Assembly: GCA_013416795.1 (NCBI GenBank)
Contig: RQSC01001079.1
Span: forward strand, 76,629 to 140,628
DNA from: Prasinococcaceae sp. CCMP 1430
Taxonomy: Eukaryota > Plantae > Prasinodermophyta
Reading direction: 5' to 3'
DNA length: 64,000 bases
Shown piece by piece: positions 1 to 64,000 of the stretch; positions within the stretch are counted from its first letter, which is position 1, and every line of letters begins with the position of its first letter. The translations under genes and the position numbers were made by a program. The notes beneath the pieces were generated by a model that did not search any database, was not told the origin of the DNA, and saw nothing but the letters and a program-made list of their open reading frames with translations.

Positions 1-39
1 CACGCCGGCCGACACGGGCCACGAGGCCCCGCGGCGCTG

Positions 40-547
40 CTACTCGTCCATCGCCAGCTCGAGCTTGCTTCCCCTCAGCCGCGGCCCGTTGTCCACCGGG
101 CCCATGCCCGCCGCCTCCATCGCGTCGTACTGGTCGTGCGGGCGCTCGCCGTTGAGCTCGCGCAGGCGCTTCTTGTACTTCTTGGTGCGCTTGTGGCTGC
201 AAAGCGGGCGGCGGCGCAAGAAGAATAGGCGGTCAGTCGCCGCCGCGCGAGGCGAGGGGCGGCGCCGGGCGGCTACCAGCGCGGCCGCAGCGCCGCGGCG
301 CGCACCTCTCGAGCGCGGCCGCCGTCTCGAAGTGCCTCGCCGTCACCGCGCAGTAGAAGCGCCCCTGCCCGGGCAGGTCGTCGTCGAGCTCCGGCTTGCG
401 CATGCCGTCCGGGTCGCCGTCGGCCGCCTGGAACTCCTCCCAGCACTGGTCGACGCCCTTGGCGAGGAAGCGCTCCAGCCGCTTGCTCTTGTGGATGCCC
501 TTGTGCGACTTGGTGCCCAGCGAGCGCTTCTTGTGGCGCTTCGGCAT
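40..547 (-). CDS. BUD20: BUD20/ZNF593-like 60S biogenesis zinc-finger protein (exons 547-306 and 196-40)
   Basis: MPKRHKK...KRLERFLAKGVDQ...ELDDDLPGQGRFYC. A GT-AG intron at 305-197 joins to SHKRTKKYKKRLRELNGERPHDQYDAMEAAGMG; stop at 40-42. Confidence 0.85.
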
Positions 548-1131
548 GGCGGCCGCGCGGGCGGGCGCTCCCCCGCCCGGTGCCCCTCCTCGGAGCGCGC
601 GAGGCGCGAGGCGCGAAGCGCGAGAGGAGGTGTGTGCGCGTGCGCGTGCGCGTGCGCGTGCGCACGCGCGCGCGCGTGGTGGTGGGGGGAGGCGCAGGCG
701 GGGGGGCGCGCGCGCTGTGGCGGCGGCGGCGGCTGCAGCCGCCAACGTCCGCGTTTCCCGGTGCATAATTTCGACCCGCATTTAAGAACGATAAATAGGT
801 ATAGAAGCAAGTAATACGTGCCTGTAGAATCGCCGCAGAATATATTTCTCGCTGTCAAAACAGTTCAAACCGTCGTTTATATGAATGCATTCACATAAAT
901 GCGCAGGAGCTTTGGGCGTTTTTTTTTTTTTGGCAGGGGCGCGGCGCAGAGCAGAGAGAGGAGTGGTGGGTGGTGGGGAGGCACGGGGGTGGGGGTGGTG
1001 GGTGGGGGTGGCACAGCGCGCGCGCGGCAGGCGAAGGGAAGGGCGATGCGTGGGGGCGTGGAAAGGGCGGTAGACTAGGGCACGAGGGGGGGCACAGGGG
1101 CACGGAGGGTGGAACGGAGCACGCGGGCGCG

Positions 1132-1820
1132 ATGGGTGGCTCGGTGTTCGTCACCGTGGGCACAACGTCGTTCGACGCGCTCATCTCGGCGGTCGACCGC
1201 GCGGAGACGGCTCGCGCGCTCGCCGAGCGCGGGTACACGTCCGCGACGCTGCAGATCGGCAGGGGCGAGTATGAGCCCCACGAGACGTGCCCGGCGTGCA
1301 CGGGCGTGCCGGGCTTCAGTGTGGACTACTACCGCTTCAAGGGCTCGCTGGCGGAAGACATGGCGTCGGCGTCGCTCGTCGTCTCGCACGCCGGCTCGGG
1401 AAGCATATTCGAGGCGCTCGCGCTAAAGAAACCGCTCGTGGTGGTCGTGAACGAGGCCCTCATGGACAACCACCAGCAGGTGCGAGCGACCATGCCGCAC
1501 ACGTGGCCCGCCCGCCCGCATGCCTGCCTGCTTGCCCGCCTGCCCGCTGCGGGCACGCGAGGCGCTGCACGCGCGAACGCCTCGGCGCACCCCGGTAACT
1601 GACGGCATCGCGTCTGCTGGCGGCGCCTGCGCATGCTGGCGGTCTTGCGTCCCAGGAGCTCGCGGGCGCGCTCGCGTCCCGAGGCTACCTGGTGAGCACG
1701 ACGCCAGCACGGCTTGTGTCGGCACTCGAAACGCTCGACACGTCCGCGCTGAAGCCATACCCGGGCGGCGACCCGGCAGCCGTCGCCCAGGCCGTGTCGG
1801 GCATTGTTGCGCTCGCATGA
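1132..1820 (+). CDS. ALG13: UDP-GlcNAc transferase subunit ALG13 (exons 1132-1479 and 1656-1820)
   Basis: Motifs VFVTVGTTSFD, LVVSHAGSGSIFEAL and VVNEALMDNHQ|ELA. Intron GTGCGA...CTGAC...CCCAG; TGA at 1818-1820. Confidence 0.93.
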
Positions 1821-2075
1821 CACACAGCTGCGCGCGCGCGCGCGCACGGTGTGTGCGTGCGTGGGTGGGGTGACATGGCAGTGATAAATAAATGGAGCCG
1901 CCGCCACATTGGGCGGCGGCCTGCGTTCGTTCAGCTCGCCTTCGTCTGGGCGTCAATGAATGCCCCGTGGGTCGCTCCTAAGTCTACGTGCGTGCAGTCG
2001 TCGTGGTGCATTGTGCGAGCCGCCCCCTCTGCCTATCGCAGGAGCCAGCTGGAAACCACCGCCTCACGCGGACTC

Positions 2076-2384
2076 TCACCCGGAGTCTCCCTGCACGCAG
2101 TCGGTCTGCTCGCTGCTGTGGTGCGTCGCGGCGGCGTCCAGCGACGCGAGCAGCTGCTTGAGGCGCGCGTTCTCGGCGCGCACCCGCTGCACCTCCGACA
2201 TGTACGCCGCGTTGACCACGAAACCCTCCGGCTTGCCGTCGCCGCCCATCACGGCGACGCGCATGCCCTGCGACTCGCGGAAGACCGACTGCAGCATCAC
2301 GCGCATGCCCGACGTGGGCGACAGCGGAGGCCGCTGCCGCTGCTGCCGCTGCTGCTGCTGCTGCTGCCGCCGCCGTTGCTGCTC

Positions 2385-2434
<50 letters not shown>

Positions 2435-2861
2435 CGCGCGCGATTCCCTCGCACGCCTCGCGTCCCATGCCGCGCCACGCCGCGCCGAGCGCGTGCGGCG
2501 CTGCCGTCGCGGTGCCCCACTGCTGCTGTTGCTGCTGTTGCTGCTGCGCTGTGAAGGGCGTCCCGCAGCAGCTCGAGCCATCCGATTCGTCGGTGCGCTC
2601 CTCGGATTCGCTGCGCGTCGGCGGCCGCCGCGCGCGGCGGCCACGCGCACGCCGCGCCGCCTCCCCCACATCGACATCCGCACGTGATGTGATACAGCAC
2701 CGTGCGATGCCAAAAACCCTACTGAAGTACTCCACATAGGAACCAGATCCTGTTCCTGTTCCCGGTTTCCGTTTCGTTTCCCGGAGTACACGGGCGATAC
2801 CTGGTTCGGGGAGCGATGCCCCGACCAACGTCCGGCCCATCAAAAAGCGACGCGTCGCCAT
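2076..2861 (-). CDS. Hypothetical polyQ protein with a short C-terminal coiled coil; boundaries uncertain
   Basis: CAG-repeat polyQ tracts followed by MSEVQRVRAENARLKQLLASLD. No recognisable domain; the start and a possible donor near 2078 are unresolved. Confidence 0.35.
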
Positions 2862-3782
2862 TCGACGACGCAGGCGTCGCGTCCCTCAGCCGCGCGCGCG
2901 CGTCGCCGCATCTCGCGCGCGCGCGGGCCCGGAGCGAGTTTTACCCTGGCTCCAGATGGAGCCTCGTCGACCCGCGCGGCGCACAATCCTCTCAATCAAT
3001 CGGTCGGTCAATCTAAATCTGCATCCCGCGTCGAGCCACACCGTACAGTTGTATGGAGAAGAGGCACTGAAAAAATCTGCTCGGGACGCCGCGCCCTAAC
3101 GGCGCGCGCGCGCGCATGCGCCCTGACCTGTCGGAACGGGTCCGTCGGGCGCGGCGGCGGCCGGGCAGCGGCACATTTGCGGTTTGGGCCGGGTACGAGC
3201 GCAATTTGGGAGGCTTCTCCGCGTTTTGCGACGATGAAATCAGATTTTGAAATTACGGAAAGTGTGCGAGCGTGAGATGGGGGGGGGGACGCACGCCTCG
3301 GCGCTCGCGCACCGGCCCCCCACCCGCCCACCACCACCCACCCCTGCTCCCTCGCCCCCGCAGGTGCGCGTGCGCGCGGGGTGCCGCGGGAAGCCACACG
3401 GAGCACGCGGAGCGTGCGCGCCGCTGGCGCGCTCGTGCGCCCGCCGGTGCNGACCTACGCACGTATGGCTGGCTGTGTGCTGTGATCCCGCCGCCCGCCC
3501 TGATTTCGCGCGGTCGCGGAGAGTGGATAAGCCCGCCACACCAGCGGAGCGAAGCGAAGCGAGCGACGACCGGAGAGGGGGCCGCGGACCCACACGACCC
3601 CCGGCGCCGCGCGCGCGCGCGCACGCGCCCTCTCACCCCTCCCCCCCCCTCTCACCCCCCCCACCCCCCCTTGCGAGCCACGCCGCGGCATGCGCCTGAC
3701 ACACGCGCGCGGCATGCGCGCGCGGATAAGAATTCAGAATGAAGAAGAACTGACAATCCCATGAGGAGCGCCGGGTTTCACC

Positions 3783-6700
3783 TCACAGAAATGTGTAATT
3801 ATAAAAATGCTGTAAAGTACCAACGGGCGACGCTCTCACGCTTTTCCGGAAGCTCCTGGCTGGCTGCTGTCTGTCTGTGTGTGGGCGGCGTATCGCATCG
3901 GCGGAGGAGGAGTGACTGAGTCTGAGCGCGCTGAGCTCGGCTGTGGCACCGCGCGCGCGCCGTCCGTCCGTCCGTCCGTCCGTCCGTCCGGATGACTGCA
4001 CCGCTGGGCGATCGCGAACGGATCTCTGATCCGCTGCTCGACGATGCCCTGCTGGGTGGTGCTGCTGCCAGGCCGGCTCGCGCGCGCACGCGTCTTCCCA
4101 CGGACGGGCCAGTACGGACCGACAGAGCAGTCCTTGAGCCCGCGAATGATCCGGTGGCCGTGGGACCTCGCGGGCGCCGCGGGATGCCGCGTCGGATGGC
4201 GTGGGAGCCTCGCCCTGCGCCCGGTGGGTCTGTGTGTGTGTTGTTGTTGCTGTGTGTGTGTGCGTCCGACGGTACAGAGCAGCGGTGCCTCTCTCTGCGT
4301 GCGCGAGCAATGCGCTCGCGTGTGTTTCGAGCGCGGGCGCGCGCGCGCGCCGTCGGCGCCGTCCCGCCAAAAAGCGCGCGCGCGGATCGCGCGTGTGCGG
4401 CCGAGAGNNNNNNNNNNNNNNNNNNNNNNNNNNNNNNNNNNNNNNNNNNNNNNNNNNNNNNNNNNNNNNNNNNNNNNNNNNNNNNNNNNNNNNNNNNNNN
4501 NNNNNNNNNNNNNNNNNNNNNNNNNNNNNNNNNNNNNNNNNNNNNNNNNNNNNNNNNNNNNNNNNNNNNNNNNNNNNNNNNNNNNNNNNNNNNNNNNNNN
4601 NNNNNNNNNNNNNNNNNNNNNNNNNNNNNNNNNNNNNNNNNNNNNNNNNNNNNNNNNNNNNNNNNNNNNNNNNNNNNNNNNNNNNNNNNNNNNNNNNNNN
4701 NNNNNNNNNNNNNNNNNNNNNNNNNNNNNNNNNNNNNNNNNNNNNNNNNNNNNNNNNNNNNNNNNNNNNNNNNNNNNNNNNNNNNNNNNNNNNNNNNNNN
4801 NNNNNNNNNNNNNNNNNNNNNNNNNNNNNNNNNNNNNNNNNNNNNNNNNNNNNNNNNNNNNNNNNNNNNNNNNNNNNNNNNNNNNNNNNNNNNNNNNNNN
4901 NNNNNNNNNNNNNNNNNNNNNNNNNNNNNNNNNNNNNNNNNNNNNNNNNNNNNNNNNNNNNNNNNNNNNNNNNNNNNNNNNNNNNNNNNNNNNNNNNNNN
5001 NNNNNNNNNNNNNNNNNNNNNNNNNNNNNNNNNNNNNNNNNNNNNNNNNNNNNNNNNNNNNNNNNNNNNNNNNNNNNNNNNNNNNNNNNNNNNNNNNNNN
5101 NNNNNNNNNNNNNNNNNNNNNNNNNNNNNNNNNNNNNNNNNNNNNNNNNNNNNNNCTCCGCCCGCGCCGCGCACGCCGCCGTCCTCCTCGTCGGCGGCGC
5201 CGTCGCCTCCCACGCGCGCGCCGCCGCGCTTGAGCGCCTCGACCTCGAGCCTGAGCAGCCCGTTGCTGCCGGTGAGCTCCATGAGCTCCACCTCGAGCGC
5301 CTGCGCCGCAGCTGCGCCGCGCTCGCATCTGGTCGCGCGGCCGTCCGCGGCCGCGGCGAGATCCTCGGCGGCGGCGATGCGCGCAGCGGCGGCGGCCTCG
5401 GCTGCCGTGCGCCCCGCGGCTTCGCCCTCCTCGCGCGCGCGAGCCTCGGCGGCCTCGTGCGCGCGCTGGAGCCCTGAGCGCATCGCCTCCTCGATCTCGT
5501 CGGCAGCCGCGCGCGCCTGCGCCTCGGCGGCCGCGATGAGCTCGGACTGCGCGCTTCGCGCCTCCCGCGCATCTGCCGCCGCGGCATCGCGCTCGCGCAG
5601 GGCGTCCGCCAGCTTCGCCTCCGCCACGGCACGCAGGCGCGCGTCCAGCGCCGCCTGCGGCAGTCCCTCTCGCAACGACGCCAGCTCGGCGTGCAGCGCC
5701 GACACGAGCCTGTCCGCCTCCTCGGCGGACTCCTCCGCCGCCGCGCGCGCGATTTCGAGCGCGGCCGCGTGCTCGATCGCGGCGCTTTCGAGCGTGGCGC
5801 GCATGCGCTCGACGTCCTCGGCGCATTCCGCACGCGCGGCGTCGACCCTCGCCTCAGCCGCGGCGCCCGCCTCCGTCGCGAGCTGTTCCGCTCGCGCGCT
5901 GAGATCTGCGGCCGCCTCCTCCGCCTGCGCCAAGCGCGCACGCAGCTCGGCGTCGGCGTGCGCGCTGGCGACCTGCACCTCGCGGAGCTCCTCGCGCGCA
6001 GCAGTGAGCTTCGCAGCCAGCTCGGACCGCTCAGCCTCGACAGCGGCGGCATCGGCTAGCTGTTCGCGCGCATGCGCTAGCTCGGTCCGGAGCGTCGCGT
6101 TTTCATCCGCATGCGCGGTCGCGCGCGCGCGAAGATCGTCTATTGCGCTGCGTGCGGCCGCCGCGTCGGCATCCGCCACTTCTTGCGCGCGCGCCGCGCC
6201 CACAACCTGAGCCTCAGCCGCGGCGGCGGCCGCCGCGCCGCGCTCGGTCGCGAGCGCGCGAGGGTTTGTGCGGCTGGGGCTCGGGCTCGCGCAAGGGTCT
6301 GGGAGCGCGCTAGCACCATCCCCAGGTGGGGGCAGGCCCGCTCGCCGCTCCGCCTCGCTGGCGCTCTCTGCTCGCTCTGCCTTCACATGCGCCGACGCCT
6401 CTGGTGATGACTCGGGGCTCAAGTTCTCGGCCATGAGTATCATCGCGTCGAGCGCACCGATGGCAGCGGGCGCACCGCATGCGTCTCCCTTGCTGCCGCT
6501 TTCCTGAACGCAATCGCTCGAGTCTCGTCTCAAGGCTGACTGCACGTTCATGTGCTTGCTGGTGGGCGTGGCCTCCGGCCATCCTGGCATCTGAGCGCCT
6601 CCCATCGAGGGCGTTTGGTACGCCTCGGCGAGGTTGACGCGCACGTTTGCGAGGCCTGAGAGAAGCGGCGACGGCTCTTGGGTGGGTGGCAGCTGCGTAT

Positions 6701-7049
6701 GCATCACGCCCGCCGACGCTGCGGCATGCAAGCCTTGCTGCTGGAGCGTCACGAGCCTTTGGTGCGCCTCGAGCGCAAGCTGTTGTTGTTGCTGCCAATG
6801 CTGCCGCAACAGCAGCTGCTGCTGCTGCTGCTGCGCGAGAATGCGCTGCTGCTCCTCGTGAAGACCGGCGCCCACGGGCAGTGGCCGCTGCAGCTCGGTG
6901 CTCAATCGCGACGAGCCCCCGGTCGAAGGCGCCGCCGTCCCGCGCCAGCCAGGCGCCGCCACGGCCGTGTGCGCGGCCGTCTCGTCAACGTGGGCTCGCG
7001 GGCGCTCGCGGGCACACGACGCCGCGTCCGCCGCAGCAGGCGCGGCCAT
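3783..7049 (-). CDS. Large Ala/Glu-rich coiled-coil protein with N-terminal polyQ, interrupted by an assembly gap
   Basis: Open frame 7049-5156 with heptad-like A/E/R/L content (LAAKLTAAREELREVQ...LELEVELMELTGSNGLLRLEVEALK). The part 3' of the gap is uncertain. Confidence 0.6.
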   Translation of the reverse strand: MAAPAAADAASCARERPRAHVDETAAHTAVAAPGWRGTAAPSTGGSSRLSTELQRPLPVGAGLHEEQQRILAQQQQQQLLLRQHWQQQQQLALEAHQRLVTLQQQGLHAAASAGVMHTQLPPTQEPSPLLSGLANVRVNLAEAYQTPSMGGAQMPGWPEATPTSKHMNVQSALRRDSSDCVQESGSKGDACGAPAAIGALDAMILMAENLSPESSPEASAHVKAERAESASEAERRAGLPPPGDGASALPDPCASPSPSRTNPRALATERGAAAAAAAEAQVVGAARAQEVADADAAAARSAIDDLRARATAHADENATLRTELAHAREQLADAAAVEAERSELAAKLTAAREELREVQVASAHADAELRARLAQAEEAAADLSARAEQLATEAGAAAEARVDAARAECAEDVERMRATLESAAIEHAAALEIARAAAEESAEEADRLVSALHAELASLREGLPQAALDARLRAVAEAKLADALRERDAAAADAREARSAQSELIAAAEAQARAAADEIEEAMRSGLQRAHEAAEARAREEGEAAGRTAAEAAAAARIAAAEDLAAAADGRATRCERGAAAAQALEVELMELTGSNGLLRLEVEALKRGGARVGGDGAADEEDGGVRGAGGXXXXXXXXXXXXXXXXXXXXXXXXXXXXXXXXXXXXXXXXXXXXXXXXXXXXXXXXXXXXXXXXXXXXXXXXXXXXXXXXXXXXXXXXXXXXXXXXXXXXXXXXXXXXXXXXXXXXXXXXXXXXXXXXXXXXXXXXXXXXXXXXXXXXXXXXXXXXXXXXXXXXXXXXXXXXXXXXXXXXXXXXXXXXXXXXXXXXXXXXXXXXXXXXXXXXXXXXXXXXXXXXXXXXXXXXXXXXXXXXXXXXXXXXXXSRPHTRDPRARFLAGRRRRRARAPALETHASALLAHAERGTAALYRRTHTHTATTTHTQTHRAQGEAPTPSDAASRGAREVPRPPDHSRAQGLLCRSVLARPWEDACAREPAWQQHHPAGHRRAADQRSVRDRPAVQSSGRTDGRTDGRRARGATAELSALRLSHSSSADAIRRPHTDRQQPARSFRKSVRASPVGTLQHFYNYTFL
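4408..5155. other. Assembly gap (N-run)
   Basis: Run of n. Other N-runs are at 10437-10692, 25689-25958 and 28824-29265; single n at 3451, 8052, 42262 and 52138. Confidence 1.
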
Positions 7050-7754
7050 GGCAGGAGGCAAGCGGCCCGGGGGTCAAGGCGTCCAAGCTCGCCTCCCTGC
7101 CCCCCTCAATGCCAGCACCACACACGCGCCCAGCCGCCCACTCACTCGCGCTCTCCTCTAGCGCGACTCATCGCGCTCGACGCTCCGCCCGCCACGCCCA
7201 CGCCTCGCCGCGCGCACACGCACGCGCTGTGCCACCCCCTGCCCCCCTCACCCCCCCCGGCCAAACCGTGCGCTGAGGAAGACGCCGCCTGCCCACGCGT
7301 GCGTGCCGCGGCGGCGCAGAACGGAGGGAGGGGGGGCGCAGCCGCGCGCGTGTGCGCGCGTGTGGGCAGGGTGGGGTTGGGGCTGCACCGGGCGGCCGTT
7401 GTTGTTAGTGCTCGCCGGGGAACCCGACCGCTATTCAGTTAATTACATGCAAATCCGCCAACAGAGACTCTTTTTGACGTGGCTGAAATCCACGGTAGGC
7501 ATATTTTGAACCCGTGCTTTCCGGGGAATCACAATGATAATCAGATCCATGCATGCGACCGACAGCGGTGATTCAAAAATAAGGCTCCCGTGGGTAAAGT
7601 TGATGTATGCGCTCTTGTTCGAGTATTGGTGTGCAATGCGTTCGTTTCTTCGGTTCCCCGAGCGCCGCGGCGCGCGCGCTGCGGCGCCGGGCGCGCCAGA
7701 GTGCGCGCGCGCGCGGGACGCTCCCCCCCCACCTTCCTGCCCTGACCGCGCGCA

Positions 7755-8442
7755 ATGGCCGACGCCGAGCCCCCTGCCAGCCCTGCGGAGGAGGTGGCAG
7801 CGATGGAGACGGAGGCGAAGCAGGAACCCGCGAACACGATTGTGCCGCCGGCGGCCGGCGCGGGCTACTCCGACCCACAGCAGGTGCGTGCTCGCAGCGA
7901 AGGGGAAGGGGGGCGCGCGCGCGAGAAAGTGTGTGTGAGGGGAATCCGACAAGCTGCGCGCAGCTCGAGAGGCCGTCGCCGCCGCCGAGGCGGCGGCAGC
8001 AGCCAAGAAGAGCGGCATGAGCAGCATGGTGAAGAACCTCAAGCGCAAGATNTGGGGTGATGATGCTGACGCCAGTGCCAACGCGCCGCATGTTTTCGTC
8101 CCCGTCGCACCCACCACCCCGATCCGATCCAAAACGCACCGCCGGCGCGATTCAAAAAACGATAACAGCTCCGATTCGAAAACATCCAATCGTGGGCGAA
8201 CGCGACCGAAGCGCCAGCGCGCGCCGCCGCGCGCGCGCACGCGAGAAACGGGTCCGCGGCGGGGGTCGACCGGTCGGTCGGTCGGTCGGCGCGCCGACCG
8301 GCCGAGCAGCCGGCAGGGGATGAATGTGAGGGGGGGCGCCCCGGCGGGTCGGTCGGCACTCCCCCCCCGCACGCCTGGCAATGCACACGTCTCGGTCGGA
8401 CACGGTCAAACAAAGACCCCGCGGCTCGCATCCCGTGGGTGA
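7755..8442 (+). CDS. Small hypothetical protein (exon 7755-7883, then probably from 7954); 3' end uncertain
   Basis: MADAEPPASPAEEVAAMETEAKQEP...DPQQ|GTGCGT donor. Acceptor CAAG at 7953 continues LRAAREAVAAAEAAAAAKKSGMSSMVKNLKRKxWG; an n at 8052 clouds the end. Confidence 0.35.
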
Positions 8443-8719
8443 ATTTGTGCATGATTTCATTTCATCGCGCGGGCCATCGGCGCGGGGGCGCGCCGCCGCC
8501 CCGCGCGCGCGTCGTTCCCCCGCTCGAAACGCGTCGCGCGCGCGCGCGCGCGCACAGGCACTACTGACCGCGCCGCGCGCGCTGCGGCGCGGGCGGGGTG
8601 GGATCGAGCGGGCTCGAGCGGGCTGGAGTGGGGTGGGGTGGGGCGGGAGTGGGCCACGAGGTCTGGTGATGCGCCGCGCTCACACGTGAGGCGCCGGTGC
8701 GAGGGAGGGGCCGCGCGGA

Positions 8720-9700
8720 ATGGCGGCGGGGATCGACGACGGCGCCGCCGCGGACGCCGGCGAGGGAGGGGAGGCGGGGCCCGCGTACGGAGCGGTGGCG
8801 GCGCTCGGCGCGGCAGGCGCGCTAGAGACGGCGTACCTGACCTACGAGAAGCTCACCGGTGGCACAGTCGCGTGCCCCATCGGCGGGGGGTGCACGTCGG
8901 TGCTCGCGTCCGCGTACGCCGACGTGCACGCGTTCGGCGCGACGCTGCCGCTGGCGGCCGTGGGGTGCGGAGCGTATGCCCTCGTGTCGGCGCTCGGCGT
9001 GAAGGGCGCCAGGAACGGCGGCGAGGGCGAGCGAGCCGGATGGGAGCGAGCGCTCGGCCTGCAGACGGGTTGGGAGCGCTGGGCGCTCGCCGGGACGACC
9101 TCGCTCATGGCGGCGACGTCCGGATGCCTCATGTGGGTCCTCGCCGCGCGGCTGCACACCGAGTGCGCGTACTGCATCGGCAGCGCGGTGCTGAGCTCGT
9201 CGCTGTGCGTGACGTCGCTCCGCGGGCTATCGAAGGACGATTTGAGGGCCTTCGCTCCGTACGGGATCGGGACCGCCGCCGCGCTCGTGGTCGCGTTCGG
9301 CGCGGCGTACGGCGGCGTCGAGGAGCAGCAGCAGACGCGCGGGGGCGCGCTGCCGCTCGAGCTGGCGTACGCGCCCCCCGAGATTGACACCGAGTCGTCG
9401 CCGCGAGCGCTCGCCATCGCGGAGAGGCTCGCAAAGGCGGACGCGCGCTTCTACGGCGCTTTCTGGTGCTCGCACTGCAAAGACCAGAAGCTCACGCTCG
9501 GCAGGCAGGCGATGGCCAAGGTACGCTACGTCGAGTGCTTCCCGTCGGGCTGGAAGAAGGGCGAGCCGCTGGCGCCAGAGTGCTCGGCGGCCGGCGTGAA
9601 GGGCTTCCCGTGGTGGGTCATCAACGGCGAGGTCACCAGCGGCGAGATGTCGCTCGACGAGCTGGAGAACGTCCTGGACGGCAAGGGCAAGGACGGGTGA
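8720..9700 (+). CDS. LTO1: VKOR-thioredoxin fusion (thylakoid lumen thiol oxidoreductase, LTO1-like)
   Basis: ETAYLTYEKL, ACPIGGGCTSVLAS, transmembrane helices with CAYC, and a C-terminal Trx domain with FYGAFWCSHC...YVEC. The transit peptide may extend upstream. Confidence 0.92.
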   Translation: MAAGIDDGAAADAGEGGEAGPAYGAVAALGAAGALETAYLTYEKLTGGTVACPIGGGCTSVLASAYADVHAFGATLPLAAVGCGAYALVSALGVKGARNGGEGERAGWERALGLQTGWERWALAGTTSLMAATSGCLMWVLAARLHTECAYCIGSAVLSSSLCVTSLRGLSKDDLRAFAPYGIGTAAALVVAFGAAYGGVEEQQQTRGGALPLELAYAPPEIDTESSPRALAIAERLAKADARFYGAFWCSHCKDQKLTLGRQAMAKVRYVECFPSGWKKGEPLAPECSAAGVKGFPWWVINGEVTSGEMSLDELENVLDGKGKDG

Positions 9701-9993
9701 CCGGCGGAGGCACGCGCGGCAGGAGTCGCACGCTCGCCGCGACGGCTTACCTGTAATCATTATTTTTGTTGTCGAGATGTGCACGTATGCACAGCCACAC
9801 GCATCGCGCGCACGCACGCGCGCCTGCACACGCCCGCCCGCGGGTGCACGCCCTCTCGCGCGAGCGCGTGCGCAAGGTGCGCGAACGCGCTCGCCAGCGC
9901 ATGCGGAGCGCGCCGCGCCGGGAGAGCGAAGGAATGGGAGTATGGTACAAGTGATCGATACACACAGTGCGGCCGGCCCGGCGCGCGCGGCGC

Positions 9994-10436
9994 TCACTCC
10001 ATGTCGTCGGGCCCCACCCTCGCCGTCGCGATTGCCCCTCCCGCCGCCGCCGCCGTCACCCCAGGCGACGGCGGCTGGGCGTGCCGCGCGTGCTGCGCCT
10101 GCTGCGCGAGCGGTGGAGGAACGTGCCCCACCTTGGGAGGCGCTTGCTGGTGCGGCTGCCGGAGCTGCTGTTGCTGCTGCTGAATGAGCTGCTGCTGAAA
10201 TAGCTGGTGGCGGTGGCAGTGGCCGTAGCCTTCTCCATGCTGCTGCTGGAAGTGCGGCTGTTGCGAGTGGCGCTGGGTTTGAGGGTGCTGAAGGTGATCG
10301 TTGCCCTCCGTCGCGGCGTGGAAGGCGCTCTCGGCCTCCTCGCGCTCGTCGCGCAGGAGCTCGGCGAGCTCGGCGAGGGCGGCGGCGGCGGCGGGCTCGC
10401 CGGCGGCCAGAGCGGCAGCGTGGCGCCCGGCGGCCG
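9994..10436 (-). CDS. 3' fragment of a hypothetical Gln/His-rich protein; 5' part lies in or beyond the gap
   Basis: AELAELLRDEREEAESAFHAATEG...polyQ...PDDME*, with GC-rich third codon positions. The segment 10693-10860 may be an upstream piece of it. Confidence 0.45.
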
Positions 10437-10703
10437 NNNNNNNNNNNNNNNNNNNNNNNNNNNNNNNNNNNNNNNNNNNNNNNNNNNNNNNNNNNNNNNN
10501 NNNNNNNNNNNNNNNNNNNNNNNNNNNNNNNNNNNNNNNNNNNNNNNNNNNNNNNNNNNNNNNNNNNNNNNNNNNNNNNNNNNNNNNNNNNNNNNNNNNN
10601 NNNNNNNNNNNNNNNNNNNNNNNNNNNNNNNNNNNNNNNNNNNNNNNNNNNNNNNNNNNNNNNNNNNNNNNNNNNNNNNNNNNNNNNNNNNNACGCCGAT
10701 GCC

Positions 10704-12515
10704 GTGAAGCCCTCCCAGAGCTGGCCGCCGGCACCGCACTTGTCCCACGCCATGAGCTGCGACATGCTCACGACCGTGTGGCCATCGCCGCTGAGGTCGA
10801 TGCCCATGAACTCGCTGCTCGTGTACCACACGGCAAAGATTCCGACGGTGGCGGCGCTAGCTGTGGAGGGCTGTGCGACGCGGGCGGCCGCGGATGCGGC
10901 GGCAGTGGCAGCGGCAGGCGCCCCCCGAGCGCCCGTCTCGCGTGGGTTTGCGGCGGAAGCCGAGGGGGTCGCGGGCGCTGCCCTCGTTGACGAGGCGGGG
11001 GCGCGCGAGGCGGAGCCCGAGTACGACGGTGCGCGCGCGGCCGACGGTCGTTACGACCCCGCCGCGGGGACCACCAGCGGCGACGACGGTGTCAGCGCGG
11101 CGGACGTGGAGCACGGGTCGGAGCGTCTGGACTACTGGATGTGCCGCCTGCGCCTGGACACCGCGCAGGGCCTGTGGAAGCGCACGCCCGCGCTGGTGCG
11201 CATGCGGCACTCCGCGGGGATCGGATGCCTGCTGCGTGCGGACTTTGAGGGCGCGTCGCGGGCGCTCGCGGCGTCCTTCGGCGCGGCCGAACCAGCGGTG
11301 GGCAGGCACGAAGCGAGCGAGCTGCTGCGCCTCGCGCACAAAGTCGTGGGTTTGGTGCCGTTCGACGCGGGCTCCGAGCAGCGCGAGCAGTCCAAGGCGC
11401 TGTTGCGGCAGCTCCGCGAGCTCGAGGACGCCGCCGTGGACCTCGACCAGCCGATGGTGGCGGCCGTCGGTGCGGCGCGCGCCGGAGAGGCCTCCGCGGC
11501 GCGCTCGCAGCTGAACGAAGCGTTGGAGGCCCGCGAGCCGTATATGCACGACGCGTTCGGCACGCTGCGCGAGCTGCTGCCCGAGCTGCACGGGGCCGGC
11601 ACCGCCGCCACGCAGATGCGCCTGCGGATGCAGCGCGTTGCGAATGCCTCTGAGGAGGGCGCGGGGGCGCTCGAGAGCGACGCTCGCGCCGAGGAGAAAC
11701 TCGCTCGGGTCGAGCACGCGGAGGCGAGGCTGCTTGAGATGGGCGAGATGCTGCTGGCCACGGCCGCGGTGCAGGACAAGACGACCTTCGCGCGCTCTGT
11801 GTTCACCACCACCGAGGGCCCGCCGCTCATCGACGCGATCGCACCGCGCCCCCGGCGCGCGCGCAAGGGCAAACAGGAGCACCTCCCCGACGGTGCGCTC
11901 AAGCTGGCGTGCGCGGCGTGGGAGCTCTCGCAGATTGGCGAAGAGCTGCGCGTGCAGCATGCCGAGGCCGAGGAGCTGCGTGAGCAGGACCACATCGTCG
12001 CGGCCTCGGAGGAGGAGGCCATCGAGGAGGCTGCGGCGCGGGCGCAAGTGTTCGTCTCAAAGCAATTCACGAACTTCGTGCCCAACCTGGCCAATATTGA
12101 GGTCCTTCCGCCCATCAAAGTGGTGGAGAGGCTGAGGACGACACTAGAGGCGTACGACCTGGAGCGGAGGCGCCTGTTTTACCTCGCTGACATGGACAAG
12201 GGCCACCTCAAGACGAAGGGCAGCGTGCCCGAGCGCGTGCAGAGGACCATCGATGAGCTCTTCGTCCTCGAAAACGCGTTGGGTGGCATGGGCAAGACGA
12301 TGCGCGACGCACAGCGGCACCATCAGAAGCTCGTCAAGGAGGCGCGCCCGGCACGCGAGGTAGCGGAGCGCGCGGCCATCGACGGCGAGGAGGACGACGA
12401 TGACTATGGCGACGTGTTCGACGACGACGATTTTGGCGAGGAGGTCGGTGACGAGTTCGGCGTCGACGACGACGACATCGCCTCCCAACGAAGCGGCGAG
12501 GGCGCGAGCACATAA
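10704..12515 (+). CDS. Hypothetical helical protein with an acidic C-terminus; true start uncertain (convincing coding from about 10900)
   Basis: 603-codon ORF. ...[11 protein letters not shown] resembles an organellar presequence cleavage site; D/E-rich tail. No domain recognised. Confidence 0.65.
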
Positions 12516-12722
12516 TACATTCATTTTTGGGGCAGAGACCAGCGAGCGCAGCGCGCGCCTAGCATGTCTGCGCCCCGTCCGCGCCAGCGCCGCTCCGCTG
12601 GTACACACAAATTGCGTTCGTACACGACCGGCACCGCGACCGGTCAGATAGCAGAAGGCGCGAACGCGCCGCGGCCACAATATAGTACACTCTGCTCCTG
12701 CTGCGGCGACGGAGCCGGCCTC

Positions 12723-13110
12723 CTACCTCGCCGACGCGGCAGCGCAGCATAGCTCGGTATCGAGCGCCGCGACCAACGTGCTCGCGTCGCGGAAGGCGCC
12801 GCCTTTCGCCTGTCCGCCGCCTTCGCCTTCGCCTTCGCACGCGGCGACGTCGCCATTCGCCGCCGCCCCCCGTAACCAACGCGCACGCGCCGCGGCCGCG
12901 GCGACGTCGGCGATCGGCGCGCTCAGCACGCCCGCAGGCACGCTCAGCATCTCCTTTGGTGGGAGGCCGAGCAGCTTGCCGAGCGCGAGCACGTGCGCGA
13001 CGGCGGCGCGCGCGTCGCGCGCGGTTGAGTCGCCGCCCCCCGCGATGGCCGCCTCGCAGCGCGCGGCGCGGCCGCGCGCATCCGCGCCGCGCGCGAGGCG
13101 GCGCGATGTG
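12723..13110 (-). CDS. Possible short hypothetical protein exon
   Basis: Open frame ...AVAHVLALGKLLGLPPKEMLSVPAGVLSAP...; candidate TAG acceptor near 13117 followed by a GT-repeat intron-like stretch. Confidence 0.3.
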
Positions 13111-13633
13111 GGTGCCTAGGAGTCTATGCGTGCGTGTGTGCGTGTGTGTGTGGCGTCGGCTGTGTGCTGGTGGTGAGGGGGGGGGGTAGGCCGCAGCGCA
13201 GCGTGCGGCCGCCGCAGCACGCAGCCGTCGCGTTCGGTGCACTTGTGCACGTATAGACCCTTATTCCGATTAACCCTTAACTAAAACCTCAACCCATCGC
13301 CCCCCGCGCCGCGCCCCGCCCGATTCGCGGATTCCGAATTCGCGCGCGCCCCTCCGCGCGTTACCTCACCGCCTCCCGTGCCGAGCGCGCGCGCGCGCCG
13401 ACCATTTCGCCGCGCCCGGCCCGTAAAAAAAAATTCGACGGGCGGGAAATGGCAGCGCGAGAAGTCGTCGTGATGGCAAACCGCATAATTTGCGCGTGCG
13501 TATTTCCGGACGAAGCTTTTTGTGAGCGCGCGTGTGCTTTTTTGGCGGGGCGGCGCGGGGCCAGACCGCACGCGCCGCGCGCGCGGCGACCAGGGGAGAC
13601 CCCTCCCCCTCCCCCGAGGTCCCCGTAGCCGAG

Positions 13634-13870
13634 GTGAGCGCGAGGAGAGGGTGGGATGACTGGGCGGGGCCGGGCGGCGGGGCGATGGGTCCGAGGGAAA
13701 GGTGCGCGTGTGCCTGCGCGTGCCAGAGTGGATAGGCGTCACGGCCCTGAACGCAGCGCCATCACGGTCACCGCAGCTGACCTCAGCCCCGCGATGCGCC
13801 GCGCCTCCCGCGATGCGCCGCCCGTGCGCTCGCCCCGTCGCCACCCTGACGCGGGCGCCGCGCACCGCAG
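13634..13870 (+). other. Probable 5'-UTR intron of CCT3
   Basis: GAG|GTGAGC donor at 13634, CTGAC at 13846-13850 and CGCAG acceptor at 13870, 30 nt before the ATG. Confidence 0.5.
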
Positions 13871-13899
13871 GTCCCTCGGCTCGTCCCCCGCCTGCAGCC

Positions 13900-15582
13900 A
13901 TGCAGGCCCCCGTGATGGTCATGAATACCAACACGAAGCGCGAGTCGGGGCGCAAGGCGCAGCTCGCCAACATCAGCGCGGCCAAGGCCGTCGCCGACAT
14001 CATCCGCACGACGCTCGGGCCGCAGTCGATGCTCAAGATGATCCTGGATGCGAGCGGCGGCATCGTGCTCACCAACGACGGCAACGCCATCCTGCGCGAG
14101 ATCGACGTGAGCCACCCGGCCGCCAAGTCGATGATCGAGCTCAGCCGCACGCAGGACGAGGAGGTCGGCGACGGCACCACGTCGGTGATCATCCTCGCCG
14201 GCGAGCTCATGGCGGCCGCACAGCCGTTCATGGAGAAGCAGCTGCACCCGACCGTGGTGGTCAAGGCGTACGCCAAGGCGCTCACCGACGCCGTGGACGC
14301 CATCGACAAGATCGCCTTCAACGTGGACACCACCAACAGGGACTCCATGATGAACATTCTGCAATCGTGCATCGGCACCAAGTTCACCAACCGATTCGGC
14401 TCCATCCTGGCCGAGCTCGCGCTGGACGCGGTCAACTGCGTGGCCGTCGACCTCGGCAACGGCAAGAAGGAAATCGACGTCAAGAAGTACGCCAAGATCG
14501 AGAAGATCCCCGGCGGCCAGATCGAGGACAGCCGCGTGCTGGCGGGCGTCATGTTCCAGAAGGACGTGGTCACGCCGGGCAAGATGAAGCGCAACATCGT
14601 CAAACCGCGCATCCTGCTGCTCGACTGCCCGCTCGAGTACAAGAAGGGCGAGTCGCAGACCAACGTGGAGATCGTCAAGGAGGAGGACTGGGCGACGCTG
14701 CTCAAGATGGAGGAGGAGTGGATCGAGAACCAGTGCAACATGATCGCCGCCTTCAAGCCCGACCTGGTCGTGACGGAGAAGGGCATCAGCGACTTCGCCG
14801 TGCACCATTTCTGCAAGATGGGCATCACTGCCGTCCGCCGCCTGCGAAAGACCGACAACAACCGCATCGCGCGCGCGGCGGGCGCGACCATCGTGCACCG
14901 CTGCGACGAGATCAAGGAGAGCGACATCGGCACCAAGGCCGGCCTCTTCAAGGTGGAGAAGATCGGGGACGAGTACTTCAGCTTCGTGGTCGACTGCGAG
15001 GAGCCGAAGGCGTGCTCGATCGTGCTGCGCGGGGCGAGCAAGGACGTGCTCAATGAGGTGGAGCGCAACCTGCACGACGCCATGGGCGTGGCCAAGAACG
15101 TGGTGCAGGACCCGCGCCTGGTGCCTGGCGGCGGCGCCGTGGAGATGGCCGTGTCCAAGGCGCTGTCGGAGAAGGCCAGCTCGATCGAGGGCGTGGAGCA
15201 GTGGCCGTACCGCACGGTGGGCGAGGCGCTGGAGATTATCCCGCGCACGCTGGCGCAGAACTGCGGCGTGAACGTCATTCGCACGATCACCAAGCTGCGC
15301 GCCAAACACGCGGATGGCGAGAGCAGCACTTGGGGCATCAACGGCGAGACGGGCGAGATCCAGTGCATGAAGGAGCTGGGCATCTGGGAGCCGTACGCCG
15401 TCAAGGTGCAGGTGATCAAGACGGCGGCGGAGTCGGCCATGATGCTCCTTCGCATCGACGACATTCTGTCGGGTATGTCGCACAAACAGCAGGGTGGGGG
15501 GCGCCCGGCTGGCCCGACGGGCACGCAGGTGGACGAGAACGCCGGCGACAACGTGGACTCAGAAAGGCAGCTGGCCGAGTAA
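13900..15582 (+). CDS. CCT3: T-complex protein 1 subunit gamma (CCT3), intronless CDS
   Basis: MQAPVMVMNTNTKRESGRKAQLANI...TTLGP...TNDGNAILREI, GDGTTSV, KIEKIPGG and LLRIDDI. Confidence 0.98.
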   Translation: MQAPVMVMNTNTKRESGRKAQLANISAAKAVADIIRTTLGPQSMLKMILDASGGIVLTNDGNAILREIDVSHPAAKSMIELSRTQDEEVGDGTTSVIILAGELMAAAQPFMEKQLHPTVVVKAYAKALTDAVDAIDKIAFNVDTTNRDSMMNILQSCIGTKFTNRFGSILAELALDAVNCVAVDLGNGKKEIDVKKYAKIEKIPGGQIEDSRVLAGVMFQKDVVTPGKMKRNIVKPRILLLDCPLEYKKGESQTNVEIVKEEDWATLLKMEEEWIENQCNMIAAFKPDLVVTEKGISDFAVHHFCKMGITAVRRLRKTDNNRIARAAGATIVHRCDEIKESDIGTKAGLFKVEKIGDEYFSFVVDCEEPKACSIVLRGASKDVLNEVERNLHDAMGVAKNVVQDPRLVPGGGAVEMAVSKALSEKASSIEGVEQWPYRTVGEALEIIPRTLAQNCGVNVIRTITKLRAKHADGESSTWGINGETGEIQCMKELGIWEPYAVKVQVIKTAAESAMMLLRIDDILSGMSHKQQGGGRPAGPTGTQVDENAGDNVDSERQLAE

Positions 15583-15897
15583 TCGCGCGCCGCTCTGGGG
15601 CGCGCCGCGCCGAGGCGCGCCGCGCAGCCCACGTCGAGCCCACGTCGAGCCCGGGCGCAAACCCCTATCAATACTACTTCTTTTGTATGACGCGGCGCCT
15701 CGCGCGCCTCGCCCCGGGCGCCGCCAGCAGCCCCCCCCCCCCGCAACGCGCGTCGCGCGCCGCGCCTGGCTCCTCGCCGCGCCCTCGCGCCGCGCGGCGC
15801 CCTCAACGCGATACCAATGCGCCAATTCCACGTACGCACGTACACGCGCACGTGCGTGTACGCACGCACGTTCATTCGAGTGGATGGCCGATTTTTG

Positions 15898-15997
15898 TTT
15901 TGTTTTTTTGCGGCGGGTGCCATCAAACACCATCTTCGGTGACAGCTTTTGTTTTTTTTGCGGCGGGTGCCATCAAACACCATCTTCGGTGACAGCT
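15898..15997. repeat. 50-bp direct tandem duplication
   Basis: cggcgggtgccatcaaacaccatcttcggtgacagct at 15911 and 15961, each preceded by ttttg(t)7-8g. Confidence 0.95.
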
Positions 15998-16185
15998 GGC
16001 GGGGGCGGCGTCGACGCCACTGGGCGCACGCCCGGCGCTGCTCGGCGCCCTCGCCCCGTGCCATGGCGGGGGGGCGCAGGTGGGGCGGCGGAGGAGTGGG
16101 CGCGCTCGCGGGCACGTGCGCGGCAGATGGCGCGGGGTGGGCCGGAGCGGGCGGCGGCGCCGTGCCGCTGCAGCGCCCTCCGGAC

Positions 16186-18372
16186 ATGGTGGGGACGGCG
16201 GGCTCAGGACGCGGCGCCGCCGACCCCGACGAGCACGCTGTCTTCGTCTCCGTCGCAGATGCGCCTACGTCACGCGTGGTCGTGTACACCGACCGCGCCG
16301 AGGTGACGCGCGCAGTGACGTCCGTGCGCGTCCCGGCGGGCCGCACGCGGGTGACGCTGTGGAACGTGTCGGCGCTGCTTGTGCACGAGAGCGCGCGTGT
16401 CGACGGCAGCGCGCTGTCGAGCTCGAGCGGAGGACACGGCGCGCCTTCGGTGGCAGTGCTCGAGGTCAGCGAATCGCGACGCATGGGCGTGCCCGCGGGC
16501 GCGGCGCCGCCGCTGCGGCAGGCGCTCGAGCGCGCCCAGGCAGCGCTCGCCACTGCCGAGGCAGCGGTGGCGGACGCGGCCGAGCGGCTGAAACGCGCGC
16601 ACAGACGCAGTGAAATGGCAGACACAGCGGTGGAGAGCGCGCTGGGTCGCAGCAATGACGGCGTTGGCGGCAGCAGCGCCTCGCCGCTCACGCGCCTCAC
16701 CTCGGAGTTCGCAAGTATCAACGAGCTCCTCGACTGGGCGGACGCGCAGTTCGACGCCACGATGGTCGCAGTCGGCGAGCGCCGCGCATCGCTCGAGCTC
16801 GCGATGCGCACGCGCGACGCGCGGAAATGCGATGTGGACGCCGCGCTCGCGGCACTCGACGAGCCCGCGGCGCAGAGCGCGCAGCCGGGCGTGAAGCCCT
16901 TGCGAAGGAGCAAGGGGCCGGCCTCATCCATCAGCGCAATGGTGGAGACATCTGGGCCCGCCACGCTCTCGCTGGAGTTCACGTACATGGTGTCGGGTGC
17001 GCAGTGGGCGCCCACCTACGACGTCCGCAGCAGTGCCGACCCGCTCGCTGGCGGCGCCGGCCAGGCCATCACTGTCGGTTACGTCGCTTCTGTGACGCAA
17101 AGCACCGGAGAGGACTGGGCATCGGGCGAGCTCACGCTGAGCACTGCACGGCCCAATGTCGGTGCATCGCCGCCTCACCTGAGGCGCAGCACGGTGGGTC
17201 TGCACTCAGTGCGCGCCTTTGAGGCTTACGGCGCGGCAGGAGACTCGTTCGCCGCCCAGGCAGAGCCGATGCAGCGCACAAGTCGCGCCCGGATGGTCAA
17301 GCGAGGGTCGGCTGAGTTGGCCATGGCAGCAATGGACAACAGCGCCGATGGTGCAGGCTACGAAGACGCTGAGGAGGACGAGGCGGTGCTCTTTGCAGAG
17401 GCGGTGTCATTCACAAGCGCTGTTGTGGCCGAGAGTGGCACCAGCACTGAGTACGTGGTGGCCGACGCGGCCGCGGTACCCTGCGATGGCCAGCCGCATC
17501 GCATCACGATTGCCACCATGGAGCTCGCGTCGAGAATGAGCTACATTGCCGCGCCCAGGGCTGCTGCCAAGGTGCGTGCGCCATACCTTGCAGCGCCGAT
17601 GCCCTGCGGCGGCCCTCGAGGCCACCTCCCGTGTCGTCTCCTATCCCTGCGCGAGTTGCTGACGCGCGTCCACGCGACCCCGCTCTCGTTACTCCTCGTT
17701 CCCAATCGCCTGCATCCAGGCCTACCTCACTGTCAACACCACCAACGACTCGGAGTTCGTCATGCTACCTGGTATCGCCCGCGTCTTCCAGGGAAACCGC
17801 TTTGTCGCCTCGACGCATCTGCCCCTCACGCCCGCTGGCGGCAAGCTCATTGTGCCTTTCGGCACGGACGACAGCGTGACCGTCACGGCGGAGCCGGAAA
17901 AGGTGATCGGCGACTCCAAGGGCTTCCTCATCAACGAACGGACGACCTCCAAGCAGCGCCACGCGATGGGCGTGACCAACAACAAGAGGGTGGCCGTGGA
18001 AGTGCGCGTTGAGGACGTGGTGCCAGACTCAAGCCACGAGGACGTAAAGGCGCGTAGCCGCGACATGCGCGGCGCTCTGGCGCTCTGGCGCGCGCGCGAG
18101 CGCGCACGCGCGAGCGCACGCACGCGCGAGGGCGCAGCTTCGAGCACCCCGAGTGCGCGTGCTGACGCCAGACGTCGCGCCGCTCGTCCACGCAGGTCTC
18201 AGTGGTGGAACACACGTCAGAAGCGTGCGCCGGCTGCACGCTGGCGTTCGAACACGAATCCAAGAAGCAGGATGCCGCGTGGAGGCTCGTGCTACCGCCG
18301 GGCGCCAAGCAGCAGCTCACGCTGCTATACGAGGTCTCCTGGCCGAAGGGCAAACAGGTCTTTGGCATCTGA
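16186..18372 (+). CDS. DUF4140/DUF4139 (MuiA-like) protein (exons 16186-17571, 17720-18049 or 18043, 18196-18372)
   Basis: SRVVVYTDRAEVTR, YMVSGAQWAPTYDVR, VTQSTGEDWASGELTLSTARP, AYL...LPG.ARVF, VPFGTDDSVTV and C-terminal WRLVLPPGAKQQLTLLYEVSWP. Confidence 0.88.
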
Positions 18373-18640
18373 GGACGGAAGCAAGCGAGATGCAGAGCGG
18401 GCACGCTGTAATAATAGACAAAATGGCCATTAGTGGCTCTCTCTGGAAGTCCTACCCGCAGTGGGCGTGCGAGAGCAGGCCGGAATCCAAGCGCAGCGTC
18501 GGAGAGTGACCTATCCTCCCGACCTCAGCTCAACTACTGCAACGCCCGCTGCCGTGCAAGCCTGCGGCCGCCGAGGGGCGAGCTGCGCCGTGTGCGCGCT
18601 CTCTGGCCCTGGCCGGCAGTGCGCCCGCGCGGCTTCCAGT

Positions 18641-19704
18641 TTATTTCTTCTTGTTCGGTTGCAGGCCTCCAAACCATCCCGTCTTCTTCGACTCCTTGGC
18701 TGGCTCCGCCTTGGCAGCTGTGAATTTCTGTGTGCCACCGCTCTTGAAGAGAGAGAAGCCGCCGGCGGCCTTCTCCACGGGTTTGGCCTCCTTCGCGGGT
18801 GCGGCCTTCTTGCCGACGCCGAACGAGAACGCGGGCTTCTTGGCCGCCTGGGCAGGCGCAGCCTTCTTCGCGGTCGCGGCCTTCTTCGCGGGCGCGGCCT
18901 TCTTGCCGACGCCGAACGAGAACGCGGGCTTTTTGGCCGCCTGGGCAGGCGCGGCCTTCTTCGCGGGCGCGGCCTTCTTGCCGACGCCGAACGAGAAGGC
19001 GGGCTTCTTGGCCACCTGCGCGGGTGCGGCCTTCTTCGCTGGCGCGGCCTTCTTCTCCGTGACCTTCTTCGTCCCTAGGCCGAACGAGAACGCGGGCTTC
19101 TTTGCCGCCTGCGCGGGCGCGGCCTTCTTCTCCGTGACCTTCTTTGTCCCCATGCCGAACGAGAAGGCGGGCTTCTTGGTCGCCTGCGCTGGCGCGGCCT
19201 TCTTCGCTGGCGCGGCCTTCTTCACGAGCTTCTTTGCTGGCGCAGGTGCCTTCGCAGCAGGAGCAGGCGCAGCCTCCTTCGTGGCAGGCGCCAGGCTGCC
19301 AAAAATGCCGCCAAAGAAGCCGCCGACGGGCGCCTTCTTAGGGGCGACAGGAGCGGCCGTCGCTGCTGGCGGGGCCTGCACGGGGGCAGCGACGGCCTTC
19401 TTGGCGGCGGGCTTCTTCGCCTTCGCCGAGCCCCGGTTGGCGGGCGCGGCGGGCGGCGGGCGGCTGAACGTCTTCATCTGCTTCACCTCTGTGGCGGCAA
19501 TCGCCGCGAGTCGCTCGCGCTGGAGCTCTTCCTTGGAGGGCTCCTTCTTGGCAACGGGGGCGGGCTCGGGCTTCGCCGCGGGCTCTGGCGCGGCCTCAAC
19601 CACCTCGTCCTCGGCGACGGCCGGCTCGCCGCCGGCCGCGCGCGCCGGACGCACGCGCCGCGCGCCGCGGCGGCGGGCGCGCCCATGGACGCCATCGACG
19701 CCAT
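18641..19704 (-). CDS. Disordered Lys/Ala/Pro-rich repeat protein with a transit-peptide-like N-terminus; 1-nt frame discontinuity near 19630-19670
   Basis: MASMASMGAPAAAARGACVRRARPAA is in one frame. The main body (AVAEDEVV...5x KKPAFSFG...KKTGWFGGLQPNKKK*) is in the adjacent frame. Confidence 0.75.
18790..19225 (-). repeat. Coding tandem repeat (KKAAPA linkers plus five KKPAFSFG[M/L/V]G units)
   Basis: Repeated gccgaacgaga(a/g)gcgggctt(c/t)tt and gcggccttctt units. Confidence 0.95.
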
Positions 19705-20184
19705 CGCAGCAATCGACGCCTTCCCCGCCAACACTTCCCGAACCCCGGGCGCGCCCCTGCGCACCCTCTGCCACCCTCCCCTCCCCCACCCCCCACCCCC
19801 CACGCCCGGCTGCGCCCGCAGCAGGGAACGACCCAAATCTGCACAAAAATCCATAATCTGCAGTTAGTGAAATTTCGAACCACCCTTCCGCGAACGCACT
19901 TCTCATTCCACATCAAACAACACTCACCCGACCCGATCACTAGCTTCGCGGAATAAATTCACCCAAATTTCGCGCGTTCGAATTAGTTGGATCGGGCGCA
20001 TATCCGCCGGCGCCCGCACGGGAAATCCGCCGCTGCCCGCAGCAGAGGGGGGGATCAGTTAGGGGTTTATTTAGGGTCTGATCAGATTTCAGGGTCCAAG
20101 TTTGGTTTTGGAGGACGTGCGATGGCCAGCTGTTCCCCGGAGGGGGCGGAGCCAGCCAGCGCCGCGCTCGCGCGCGCGGTGTGT

Positions 20185-20231
<47 letters not shown>

Positions 20232-20403
20232 TGTGGTGGTGGTGGCGGGGGTTGCCGTGCTGTGGCTGTTGGTGTGGGTGGGCGGGTTCGGGTGGGTGTG
20301 GGTGTGGGTGGAGGGGTGGAGGGCGCGGGGAAGGGCGCGAGTGGTCACACGGCGAGGCCTGACAGGGGCGGGGCGGGGCCGCCCGCGTCCCGGCGCCCCG
20401 GCG

Positions 20404-22248
20404 ATGGAGGCGGTCCGGCGGCGCTGCGGCCCGACGGCGGCGGCGTTCGCTTTGTGCGTGCTCGTTGGCGCACTAGCCTTCCTGCCGCGCAGGGTGCGTT
20501 CCGACACTGGCGTCGGGGACCGGGCGTATCGAGCCCAACCGACGCGCGCCTCCGCCTCCGCCGCGCGGCGGGTGCCGTTCTACGACGAGCTCGAGCGGCG
20601 CGGCGGGGAAGCCAGCGTGCGCGTCTACGCACAGCCGCTAGATTCGGCGCGGTTGGGGCGGCATGTGGACGCCCCACTCGAGCAAACCAGGCTGTTGCCG
20701 GAGCTATTTCTGCTCGGTGGCGTCAAGTGCGCCTCCACATTCATGTTCGAGTGCATCAACTCGGGCATCTTTGACGTCAACTCGGCGTGCGGCCCCGACG
20801 TGAGCAAGTGGAAGGACTGTGTGCCGAAAGATGGGAAGCGTTACATCGTGACGAGCCTCAAACAGGTACGCGCGCTAGAGAGGGCATGGGCGCGCGCGCG
20901 CCCGATCGCGATCGCACCGCGGCGCCGGTCTCGCTGACCTGCGCGCTCATTCATGCGAACGACCCCGGCGCCAACCCGCGCGTGCGCCCGCTCGCTCGCT
21001 GGCGCGCCACGTGCGCGCGTGCGCGTGTCCGTGGGCCCATCAGGCCAAGGAGCCTTTTGGCTACACAGACATGCAGTTTGCCCAGGGCGATATCCGCCGC
21101 TACGCTGGCCCCGACGTGCCGTTGGAGCTCATGCGGTACCACGACCCGGGAAGCTTCATGCGCGAGGGGGAATTCCTGGACAAGCAGTGCAAGCCGAAAG
21201 CTGGCGCCGTGCCCGGTGGATGCCTCGCAGGGCTGTGTCGCCTGTCGGAGCCTTCCGGAGGCCCGCTCAGCCCCAGAGCCGACAACATGACTGTGCTCAA
21301 GCGCTGGACGCACCCTGGGTGCACTGTACGAATGGCCGGCCCACAAGGCAAGAAGGCGCCGAGTGTGCAACTGATGCATCACTACCCTTGGCGAGAGGAC
21401 CTGAGCGAGGCCGCGGTGGCTGCCGAGGGGACGCCCAACTACCTAATGTCGAAGCACGTGGCCGAGCGCGTGGCCAAGTACAAAGCTGGCCGCGAGAGCA
21501 ACCTGCGATTCATCGTGCTTCTGCGCGACCCGGTCGATCGCGCGTACTCAGAGTACTCCATGTTCCGCACATGGGGTTGGGAGAAGGAACCCAACGTGAC
21601 GGCCGCGCTGCTCAAGAGGCGCGACGCGCTGGCGACGTGCACGGGCGGGCTCGTCTTCGGGAATCGGCAGAGCGCCTTCGACGACATTTCCATTGAGGAG
21701 CTTCGAAGCATTCACGAGAGGTGCTTCGACGGCAAGGCCACCAGATATTTCGAGAACGGGCTGTACTACATTGGTCTCAAGGTGTGGATGTCCTACTTCG
21801 ACCCCTCGCAGTTTCTGGTCATGACCTTCGACGAGGTCACCAACGCGGAGCCCGAGGTGTGTCTGCTCGCGCGCGCACGCGCACCCCGCGCCGTGCTTAC
21901 ACGAGCGCGGCGCGCGTAGGTTCGCCAGATGCCCCTTTCGGTCGGCACTGCGCGCCCGCGCTGACCACGCGCGCCTCGCGCGTGCCCGATTACGTTCCAC
22001 AGGAGCTGTTGGGACGCATCGCAGACTTCGCCAATCTGCACCTGCCGGACAAGACGACCGCGGCCTCGCAAGTGTACTGGGGGCGTGCAATGAACAAGTG
22101 CCAAATTCGCAAGGGCCGGAAAATCCCACAGCACCAGACCACGGGGCACATCACCGACTCTGACGAGGCAATGCTGCGCGAGCTCTTCAAGCCGTGGAAC
22201 GACAGGCTTGAGCGCCTGCTGCCGAACGTGCCGATCAACTGGGCGTAG
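20404..22248 (+). CDS. Type II membrane (Golgi-type) PAPS-dependent sulfotransferase (exons 20404-20865, 21044-21856, 22003-22248)
   Basis: N-terminal TM; 5'-PSB-like LPELFLLGGVKCASTF, Q|AKEPF; 3'-PB-like RFIVLLRDPVDRAYSEY; C-terminal LRELFKPWNDRL. Confidence 0.88.
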
Positions 22249-22313
22249 GGTGGCGCCTGAGGCAAGGTCGCAGTCAGGAGATGGTTCTTAATACATGAAC
22301 ACACTAGAGCTGG

Positions 22314-24281
22314 CTAGTTGACAAGGCTGCGCTCCAGCGCGAACCCCTCGCTGCGGTCGGACGGGATGCTGTTCTGCTCGAGGATCTCCTTGGTGGAGGC
22401 CTGCACGTCCTTCGCTTCGAGCACGATGATCTCATTCTGGTCGAGGACCATTTCTATGTACTCATCACCGTTCGCCAGCGCGGCGTCAACGAGCTCGACA
22501 ATGTGGCGCAGATTCCGCACCCGCTGGCCCTGGCACATTTCCACTGCCGCATTGGTCACGTGCTCGTACCCCAGGCTGATTTCGTGCGCCAGCACCTTGC
22601 TGAGGAGAACCAGCTCCTCGTCCTCCGTCGAGCGCATCCCGTGAATCATTCGCTCCACGAGGTTCACTGGCGCCTCAAACGTGAAATCGTCGCCGTACTC
22701 GGCGCGAAGATACGCTATTGGGAGCGGTGCAGGTGGCCGCAGTCAGTACGTGGCGGAGCGACGCACCGCACGCTCTGCGCAAGACACACGCGGGCACGCA
22801 CCTTCTGTGCACTTTGTGAACACGAGCCCCGCGCAAACGAAGTACGGGGGCATTGGGGTGTCTATGTGCGCCGGCACGACGCGATCGATCACGCGCGTCG
22901 CGATCTCAGTCTGTCGCATGACGCCGTCCCTGCTGAAGCTCACTTCTACGGTCTCGCCAGCGAACTTGTTCATGAGGCACACGGTGCAGCCTATCCGCTG
23001 GCCAGAGCGAAACGGGATGGTGCCGTCGCTCGCAATCTCAACTCCGTCATAGGCATGCAAGACATCCCCCGGCTGAAGCACGCCCGCCGCTCCCCCGGTG
23101 GGCTCTACACGCTGCACTAGCACGCCCTTGCCTCCCTCGGGCAGCTTCTGCCTCCGCCGCAGCGCGGCATTCTCCATGTTCTGCAGCTGCAATCCAAGCC
23201 GCGGGAAACCCGTGTACTTGCCATGGCGATGGTAATCGGTAAGGAAGTGCCGTATGATGGGCGTGGGAATACTGTTGTAGCCCGCCCCGGAGACACACGA
23301 ATGCGCGCACGCGCACACACGCGCACGCACACACACACGCCAACACGCACGTTTGCATTGTCAAGAATGCGCGGCCAGCTGCTGTCAGCGCTCGCAGGCA
23401 CGCCAAGACGCGCACGGACACGCTGGGAGGGGCGCGCTGTCAGGGATGAGGTGCGCGCCGATGCTGACGCACATGTAGCCCACGTTTTCGGCGTCGTCTC
23501 CGGCGAGCGATTCGAATGCGATGCCGACCACCTCGCCGCCCTCATTGAACACCGGCCCGCCGCTGTTCCCAGGGTTAATGGCGGCGTCAATCTGCACACT
23601 GAGTAGCTCGTGGCCTGCGAGCGAGTACGGCGTAATTTCGACTCGGCTCACGACGCCACGCGTGACGCTGAGCGTGTCGCCACCGACGGGGTACCCCACC
23701 ACCAGCACGGTGTCTTCCAAGAAAGGCAGGCGGCCTAGGATCAGCGGCTCCTTGTCGCGTGTCGCGCCCGCCTCCCCGTCCAGCCAAAACCCGTCGTCGT
23801 CGACGGTGAGCAACGCCATGTCGCACTCCTTGCCCTCCGTGAGCACGCGCGCGAGGTAGCTCCTGTCGTCGCCGCGGCGCTTGACGCGTACCTGCGTCGA
23901 GTGTTCCACCGAGTGCGCGTTGGTGAGCAGCAGCCTCCCGGGAATGACGAAGCCACTCGACGTGGACGTCGTTTGCCGCTTGCGCTGCCACGGCAGCGAG
24001 AAGTCCGGCTCCGCGTGCGTGGCCATGACCTTCACGACCGCGTCGAGCCAGGGCGCCTCTGCCTCGCCGCCTTCTTCGCTGTGCATGCGCTCGCGGGGGC
24101 TCTCCCCCGTCTCGTACTGCCATCCGAGCAGCTCCTCCGCGCCCGGTGCCTCGTCGACGGCGAGCTCACCCGGGCCGCCGCTGGCGCCACCGTCGCCGCG
24201 CGCGCCCTTGCGGTAGAAGTTGTGCGGGTGGGCCTCTTCGAGGCCAATCATGCCATCGGCGCGGCGCGCGACGCCCGCCAT
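22314..24281 (-). CDS. Deg/HtrA serine protease with PDZ domains, Deg2/Deg9-like (exons 24281-23473, 23271-22802, 22714-22314)
   Basis: Catalytic triad LTNAHSV / ECDMALL / GNSGGP; YI|IPTPII; PDZ regions; EA|YLRAEYG...FEAPV. Confidence 0.95.
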
Positions 24282-24583
24282 TGCGCCGAGCCTCCCCCCG
24301 CCTCCGCCCCTCCACCCCAGGCCACCCGCGGGCGCGCGTGTGGCGCGCGCGTGCGCGGGCGCTCCTTGCCTACTTCATACGCGAACGTGCGTGCAGCGCA
24401 CCCAATGCATTTTGATACGAATTCGTATGGGTTACACATTTGAGGTAAATGTGTAAGTGATAGGGTCTGGGCGGTTCCCCGAGCGCTGATTTCGCGAGCG
24501 CTCGTGGCGCGGGCCGGCAGCGCGCGCACAGGGCGCCGCCCCGCGCCGCCAGGCGGGCCGAGGGCGCCCCTGGCGCACGCGCA

Positions 24584-25688
24584 TCAGCGCTTCTGGCTCT
24601 GCAGTATGAGCGAGTACGGGTAGGCTTTCCCCCCGTCGTTGGGCAGGGCGGGCTCGCCCACCCAGCGAACGTCGAAGCCCGCGGCAACGAGCATGTTGAT
24701 CCAGCTGCCGAAGGCCATCGCTTTCCACCCGGCACCTGACGCGACCTCTTCGAGCGTTGGATGCGCGTCTAGCAGGATCAGCGTGCCTGAGGGGTTGGGT
24801 GCGGTGGAATGGGGCGGGATGATCGCGGTTGAGGGGGATGGAGGGCATGCCGGGGACGCGCCGTCGGCGCGGGCGTGCAGACGAAGTGTCGGTCAGCCGT
24901 GGCTCAGATGAGAAGGGCGGGCCGAACGCGCGCAGGCACCTCGCGCCGCACCTCCGGGTTTGAGCGCGGCGTGCGCCTCCTTCAGCACCTGAGTGGGATC
25001 GTTGACGCCGCCAAGCACCCAAGGCGCCATCACGAGGTCAAACACGCCAGCCCTGCATTCGCGTCGCGCGCGCATGCGAGCGCAGATAGCATGTCAGCGC
25101 TTCTCATTGGGCACGCGCGCAGAGGGGATGGGCTGGGTGGCACAGAGCGTGCATGGGCAAGAGAAAGGTGCTCAAGGGAGGGGAGGGAGGATTAGAGAGG
25201 CGGGGGCGCCGCGCGCAACGTACTTGATGCCCGAGTCGCGGTGCTCGCTCAGGAGAGGCGACAGGTTGGACGCGTCGCAGCACGAGACGGCGACGCGCGG
25301 CGGCGGAGAGGCGCGGTACCGACCCGACGATTGCAGCGTCTGCCACGCCTCACCCCGCACACGCGCAACCGTGCCACTGTCTGCATCCACGCCCGCCGCG
25401 AGGACCGCGCCGGACTGCAGCGCGACGGATACCAACGTCGCCTGACCCGGCGCCCCGCAGTTGAGATCGAGAAACGCCCACCCCTTTGCTTTCGATCCGC
25501 CTGAGGTCTTCTGCTGGCCGCCGAAGTCGTCGGCGAACGCACGCACGAGGTCCACCACGCGGCGCTCGGCATCCGCCGCCGCGGCGGGCCACGCATCGAG
25601 CATGCCGCGCGCTGCGGCCGCTTCCCAACTGCCGGCGCGCGGCGATGCGCCGCAGCGGCACGCTCCTGCGGCGGCTCGCGGCGGCGGC
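24584..25688 (-). CDS. Class I SAM-dependent methyltransferase (exons >25688-25224, 25052-24952, 24786-24584); 5' end crosses the gap
   Basis: Motif I FLDLNCGAPG; CCDASNL; FDLVMAPWVL...DPTQVLKEAHAALKPGG|TLIL. Three canonical GT-AG-joined exons. Confidence 0.75.
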
Positions 25689-25958
25689 NNNNNNNNNNNN
25701 NNNNNNNNNNNNNNNNNNNNNNNNNNNNNNNNNNNNNNNNNNNNNNNNNNNNNNNNNNNNNNNNNNNNNNNNNNNNNNNNNNNNNNNNNNNNNNNNNNNN
25801 NNNNNNNNNNNNNNNNNNNNNNNNNNNNNNNNNNNNNNNNNNNNNNNNNNNNNNNNNNNNNNNNNNNNNNNNNNNNNNNNNNNNNNNNNNNNNNNNNNNN
25901 NNNNNNNNNNNNNNNNNNNNNNNNNNNNNNNNNNNNNNNNNNNNNNNNNNNNNNNNNN

Positions 25959-26043
25959 CAAGCTGGTCGGCATCGCGATCGTGCTCGGCCTGGCCGTGCT
26001 CGCATATATTTTCATTCAGAACATGGTGGGGAAGGGTCGATAG
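25959..26043 (+). other. 3' end of a small bacterial membrane-protein ORF preceding nuoF (foreign sequence)
   Basis: KLVGIAIVLGLAVLAYIFIQNMVGKGR*; its TAG abuts the next ATG, with GGGAAGGG about 8 nt upstream, as in an operon. Confidence 0.6.
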
Positions 26044-26221
26044 ATGCTCGCGGATAAGGACCGCATCTTCACCAATGTCTACGGTTTCCAGCCGTGGAAC
26101 CTGCCGGCTGCCCAGAAGCGCGGCGATTGGGACAAGACCAAGGATCTGATGTCGATCGGCCAGGACGCCATCATCGACAAGATCAAGGCGTCGGGCCTGC
26201 GCGGCCGCGGCGGCGCGGGCT
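26044..26221 (+). other. nuoF: N-terminal 59 codons of an alphaproteobacterial NADH-quinone oxidoreductase subunit F; probably a chimeric contaminant
   Basis: [20 protein letters not shown]...RGDWDKTK...[13 protein letters not shown]. No targeting peptide, and the match breaks off where FPTG is expected. Confidence 0.9.
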
Positions 26222-26445
26222 CGTGTGACGTGGCGGCGCACTCGCACGCAGGCGGGCGGGCGGGTGGGCAGGGGGTTGCCAAGGGGGGCGCAGGGGGTCG
26301 CATTGGCGAAGGGCGAAGCGCCGAGCCCGCAGGAGAGCGGTTCGGTGCGCGCGCACGGAAGCGTCGCGTCGCTGACTCCTCTGCGCCGCTCGCGCGTGCT
26401 CCGCGTGCTGCGCGCAGGACGCGCGCTCGAACGCGCGCGCGAGGG

Positions 26446-27038
26446 ATGGCGACCATCGCCGCCGCCGCGGCGCGGCGCGTGACAGCCAACAGGCCGCGGC
26501 CTGCCGCCAGGGGGCCGAGGCGTGCGCGTGCTGCCGCGAGCGAGGGGCTCGGCAAGGTGGTGAGCGACGACGGCAACGTGTCGATGCTCTCGAGCGCCGA
26601 CGACTTCGACAAGGCCATCGCGGCCGCGGGTGACAAGCTGGTCGTGGTCGACGTGGCCACGACGACGTGCGCGCCCTGCAAAACGATCTACCCGAAGGTT
26701 GTCGCCTTGTCGAAGGAGTTCGAAGAGGTCGTCTTCCTCAAGATCAACGGTGCGTCCCGGCGCGCTTTGCGCGCGACTCACCCCCGCCAGCGAGAGCCCG
26801 CGCGTGCTGCCGGCACCCGGCGTCGCCGTGCGCTCTGCTGACGCGCTCACGTCCCCTCGTCGGTTGCGTAGGCGACGAGAGCGCGGAGACGCGCGCGATC
26901 ATGAAAGAGTGGGGCGTGCGGTCCGTGCCCCAATTCCGCTTCTTCCGTGGCGGCGAGCTCGTGCACAGCCACACGGGTGCCAACGAGGAGAAGCTGCGCG
27001 ACAACCTCGCCAAGCACATGGCGATTACCAGCGCGTAG
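26446..27038 (+). CDS. Plastid thioredoxin-like protein with atypical TCAPC active site (exons 26446-26749 and 26872-27038)
   Basis: Arg/Ala-rich transit peptide; [19 protein letters not shown]; VFLKING|DE...[15 protein letters not shown]. Confidence 0.88.
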
Positions 27039-27284
27039 GCGCCGAGAGGATGGCCCGGGGCAGGGCTCTAGAACTCAGAAGGAGAGCGCGAATCGCGGCC
27101 GCCGCAGCCGCGGAGGTATTGTACACATAGAGCTGTTTTTTTTATGGCACACTCGCGGCGCGCGGAGACTATCGCGTGCGGGGCACGCGAGAGTTGACGA
27201 GTGGTGTCATACAATTGGTGGCGCTCGTGCGTCTGCAAGTGGCCGTCGCGGAGGGTGGGTCGCTGCTGCTCGCTGCTGCCGCGC

Positions 27285-28745
27285 TCATTGTCCCGCCGCA
27301 AGCGGCTCTTTTTGGTGCGCGTTGCGCAGCTGGCCGCACGCCGCCGCGGCGTCGAGCCCGCGGCTCGCGCGAATGGTGCAACCGAGCCCCGCGCGCTCCA
27401 GCCGCCGCTGAAAGGCCTTGACGGCGCCCGGAGCAGGACGCTGCGCCGACGCGCGCGTTGGTTCGCGGGTGCGAGCGCGCGCGTCAGCATAGCCGCGAGC
27501 GATGTGCGTGCGCGCCCGCGCGCCCGCGCCCGCGCGCGCGCACACACACACACTCACCTCAAACTCGGCGCCTTCGACGGCGTTCCAAGGGATGAGATTG
27601 ACGTGCGACCCACCGTGGCCCGTCTTGCGCAGGATCTGCACGAGCTCCTCGGCGTGTTCCACCTGGTCGTTGACGCCGCCGAGCAACGCGTACTCGAAGC
27701 TCACGCGGCGGCGCGTGACGGCAAAGTACTGCGCGCAGTCCTGCAGCAGCGCCTCGATGGGGTATGCGCGCGCGCTGGGAACGATCCTCTCGCGGAGCGC
27801 CTGATTGGGCGCGTGGAGCGAGACGGCGAGCGTGCACTGCAGATTGGCCTCGGCGAGCATGCGCAGCGTGTTGGGCACCCCCACCGTGCTAATAGTGATG
27901 TGCCGAGCGCCGATGCCCACATCCTCGTTGAGCGCGCGCACGGCGGGCAGCACGTTGCGCAGGTTGAGGAGTGGCTCGCCCATGCCCATGAACACGACGT
28001 TCGACACGCGCCTGCCGAACTGCTCCTCCACCGTCAGCAACTGGTCCACGATCTCGTGCACGCCCAGGTTGCGCGCGAAGCCCCCCTTTCCCGTCGCGCA
28101 GAAGGTGCACCGCAGCGGGCAGCCGACCTGCGAGCTGACGCACGCCGTCAGGCGCTCCTTCTCACCGCGCAGCGAGGGGATGCCCACCGTCTCCACCAAG
28201 CGGTTGTCCTCCAGGCGCATGAGGAATTTCTTGGTGCCGTCGGCCGACTCGACCTTGGTGTGCACGGGGTTGCGCCCGATGCGCAGCCCACTCTCCGAGA
28301 GCTGCTTGCGGAGGTCCTTAGAGAACGTGGTGACGTCGTCGAGATCAGCCGCTCGTTGCGCGTAGACGGCGTCGTACAGCTGCTTGGCGCGGAACGCAGG
28401 GAGGTCCGGCGCGGCACGTTTGAGAGTGGCCTTGATGCCGTCCTTGTCCATGCCCAGCAGGAACATATCCTTGTCCTTGTCCTTGTTCTTGCCCTTCCCT
28501 TTGCCTTTGGAGCCCTTGCCCACAACCAGCGGGGGGCTGAGCGCCGCGGCAACGAGCTCCGCGTCGGTCTTCGTCCACTTGCCGTCACGCACGCCCTTCT
28601 GCCTTGGCACCTCCTGCGTCGGCGACCCCGCGGGTGGCACAGGCACCGACGAGGCAAACCTGCCGCCCGCGCCTGCGCCCGCGCCTGCGGCCGCCGCGGC
28701 CCGCGCCGCAACAGGCAGCCGCATTGGCGCGAGCGCTGCGCGCAT
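27285..28745 (-). CDS. rlmN: Organellar radical-SAM dual-specificity RNA methyltransferase RlmN (exons 28745-27558 and 27440-27285)
   Basis: [60 protein letters not shown] and AAACGQL. Confidence 0.96.
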
Positions 28746-29265
28746 GTGCCGTGCGTGTGAGGCGCGCACGTCGCCGCCACGCGTCGCCGCTGGGCGCAGC
28801 GGCGCCAGCGCCCGCGCGCAAGCNNNNNNNNNNNNNNNNNNNNNNNNNNNNNNNNNNNNNNNNNNNNNNNNNNNNNNNNNNNNNNNNNNNNNNNNNNNNN
28901 NNNNNNNNNNNNNNNNNNNNNNNNNNNNNNNNNNNNNNNNNNNNNNNNNNNNNNNNNNNNNNNNNNNNNNNNNNNNNNNNNNNNNNNNNNNNNNNNNNNN
29001 NNNNNNNNNNNNNNNNNNNNNNNNNNNNNNNNNNNNNNNNNNNNNNNNNNNNNNNNNNNNNNNNNNNNNNNNNNNNNNNNNNNNNNNNNNNNNNNNNNNN
29101 NNNNNNNNNNNNNNNNNNNNNNNNNNNNNNNNNNNNNNNNNNNNNNNNNNNNNNNNNNNNNNNNNNNNNNNNNNNNNNNNNNNNNNNNNNNNNNNNNNNN
29201 NNNNNNNNNNNNNNNNNNNNNNNNNNNNNNNNNNNNNNNNNNNNNNNNNNNNNNNNNNNNNNNNN

Positions 29266-31704
29266 GCGGGCGCGGCGCCGCCCCGCGCGCCGCTGCGGCT
29301 CGCCGAGGGGCGCGACGCGTACGCGGCGCTCGGCGTCCACCCGCGCGCCTCGCAGGCGGACCTCAAGAGGGCGTACAAGGCGCTCGTGCGCGAGTTCCAC
29401 CCCGACAAAAACCAGGACCCCGCCGCGGCCGATCGCTTCATGGAGGTGCAGAAGGCGTGGGAGGCCGTCGGGGAGGAGGCGAAGCGCGAAGCGTACGACG
29501 ACAGCAAGCGCCAGCGGCAGCACCAGCACCGCGCAGACCGCGGTGGCGCGCGCGGCGCGCGCGGTGGCGGCTTCGGTGGGTTCGAGTCGCGCGAGTTTGC
29601 GCGCACCGAGGCGATCCCGAGCGAGACCGTCACGCTCACAAAGGCGAGCTTCGCGCGCACGGTGCTCGGGCCGCGCTCGGGCGCGTGGCTCGTGCAGGTG
29701 TACGCGGACGCGAGCGCGGAGTGCCAGCGCCTCGCACCGCTGTGGGAAAACGCTGCACGCTCACTGCAGGGAGCCGTGCACCTCGGACGCGTCGACGCCA
29801 AGGCGCAGTACGCGCTCGCCGCGCAGCTCGCCGGAGGCCGCGAGCTGCGTCCAAACAGCCTGCCGATCGTGGTGGCGTTTGCCGAGGGCTGCCGCGACGC
29901 GGCGTGCGGCGTGCGGCTACGCGGCGCCGAGCGCGGCGGGCTCAAACTGGATGCGCTCACGGCATTCGCCATGGACGAAGCGGCCATGCTCGATGCCGTG
30001 CCGGAGGTGACCCTCGAGAGCGTCGCAAATCAGCTGCTCGAAGCGACGCCGGAGCACAAGGTGCGCGTGCTCGTGGTGACGACCAAGGCCGGCAGCGGGT
30101 CGGGCGGAGGCTCGGTGAAGCTCCGTCGGCTGGCGACCGAGCGCCGCATGACGCACGCGTTCGCCGTCGCCCGCTATCGCGAGGCAGACGCGGCGCAGTG
30201 GCGCAAGAGCTTTGGCATCCGCTCAGCGCCAGCCATCCTCCTCCTTCGCGAGGAAGGCGAGGAGCCGTATGTGCATCACGGCGCCGCCTCGTACGAGGAG
30301 CTGGTGGCGCTCCTCTCGGAACACGGCTCGTTGGCCCTGCCGCCGCTGCGGAGCGCAAGGCGCGCGCTCTGGATGGGATGCGACGCATTCGGTGAGAGTG
30401 CAAGCGACGAGGCATCCGACGCGCGCGTGTGCCTGGTCCTCGTGGCGCGCGCGGGCGACAGGGAGGCGAAGGCGGCACGCAGGGCGCTGCGCGGGGCGCG
30501 CTCGCTTGCTGTCATTGAAGGCGAGAGCGCGGGTGTAGGAGCAGCTCTCGAGCGTCGCGAGCTTGCGTTTGCGTGGCTCGATGCGGACGTGCAGATCGAC
30601 GCCGCGCGCGCGCTGTTGGAGCTCGCCGGGCGCAAAGGCGGCGTCCCTGGTTCCGGCGGAACGCCGACCCTCGTGGCCCTGTGGCCCGCCTCCGGCACGG
30701 TCGAGGCGTACGGGCCAGCGATTGCCGACACGCGCACGGGCCGTGCGGCCATCCTCGCGTTTGCGCACCTTGCGCTAGGCAAAAGCGAGCAGGGCTTGCG
30801 TGTCAAGGGCGGCCGCCTCCCCGCGCTGGTCGACCAGGACGAGCCCACTTCACTCGAGCGCCTCGCCGGCCGGCTGCGAGCCGCCCGGCGCGCCGTGGTC
30901 CGCCGCGCGATGGGGATCGCCGAGGACGCCGTGGCGGGCCAGGGCGGCTGGCTTGTGCCTGTCGGCGGCGCCATCCTCGTCCTTCTGCTGCCACGCATAC
31001 TCGCGGCGCCGAAGTCGCCCGAGCAGAAGCGCAGGGAGGCTGCCGCCAAGGCGCCACTCGTGCCCGGCAAGCTGCGCGTGCTGAACACGCAGACGGAGAG
31101 GCTTATCCCCAAGCGAGGGGTGTACGTGGCCGTCATTGTCAAGCCCCCGATGCCAGATACGCCAGCTCCTGGCGTGGAGAGCGAGGATGGCGTGGAGCAG
31201 CAACAGCACAAACACCAGGCGGTCCTGCTCGCGCACATGCGCAGCGCACTCGAGCAGGGAAACCGGCTCGCGGAGCACTTCAAGGGCGAGAAGCGCGTGC
31301 GCGTCATGGGCGTTGACAGCAGCATGGCGCCTGGCTGGGTGCGCTTGGCGGATGCACTCAAAGAGGGTGCGGGCCTGGAAGGCGCCGCGCACGGCCACCA
31401 GGCCAATCCCGGCCAGAAGGTCGTTCCTTACCTGGTCACGGTGTGGCACCCAAGCCGCACTAAGGTCGCCGTGGTGGGACTGCTGCCCGAGGTGGACAAG
31501 ATGGGCAAATCAATGCCCGAGCTGACTGCGGCGCGCATCGAGCGCCTGCTAGACGGCAGTGCGACGTGGGTCCCGGCCAGCTGGCCGAAAGCGCCGCTGC
31601 CGAGGGACAGGGCGACGGTGAGCGGCAGCAAGGCGAGCGCACCTTCACCGTTGGAATCTCACCCCACCCCACGCGGGGCGGCGCCGGCCTCGGGCAACGG
31701 CTAG
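29266..31704 (+). CDS. J-domain + thioredoxin-like + TM protein (DNAJC16/ERdj-like); 5' end in gap
   Basis: DAYAALGV...DLKRAYKALVREFHPDKN...RFMEVQKAWEAV; Trx-like WLVQVY...ECQRLAPLWE...LGRVD; hydrophobic WLVPVGGAILVLLLPRIL. Confidence 0.85.
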   Translation, partial: AGAAPPRAPLRLAEGRDAYAALGVHPRASQADLKRAYKALVREFHPDKNQDPAAADRFMEVQKAWEAVGEEAKREAYDDSKRQRQHQHRADRGGARGARGGGFGGFESREFARTEAIPSETVTLTKASFARTVLGPRSGAWLVQVYADASAECQRLAPLWENAARSLQGAVHLGRVDAKAQYALAAQLAGGRELRPNSLPIVVAFAEGCRDAACGVRLRGAERGGLKLDALTAFAMDEAAMLDAVPEVTLESVANQLLEATPEHKVRVLVVTTKAGSGSGGGSVKLRRLATERRMTHAFAVARYREADAAQWRKSFGIRSAPAILLLREEGEEPYVHHGAASYEELVALLSEHGSLALPPLRSARRALWMGCDAFGESASDEASDARVCLVLVARAGDREAKAARRALRGARSLAVIEGESAGVGAALERRELAFAWLDADVQIDAARALLELAGRKGGVPGSGGTPTLVALWPASGTVEAYGPAIADTRTGRAAILAFAHLALGKSEQGLRVKGGRLPALVDQDEPTSLERLAGRLRAARRAVVRRAMGIAEDAVAGQGGWLVPVGGAILVLLLPRILAAPKSPEQKRREAAAKAPLVPGKLRVLNTQTERLIPKRGVYVAVIVKPPMPDTPAPGVESEDGVEQQQHKHQAVLLAHMRSALEQGNRLAEHFKGEKRVRVMGVDSSMAPGWVRLADALKEGAGLEGAAHGHQANPGQKVVPYLVTVWHPSRTKVAVVGLLPEVDKMGKSMPELTAARIERLLDGSATWVPASWPKAPLPRDRATVSGSKASAPSPLESHPTPRGAAPASGNG

Positions 31705-31891
31705 CGGCTGCCAGTGCAGGGTGGGCGGCAGTGCGCGCCAGCCGATTCAGAAACGCGCGCGCGCGGGTGACCCGCGCCCAGAAAACGATAATATGCACGC
31801 TGCACTGTGTGCTCCCCCTTTTGTCCTCCTGACGGAGGTCCACCGCCGTGTGTTTGCACGTGATTCGTGTGTATGTGTACAGATTTACCGC

Positions 31892-33208
31892 CTAGGGCGA
31901 CCTGAGAGTGTAGGCACCCAAACCGCTCGTGCCGCGCCGCGAGCCCGTGAGGGAACGGCCGCCGGGCGAGGCGACGCTCGAGGTGTTGTGCATGCCCAGC
32001 GTGCGCGTGGCGTTGCGAACGCGTCGCGCCGTCATGGTGGTGATTTCCACCTTGCGATCGAGGTCGGTGATCTTTTTCTCTAGGTCCTCCGCCTCCGCCT
32101 TGACGCTAATGTAGTCCATGATGGTGGGCACCTCCGGATTCGCTTGCTCAGCGCGCAGCGCGCGATTTGTGCGCTCGGCGGCTCGGATGTCCTTGTTCAC
32201 GCGCTCGATGTCGCTCTCAAATTTCCGCAGCTGACCCTCGCGCTCTTTTGTCTCGCGCGACAGCCGCGTGCCCTGCGAGGCCAGCGCCGCAAGCTTCCCC
32301 TTGAGCGAGTTGAGCGCCAGGACCGTCTTGCCAGTGGTCAGCTTGAGCCTGAGCAGCTCGTTGTTGCGCTCCTCTATGCGCTCTAGGTACTGCTGGTTTT
32401 CGATCTTCAGCTGGTCGAAGTCGATCACGTGAAGCATCTCGCCCTGCTCCTCTTTCTTGTGAAGCTGTGCCTCGCTCTTGGCGATCTGCGACTTTAGCGT
32501 CTTGTTCTTCCCGCGCAGCTTTTCTGCGTGCGCATCCTTGAGCCGCAGGCCGTCCTCTAGGAAGCGCGAGACTTTCTCGCTCTCTATCTTGCCCGTCCTA
32601 GAGTTCTCCCCCCCGAGAACCACGTCGCGCTTGAACTCGTAGGTGTTTTTCTTGGAGCCTGCGATGCGCAAGTCCTCCTCCTCGAGCAGCGCGCCAAGCG
32701 CGTCCTCCGCGCGAGTGCGCGAGGCGTCGAGGGCTGCGCGTGTTTCGCGCAGCGCCTCCACCTCCGCCACGACAATCTCCGCCTTCTGCTCGACGCTCAG
32801 CAGCTCACCCATGCGCCCGCCCTCTCCCACCTCCTCCACGGACCCGGCTGCGTGCGGCGCGACGCGATCGATGTACGCCTGCAGAAGGGCGTTCTCGTGC
32901 TCGAGGGAGGACACGGCCGCGCGCCGCTCCTCGGCCTCAGCGCGCACCGCCGCCAGCGCAGCCTCGTCTGACGCGGCAGCGACGGAGATCGACCCTTCGG
33001 GCGGCGCGGGCGACGGCGACTGCGCGGACGGCGACTGCGCCGAAGGCGACTGCGCCGAAGGCGACTGTGCCGACGGCGATGACGGCAACTGCTCCGACGG
33101 CGACTGCGCCGACGGCGACGGCGCCGACGGCGAAGGCGATGCCGCGCCCTCGCCGCCGTCCTCTGCCGCGCCGGCGCCGCCGCCGGCCGCCTCCGCCTCG
33201 GCCGACAT
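31892..33208 (-). CDS. CCDC113: Ciliary coiled-coil protein CCDC113/CFAP263 (DUF4201) with N-terminal SPSAQ repeats
   Basis: YEFKRDVVLGGENSRTGKI, LHVIDFDQLKIENQQYLERIEERNNELLRLK and PTIMDYI. Confidence 0.88.
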   Translation of the reverse strand: MSAEAEAAGGGAGAAEDGGEGAASPSPSAPSPSAQSPSEQLPSSPSAQSPSAQSPSAQSPSAQSPSPAPPEGSISVAAASDEAALAAVRAEAEERRAAVSSLEHENALLQAYIDRVAPHAAGSVEEVGEGGRMGELLSVEQKAEIVVAEVEALRETRAALDASRTRAEDALGALLEEEDLRIAGSKKNTYEFKRDVVLGGENSRTGKIESEKVSRFLEDGLRLKDAHAEKLRGKNKTLKSQIAKSEAQLHKKEEQGEMLHVIDFDQLKIENQQYLERIEERNNELLRLKLTTGKTVLALNSLKGKLAALASQGTRLSRETKEREGQLRKFESDIERVNKDIRAAERTNRALRAEQANPEVPTIMDYISVKAEAEDLEKKITDLDRKVEITTMTARRVRNATRTLGMHNTSSVASPGGRSLTGSRRGTSGLGAYTLRSP

Positions 33209-33737
33209 TGTGCTGCGGGCTCGCACCCGGGGCGGTGTAGGCGCACGCGCGCGCACACGCGCGCGCGCAGACACACGCGCGCACCCCCGCCCTCGCCCCC
33301 GCGCGCGTCCCAAAGCGGCGCGCTCGAAAAAAATTAAGGTCCTTCTCTGAGGGGCGATTTCGGATGCGTTTTGCCCTGCGTTCGTTCCCCGTCGTCGCAA
33401 CGCTCAGCTGTGCGCGCGCGCGCGCGTGCCGCGGGGGGTCCGCGGCGCGCGCCGCCGTCACGGCGCGCGCGGGCGGGCTCAAGCCCCCCCTCCCCCCCCC
33501 CTCATCCTCAGGACGCTCGCTTGGCCGAGGGCGCGCGCGGGGCGCCTTGGTTCGGAGGGGTTGGCTCGAGAGCGCGGGCGCGCCCGCGGGCGCGGCGGTG
33601 TCGCGGACGAACGGCGGCGCCGCGAACGACCCCGCCGGTCCTCACCGCGTGCGCGCGCAGGAGGGGCGCGAGCGGCGGCGGGGTGGAGGCGGACGCGGCG
33701 ACACGCGCGCGCAGCGGGGCCTCACAAGGGTCTGGCG

Positions 33738-34562
33738 ATGGCACCCCCGTCGACGGGAGGCAGCCTCGTCGGCGCCGACGGCGGGTGGCAACCCGAGCGG
33801 AGCACGTGCGCGCGCGCGCAGACCGCGCGGGGTGAAAACGCTGAAAAACGCTGGCGCACCGCCGAGCGCCTGTCGGCCAAGGACGGCGAGAGGCACACTG
33901 TGTACTTGCCTGGGAGCGGCAACTACAAAGGCTCGTGGAAGTCCAACCTCAAGCACGGGAAGGGGACGATGGTGTACACCTCCAAGGACAAGTACGAGGG
34001 CGAGTGGGTGCGAGATAAGCGCGAGGGCCTGGGGACGCTGTGGAAGTACCTCGGCCGGGGCAAGTTCCGCGTGCAGTACCACGGCAGCTGGGCGGCGGAC
34101 CTCCCTGACGGGCGCGGCGTGTTCTACGAAGATGGAGGGGATCGGTACGAGGGAGAGTGGCGCGCGGGCTTGCGCCACGGGCGGGGGCGCCAGAGCTACG
34201 GCGGCCGCCCCAGCGACGGGTTTGGAGCGGACGTGTACGAGGGCCAGTGGGTCGACGGCGAGCGCTCGGGCAAGGGCACGCTCACGCTCGCGTCGGGGGA
34301 CGTCTACACGGGGCACTGGCAGCACGACGTCAAACACGGCCAGGGGAGCTACGTCTATCTCACAAAGGGGAAGCGGTACGATGGCACGTGGAAGGACGGC
34401 TCGCCGGTGTGCGGGTCGTACTCCGACGTCGCGCCCCAGGGCGAGCGGCCGGTGGGTCCTAACGGAAAGGTCCCTGCCGCCCTCCCCACGCTCGAGCTGG
34501 AGGACGCCGAGGCGGTGCTCGCCGGACGGCGCGCCGAGCTCGCCGCGGGGGACCAAGAGTAG
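33738..34562 (+). CDS. MORN3: MORN-repeat protein, MORN3-like
   Basis: About seven MORN repeats (YKGSWKSNLKHGKG, YEGEWVRDKREGLG...); N-terminal W...ERLSAKDGERHTVY and C-terminal LPTLELEDAEAVL. Confidence 0.8.
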   Translation: MAPPSTGGSLVGADGGWQPERSTCARAQTARGENAEKRWRTAERLSAKDGERHTVYLPGSGNYKGSWKSNLKHGKGTMVYTSKDKYEGEWVRDKREGLGTLWKYLGRGKFRVQYHGSWAADLPDGRGVFYEDGGDRYEGEWRAGLRHGRGRQSYGGRPSDGFGADVYEGQWVDGERSGKGTLTLASGDVYTGHWQHDVKHGQGSYVYLTKGKRYDGTWKDGSPVCGSYSDVAPQGERPVGPNGKVPAALPTLELEDAEAVLAGRRAELAAGDQE

Positions 34563-34964
34563 GCGACGCGATGCACAGGGCGGCTGAGGGCGGGCGGGAG
34601 CCGGCGCCGGGATTTGCGTCGCGCGGCGCGGCGCAGCCGCGCCGATGGGGGCGCGCGCGCGCCGCTGGTACCCACGGCGCTGTATATAACGCACGGGAGC
34701 GGTGCGTGGCGTGCCCAAGCGTACACACTAAGAACAGGCAGCAACTCCTCGATTCGTGCGCCGCAGTTCTCGCGCGGGAGCCGGGAGGCCGGCTATCGCG
34801 TTCAGTCGAGCTTGATTAAGGCCCGCTCGGGCGGGCACGAATGTTACACGGCGCGCGGCGTGGCCATTCGGAGACGCATGGGCTCCACGGCAGGATGGTG
34901 CACTGGCTGCCCTTTCACCACAGCCCGACCGCGCCCGGCCCGTCCACCCCTCTCACATCGGAAT

Positions 34965-36119
34965 CTACGTTGTCATCGCGCTGGTCGTCTCGTCGTCCGC
35001 ACTCCGCGCCCCACCCTTGGGCTTGTCGTAGCACCCCAATGACGTCAGCACGTCGGCTACCATCTCCGCGTGCGGTGAATCCGCCTGCCTGTACAACGAC
35101 TTGATCCTGTTTGCGGCGAGAGAGAAGAGCTTGGCCTCCTCCGCCGACCGAGCGTGCTTGTTCCCGGCGCCGCGAAGGGCCTGTGCGCATGCTGCCAGCC
35201 CGTACAGCGCACGCGCACCGTGCCCCCCGCCAAGCTCCACCGCCGCCGCGAAGTACCGTTTCGCGGCTAGCACATTCTCGGCGCCCCCCATTGTGTACAG
35301 CACCTCGGCATAACGCAGGTGTCGCTTCTGCTCGTGCGGTGCCGCGAGCACGAGTTCCTCCAGACAGAACGCTGCCTGCTTGTACATGCTCAGCTCCAGG
35401 TAGAGCTCCGCGAGCTCCGCCCAGGCCTCCTGATCGGCGGCGTAGTTCTCAAGGTACTCGTTGAGACGCTTGATGGCATCGATGGGCCCCGAGCGCGCAC
35501 GAGCGAGCGCCGCGCGCCTCTTCATCGCGTCCGCGTTGGTCTTGTCCTTCTCGAGCAGGTCGGCGTACACCTTCTCGGCCGCATCGTAATCGCCGCGCGC
35601 CTCGAAGGCCATGCCCTGCAGGCGCGCAACGCGCGCCGAGTCGGGAAACTTGGCCTGCAGCGCCGACAGCGTCTGTGACACCAGCTCCGGTGCATTGAAG
35701 TCGCACGCCGCGAGGCACACCTGTACGCGCAGCGCCAGACGCGGGCCGACACCAGGCACGCCGCCGCATCGTTAGGGTTGCTGATCTGCACAACGCGCCG
35801 GCGCCGGCGTCACCGGGCGCATGCTTGCGGGCGGGCGGAGGCGCGGGCGCTTTACACACCTGCTCGTACACCACGTACAGCTCGTCGCCCAGCGCGGCCC
35901 TGTCGTCCGCGCGCGAGAGCAGCTCCGCGCCGATGGTCGCCACGGCCTCCGGTCGCCGCACGCGCTGCGCTCGCGCCAGCCGCAGGTACTCGCGACGCCG
36001 CCCGTCCGCTCGCCCAACCGCCCGCCCCACCGGCCGAACGCGCCGCCGCGCGCGCCCTCCCCGGCCTCGAGCAGCTCGGCCTCGAGGGCGTCCATGCGCC
36101 GCGCGTCCACGCTCGGCAT
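34965..36119 (-). CDS. EMC2: ER membrane complex subunit 2 (TPR protein); intron 35859-35721, plus a frame discontinuity or short intron at 36055-36009
   Basis: EYLRLARAQRVRRPEAV...LYVVYEQ|VCLAACD, FPDSARVARLQGM and AWAELAELYL...QAAFCLEELVL. Confidence 0.92.
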
Positions 36120-36300
36120 GGCGCGAGCCTCCTTCCCCCTACCCACCCCCCCACACCCGCGCTACCCCCGCCCCGCCTGCGGGAGCGCCCACCCGCGCCG
36201 CAGCGCGCTGTGGCGCGGCAGCAGCCGCGCGCTCGCGCCCGCGCTCCGGAGCGCACCGCTCTCATTTTGACCTAGAACATGTGATCGCCCGTGGGTAAAA

Positions 36301-38847
36301 ATGTACTGTACACACTCTACGCGCGAATCTGGTATCAGTGTCGCCACTGCCGCAGCCGCAGCCGCAGCCGCCGGCCGCCGCCGGTGGGAGGAGGCCACAC
36401 CCCACACGGCAAGCGCCGCGGGCTGAGGGCCTGCCCTCCCGCCCGCCTGCCTGCCTGCCTGCCTGCGTGGCGCGTTGGGCGGGCGACAGGCATGGCCGGC
36501 CGGGCGTCGCGAGGGGGCTCCCCCGACGCGCGGAGGCGGCGGCGGTGGCGCGTGCGCGCGCTGCCTCAAGCCGCTTGGGACGCGCGCGCAGCAGCTCGCT
36601 TGGGCGGCGCGGCTGCCGCTGGCGGGGGCGGACGCGCGCGACGCAGGCGAGGCGGACGCAGAGGGCTATCACGGCTGGCGGTGCCTGTGCGCAGGTGGCT
36701 GCGGCGCTGCCTACTGCTCCCTCGCGTGTCGAGCGGAGGACTGGGGCGCCGGCGGGCACGAGCTGGTGTGTGCAGGGCCGCACGACGAGGCGCACCCGCT
36801 TGTTGAGCTCGAGCGCGCGGCGAGGGAGTCGCACGAGTCGTTCGGTGCGGCGGCGGCTGCGCTCGCGGCTGCTGCTGCGGCGGCAGACCACGAGGCGGCG
36901 GTAGCGCGTCTGGGGGCGCTGCGCCGCCCGACGGTGCCGTGGTGGGAACTCCAGGCGGTGGGAATGGCGCCTAAGCGCGCGCGGCGTGTCGTGGCCGAGT
37001 GTCGCGCGCAGGCTGCCGAGGCGCACGCAATGTTCCGCGTTGGGATGATGTACGAGGGCGGCGTGGACGAAGGGAGTGCCGCGCTCGCGCAGGACGCGTG
37101 GGTGGGCGTGCTGGGCGCGCTCGAGACAGCTCGTGTGCCGCTATCGTTGCCGCCGCCTGCGTTGGGCCACTGTATCGAGCGTCTCGCGGCCATCGAGCGT
37201 GGCGAGGCGCCGAAGGGCGACGCCGAGCGCCTGGCGGCAGTGCTGGACGCGGTGGTCAGAGTCGCCGCCGAGGCGCCGGCGGCCGACGGCGCGTGCGCGT
37301 CGGACTCCGACTCCGACTCCGACGACTACGCCTCGAGCGACTACGACGACGCCAGCGATATCGAAGGCGACGTCGAAACCACTGCCGCTGGCGCGGACGC
37401 CACCGGCGGCGCGGACGGCGGCAGTGCCGCAGGTGTCGGGGCCGCCGGGACCGCCGGGGCCTACCAAGCCGCAGGGGCTGACCGCGGACGCGCGAACGCT
37501 GAAGCCGATCCCGTCAGCGCCGGAGCGGACGGTGCCGCGCGCGCCGAACGCCGCTGCCGTGACCTGCTGGCGACCTGGAGCGCCGACGCGGCGTCGCTCT
37601 GCCCCCTGCGCGGCGTCGACGCAGTGGGTTTGATGCCGCCCGAAGCGGAGATGCGCCACTCGTGCGTGCCCAACTGCCAGCTCGAGGCAAGGTGGGAGCC
37701 ATTGCTAGCCACTGCCGCCGAGCGCGACGCGGCAGCGACGGCGGCGGGTGGCGGTGAGGCGCGATACGACGCCTTTCGTGGCAGAGTAGTCGTCGACGCC
37801 ATCGCGCTTCGAGACATCGCCGAGGGAGAGGAGCTCACGGTCGCCATGGTAGCAACTAATGCGACAGCCGAGGGCCGCGCCGCCGCGATGGCTGCGCGAG
37901 GGCTGCCCTCACCGTGCGGCTGCGCGCGATGCACATTCGAGCGCGCCGGCAGGGACGCGGCCGCCGTCGGTGCAGCATCTGACGTGCGCCTACTGGCGGA
38001 CCTGGCCACCGAAGAGGGCCGCCACGACGAAGCAGCGGCGCTCCACGCCGAGAGGCAAGCTCGCGCCACCGATGGAGCTGCGATTGCGGACGCAGGCTAC
38101 GCCCGCGGCGCGGCGCTCATGGCTGCCAATCGATGGGCGGACGCGCACCGCGTCTGGCGCGAGGCCGCCGAGGCGTGCCCCGAGCACAGTCTCCTGGCTG
38201 GCGTCGAGGCCAAGCGCCGCGCCTACTCCTGCGCGGCGTCAGCCTTTCGGCCGTTGCCCAAGGGCTTCGCCGACGCCTGTGCGACGCACCGCCTCTCGCC
38301 TCTGCACCGCGTAGTGGTCACGCCGCCGCTCCTGTCGGCGGAGCAATGCGCGGCGATCGTCAGCGCCGCCGAAGCCGCCGCCGAGGCGCGGGGCGGCTGG
38401 ACTACCTCGCGGCACTATGGCGTGCCCACCACGGATGTGCCCCTCGCCGAAGTTCCCGAGGCGCTGGCGGTGTTCCGCGAGGCATGGGCACGTGCGCTCG
38501 CACCCGCACTGGCGGCGCTGTTCCCCGACGCGGTGGAGGGCGTGCCGGCGTCGCGGCTGCGCGTCCACGACGCCTTCGTTGTGCGCTACGACAGTGCCGA
38601 GCGCCGCGGCTTGCCACGGCACCGCGATGAGGCGCAAATTAGCGCCACGCTGGCGCTCAACGCCCCGCCGGCGTACGCCGGTGGCGGCACGCACTTCCCT
38701 GCGCTCGGCAGGGCGATCGACGCGAGCAACGTAGGCGGCGCCGTGCTCTTCGAGGGCGGTGCGGTCGAGCATGCCGGGGAGGTCATCACAGCGGGAACGA
38801 GGTACATCGTTGCCATCTTCGCCGGGGCTGGCGAGGGCGAGGACTGA
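36301..38847 (+). CDS. SMYD-type SET/MYND + TPR + 2OG-Fe(II) dioxygenase fusion (exons 36301-36408 and 36490-38847)
   Basis: CARCLKP...CGAAYCSLAC...HELVC (MYND); RHSCVPNC, ALRDIAEGEELT and CGCARC (SET/post-SET); TPR-like helices; AFVVRY...RHRD...YAGGGTHF...EHAG...GTRYI (dioxygenase). Confidence 0.88.
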
Positions 38848-39510
38848 GCCCAGCGGACGTGCGGTGGCGGCGGCGGGGCCAGCGTTGTCCGCTATTGTTG
38901 TACACATTAATTACTGTACTTGTACCATACACGCACGCATCCACCCGTGCATTCACGCGAGCGCGCGCGCGTGCGAGCGAGCGCGCGCGAGCGCACGGTG
39001 TGCGCGCGCATGGGCGAGGCGTCCGCGTCGCCCTTGTGTGCGCGCGTACATGTATGCGCTAAGCGAGGTGTGTGGCGCGTGGTGTGTGGTGCGTGGGGAC
39101 TCGTGCGCTAGCGAGAGTGCGCTCTCATGCCAATGCGCTGGCGTTTTGGGGTTTAGCACACCATCGCATTTGCTATGAGCTCACATAAACCCACGGGAAG
39201 GGGAAATCACCAGTCTAGCTTGAAGTAGCCACTGCACGTTCCGGTACATGTACGCGTGTGTTTTGGCACGGACGGTCGGCGACTCCGTTTTTTAGATATG
39301 TTGAGGAGGGGGTCGCGCGCGATTTGGCGGGAAGCGCCGCGGTTGGCTGTCGGCGCACGGAAGTTATCCAGTTGCGCGCGCCGGGGTGGGGTGGGGGGGA
39401 GGTGCCGAGGGCGCCTGCGTTGAGGCGGCGGCGCGGATGCCGCCGGGGCGCTCGCGGCTGCGCCGGATGCGCTCGCGGGCGCGGCGCACGCACTAGGCCT
39501 GGACGCGGCG

Positions 39511-40443
39511 ATGGCAGGGGATGGGGCCGTGCAGACTCTGGAGCTCGTCGCGCTCTCGGCCGCGGTCGCCACGCTCAGCCAGTGCCTCACAGGATTCGGA
39601 TTTGGCATGGTGGCTGTCGGCATCCTCGGGCCGCTGCAGGCGGAGGGCGACCTGCCGGGGCTGCCCTTCAGCGCCATCGTGGCGGTGGTGATCCTGCTCA
39701 GCGTGCCCGTGACGCTCGCGCAGGTGTGGGAGAAACGCGAGTACGTCGAGCTGGATGGCGTCAGCGTGCTGCTGGGAGCCGCGCTGCTGGGCACGCCCGT
39801 GGGCGTGTTGTCGCTGCAGCTGCTCGACGAGAGGCTCGTGCTCACGCTGCTGGGCACGGTGATCGTGCTCTTCTCGGCCAGCGAGCTCAACAACCTCTTC
39901 CAGGATGTACAAGCCGCGCGCGCGCAGGAAGAGCTCGAGGCCAAGGCCGCTTCCTCCGATTCGGACGACGACGAGGTCACTGCGGCCGCGGAGGCGGCGG
40001 CAGCGGCCGCGGCTGCCAGCGAGGAAGGGCGGCTCGTGCTCAAAGACGAGCGCTGGGCGCCCGTCTTTGGCGGCCTGGCGGGGGTGCTGGGCGGCGCTTT
40101 CGCCGTGCCCTCGCCCTTCGTGGTGATGTACGCCGCCATGCGGCGCTGGGACACCGAGCCGCTGCGCTGCAAGGCCAACTTGGTGTTCGTGCTGGCTGCC
40201 ATGCGCACGCTGGTCACTGTCATCGATGCCGCGCGGGGCGAGTACAACGACCCTGTGGTGCTCTCCTCGGTGCTCGTGTGCGCGCCCGCTTGTGTGCTTG
40301 CGTACAACCTCGCCGGAACGCTCGAGGGCAAGGTGAACCCCACGCTCTTCAGAGGACTCGTGGTGGGCAAGCTGATGATAAACGGGTTCATCCTGCTCGT
40401 GCCCGCCATCCTCGAGGCCGCGGGGCCGAGCGCTGCGCAATGA
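39511..40443 (+). CDS. TauE/SafE (DUF81) sulfite-exporter-family membrane protein
   Basis: LSQCLTGFGFGMVAV, multiple TM helices in two halves, and GGLAGVLGGAFAVPSP. Confidence 0.85.
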   Translation: MAGDGAVQTLELVALSAAVATLSQCLTGFGFGMVAVGILGPLQAEGDLPGLPFSAIVAVVILLSVPVTLAQVWEKREYVELDGVSVLLGAALLGTPVGVLSLQLLDERLVLTLLGTVIVLFSASELNNLFQDVQAARAQEELEAKAASSDSDDDEVTAAAEAAAAAAAASEEGRLVLKDERWAPVFGGLAGVLGGAFAVPSPFVVMYAAMRRWDTEPLRCKANLVFVLAAMRTLVTVIDAARGEYNDPVVLSSVLVCAPACVLAYNLAGTLEGKVNPTLFRGLVVGKLMINGFILLVPAILEAAGPSAAQ

Positions 40444-40554
40444 CGGCCACACGTGTAAACTGCATGTACAGTAACTGCTCTTACGGTACACTCCATGCTT
40501 GCTTTGCGGCGCGCTCTTGAAAATTGGACGGCTCGGCGTGCGCTCAACTGACGG

Positions 40555-42261
40555 TCAGTCTACACGCGTCAGGACGAACAGGTCGCCCATGTCGTTGCGG
40601 GAGATGCGCATGTCGTAGTCGAGGTACGTCGTGTCGAGCCACGCGCCTGAGCCGCCGCGCCCGGTCGCCGCGAGCTCCCACTCGATGGCCAGCCTTGCAG
40701 GGGTCTTCGGCGGCGCCTTGAGCTGCAGCGGGCCGATCTTGAAGTCGGTGAAGTTGAGGGCGAGCCGCGAGTCGCTCTGAGCCTCGACGTCGCCGATTGC
40801 CACGTTGGTGAAGTCGGACATGAAGAAGTTGTACGTGGTCTCGTTGATGAGCTTGAGCGAGTACATGTCCACGCGCTGTTTGATGCCGCCCGCCTTGGGC
40901 TTGATAGCAGGCACGCCCGGCGCGGCGTTTCCCCCGATGGCGGCGAGGCAGGTGGTGTACTGCAGCTCCCACTCCCCATTCATCAGGGGGCTGCGAAGCG
41001 GCTTCGCTGTCGGGTTGGCCGCCTCGAGGGCGCACGCGAGCTTCTGCACGGCGCGTCGCTTCTCCTCCGAGGCAGCCAGCCCACGCTCCAAGCCTAATAT
41101 TGCGGCGAGCAACGCAGACTTGGCGTCCTTGGTCTCTGCCGCAGATGCCCCCTGCACGAAGGTGGGCTTGTAGTTCACCTGCAGCTGCGAGTTGACCATG
41201 TTGCCGCCGCCGCCACCCGAGAGCGCGCTGCGCAAGCTGTCTGCGAATCCCGCCTTTTCCGCCTGCGCCGCGTCGATCGCGCCCCCCGCGTCATCGATGA
41301 CGGCGACCTCCACAGCCTGCGCCTCCGCAGGCACGATGGCGGCCGAGGCGCTGACGGGCACGGGAAGACTCGCGCCCGTGACCGTGGCATCGGCATCCTC
41401 GGGCTCGACATCACCATCTGCCTCGACAGGCAGCGCTTCCACAGCTGCGGGCTCGTTGGCGGCATCCGCGCCTCGCTGCTGGTAGAAGGCCTTGGCCTCG
41501 GCCTGCGCCTGGGCCACCGCCTGCTGCTCCTCCTCCTCAGCCTCGGCCTGGGCGGCAGCCGCCTCCAACGCCTCCGCCGCAGCGCGCTCGCGCTCCGCCT
41601 CGCGCGCCTCCCGCAGCCGGTCGGCTGCAGCCTCGGCCGCGGCTGCGCCCGCTTTGCCGACGCCCTTGCCGAGCGCTCCCAACAGGTTTCCCGCCTGGGA
41701 CAGAGCCTCCGACGCGCCGGCGGCGAGCGCGTCCGTGCTGCCCTCGCCGGCCCCGGTCTCGGCATCGGCCTCCCGCTTCTTCTTCTGCTGCTGCTGTCGA
41801 AACTGCTTCGCTTGCTCCGCCTGCTGCCGCGCACCCTCCGCAGCCGCCTTGAGCGCAGCGGATCCCGCCGGTGACGCCTCGTCCTGCGCGCTGCTGGTGG
41901 CCGTCAAGAAGGCCTTGGTGGCGAGAATCAGCGTGTCGCCATCCTCGAGGGCGTACGCCACGCCCGGCTCGAGCGCCTGCGGCCCGAAGAGCCCTGCGCC
42001 GAGGCCGCCCTTCGCTCGCTTGATCGCGGTGCCGTTCGTCGAGCCCAGGTCGGTGACGAGCAGCCGGCCCTCCCGGTCGAGTTCGAGCTCGCAGTGCCGC
42101 CCCGATACGACGTCCACGAGCACGCCCGCGTCGTTGCGCTCGCCCTCGCGCCCCAGCACGACCTTCTTGCCCGCGCGGGCGAGCGCGAGCTTCTGCTTCA
42201 CGAGCGTGCTGCCGGCGAGCTCCCACCCGCCGCGCGCGCGCGCGGCGCACGCCGCGCGCCG
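40555..42261 (-). CDS. FHA domain + PAP/fibrillin domain protein; 5' end lost at the single-n gap
   Basis: FHA motifs VVLGR...VSGRHC...VTDLGSTNGT; fibrillin motifs KSALLAAILGLERG...LEAANPT...LMNGEWELQYT...WLDTTYLDYDMRISR...LFVL. Confidence 0.88.
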   Translation of the reverse strand, partial: RRAACAARARGGWELAGSTLVKQKLALARAGKKVVLGREGERNDAGVLVDVVSGRHCELELDREGRLLVTDLGSTNGTAIKRAKGGLGAGLFGPQALEPGVAYALEDGDTLILATKAFLTATSSAQDEASPAGSAALKAAAEGARQQAEQAKQFRQQQQKKKREADAETGAGEGSTDALAAGASEALSQAGNLLGALGKGVGKAGAAAAEAAADRLREAREAERERAAAEALEAAAAQAEAEEEEQQAVAQAQAEAKAFYQQRGADAANEPAAVEALPVEADGDVEPEDADATVTGASLPVPVSASAAIVPAEAQAVEVAVIDDAGGAIDAAQAEKAGFADSLRSALSGGGGGNMVNSQLQVNYKPTFVQGASAAETKDAKSALLAAILGLERGLAASEEKRRAVQKLACALEAANPTAKPLRSPLMNGEWELQYTTCLAAIGGNAAPGVPAIKPKAGGIKQRVDMYSLKLINETTYNFFMSDFTNVAIGDVEAQSDSRLALNFTDFKIGPLQLKAPPKTPARLAIEWELAATGRGGSGAWLDTTYLDYDMRISRNDMGDLFVLTRVD

Positions 42262-42262
42262 N

Positions 42263-43066
42263 GGCGTGGACGTTGCGTGGCTGAAGGGCTTTATCACGAA
42301 CATGCTATTTGGTGGCATCGAGACGACCGCCGCGAGCCTGAGCGCCATCCTTCCCGAGCTCTACGCCATGCCGGAGCTCACGGCTGCGCTGCGCGCGGAT
42401 GTTGAGGCGGCGATGCCCGCCGCAGCTGCCAAAGCGGCGCAGGAGGGCGCCACAATCGAGGACGTCACCGCGGAAATCACGCCGGACGGGCTGGCGGCGG
42501 CCACCCTGCTCAACGCCACCGTGCTCGAAACGCTGCGTTTCTGGGTTGTGGTCCCATTTGCCTTCCGCGAGGTCATCGTCGACGACCTGGTTGTGGGTGG
42601 ATTTCACATCCCCAAGGGCCACACCGTGATTCTATTCTCAGGGAGTGCGCTCAACGAGATGTCTCGCCCTGACGGTGGGGCGTGGGACGATGCAGATGCG
42701 TTCGACCCGCGCCGCTGGCTCCCCTGGCTGGAGAGCCTTCCTGCGAGCTCGAGCGTGGCGCGAGGCAGCAAGGCCTTCGGATCCAACTTCACGCCCTTTG
42801 GGTGCGGACCGCGAGTGTGTCCTGGCCAAGTCTTGGCGACCAACGAGCTGCTCATTCTCTTGAGTGCTATGCTACTGACCGTCGACTGGGTCGTGCCTGA
42901 TGGCGTGGATGGTACCAAGCCCGGCGATTCGCCGCGGGCGTGGCGCGACCGCGTGTTCAATTTGCGGCGCGGAGGCGACAACGGTTTCACGATCGATGCC
43001 AAACGCCGGCGCCCCGACAACAAGCACGGCGCGGCGCCACAGACGCCGGCCGCGGAGGCTTCCTGA
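42263..43066 (+). CDS. Cytochrome P450, C-terminal half only (N-terminus lost at the single-n gap)
   Basis: I-helix MLFGGIETT, ExxR (ETLR), FDPRRW and heme motif PFGCGPRVCPG. Confidence 0.92.
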   Translation, partial: GVDVAWLKGFITNMLFGGIETTAASLSAILPELYAMPELTAALRADVEAAMPAAAAKAAQEGATIEDVTAEITPDGLAAATLLNATVLETLRFWVVVPFAFREVIVDDLVVGGFHIPKGHTVILFSGSALNEMSRPDGGAWDDADAFDPRRWLPWLESLPASSSVARGSKAFGSNFTPFGCGPRVCPGQVLATNELLILLSAMLLTVDWVVPDGVDGTKPGDSPRAWRDRVFNLRRGGDNGFTIDAKRRRPDNKHGAAPQTPAAEAS

Positions 43067-43358
43067 CGCGTTCTGCTGACAGCAGATGTGCATGTGACCG
43101 GCGCTAAAGTATATGCCCGCCACCTGAGCACGGGGCCACCCTGGCCGTAAAAAATGTGTGTTTTGTTGTGTCGTCGCTCGCGCCTGCACAAGCAATGTTC
43201 TCGCTCATCTCCTCGTACCCTTTGCTTGTCGACCTTCGTCTATGCACCATGCGCACGACGAAGCTGTCATTATTGCTCTGCTCGCTCCACTGTGGCCTGC
43301 GTGCATCACTTAGTCGTCGGGCGGTGGCGGTGGCGGCGGTGCAGCGGCGGCAGCGGCC

Positions 43359-44144
43359 ATGGCGGCGGTTGCGACGACGGTGGACACGTCCCCAAAGTCC
43401 GCGCTGCGTGGTGCGGAGGGCCAGGCGCGCGTGCCGAGACATGTGGCGTTCATTATGGACGGCAATGCGCGCTGGGCGCGGCGGCGCGCGCTGGGCTCGG
43501 CCGCCGGGCACGAGGCGGGCGTCGCGGCGCTGCGCAAGTGCGTGCGGGCGGCGGCAGACGCGGGCGTGCGGGTGGTCTCTGTGTACGCCTTCTCGACCGA
43601 GAACTGGTCGCGCCCACCCGCGGAGGTCGCCTCGCTCCTCGTGCTGCTCGAGCGCACGCTCACCGCCGAGCTCCCCGAGCTGCAACGCGAGGGCGTTCGC
43701 GTGACCGCGACGGGTGACCTGGCGCGGCTACCAGCGCCGCTCGCCGCCGCGACGGAGGCGGCCATTAATGCCACGCAGGCTAATAGGACGATGGACCTGT
43801 GCATCGCCATGGGCTACAGCGGACGGCAGGAGATCACCAAGGCTGTCCGCTCTCTCGCCGCGCGTGTGGAAGCCGGTGAGCTGCGCGCGCGAGACATCGA
43901 CGAGGACGCCATCGCCGCCACGCTGCACACGGCCGCGCTGCCCGAGGGCTGTGAGGAGCCGGACCTGCTGATACGCACGAGTGGCGAGATGCGCCTCTCC
44001 AATTTCATGCTGTGGCAAACGGCATACACCGAGCTCTACTTCACGGACACGCTCTGGCCTGACTTCGACGAGGCAGAGCTGCGCGCGGCGCTCGACGAGT
44101 ACGCCGCGCGCACGCGGCGCTTCGGCCGGCGCGACGCCGACTGA
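43359..44144 (+). CDS. cis-prenyltransferase (UPPS family)
   Basis: PRHVAFIMDGNARWA, YAFSTENWSRP, PDLLIRTSGEMRLSNFMLWQ and RTRRFG. Confidence 0.96.
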   Translation: MAAVATTVDTSPKSALRGAEGQARVPRHVAFIMDGNARWARRRALGSAAGHEAGVAALRKCVRAAADAGVRVVSVYAFSTENWSRPPAEVASLLVLLERTLTAELPELQREGVRVTATGDLARLPAPLAAATEAAINATQANRTMDLCIAMGYSGRQEITKAVRSLAARVEAGELRARDIDEDAIAATLHTAALPEGCEEPDLLIRTSGEMRLSNFMLWQTAYTELYFTDTLWPDFDEAELRAALDEYAARTRRFGRRDAD

Positions 44145-44302
44145 CGCCCCACGCTGGCGCCGACTGCATGCGCGCACGCCTCTCTTGTATACTACTGAAG
44201 TACTACACTACATGCGCAGCTTTCGTATTGCGCGTTCAGTTGTGATTTGTGGAGGTGCTGTGGTACCCTTACACAGCACAGCCTGCACGCGCGGGTATGC
44301 CG

Positions 44303-46773
44303 TCACGCGCTCGCGAACCTCGCGCTCGCGAACCTCGCGCTCGCGAACCTTTTCGAAGACGCGCTATCGCGCCTCTGCAAGCGCTTGCGTATGGCCTTGA
44401 CGGCCTGTGACCTCTCCCAGTTGAGCGTAAGCGAGATGATGCCTGTGCGTATGGTCTCGAGATGATACTGCTCGGTGAGGCGGCTGCGTTCGAGGTCATC
44501 GAAGGGCGCGATGGACACATTGGCCGTTGCGATCTTGCGGAACGCGCGGGCTCCAAGATGCATCTTGGAGCTCAAGTGCTTGTTCTTGAGCACGTCGATG
44601 CGAAGGGTGGGGCTGTCGTTGGGATCCACGCCAATGAAGTAGACCTCCTCTTCGATGTGGAAGGTCCCATCATCATTGGCCACAGGGACGCAGTTCTTGG
44701 TCGACCGAGACTTGCCGCCCAGTGTGAGCACTGCGTGCAACTTCTTGGTGCTTTTCACGGCATCCAGGTTGATGAGGCTATGCACCGTCACGGTGAGGAT
44801 GCCGCTCGGCGGCAGCGTCCAGTCGTCGGGGAGGTCCAGTCGAGGCTTGCGCGGCGCCGGCGACGCCACTAACTCTCCCCCATCGCCGGTGGCCTCCGCC
44901 GGCGCCGGCGCCGGCAACTCGGCACCGGTGACGGTCGCGACGGCGGCGACGACGGCAGCGGAGACGTCACCGCCGAGGCTAGAGTGCCGGCTCAGAGCGG
45001 TCTCCAATATCTTGGCTTCAGCGTTCATGTCAGCGGCGCGCGCGAGCTTCCCCGCCACTCCCGTGAGCCCATCCGACGCGAGCGCCAGCAACTGCACGCA
45101 CGCACGAGCACACGCGCGCACCGCCGTCGTGAGGGCACCTGGCCCTGGCGTCGGCGTTTCCGTATCGACGGTCTCCCCTTTCGCGGCCCCGGTGGTTCCT
45201 GCCACGGGTGGCTCCACTGCGGCTTCGGGCGCTGGCTCTTCGGCATCGTCGGCGGCGCTGAGCGGCACGTAGAGCGCCTCGATGACGAGCGTAGGGTCGA
45301 GGCCGGAGGGCCTCGCGGAGTTGTTCGTCGCCTTGCCACGGTTGAAGCGATCTGTCAACGAGAGCTTAATCTTGCGTTCAACGACCTCCATCGGGCCGAA
45401 TGTGTGCACCGGGACCTCGGCTTTGCCCACGAGGCGCGACGGCCCGATTTTCTCATCATCCCATAGCTCCAGGTTCAGCACGTCGGCCTCGGCATTAGTT
45501 ACCACCATCTGCAGCATCTCGTCCCACTCGGGCTCCAAATCATCGCTTTTGGCATCTGTGGAGATCTTGCGGCGCGCGCGCGTCCATGCCACCACGTACG
45601 GGTCGATCTTTTCGATGAACGAGAGTCGCGGCAGGTTGTACGCGCGCTTCACCTTGACGAACAGCATGCCATCGGTGTAGCCCGCGCGCAGCTTCGCGAG
45701 GTCTATGTCGCTCACCATGGGACACTGCATCACATTCGGCCAGATCATCCAGTCCTCCAGCATGGACTTCACCATGCCGCGCACGGAGCTGGTGACGCCA
45801 GGGATTGCCATCACGTCGCCGCCAGCTACGCGCAGCGCGAAGTCGATGGTGGGGGGGCCGACCAGAGACACGCCAACGCAGCCCACCAGCGGAGCGGTGG
45901 GCATCATGGGCTTCAGCACGAAGCGCACCTTGCAAAACACCTGCAGGTCGGCGACCGCGATAGTCAGATTGCCGATGGGTGGCGGCAGCTTGATCACCAG
46001 CTTAATGTTGGGATCGCCCGCCCACTTCAGATCGGTGAGCAGCAGCGCCTCGTCCTGGCTGGGAGTGCTCTCCACCTTGACGCCCGCGAGCACGGGTGGC
46101 ACCGTACCCAGGTCGGCTACACTGAGCTTCATGGTCTTGATGGACGGTGGGCGGTAATACTCGATCATCGGGTTGACTGACTCGAGAATCATGTCACCGA
46201 CATAGGCGGCTAAAGGAAGTGCGAGCGCGTACGCGGGGGGAAGAGAGGGGGGAAGGGGGGGATGGGAGCGTCAGAAGGGGCTCGTGCGCACATCGCGCGC
46301 GTGTCTAGGGGGGGGGGGGGGGGGGGCGGGGGGACGTCAACTCAAGAGCGAAGGCAGCATCCGCCCAGCACGCGCACCCTCCCGCCATGCGCCCGCAAGC
46401 AAGCCCGCGTGCACCCGCGCGCGCGCGCGCGCGTGCGCGCGTGCGCGCGCACACCTATGAAGGGCCACATCTTCTTGAGCAGTTGGTTGATCCAGTTGGT
46501 CCTCTCGAAATCAGGGTACGACACCCACGAGGGCACGTCGCCGAGTGAAGCGCTGAGCTTCAGCTGCTTGAGCGTGGGAGGCGTGCACTCGGCGAGGACA
46601 GGCACAGCCGCCGAACGCGCAGCCCGCGTGCGCGCGCGCGCCTCGGCGGCGCGCACAAGTAGAACAGCCGCGGCAACTCCCAGCCAGAAGTGCGGCGTGA
46701 GCAGCGTCACGAATGCGCACCACGCCGGCCACAGCGGCGAGAGCGTCAACGCGAGCACGGACGGCAGCGCCAT
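44303..46773 (-). CDS. Synaptotagmin-like protein (TM-SMP-C2-C2); first intron 46454-46210
   Basis: VPSWVSYPDFERTNWINQLLKKMWPF; LKWAGDPNI; C2 domain IDPYV...PEWDE...LELWDDE; a second degenerate C2. Confidence 0.9.
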
Positions 46774-47385
46774 CGCGGCGCGCGCGCGCGCGCGACGGCC
46801 GGCGCGTCAGGTGTGGCGCTTGCGCGCGCATGCGAGGGCGGCTCCAACCGCAGCGCGCGCCTCTGCCGATCCCGCGGCGACCTTCGACCCGCGACGGCCT
46901 CCCTGCTCCTCCCCCCCCCCCCGACACACACACACGACGCACACACCTGCTCCCGCCCCGCAGCGCGCGCGCTGCGCGCGTTCGGGGGAACGCCTCGCGC
47001 CGAAATCGCGCCAAACGGCGACGGATCCGCCGCGCGACGCAGCCAACAAAACGAGAGCGATTTCGCCGGCGTCGCGAAACGGCGGCGATTCCGAGTCGTA
47101 ACCGCTCGACGAGGCGCGGTGCGGTTGGCCTGGGCGAGCGGGCGTGGGTCGGTGACCACGCTGGCACTGGGAATCTACTGAACAGTGTACAGTATGTGCA
47201 GTAGTACTACTGTACCATCATCAGTCAGAGATTACTACAGTAGTGGACAGCTACATGAAGAGATTGCTGTAGAGCAAGAGCAGCCATGCGTGTCTTTGTG
47301 TCGAGCGTCAAGTCTCCAGCGACCGCGACGAGCTCCCTCGGCTAGCTCTTCCGTGTGGTGTTTTGCCGCGTTCGGAAAAGAATCG

Positions 47386-48333
47386 TTACTCGTCGCCGCG
47401 CACGCCCCTGGCCAGGGCGAGCAGCCCCGAGGTGTAGACGCCGTGGCTCTTGCCCATGGTGCGCCCGAGGTAGAACCGCTTGAAGAAGCCCGCGTCCGTC
47501 GCGGCCGGCCCCTTGAGACCGGCGGGCTTGGCGTCGAGCAGCGCGGCCGCGAGCGCCGCGAGGTTGGCCTCCAGCACCTCGACGGGCATGCTGACCTTGC
47601 CCAGCGGCGCGTGGATGATGGCGCCCTTGTCCATCCTGAACTTCACCTGACCCTTGAGCATGGCCGCCACCGCAGGCACGACATCCGACACGACGGTGCC
47701 GTCCTTGGCGTTCGGCATGAGGCCCTTGGGACCGAGCAAGCGCCCGATCGCCCGCGCGTGCAGGAGACCGCCGGCCGTCGCGAGCACCCGGGTGAAGGGA
47801 ATGGCGCTGCCCGACTCCTTGACAAGCTCCACCAGGCTCTCAGCGCCCGCATACGCCGCACCCGCATCGAGCGCGGCCTTGATGTCCGCTTCGTCGTCAG
47901 CAAACACCGCCAGCGTCTCCTTCCGGCCCACCGAATGCGGCAGGAACGCCGTGCCGCGTACGATCTGGTCCGAGCGCTTGGGATCGACTGCCAGGTGGAT
48001 GGCGCACTCCACGGTCTCGTTGAAGCGCGCGCGGCGCCCGCCCGTGCCGTCCTCGTCGCTGTCATCTCGACCCGTCAGCCGCAGCAGCGCGGTGCGCACG
48101 TCGAGCACCGGCCGGCCGGCAGCGCGCCCCGTCGCGCGCGCGGCGAACGACGGCGTGCGCAGACGGATCTCCTCTTCGACGAGCCTCTTGAGCGCGTCCT
48201 CATCGTCGGCGGCGCCCGCGCCCGCTGCCGCGGGCTCCTGCGTCGCCGCTTCGGCGCCGCCCCCAGCGAAGCCACGCGCAGCGCAAGCGACGGCCGTGCG
48301 CGCCGCGGTGAGGATCGCCGGCGAGCTGACCGA
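47386..48333 (-). CDS. rplA: Bacterial-type ribosomal protein uL1, probably mitochondrial; start codon not present in the assembly
   Basis: RFNETVECAIHLAVDPKRSDQIVRG...LPH, LGPKGLMPNAKDGTV, FRMDKGAIIHAPLGK and TMGKS. The upstream in-frame AARGFAGGG resembles a presequence. Confidence 0.9.
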   Translation of the reverse strand, partial: SVSSPAILTAARTAVACAARGFAGGGAEAATQEPAAAGAGAADDEDALKRLVEEEIRLRTPSFAARATGRAAGRPVLDVRTALLRLTGRDDSDEDGTGGRRARFNETVECAIHLAVDPKRSDQIVRGTAFLPHSVGRKETLAVFADDEADIKAALDAGAAYAGAESLVELVKESGSAIPFTRVLATAGGLLHARAIGRLLGPKGLMPNAKDGTVVSDVVPAVAAMLKGQVKFRMDKGAIIHAPLGKVSMPVEVLEANLAALAAALLDAKPAGLKGPAATDAGFFKRFYLGRTMGKSHGVYTSGLLALARGVRGDE

Positions 48334-48916
48334 CTACCAGCCGCCGCTGCCCGGCCGCGCCCCAGGCGAGGAGGGGGCGCGGCCCGCGCCCGAGGGCGCC
48401 AAGCCGACGCTCTCCGCGCAGCTGGCCGAAGCGCGCGCCGAGATCGAGGCGCAGAGACGCCGCGCGGACGACCTGCAGGAGGAGCTCGACCGCGCCGCGC
48501 ACGTCGCCGAGGCTCGCGGCGAAGAAGAAGCCGAGGGCGGCGGGGGAGCGCACGACGCGGACCCCCCGGCGAGCACCGCCGAGGCCGCCGTGCAGACGGA
48601 GTCAGCCGACGGCGCCGCCGACGCCAAGGATGAGGCCGAGGCCGAGGCCGCCGCGGCTGCCGCCGAGGCCACTGCCGAGGCCGTCGCCGCCGCCGAGGAC
48701 GCGCGGCGGTCGGAGCTCGACGCCGCGCGCGCCGACGCGGCCGACCAGCGAGCGCGGTGCGAAGAAGCGCGAGAGGCGACCGCGCGTGCCGACGACAGGG
48801 CGCGCGAGGCCGCGCGACAGCTGGAGGCGTCGGCGGCGCACCTGGAGGCGGTGCGGTCCGAGCTGGGCGAGGAGGCGGAGCGGTGCCGGGAGAAGGTCAG
48901 GGCGGCGCAAGCGGAG
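48300..48916 (+). CDS. Internal exon of an Ala/Glu-rich coiled-coil protein; 5' end missing, 3' exons unresolved
   Basis: LSAQLAEARAEIEAQRRRADDLQEELDRA...ERCREKVRAAQAE followed by a GTCGGG donor. Confidence 0.55.
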
Positions 48917-49921
48917 GTCGGGGCGGCTGTGTGCGTGCGTGCGCGCGCGTGTGCACACGCGTCGCCCTTGCAGGCGCTCGCAAGGGGGAGCGGTGGGCAG
49001 GGGCTGCGCGCGCCCAGTGGCACCACACCGCGCCGCACGCGTGCTGTGCAATCCTGCACCGCGCACCCCTGCTGCGAATCCCGCCTCACACACCCCTATC
49101 AAGACCCAGCCATCGGAGCCACTCCGCCCCCGCCTCCCAACGCATCCATCGGGACAATTCCGGATGAAATTCGGGGCGAGCAGCGCTCTCGCTCGCACGC
49201 GCTCGGCCCGGCGCTTTTGAACGTGTGGGTTCCACATTGCAATGAGGAATCCAAAATGAAATGAATGTGTAATGTATTTTGATATGATGGATTCGTTTAT
49301 GGAATCCGTAGTATTGGGCGCGGGCGCGCGCGCGCGCGCGCGCGGGCGGCCACAGCAGTGCGCACGTGCGGCCTTTTGCAGCCCGCTCACCCACACTCCC
49401 CTCTTCTTAGGGCGGGGCGGGCGGGCGCCGCGGGCGCTGTGGCCCCGGTGGCGGGGGTGGTGTGGCGAGGTGGCGCGCTGCGGCATCCCCGTTGCCACGG
49501 GGGCGATCGGGCAAGTGACGCGCGCTGTGCACAGGCCGGTGCTTCGCACGAGGCGCGAGGCATGCAGCGCGGCGTCCTGCGCACCGGGCGCGTGCGACCA
49601 CGCGAGGATCTGTTTTCGCGCGCGCGCGCGCGCACGCGGGCCCGTCCCGGTGCGGACGTGCGCGCTGCGCTCGCTGGAGGCCGGGCGGTGCGCGGCGCCT
49701 CGCGGCCTGCGCGAGCCCGCTTCTCAGGCATGCCGTGCGCACTCGCGCAGGGGCGCATCCGGGCCGGCGCCTCCCACCAGGGGCGCCTGCGCTTGCCTGT
49801 GCGCGCGGGCGCGCCGGCAGGAGTCCTGGGCAGGTCGCAGCTGCTGACGCCGCGCCTTGCCCTCTGCGCCCCCCGCCGCCTCACCCATCCCCTCCCCCGC
49901 GCACGGACGCGCATCGCCCAG

Positions 49922-51050
49922 GATCTTGCAGAAGAAGAAGATGGACAACCTGCAGCGCCTTGAGGCGCAGCGCAACGAGTTGAACACCAAGGTGCGCATG
50001 CTCCGCGAGGAGGTCGGGCTGCTGCAGGAGCCCGGCTCGTACGTGGGCGAGGTGGTCAAGCTCATGGGCAAGAAGAAGGTGCTAGTGAAGGTGCACCCCG
50101 AGGGCAAATACGTGGTCGACTTGGACAAGGACATCGACCCGGCGAAGGTGACGCCGACCACGCGCGTGGCGCTGCGCAACGACTCATACGCGCTGCACCT
50201 GCTGCTGCCGTCCAAGGTCGACCCGCTGGTGAGCCTGATGAAGGTCGAGAAGGTGCCCGACTCGACGTACGACATGATCGGCGGCCTGGATCGGCAGGTC
50301 AAGGAAATCAAGGAGGTGATCGAGCTACCCATCAAGCACCCGGAGCTCTTCGAGAGCCTCGGCATCGCGCAGCCGAAGGGCGTGCTGCTGTACGGGCCGC
50401 CGGGCACGGGAAAGACGCTGCTGGCGCGCGCGGTCGCGCACCACACCGACTGCACATTCATCCGCGTGTCGGGCTCGGAGCTCGTGCAAAAGTACATCGG
50501 CGAGGGCTCGCGCATGGTGCGCGAGCTGTTCGTGATGGCGCGCGAGCACCAGCCGTCGATCATCTTCATGGACGAGATCGACTCGATCGGCAGCGCGCGC
50601 ATGGACGGCGGCAGCGGCAACGGGGACAGCGAGGTGCAGCGAACAATGCTGGAGCTTCTGAACCAGCTGGACGGGTTCGAGGCCACCAACAAGATCAAGG
50701 TCCTCATGGCGACCAACCGCATGGACATCCTCGACCCGGCTCTCCTGCGCCCTGGCCGGATCGACCGCAAGATCGAATTCCCCAACCCGGGCGAGGAGGC
50801 GCGCGTCGATATCCTCAAGATTCACAGCCGCAAGATGAACCTCATGCGCGGCATCGACATGAAGAAGATCGCGGACAAGATGACGGGCGCGAGCGGCGCG
50901 GAGACCAAGGCTGTGTGCACGGAGGCCGGCATGTTCGCCCTGCGCGAGCGGCGCGTTCACGTCACGCAGGAGGACTTCGAGATGGCCGTCGCGAAGGTGC
51001 TGGCCAAGGACGCGACGGCCAACATGTCCCTCAAGAAGCTGTGGAAGTAG
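49922..51050 (+). CDS. RPT6: 26S proteasome AAA-ATPase subunit RPT6/PSMC5; N-terminal exon not located
   Basis: [22 protein letters not shown]...[39 protein letters not shown] and C-terminal SLKKLWK. Confidence 0.98.
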
Positions 51051-51166
51051 GCCGGCCGCTCTCCCGCGCACTTTGTAACATGATTCACCACCCCACACCA
51101 ACCTTCCCGCGCGTCGCGTGTGCGAAGAATGGTACACTAAATTACATGAGCGCCGGCGCCGCGCTG

Positions 51167-52137
51167 TCACCGCCCCTCCAGCAGCAAGCACGCCGCGGCG
51201 ACGACGACCGCGAAGTTGGCGAGCTCGCGCGCGCTGCCGCGGTGGAGTAGGTTCATTGCAAGTGAAAGCGGCACCAGCGGAAGACAAACGTGCGTGAGCA
51301 CCACCACGCCCGCTGCGTAGGTGGACATCAGCATGAGCCATTGGTTGAACAGCAGCATGCCACGCTGTGAGAGGTGCTCCCTCTTGACGAGGGTCTGGAG
51401 GAAAAACTCGAACACGTACGAGGCGTTCAGACACAGCCAGTACGCCCGAAAGCGCACGCCGTCCCCCAGGTCGGCGCCCGTCGCGGCGAGCGTGGCGTTG
51501 AGGCCGTGCAGCAGCGCGTGCTTGTATAGGAGGCTGTTCCAGCTCGCGCAGACATGGGCGGCGCGACCGGTCGTGTCAGCGCTGCGCATGCACTTGCGTG
51601 TGCGAGGTCGCTGGGGGTGCCGGCACTCACTATTGGTACTTCTTGGCACGGTACAGCATGTTCTCGACTCGCCAGGGGTTGAACGCCTTCTCGCTTCGCC
51701 GGCGCGCGTCGTAGTTGGCGCTGAACGAGTTCACGGGGAAGCGGGCACGCAGCAGCCAGGGCGCCGTCGCGGTGGCCGCGATCGCGACGCGCGTGCGTAG
51801 ACCGGCCGAAGGGTGGCCACACGCGTGGATGAGCAGTACCTGGACGAGGTTGAGCCCCTGATAGAATGCGTGCTCGACGATCTCCCCGTCTGTCACGGTG
51901 GACTCCTTGTCAAGCGCGCCGCTCGCGGTCGCGTTTCGCACGCGCGCGTGTCCAAACGCGCGCGCCGATAGCGTGAGCGCCACCCCGATCGCGCCAAGTA
52001 CGACGTCATACGCTGCTCGCCGCACGCGCCCCACCGGCGCGGAGGCTGTCACGCAACCGAGAGCAAGCCACGCGGCGTACGCAGCGCCGGCGGCGCGGTG
52101 TGCGCGGCCGCGCCGTCCGAGCGCGAGCCGCGCCGCA
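51167..52137 (-). CDS. Multi-pass membrane protein of unknown function (exons >52137-51631 and 51533-51167)
   Basis: VEHAFYQGLNLVQVL, RFPVNSFSANY, RAKKYQY|LLYKHALLHGLN and YWLCLNASYVFEFFLQTLVK. A GTGAGT...AACAG intron splits a Tyr codon. Confidence 0.75.
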
Positions 52138-52496
52138 NTCGATGAGGAGCTCGCACCATCTTCTGCGAGCGGCAGGTCCTCGCCGCTGCGGCTCGCGTGC
52201 GAGCCCGTCGCCGAGCGGCGGTGCGCGCCGGCGGGATCGGTCGGCGACGGCGGTGCGCGCGGGCTTCGCCTCGGAGACGCCCGATGCCTCAGCGTCCCTG
52301 ACGGGCTGCGAGGAGGGCCGCGACGCGTGGCATGCCGCGGGGGGCTGGATTCGACTCGACTCCAGAGGTCGTCGCGGAGCGACCGCGTGGCGGCCGCGCC
52401 CGCGCGATGCGACGCGTCGTCGTGCGTGGCGCTCGTGATCACGGGCGGGCGTGGGGTGTGGGGCGGAGGGAGGCGACGGGGGGCGCCGCGGGCGCG

Positions 52497-53900
52497 ATGG
52501 CGGCCGCGGGCTCGCCCGAGCCAATCTACGACAGGGCCACGCGCTGGCGCGACGAGGTCGACGACCGCCTCGAGTGGCAGCGTGCGCTGGCGACCGAGGC
52601 CACGTTCGCCGAGTGCACCTTTCAGCCCAATGCACATGTGCACGCCGCCGGCGGGGCTCTCTCGCGCGCCCCAGAGGACCCTGCGGCGGCCGGGGAGCGC
52701 CTGCACGCCGCGGCGCGCGCAAGCGCAGCTGCGCGGGCCGCCGAGCGTGAGCACGCCGCCGCGGAGCGGCTACGCGTCGAGCGTGCCTCGTGCACATTTT
52801 CGCCGGACTTGGGCTGCAGCGCCGCCACCTACCGCACCGTACATAGCCGCTCCACCCCGCGCAGGCGCCCTGTGCACGCGCCCGCGGGTGTCTCGCGTGC
52901 AACCTTAGAGGCGTTCGAGGACGCCATCTTCGCCGAGTTCGGCGAGTGCACCTTCAAGCCCACGCTCGTGGCCAAGAGAATACCCAGGCGGCGCTCGCGC
53001 AGCACCGATGCTGGCGAGCAGACGCGCACGAGCGGTGGACCCGGCGGCGCAGCCGATGCCACTCACGAGCCGTCGCGGCGGCCGCCGGCGCAGCCAGCTG
53101 CGGGTGCGTCCGTGCGTCGCCGCACCAGAGAGGAGGGCGACGGGGCAAACGAGCGAAACGATCGCAGCCTTGCGTTCTTGCAGCGACAGGAGAAGCTGCT
53201 GCAGCGTCGGCGAGAGGGGGTCGAACGCCGCCGAAGGGAGGAGGACAACCGCCGCGAGGCGTGCTCGGCACGAATGAATGGCACCTCGCGGCGCATTCTG
53301 AGCGCCAGCGGCTCGCCCGCAGGATTCTTTGAGAGGCTGGCCGCAGAGGATAGGCGCCGTGCGCGCTCTGCCGCACGGCACAAGGCACGAGAGGCAGAGG
53401 AAATGACCTTCGCTCCAGCCATCAATGCAGTGTCGAAGCGCCTGCCGCGCCGCACCGCCGACGACATGGCAACCGCTGAGGCCACGCGGCGTCGGCAGCG
53501 CCTTGAGCGCATGCGCAAGGACGCGAGGGCAGACGAGCGGCGTCGTGCGCCCTTCAAGCCTTCGCTCGTTGCGAAAGGCGGCACCAGCTCGAGATCGGAC
53601 GAGCCACGGCTACTCAAGAGGATGCCACAAAGGCCCGCGAGCGCTCCCGCTTCACGTGCAGTGCCGACGGACGCGAGCACTGCGCTGCCAAGCGCGGTAG
53701 CTGCTTCGGGCACCGACGCTGCCGCGCCGCCAGAGCTGCTGCGAGCGGCCACAGAGGACGCAGCGGCGGCGGAGGCACCTCCTGCCCCTTCCGCGTCCCG
53801 TTCGACCGCTGCCAAGCCGCCGGCCGAGGCGCGGTGGTGGGAGACGACGTCGGAGAGCGACTCTGCGGGCGCGAGCAGCGGCAGCGACAGCGAGTGGTAG
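52497..53900 (+). CDS. Hypothetical charged protein with repeated (C/M)TFxP motifs
   Basis: ECTFQPN, SCTFSPD, ECTFKPT, EMTFAPA and APFKPS, interspersed with R/E-rich helices. Confidence 0.7.
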   Translation: MAAAGSPEPIYDRATRWRDEVDDRLEWQRALATEATFAECTFQPNAHVHAAGGALSRAPEDPAAAGERLHAAARASAAARAAEREHAAAERLRVERASCTFSPDLGCSAATYRTVHSRSTPRRRPVHAPAGVSRATLEAFEDAIFAEFGECTFKPTLVAKRIPRRRSRSTDAGEQTRTSGGPGGAADATHEPSRRPPAQPAAGASVRRRTREEGDGANERNDRSLAFLQRQEKLLQRRREGVERRRREEDNRREACSARMNGTSRRILSASGSPAGFFERLAAEDRRRARSAARHKAREAEEMTFAPAINAVSKRLPRRTADDMATAEATRRRQRLERMRKDARADERRRAPFKPSLVAKGGTSSRSDEPRLLKRMPQRPASAPASRAVPTDASTALPSAVAASGTDAAAPPELLRAATEDAAAAEAPPAPSASRSTAAKPPAEARWWETTSESDSAGASSGSDSEW

Positions 53901-53944
53901 CTCGCGTGCGCACCGACGGCCCCCTTGATTCATGGCAGGAATTT

Positions 53945-53975
53945 AAACCCTAAACACCATACCCATACCCTAAAA
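53945..53975 (+). promoter_or_regulatory. Telo-box-like elements upstream of PUS10
   Basis: AAACCCTAAA at 53945-53954 and ACCCTAAAA at 53967-53975, in an AT-rich island. Confidence 0.45.
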
Positions 53976-54084
53976 CCTCGCTGCAACCCCTAACATGCGG
54001 CGACGTCCGCCAGCGGCGCTCGCGCCACAGCGCGCGCGTGCGTGCGCGTGCCCCCTCCACGCCGCTGGGGCGCGCGAGGGGAGA

Positions 54085-55834
54085 ATGGCGGCTGAGGGCG
54101 GGGCGGCAGCGGCGCTGGCGCGCGCCGCGCTCGGATGCGGCGAGGCGGGCGAGCACCGGCGGCGGCGCGGCGGCTATCGCGGCCGAGTTGGCCCGCTCGA
54201 TGCGAGGGGCCGAGGGGGGTGGCGCCCTCGACGGGCCTGCGCCGGCAGTCACCCGCGCGGACTTCATCCGGGTGCTCGGCGGCGAGGACGCAGCCGCTAT
54301 CGGTGCGGAGGCGTCCGCGAGCGCTGGCGCCGGCACCGGCGCCGGTGGCGGCGGCTGCGTTGGCTGCCTGGGCGTGCTCGAGGGTCTTGCCTCGGGCAGC
54401 GGCGGCGGTGCTCGCAGCATCGGCGCCATCGTCGCTGCCGCGCGCGCGAAGGGCCACGACTTTGCGGTCGACGGCTTCGGGCTGGAGGTAGCACTCCCTG
54501 CGAGCGTGCTCGTGCGCTCCGCTGCGCTACGTGCGGCCGCGTGCGCAGCGGTGGCGGACTCGCCGCAGCGGCTGCCGACTGCTCCCGGAGTGAAGGAGCT
54601 GATCAAGCGCGCGCTCACGCCAGCGCTGGAGGCGCGCCTGGGGGCGAGGCAAGCGTCCGAGTCGGGATTACGACTGAAGGTAGAGTACACGCACGCGGGC
54701 GCGGCACGAGAGTGCGAGGCGGTCGCCCGGCGTGGAGGCGCACAGCCACCGCGCCGCGGCCGCAAGCGGCCTTGGCAGCGGCGCAAGTGGGAGAAGGAGG
54801 CCGGCGAGGCCGACGACAGCGACGCGTGGATGGTCAATGCGGCAGCTGTCACACGCGCGCTCGCACTGATGGGTGACGACGAGCTGGAGCGCACCGTAGG
54901 TAGCTGCCCGATGCCCGCCCCGGATGCGCCAGCAGTGGCCGAGGTGAGCGTGCATCGCGAGGGGATCTTCGTGGGCGGGCGCTACCTCAAGCTCTGCCGC
55001 GGCATTCCGCAGTCGCCGTGGCTCATGTCTCCCGTGTGGGAAGCAGCCGTGGCGGCAGGCGAGGCGCCCGCCCACACCGCGTGCCCGCCGGGCGACGAGA
55101 GCCACTGCGGGCCCGACGAGGACTTGGGCGAGGTGCCCAGCCTCGCCGATAGGCTGGGCGCGGCGCTCGCCCCGGTCTTCGGCGCGAGCTCGTGGCGTTT
55201 CCAGGCTGCGGGGCGCGAGGATGCGGACGTGCGCATGCTTGGATGCGGGCGCCCTTTCATTCTGGAGCTGATGGATGCCAAGACCACCTCTGCGAGCCCG
55301 CACGAGCTTGCGGCGGCTGCGTCGGCCGCGGGCGTGGGGGCGGATCGCACAGGTGTGGTGGCGGGGATCAATCTGCGCGTGGTGGGAGCGGACGCACTCA
55401 AGCAGCTGCGCGAGGGTGAGACGGACAAACGCAAGTGCTATACGGCAGTGGTATGGATGAGCGAGCCCATGGATGCCGAGAGGGCCGCCGCGCTCGCTGC
55501 AAAGCGCGACATTACGGTGCACCAGGCGACGCCCGTCAGGGTGCTTCACCGGCGCTCCCCGATGGTGCGCCCGAAGCTCGTCCACTCGATGCGCGCCCGG
55601 CCACCGGCCGGGGCCGAATGGCGACCGGGCGAGCGTCACCACTACGCTGTGCTCGATGTGGAGGCGCAGGCGGGCACGTACATCAAAGAAGTGGTGCACT
55701 CCGACCACGGCCGCACCGTGCCTAGCCTGGGGGACCTCCTTGGTTGCGAAGCGGACATCATGCAGCTCGACGTGAGCGAGGTCGTGCTCGACCTCTTCAG
55801 CGACAACCCACTCGAGGAGGCCAAAGCTCCGTGA
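54085..55834 (+). CDS. PUS10: tRNA pseudouridine synthase Pus10; start uncertain (ATG 54085 is out of frame, ATG 54200 is in frame)
   Basis: IFVGGRYLKLCRGIPQSPW, FQAAGREDADVRMLGCGRPFILEL, QATPVRVLHRRS and AQAGTYIKEVVHSDHGRT.PSL. Confidence 0.93.
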
Positions 55835-56072
55835 AGCTTGGCGCCTCGAGCAGCCGCTTGCTAGCTGGGGCGCAGCTACAGCGATGTGCTGCGTCGGCAG
55901 TGGCATCCAGCAACGCGCCCGCGCCCGCGCGCCGTCTCGCGTCGCGCGCGTGCCCTTAATACAAGCTCTCCAGCGATGCCAAAAACGTCGCACCCACGCC
56001 TGAGTGTGGGGCCCGATGTCGATATTATATCGCGCGCGAATCACCTGCGGCGCGCGCGCACTCGCACTCTCG

Positions 56073-57957
56073 TCAAGCCGCAAAACTGAAGCCTCCATGG
56101 AAGCCGTAACCCATCGTGAAAGGCGCATCCGCGCGCGCGACCTCCTCCATGGTCGCCGCGTCGAGCACGACGAAGCTTGCATTGCCGTCGGGGCCGTGCG
56201 TGCATGCGAGCAGCACGCCGTCGTCCTCGGCGTCGGCGCCCGGACGAGGCACGAATGTGGGCTCACCAGGGACGAAGTCGCGGCGACGCCACACCTTGCC
56301 GGTGCGCGTCTCCGTGTCGATCTTCACCAGCGCATTTCCCAGGTTGGATCCGTCCATCGCGTGAATGCCGTACACGTACCGGCAGGCGTTGGCGCCACCG
56401 GCGCGCCACTTCTCGTTCACGCAGGGGAACTGGCGCCGTGCGCGCGCGCGCCGCGCGAAGCGGTGTCAGCGCCTTTTCGACGGAGTGAGGGCAGATTTGG
56501 CGAGGCCTCGCGTCCATCGGGGCGCTCGCGCGCGCTCTGTTTCTTCTCAGGCCGCGCGCGTCGCACTCACCTCCACGAAGCCACCGCCCTCCTCGCCCGC
56601 CGGCGGCGACACGGGCGTGACCGTCGCCTTGGCGCCCGCCCCGCCCTTCAGCGGGACGCTGATGCGCGTGAGGGTGGCTATGGGGATGGGGCGGTGCATC
56701 CCTTCGCCCGGCGCTGCGCGGCAGCGGTCGAGGGCCAGCGCCTCGACGATCTGTGCATCCTCGCAGAGCGCAGCGTACACGTGCATGTGCGTGGCATCCT
56801 CGTGCGCGCCCGCAAAGTGGAACGCGAATCCCGGCGGCATCTCGTGGACGCGCGTGCTGCCGTCCGCCAGGTCCACGAGGTGCAAGCGCGTGCCGGCGTC
56901 GTTGCCGCGCCACAGGAAGGGCGTCGGTGCGTCGCCGTTGCCCAGCAGCATCTTGGTCATGTCGAAGCGGATGGGAAACTCGCAGAGCAGCGCGTGGCGC
57001 TCCGTGGCGCTGAAGTCGTGCATCCACGAGGGCGACAGGGGCTCGGCGAGCGACAGGCTGGCCACGCGCTCGCGGCGCGCCGGGTTGGCGCCGGGGCGCA
57101 TCCTGTACAGCGAGGTGCCCAGCCCGACCTCCGTCACGAAGTTCAGGAGCGCTCCGTCGCGCTCGACGCACGGGTGCGCCGTCGTGAGGCTCCCCGGGAT
57201 GGCGTCCCCGGCGTAGTGCAGCTGACCCTTGGTCTCCAGCGTCTCCGTGTCGATCAGGTACGCCCCCGTCGTCGTCTCGGTCATCGCCAGCGCGGTGCCC
57301 TCGCCGAAGGGCACGATGTTCACCGAGGCGTTGTCCGTGAGCCCCTCGCCGACGCCCATGGCGCCCAGCACGGTCTGCGCGACCTCCGCCGCCTTGCCCA
57401 GGCTCGTCGCGTGCTCGGGCTCCGTGTTGAATTCGCGGAATCGCATTCGCCCCTCACGCGCCGCGCGGTACGCCTTGGTGTCCACGAAGCGCTGCGTGGC
57501 GTGCGCCTCGCCGTCCTCGAAGCGCACGCGCAGCACCGCCCCGTAGCCGTCGAACATGTGCGTCATCTCCTGGCCGGACGCCGTGCGGTACGCGCCTGGG
57601 CCGTTGCGCAGGTACGTGCCGCGCAGCCACCCCGGGATCTCGCCGCTCACCTCGAGGCGCGTCGCCTGCGTGCGCTCCTCCGTGCCGCCCAGCGCCGCGC
57701 GCGCGGAGAGGTGCTGCTCGCCGAGGAGCGCCTCCCTCGCCTTCGGCTCCGAGGCCGCGCCGCTCGACGCGGCCGCGGCGGCGGCGAGAGCACCCCGACG
57801 CCGCTGTTGCGAATACGCCGCACTGACAGCCGCCGCGCGCGACTCGTGGCACCGCCGCGCGCGCGCTCCTTTGCCGCAGCGGGCGAGACTCGCGGAGGAT
57901 GGGCAATGTCACGCGTCTGGCACGGTACGTGAATTGCGCGCGCTGCGGCGCACCCAT
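56073..57957 (-). CDS. Carotenoid cleavage dioxygenase, CCD8-like (exons about 57957-57929, 57888-56571, 56429-56073)
   Basis: GEIPGWLRGTYLRNGPG, THMFDG, REF, LTDNA, MTET, TAHP, WMHDF, FVE|FPCVN, PGEPTFVP, EDDG and YGFHG; all four Fe-ligating His are present. Confidence 0.92.
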
Positions 57958-58884
57958 GCGGCCGCGGCGGCGGCCACGGCGCTCACCTGTGTCCTGTCCC
58001 AAAGGAATGTTGCAGCGCCCCGGCACCGCACCAAGCCTCCAGTGCGCGGTGAAACAAAAAAAAATAAAAATGCATTTTCGAAAACGCGTCGCCGCACGCC
58101 ACACTCGGCGCCACATGAAAGCTCCAAGTTGGGCGCTGAGCCACGCGCCCCATCGCTCGCCGCTTCGCATGCGGGTCACGACGGGCGTCGATGGCCCCTG
58201 TGCGAAGTCTCCATCGATGGGGCGCGTGGCTCAGCACCGAACAAGACGCTGGTGTGCGCGCCGCTCGAGCACGAGCGCCGGCCGCGCGCGAAACGAAATT
58301 AAAAAACAGGTGCATTCATCAAGATTCTTTTCTCACCGATTTCCTCGTCAAAAAGGCGGCCAAAAAAAAAGGGCTCGCCCCCCGGCCCACCGACCGGCCA
58401 CTGCGCACGCAGCGATACCAATCCGATCTCAAACGATCGCGCCGCCTCGCTCGCTCGCGGTGCGGCGCAGTGCGGCAGCGGCCGCGCGCCAGGCGGAGAG
58501 AGCGCCGCCCCGGCGCACACACGCCCACGCACCCCTCCCCGGGCGGGCGCTGTGGCGCCGGCGGCAGCAGCGCCGCGCCGCCACCACCGCTCCCTGTTGC
58601 GCGAACACTATCCGCGCGCCCACACCCCTCCAAAACCAATCTGTCGAATTGTATGAATATCAAATAGCGTTAAACTCGGAGCAAATGCACAGAATTTGTG
58701 GCGGAATTCCGCGGCGCTCGGGTGCGCTGCTGCCGCGCCGTGCGCCGCCGGCCCGCGCATGGAATCCAGTATGGTATCCATAATTTTATCCAGGTTTTGT
58801 GCGGAATCCTTGTGGAATCCACGTGGTGGGGGGGGCGCGGCGGCGGCCGCCGCGGCGCGGCGGCCGCCGCGGACTAGTTCGGCG

Positions 58885-59694
58885 ATGTCGAGCGGCGTGC
58901 GGCCTCGTCGCGCCGCGGCGCGCGCCATGCCGGCGGACGGCCTCGCGGTGGGCCCGCGCAAGCGCGACTTCCGGCAGCGCGCGCACGCCAACCCGCTCGC
59001 CGACCAGTCGTTCGACGTGCCCGCGCGGCCGTCGGCCGTCGGGTGGGAGGGCAAGTTCACGCCCGAGGCGTGGCGCGCCGGCGGCGGCAGGATCGCGTTC
59101 GCCGACGTGGGCTGCGGCTTCGGCGGGCTGCTCATGGCGCTGAGCGCCAAGTTCCCAGACAAGCTGTGCGTGGGCATGGAGCTGCGCGACAAGGTGAGCG
59201 CGTACGTGCAGGAGCGCATCGCGGGCCACCGCGAGGAGTCGGGCGGCCAGCGCGCGGGCAACGCGTGCTGCATGCGCGTCAACGCCATGAAGGCGCTGCC
59301 CAACTACTTCGAGCGCGGCACGCTGGAAAAGCTCTTCTTCCTCTACCCGGACCCGCACTTCAAGCGCACCAACCACCGGCGGCGCATCGTGTCCACGCAG
59401 CTGCTCGCCGAGTACGCCTACTGCCTGGGCGTCGGCGCGCTGGTGTACACCGTCACCGACGTGGAGGAGCTGCACCTGTGGATGGCCGAGCACCTGGAGG
59501 CGCACGCGCTCTTCGAGCGCGTCAGCGAGGAGGAGCTCGCGGCGGACCCCGTGGCGCCGCTGCTCAAGACGAGCTCGGAGGAGGGCCAGAAGGTGGCGCG
59601 CAACTCGGGCAGCCACTTCATCGCCGTCTTCAGGCGGATAGAGGACCCCAGGCTGAACAGGGAGGGCGCGCCCGCCAAGAGGCAGCGCGCGTGA
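58885..59694 (+). CDS. TRM8: tRNA (guanine-N7)-methyltransferase catalytic subunit, eukaryotic Trm8/METTL1 type
   Basis: PRKRDFRQRAHANP, FADVGCGFGGL, GMELR, NAMKALPNYFERG.LEKLFFLYPDPHFK and EEGQKVARN. Confidence 0.96.
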   Translation: MSSGVRPRRAAARAMPADGLAVGPRKRDFRQRAHANPLADQSFDVPARPSAVGWEGKFTPEAWRAGGGRIAFADVGCGFGGLLMALSAKFPDKLCVGMELRDKVSAYVQERIAGHREESGGQRAGNACCMRVNAMKALPNYFERGTLEKLFFLYPDPHFKRTNHRRRIVSTQLLAEYAYCLGVGALVYTVTDVEELHLWMAEHLEAHALFERVSEEELAADPVAPLLKTSSEEGQKVARNSGSHFIAVFRRIEDPRLNREGAPAKRQRA

Positions 59695-59828
59695 GCGCCG
59701 AGAGGAGCCGTTCGTCGCTCAAATACAGTTCAGTTCGTGCGTGCATCGTTGCCTTTCTTCGCGCCCGCGCCTAGAGCGCGGGCGCGCGCGTCGCTTGCGA
59801 TTGCTTGGGAACCCTGGCGCGCGCGCGC

Positions 59829-62213
59829 TCATATGTCGTCGTCCAGCCCGCCCGACAGCTCGTCGTGCGACGCCAGCGGCTCGAAGTCGCCGCGCATGGT
59901 CTGGTACTCGGCGGTGGCCGCGCCGCTCCCGCCGAACGGCAGCGCCGCCACCAGCGCTCCCCAGGCGCTCCCCGCCGCGTCGCCTGCGGACCGCAGCCAG
60001 TCGCTCACCGGCATGCCCATGAAGTGCGCCCCGCCGAGGGCGACGCCCGCGATCAGGCCGACGACCAGCACGCCCACCACGAACTTGCCGAAGCCCGACA
60101 TGCCCTTCTTGCCCCCCCCGCCGCCGCCGCCGCCGCCGCCGCCGGCGTGGCCGGGCACGCCGTGCTCCTTGCCGTCCCAGGCGTCGCGCCAGAAGCCCGC
60201 GGTGAAGGGCGGCGTCCCGCCCTTCATGTCGCAGCGGTCGCCGCCGATGTATCGGAGCAGCGTGTCCATGTTGCGCGCGTACCGCTTCTCGTCGATGGCC
60301 GGGCACGCCTGCACGGACCCCGCGCTGATCGCGTTGAGGCACGCGCCGTCGGCGCCGCGCACGGCGCCGTAGTCGCACTCGTAGTCGCTGCTCGAGCACG
60401 CGCACGGCTCCACGGTGGGCGGCGAGTGCTCCCACTCCTTGCCGTTGTAGCAGATGGCGGAGGGGCGGCGGCGCGTCATGGTGACCTTGGCGCCCAGCAT
60501 GCAGCGGTCCAGGTGCCACTCCTCGTAGTCGGCGGCCGAGCAGCGCTTCAGCGTGTCGTCGTCGAGCTTGGCCTCGAAGTCGACGAGCACGACCGCGCCC
60601 TTGAGCTCGTAGTCGTCGCCGACGATCACGCCGTGCGCGACGAACCTGCGCGCGGCGAAGTCGCCCTCCACGCGGATGTTCTTCACGTGCATGGGCTGCG
60701 GCAGCGCCACCTTGTGCCACTGCGTGCGGCCGCCCGCGCTGGCGCCGGCGCTCCACTGGAGGTGGTCGGCGGGCCCCGCCATGTAGTGCTTCGCGGCGAC
60801 GATGATCCCGCCGTGGTCGCCGTACTCGTACACGTGCGGTCCCTTGAGCGTCTCCTCCCACGTCTGGCCGCCGTCGCGCGTCAGGTACGTGTTGACCAGC
60901 CCGGACTCCGTCTCGAGGTGCGCGCCCATGTTGCCCGTGGCGATGGCGTAGCCCGGCGCGGAGGGGTGCGAGTAGAAGCCGGTGAAGCCCTCCTCGTACC
61001 ACGAGTTGGAGCCGTGCAGGTGCAGCGAGCACTGCGGCAGGATGCAGTCGGTGGGCGCACCCTCGGCGTCCTTGCGCGGCGCGGGGATGGGGGCCCACTC
61101 GCCGCCGCGGTTGTGCGTGATGACGGTGACCACCTGGGGCTGCGACTGCGACTCCGGGTGGAGCGCGCGGTTGACCAGGAGCACGCCCTCGGGGATGGTC
61201 GCGTCGCCCGCGCCCGTGTCGAAGCGCACGCGGCTGATGTCGGCGCCCAGCTCGCCGACGGTGGCCGCCGGCAGCGACAGCGCGAAGAGCGTGTTGCGCG
61301 AGTCCGAGGTGTACACGTCGGTGAGGAAGTCGCCGGAGGCGCCGTAGTGTTGGCCGCCGTGCTGCACGCCCACCAGCGGCATGCCCTCGTCGCCGTCCGA
61401 GATGAAGAAGGCGCTGCTGGGCAGCTCGGTGGGGAAGCACATGGCGGTGAAGGCCGCGCCGCCGTCGTCGCTCACCATGAGCGTGACGCCGGCGGAGGGC
61501 TCGGGCGAGTCGCCGCCGGGCTTCTCCTCGCACGCGTTGGGCACGGCGACGTACAGCTTGCCGTCGAGCGCCTCCAGCACGTTGCCGCACTTGAGCACGT
61601 GCTCGTGCTGGCCCTGGAAGAGGTCGTCGCTGCGCACGAAGTCGATGTCGCCGTCCCAGCCGCCGGTGTGCGCGTGCGCGTGCGCCTGCCTCCGCTCGCC
61701 CTCCTCGTACACCGTGGCGAGCACGGCGAGGTCCTCGGCCGCGGCCTTGGCGGGCTCGTCGAGCGCGTTGGCCGCCCAGTCGTAGTCGACGAAGCTCACG
61801 ATGCGGCCCTCGCTGTTGCGCGTGAGGTTGGTCCACGCGGCGGGCCCGCCCCGTCCCAGCTCGTTCGCGAAGAGCAGGTCCTGCGCGCACAGGGCGCTCG
61901 GGTCGGTGAAGCACTCGAGGCGCACCACGTGGGCGAGCACGCGGCCGGCGGCCGCGGGGTGCAGCCTCACGGAGCTCAGGACGGCGCCGGCGCCGAGGTC
62001 GACGGGGAAGAAGGTGCGCCCGCGGTCGGCCGTCGCGAAGTGCGCGTCGTTCTGGCTCTCGAACAGCACGTAGTCCGGGAAGCGGTCGTCGGTGTGCGCG
62101 GCCAGGAAGCCGGGGGCGCAGCGGCCGGCGTACGCGCAGATGTCGAGCTGCGCGGGGTCGCGCATGCCGGGGGCGAGGGGGCTGCCGTCGGCGGTGAGGT
62201 CCGTCCACTTCAT
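59829..62213 (-). CDS. VPS10/sortilin-domain receptor; signal peptide/N-terminal exon not found
   Basis: BNR-like motifs (VSDDGGAAF, YTSDSRN, THNRGGEW, LTRDGGQTW), CSLHLH, 10CC cysteines, a TM helix and a cytosolic YQTM motif. Confidence 0.9.
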   Translation of the reverse strand: MKWTDLTADGSPLAPGMRDPAQLDICAYAGRCAPGFLAAHTDDRFPDYVLFESQNDAHFATADRGRTFFPVDLGAGAVLSSVRLHPAAAGRVLAHVVRLECFTDPSALCAQDLLFANELGRGGPAAWTNLTRNSEGRIVSFVDYDWAANALDEPAKAAAEDLAVLATVYEEGERRQAHAHAHTGGWDGDIDFVRSDDLFQGQHEHVLKCGNVLEALDGKLYVAVPNACEEKPGGDSPEPSAGVTLMVSDDGGAAFTAMCFPTELPSSAFFISDGDEGMPLVGVQHGGQHYGASGDFLTDVYTSDSRNTLFALSLPAATVGELGADISRVRFDTGAGDATIPEGVLLVNRALHPESQSQPQVVTVITHNRGGEWAPIPAPRKDAEGAPTDCILPQCSLHLHGSNSWYEEGFTGFYSHPSAPGYAIATGNMGAHLETESGLVNTYLTRDGGQTWEETLKGPHVYEYGDHGGIIVAAKHYMAGPADHLQWSAGASAGGRTQWHKVALPQPMHVKNIRVEGDFAARRFVAHGVIVGDDYELKGAVVLVDFEAKLDDDTLKRCSAADYEEWHLDRCMLGAKVTMTRRRPSAICYNGKEWEHSPPTVEPCACSSSDYECDYGAVRGADGACLNAISAGSVQACPAIDEKRYARNMDTLLRYIGGDRCDMKGGTPPFTAGFWRDAWDGKEHGVPGHAGGGGGGGGGGGKKGMSGFGKFVVGVLVVGLIAGVALGGAHFMGMPVSDWLRSAGDAAGSAWGALVAALPFGGSGAATAEYQTMRGDFEPLASHDELSGGLDDDI

Positions 62214-62220
62214 TGATCGG

Positions 62221-63396
62221 TTGGATGTGTGTGTGCGTGGGTGTGTGTGTTTTGGTTGTTGTTGTTGGGTTTTGGCGTTGTGTTGTGTTTTGTTGCGGAG
62301 GTGGGGATAAGAGGGAGGTGGGGATGTATGGAGATTGTGGTAGATGTTGATGATTGGGATGTGGATGAAGGAGGTTGTTAGAGTGGGTGGGTGATGTTAA
62401 GTTGGAATGATGTTTGTGTAGGTGTGGATGAGGTGTGTGGGGTTGTGTAAGTATGGTAGAGGTTGATGATGGGGATGTGGATGAAGGAGGTTGTTAGAGT
62501 GGGTGGGTTAGATAAAGTGGGATTGATGATTGTGTAAGTGTGGATGAGGTGTGTGAGATTGTGAAAGTATGGGTGTGTTAGAAGAAAAGAGGTTTGGGGT
62601 AGGGTGTGAGGGTTGTGTAAGGGAGGTGGGGATATGGGGTTGAAGAGGAGGTGGGGATGTATGGAGAATGTGGTAGAGGTTGATGATGGGGATGTGGGTG
62701 AAATGGGGATGTGGATGAAGGAGGTTGTTGTGTAAGTATGCGTGTGTTAGAAGAAGAAAGGTTTGGGGGGTAGGGGATGAGGGTAGTTAAGGTGAGGTGG
62801 GGTAGGTTAAAATGGAGATGTGAATGTATGGAGAATGTGGTAAAGGTTGATAATGGGGATGTGGATGGGGATGTAAGGAGAGTAGGGTAGAGGTGGATAA
62901 AGGGGATGAAGGTAGTGAATGGGAGGTGGGGTTAAAGGGGGAGTGGGGATGTATGGAAAAGAGGTTGGTGGGTAGGATGTGAGGGTAGTGATGGGGGAGG
63001 TGGGGATGTAAGGAGAGTATGGTAGTGGTTTTGGTGAATTTTATTGTAATATGTGGAAAATGGTGGGAAATGGGTGGAAATTAATGAAAATAATTGAAAA
63101 TTGAGGAAATGTTTGGATGTGTTTTGGGTAATATTGTTGGAATATTAGTATTATTGAATTTTGATGTAATATTTGTGTATTTTGATTAATATGTATGTTA
63201 AAATGTATGTACTGTATATTGTAAAGTTGGTGTAATTTAAAAAGTAGTTTTGATTAAAATATTAGTGAATGTATTTTGATATTGAAATAAAAAATAGGAT
63301 ATTTTGGAATATTATTTGAAATTTTGTGTTTATTGTGTTAGTTAAAAAAATTTGGATTATATTGTTTAGGGTTAGGGTTTGTATTGTATATTAAAA
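62221..63396 (+). repeat. Low-complexity G/T/A tract almost devoid of C, containing a degenerate ~65-nt minisatellite and ending in a telomere-like motif
   Basis: Only 5 C counted (62236, 62276, 62296, 62741, 63212). Unit gaggtggggatgtatggaga.tgtggtaga.gttgatgat.gggatgtggatgaaggaggttgtt recurs; TTTAGGGTTAGGGTTT at 63365-63380. Confidence 0.9.
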
Positions 63397-63403
63397 TGCA
63401 TGC

Positions 63404-63409
63404 AAAAAA
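63404..63409 (-). terminator. RNA polymerase III terminator (T6) of the tRNA gene
   Basis: TTTTTT begins 4 nt after the discriminator base on the minus strand. Confidence 0.8.
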
Positions 63410-63412
63410 GAG

Positions 63413-63514
63413 TTACCGCGCCGGGACTCGAACCCGGGTTTGGAGAGTGAGAGTCTCCTGTGATGACCACTTGAGCTTCTGAATCAAGGGATGCAGATAC
63501 TACACTACGCAGTA
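63413..63514 (-). tRNA. tRNA-Glu(CUC) with a 30-nt D-loop insertion (candidate non-canonical intron, 63498-63469)
   Basis: Acceptor stem TACTGCG/CGCGGTA plus A73; anticodon arm GGAGA-CTCTCAC-TCTCC; T arm CCGGG-TTCGAGT-CCCGG. Removing the insert gives a 72-nt cloverleaf with D-arm GTGTAGTGGTCATCAC. Confidence 0.88.
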
Positions 63515-64000
63515 CGCGTTCTTTTTTTTGAACGCTGTTGATGTGACCGCTAACAGGCCAGTATACATACCATACAGACAATGCAGAGAGACGTTTGCGT
63601 TCATTTTGATATGCACATGCTGTAGTCGCCGCCGTTCCAGTCCCCCATGTGATATCCACCCGGACGCAGGTGCAAAGGAAACACTCTCTCGATCGATCAA
63701 ACGAACGAAGCCCGAAGTTACATTCGATATTGGTATCATCGCGAACATCAAAATTCACAGCACTTCGCACGAGCCTACGGCCCGGTTTCGCGGCGGCGGG
63801 CGCCCCGGGCGGTGGGGCGCGCAGGTGCCGCGCGGGCCGTTTTGCGGTATGGGGCACGCGCAGCCTTTGCAATCCGCGAAATTTACTCGCGACAGACACA
63901 CAGGCCCACCCCGCGCCGGCTATTCGGCCAACAGCCGGCGCGGCGGCCGGCAGAGCCTCACGTCGCTCGCAGGCCGCGCGCGGCGCCACTCGGCGGCGCG

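Follow-up and report, generated by a model that had tools for sequence, protein, structure and literature searches.

The locus considered here lies on the minus strand of a 64-kb stretch of DNA, referred to throughout as the window, and comprises a tRNA-Glu(CUC) gene whose D-loop is divided by 30 nt that are absent from an ordinary tRNA (Table 1). The window has a G+C content of about 70 % and is a gapped scaffold, with N runs at 4403–5160, 10436–10693, 25688–25958 and 28823–29265 (1,720 N in all), so that listed ORFs extending across N stretches are artefacts. The close relatives of the proteins encoded in the window are TARA/ENA proteins at 61–64 % identity. The nearest named relative of the sortilin belongs to Monoraphidium (32 % identity), the Pus10 protein cluster is dominated by Streptophyta, and a plastid-type PAP-fibrillin gene is present in the window. 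These observations are consistent with a host of the green lineage and agree with the 'green alga' of the first-pass annotation, while falling short of proof. The Pus10 ORF itself (54038–55834, plus strand) carries the N- and C-terminal domains of the eukaryotic enzyme, a tRNA pseudouridine 54/55 synthase, and its only close relative is an ENA protein with 64 % identity.

The interval of about 1.1 kb that separates the sortilin start codon from the tRNA terminator (62297–63398) has an unusual composition, containing only 3 C on the plus strand, so that the strand on which both genes lie is G-free here. The interval begins with a G-rich portion that includes tandem repeats of 116 and 167 nt, and its final 380 nt are highly AT-rich, compared with 70 % GC for the genome. 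The tract upstream of the sortilin orthologue in a 61 %-identical relative (contig L001, 1–439) is also strongly G-poor and C-rich. A telomere-like TTTAGGGTTAGGGTT is found internally at 63365–63379, on the downstream side of the tRNA terminator and 25 nt away from it; the literature search on this motif returned primer noise only.

Table 1. Features of the interrupted tRNA-Glu(CUC) gene and its flanks, with window coordinates
Feature	Position	Strand	Basis
Complete tRNA-Glu(CUC) gene including the insert, position 1 through discriminator (102 nt)	63413..63514	minus	Direct reading; ARAGORN tRNA-Glu(ctc) after removal of the insert; partial Rfam tRNA match at 63421–63471
5' exon: acceptor 5' strand, U8, A9, D-stem 5' strand GUG, U13 A14 G15 U16	63499..63514	minus	Sequence; joined-exon cloverleaf
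Candidate intron of 30 nt in the D-loop, flanked by U16 and G18	63469..63498	minus	Exact and unique in the window; four boundaries give one product
3' exon: G18 G19, rest of the D arm, anticodon arm, 4-nt variable loop, T arm, acceptor 3' strand, discriminator A	63413..63468	minus	Sequence; Rfam partial alignment; comparison with L003
Anticodon CUC	63449..63451	minus	ARAGORN on the joined exons
A-box-like TAGTGTAGTAT, 9/11 against TRGCNNAGTGG, its final GG shifted 30 nt by the insert	63497..63507	minus	Sequence; established consensus
B box GGTTCGAGTCC, 11/11 against GGTTCGANTCC	63425..63435	minus	Sequence; established consensus
T6 run, likely Pol III terminator, 3 nt past the discriminator (A6 on the plus strand)	63404..63409	minus	Sequence
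A-rich upstream element: A8 at −8 to −15, with CAA ahead of it	63522..63529	minus	Sequence

Anatomy and expression signals of the gene

Read directly from the minus strand, the acceptor stem consists of 7 bp (UACUGCG/CGCGGUA) with a single wobble, U4-G69, and is followed by U8 and A9 and by a D stem formed by GUG and CAC. The anticodon stem of 5 bp (GGAGA/UCUCC) closes the loop CUCUCAC, the variable loop is AAAC (4 nt), the T arm has 5 bp (CCGGG/CCCGG) around the loop UUCGAGU, and the discriminator is A. The first-pass annotation, which had placed a tRNA-Glu(CUC) with intact arms at this site, agrees with the sequence in all structural details.

When the exons are joined in silico by taking out the 30 nt, ARAGORN returns a tRNA-Glu(ctc) of 72 nt, and the cloverleaf (−23.9 kcal/mol) lies close to the minimum-energy fold (MFE) of the joined sequence (−24.6 kcal/mol). 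The cloverleaf of a eukaryotic tRNA-Glu(CUC), with a 7-bp acceptor stem, a D stem of 3 or 4 bp, 5-bp anticodon and T stems, and a 7-nt anticodon loop with U33 and a purine at position 37, is obtained only without these 30 nt. The joined exons retain all of the nucleotides engaged in tertiary contacts (U8, A14, G15-C48, G18G19, A21, the T-loop UUCGA and A58), as well as the D arm and 4-nt variable loop typical of tRNA-Glu. Second lesions, in the form of broken stems, lost conserved bases or a lost promoter or terminator, were looked for in the exons and signals, and none were found. Judged by its sequence, the joined product is a bona fide, undecayed cytosolic tRNA-Glu.

An intronless counterpart for comparison is provided by a metagenome contig (L003) from an unrelated AT-rich eukaryote, which carries an ordinary tRNA-Glu(CUC) and was the sole match of a scan with a D-arm/anticodon-loop/T-loop pattern. 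This gene and the joined exons have identical anticodon, variable (AAAC) and T loops, and the D-loop of L003 is longer by one base. The acceptor, anticodon and T stems show many differences between the two genes, always as compensated pairs. The acceptor start U1-A72/A2-U71 had been described as unusual for tRNA-Glu; since the L003 gene also begins with U1-A72, that pair is not unusual for eukaryotic tRNA-Glu, whereas the A2-U71 pair does differ from the C2-G71 found in L003.

The consensus B and A boxes of Pol III type 2 promoters are GGTTCGANTCC and TRGCNNAGTGG, respectively, and both have recognizable counterparts within the gene. The distance between the A and B boxes is stretched to about 72 nt, and enlarged spacing of this kind is tolerated by Pol III factors. 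The T6 terminator reported in the first-pass annotation is indeed in place. At a G+C content of about 70 %, such T6-type runs are scarce, only 11 being present on the minus strand of the 64 kb, and there are only 7 runs of at least 8 A or T in the whole window, yet the Pol III signals of the gene survive. The 5' leader and the 3' trailer (63521–63535 and 63398–63412), which include the A8 and T6 runs with their neighbours, are 80 % complementary over 15 nt and could lengthen the acceptor helix in the primary transcript. With regard to codon demand, GAG accounts for 195 of the 217 glutamate codons (90 %) in five confidently identified genes of the window, encoding the sortilin/Vps10 protein, Pus10, an FHA-fibrillin, a synaptotagmin-like protein and CCDC113; a tRNA-Glu(CUC) would thus be the main glutamate decoder.

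The insert, its boundaries and its detection

The insert was read as exactly the 30 nt quoted in the first-pass annotation, and an exact match search finds a single copy of it in the 64-kb window. The trinucleotide AGU forms the end of the 5' exon and is repeated at the end of the insert. The cut may therefore be shifted by up to 3 nt in the 5' direction (leftwards in the RNA), and all four boundary choices lead to the same 72-nt product, in keeping with the sliding boundaries noted earlier. A mobile-element origin of the insert was considered and rejected, as neither a second copy with up to 3 mismatches in the window nor terminal inverted repeats were detected. An alternative excision that joins U8 to the terminal AGUGG of the insert, the register of both the partial Rfam match and the MAFFT gap placement, was also rejected; it leaves either a D-loop of 3–5 nt without G18G19 or no D stem.

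Both of the stems previously suggested for the insert, CUUGA/UCAAG and UCUG/CAGA, can form, and the minimum-energy fold takes the latter. On its own, the insert hairpin has an energy of about −7 kcal/mol (z = −1.8), which is only weakly better than chance. The MFE of the precursor is −33.3 kcal/mol (z = −2.3), and this structure retains normal acceptor, anticodon and T arms; the insert forms an imperfect hairpin in which exon positions 11–16 pair with insert positions 39–43, and a short substitute D stem arises between GUG at 45–47 and CAC at 53–55.

The bulge–helix–bulge (BHB) motif was searched for at the splice sites by hand and with scripts, the enumeration covering the four boundaries, both topologies, bulges of 1–6 nt and central helices of 3–5 bp, with the leader and trailer included. 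Neither a strict (3-4-3) BHB nor a relaxed hBH or HBh' form with a fully paired 4-bp central helix was found at any allowed boundary, in line with the earlier remark that a strict motif could not be drawn. The sole BHB-like form has a 3-bp helix, which arises in 11.6 % of shuffled inserts, and its energy of −16.4 kcal/mol is about 17 kcal/mol worse than the precursor MFE. In the absence of a 4-bp central helix from the enumeration, the locus departs from the BHB pattern of archaeal-type introns and of most introns of Cyanidioschyzon merolae. It instead has the profile of a non-BHB ectopic intron, namely a non-canonical position, no definable BHB and exons that yield a normal and needed tRNA.

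The expectation that standard models could miss the gene was borne out. ARAGORN in default mode reports no tRNA in the whole 64-kb window, and Rfam reports none in the window at the gathering score; in E-value mode, Rfam returns a partial tRNA match at 63421–63471, covering model positions 9–63, with 25.8 bits against a threshold of 29. When the unspliced region 63380–63560 (minus strand) was submitted to the intron option of ARAGORN, a tRNA-Leu(caa) with a 6-nt intron was called, which was dismissed as spurious. This miscall exemplifies how such a locus may be mislabelled by automatic annotation. A look-up of a spurious ORF that overlaps the tRNA returned no match.

The presence of the insert in genomic DNA is confirmed by a contig of 8,827 nt assembled from the DNA run X1 (word depth 39.5), which is unbroken and identical across 63381–64000, the insert included. 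In addition, 98 % of the sampled words of 59800–64000 are present in 14 DNA runs, some of them perhaps the data from which the window was assembled, so that this support for the insert is only partly independent. The X1 assembly holds no other record that matches the stretch, even partly, and its contig runs unbroken through the 56-nt 3' exon. In a k=31 graph assembly, this makes it less likely that another locus has the same exon, which is probably single copy. Three RNA runs in which the neighbouring mRNA is represented (X15, X17 and X18, one a probable transcriptome and two marine metatranscriptomes) give zero coverage of 63381–64000, which is uninformative because libraries of these unrecorded or metatranscriptomic types rarely contain tRNA. 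An orthologue was sought with an anticodon-arm plus T-arm pattern in a metagenome scan (0 matches), with the D-arm/anticodon-loop/T-loop pattern in a second metagenome scan (none, apart from the unrelated L003) and in a viral-contig scan (0 matches). Two TARA scaffolds that contain the neighbouring sortilin gene, one of the same species (L002) and the other of the 61 %-identical relative (L001), end 225–439 nt upstream of sortilin, short of the expected tRNA site.

Intron, pseudogene or retained arm

The locus is best explained, with a probability that we regard as favourable rather than high, as a working nuclear gene for tRNA-Glu(CUC), interrupted in the D-loop by an ectopic, non-BHB intron that is removed by the tRNA splicing machinery. 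Under this explanation, Pol III would transcribe the gene into a precursor consisting of about 102 nt and the flanking stretches, in which the insert is predicted to fold back as an imperfect hairpin without hindering the formation of the acceptor, anticodon and T arms. A tRNA splicing endonuclease of the Sen2/Sen34 type would then cut out the insert and a tRNA ligase would rejoin the exons, the expected product being a canonical tRNA of 72 nt that decodes GAG, which prevails among the glutamate codons. Because the splice sites are devoid of a BHB motif, their recognition would have to be of the relaxed kind with no central helix, as reported for some introns of C. merolae and most of those in the Guillardia theta nucleomorph. 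By analogy with the 'no H' class of the former and with the nucleomorph introns of the latter, the missing BHB does not exclude splicing. The D-loop position and the length of 30 nt, which are within the range of validated ectopic introns, also count for the intron. The non-canonical intron proposed in the first-pass annotation is favoured by the anatomy of the locus, its canonical exons, the Pol III signals and the codon demand, and its claimed rarity in green algae is upheld by the literature, while the lack of a BHB and the weakness of the insert hairpin speak against it.

The main competitor, judged unlikely but deserving serious weight, is a tRNA-Glu(CUC) pseudogene recently inactivated by the insertion of about 27 nt of filler with a 3-nt AGT duplication, any RNA made from it then failing to mature into a functional tRNA and translation being served by another Glu(CUC) gene. 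The AGT direct repeat at the two ends of the insert does resemble a small target duplication or a microhomology-mediated insertion, and the lack of a BHB of any accepted type in the enumeration points the same way. So does the AT-rich, repeat-rich and strand-skewed tract that adjoins the gene, and the absence of any transcript in the RNA runs was counted on the same side, albeit in libraries that rarely hold tRNA. Moreover, insertions in the D or T arm of eukaryotic tRNA genes are usually taken to mark pseudogenes when the gene is one of many copies (Yoshihisa review, PMC4090602). Against inactivation stand the integrity of all conserved and paired positions, of the B box and of the terminator, the lack of terminal inverted repeats and of another window copy of the insert, and the X1 assembly, in which a second locus sharing the exon appears to be absent.

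Two further explanations carry far less weight. It is improbable that the insert is transcribed and retained, either as an additional hairpin protruding from the D-loop (variable alpha region) of a tRNA or tRNA-like RNA, or in a Pol III transcript whose role lies outside translation. Positions 16–17 are solvent-exposed in a canonical tRNA, the insert forms a hairpin of its own in the MFE with normal acceptor, anticodon and T arms, and the substitute D stem (GUG 45–47/CAC 53–55) is available, with the partial Rfam match falling in that register. However, the hairpin is weak and in the MFE ties up A14, G15, U16 and the 5' strand of the D stem, which are needed for tertiary folding, and an arm of 30 nt in the D-loop is not known from any functional cytosolic tRNA. 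Least credible of all is an assembly or sequencing artefact that conceals a true gene without the insert, a possibility raised in the first-pass annotation; the scaffold does contain four N gaps, but the identical X1 contig at its depth of 39.5 speaks against an error of this type, as do the words shared with the 14 DNA runs, some of them possibly the source of the window.

The intron explanation may be extended from the single gene to the genome. In this broader and rather doubtful form, the host would be a GC-rich marine alga of the green lineage with nuclear tRNA genes disrupted genome-wide, as in Cyanidioschyzon, its sole or main GAG decoder being spliced in the D-loop at 16/18 without a BHB.

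Significance and relation to known disrupted tRNA genes

In reviews up to August 2026, ectopic nuclear tRNA introns are a feature of red algae and red-derived nucleomorphs, green algae being credited with canonical introns and permuted genes, and this contrast has been used to trace the ancestry of endosymbionts (PMC13578239, PMC3978253). The literature thus accords with the statement in the first-pass annotation that D-arm introns are known mainly from archaea and red algae of the Cyanidioschyzon type. If the present insert is spliced, this contrast between red and green would no longer hold, since an alga of the green lineage would have an intron in the D-loop of its main glutamate tRNA, and tRNA genes would be under-counted by standard finders in such genomes. 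The canonical eukaryotic endonuclease measures from the mature domain to position 37/38, with Sen54 touching the D arm (PMC3728597), which counts against a D-loop intron. Splicing without a BHB would make the locus a clean substrate for the question of how the eukaryotic endonuclease finds sites away from 37/38. Should the genome-wide reading also be true, recognition by the endonuclease would be independent of both the BHB and the 37/38 ruler, and the supposed split between red lineages (ectopic introns) and green lineages (permuted genes only) would fall as an evolutionary marker. A pseudogene, by comparison, would be an ordinary find.

The non-canonical tRNA introns of Archaea (Crenarchaeota and others) occupy D- and T-arm sites in canonical tRNAs, where the BHB is recognized by EndA. 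The present insert is like them in its D-arm placement and unlike them in the BHB, which was enumerated here and not encountered.

The closest parallels come from nuclear and nucleomorph genomes. In C. merolae, 42 ectopic nuclear tRNA introns have been described, 14 of which are located in the D-loop, with lengths of 11–69 nt and including 'no H' motifs (PMC3728597). As in that red alga, where interruption or displacement affects A and B boxes, a nuclear tRNA gene is broken here outside 37/38, with the end of its A box displaced, and some of the C. merolae introns likewise have no central helix; most of them, however, are of the hBHBh', hBH or HBh' type, and the present host is apparently green. 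The nuclear tRNA introns of Chondrus crispus, at 20/21 in the D-loop and 58/59 in the T-loop (PlantRNA 2.0, 10.1101/2021.12.21.473619), provide another D-loop precedent, in which tools of the tRNAscan type likewise miss the genes or call them pseudogenes and manual joining restores essential tRNAs. Splicing was established by RT-PCR and northern blots in C. merolae (PMC3728597) and validated by RT-PCR in Chondrus crispus; the candidate intron of the present gene is at 16/18. The D- and T-arm introns of the Guillardia theta nucleomorph, as summarized in two reviews (Kawach et al. 2005, via PMC4090602 and PMC3978253), are 3–24 nt long, mostly have no BHB and are nevertheless excised, their mode of recognition being described there as unknown. 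That nucleomorph is a reduced red-algal nucleus, in contrast to the GC-rich nuclear genome that harbours the 30-nt insert.

Within the green algae, permuted tRNA genes have been reported together with 'almost no' ectopic introns, the exception cited being an intron at 27/28 in the tRNA-Ser(UGA) of Ostreococcus lucimarinus (Maruyama et al. 2010, as quoted in PMC3978253), and a 2026 review gives the same picture (PMC13578239). The genes of the prasinophytes Ostreococcus and Micromonas resemble the present one as nuclear tRNA genes of the green lineage with a disrupted architecture that is handled by the splicing machinery, as would also apply to the tRNA-Glu(CUC) if its insert is an intron. Their genes, however, are permuted, with junctions at 37/38 that form hBH motifs, whereas the tRNA-Glu(CUC) gene is unpermuted and its break lies in the D-loop.
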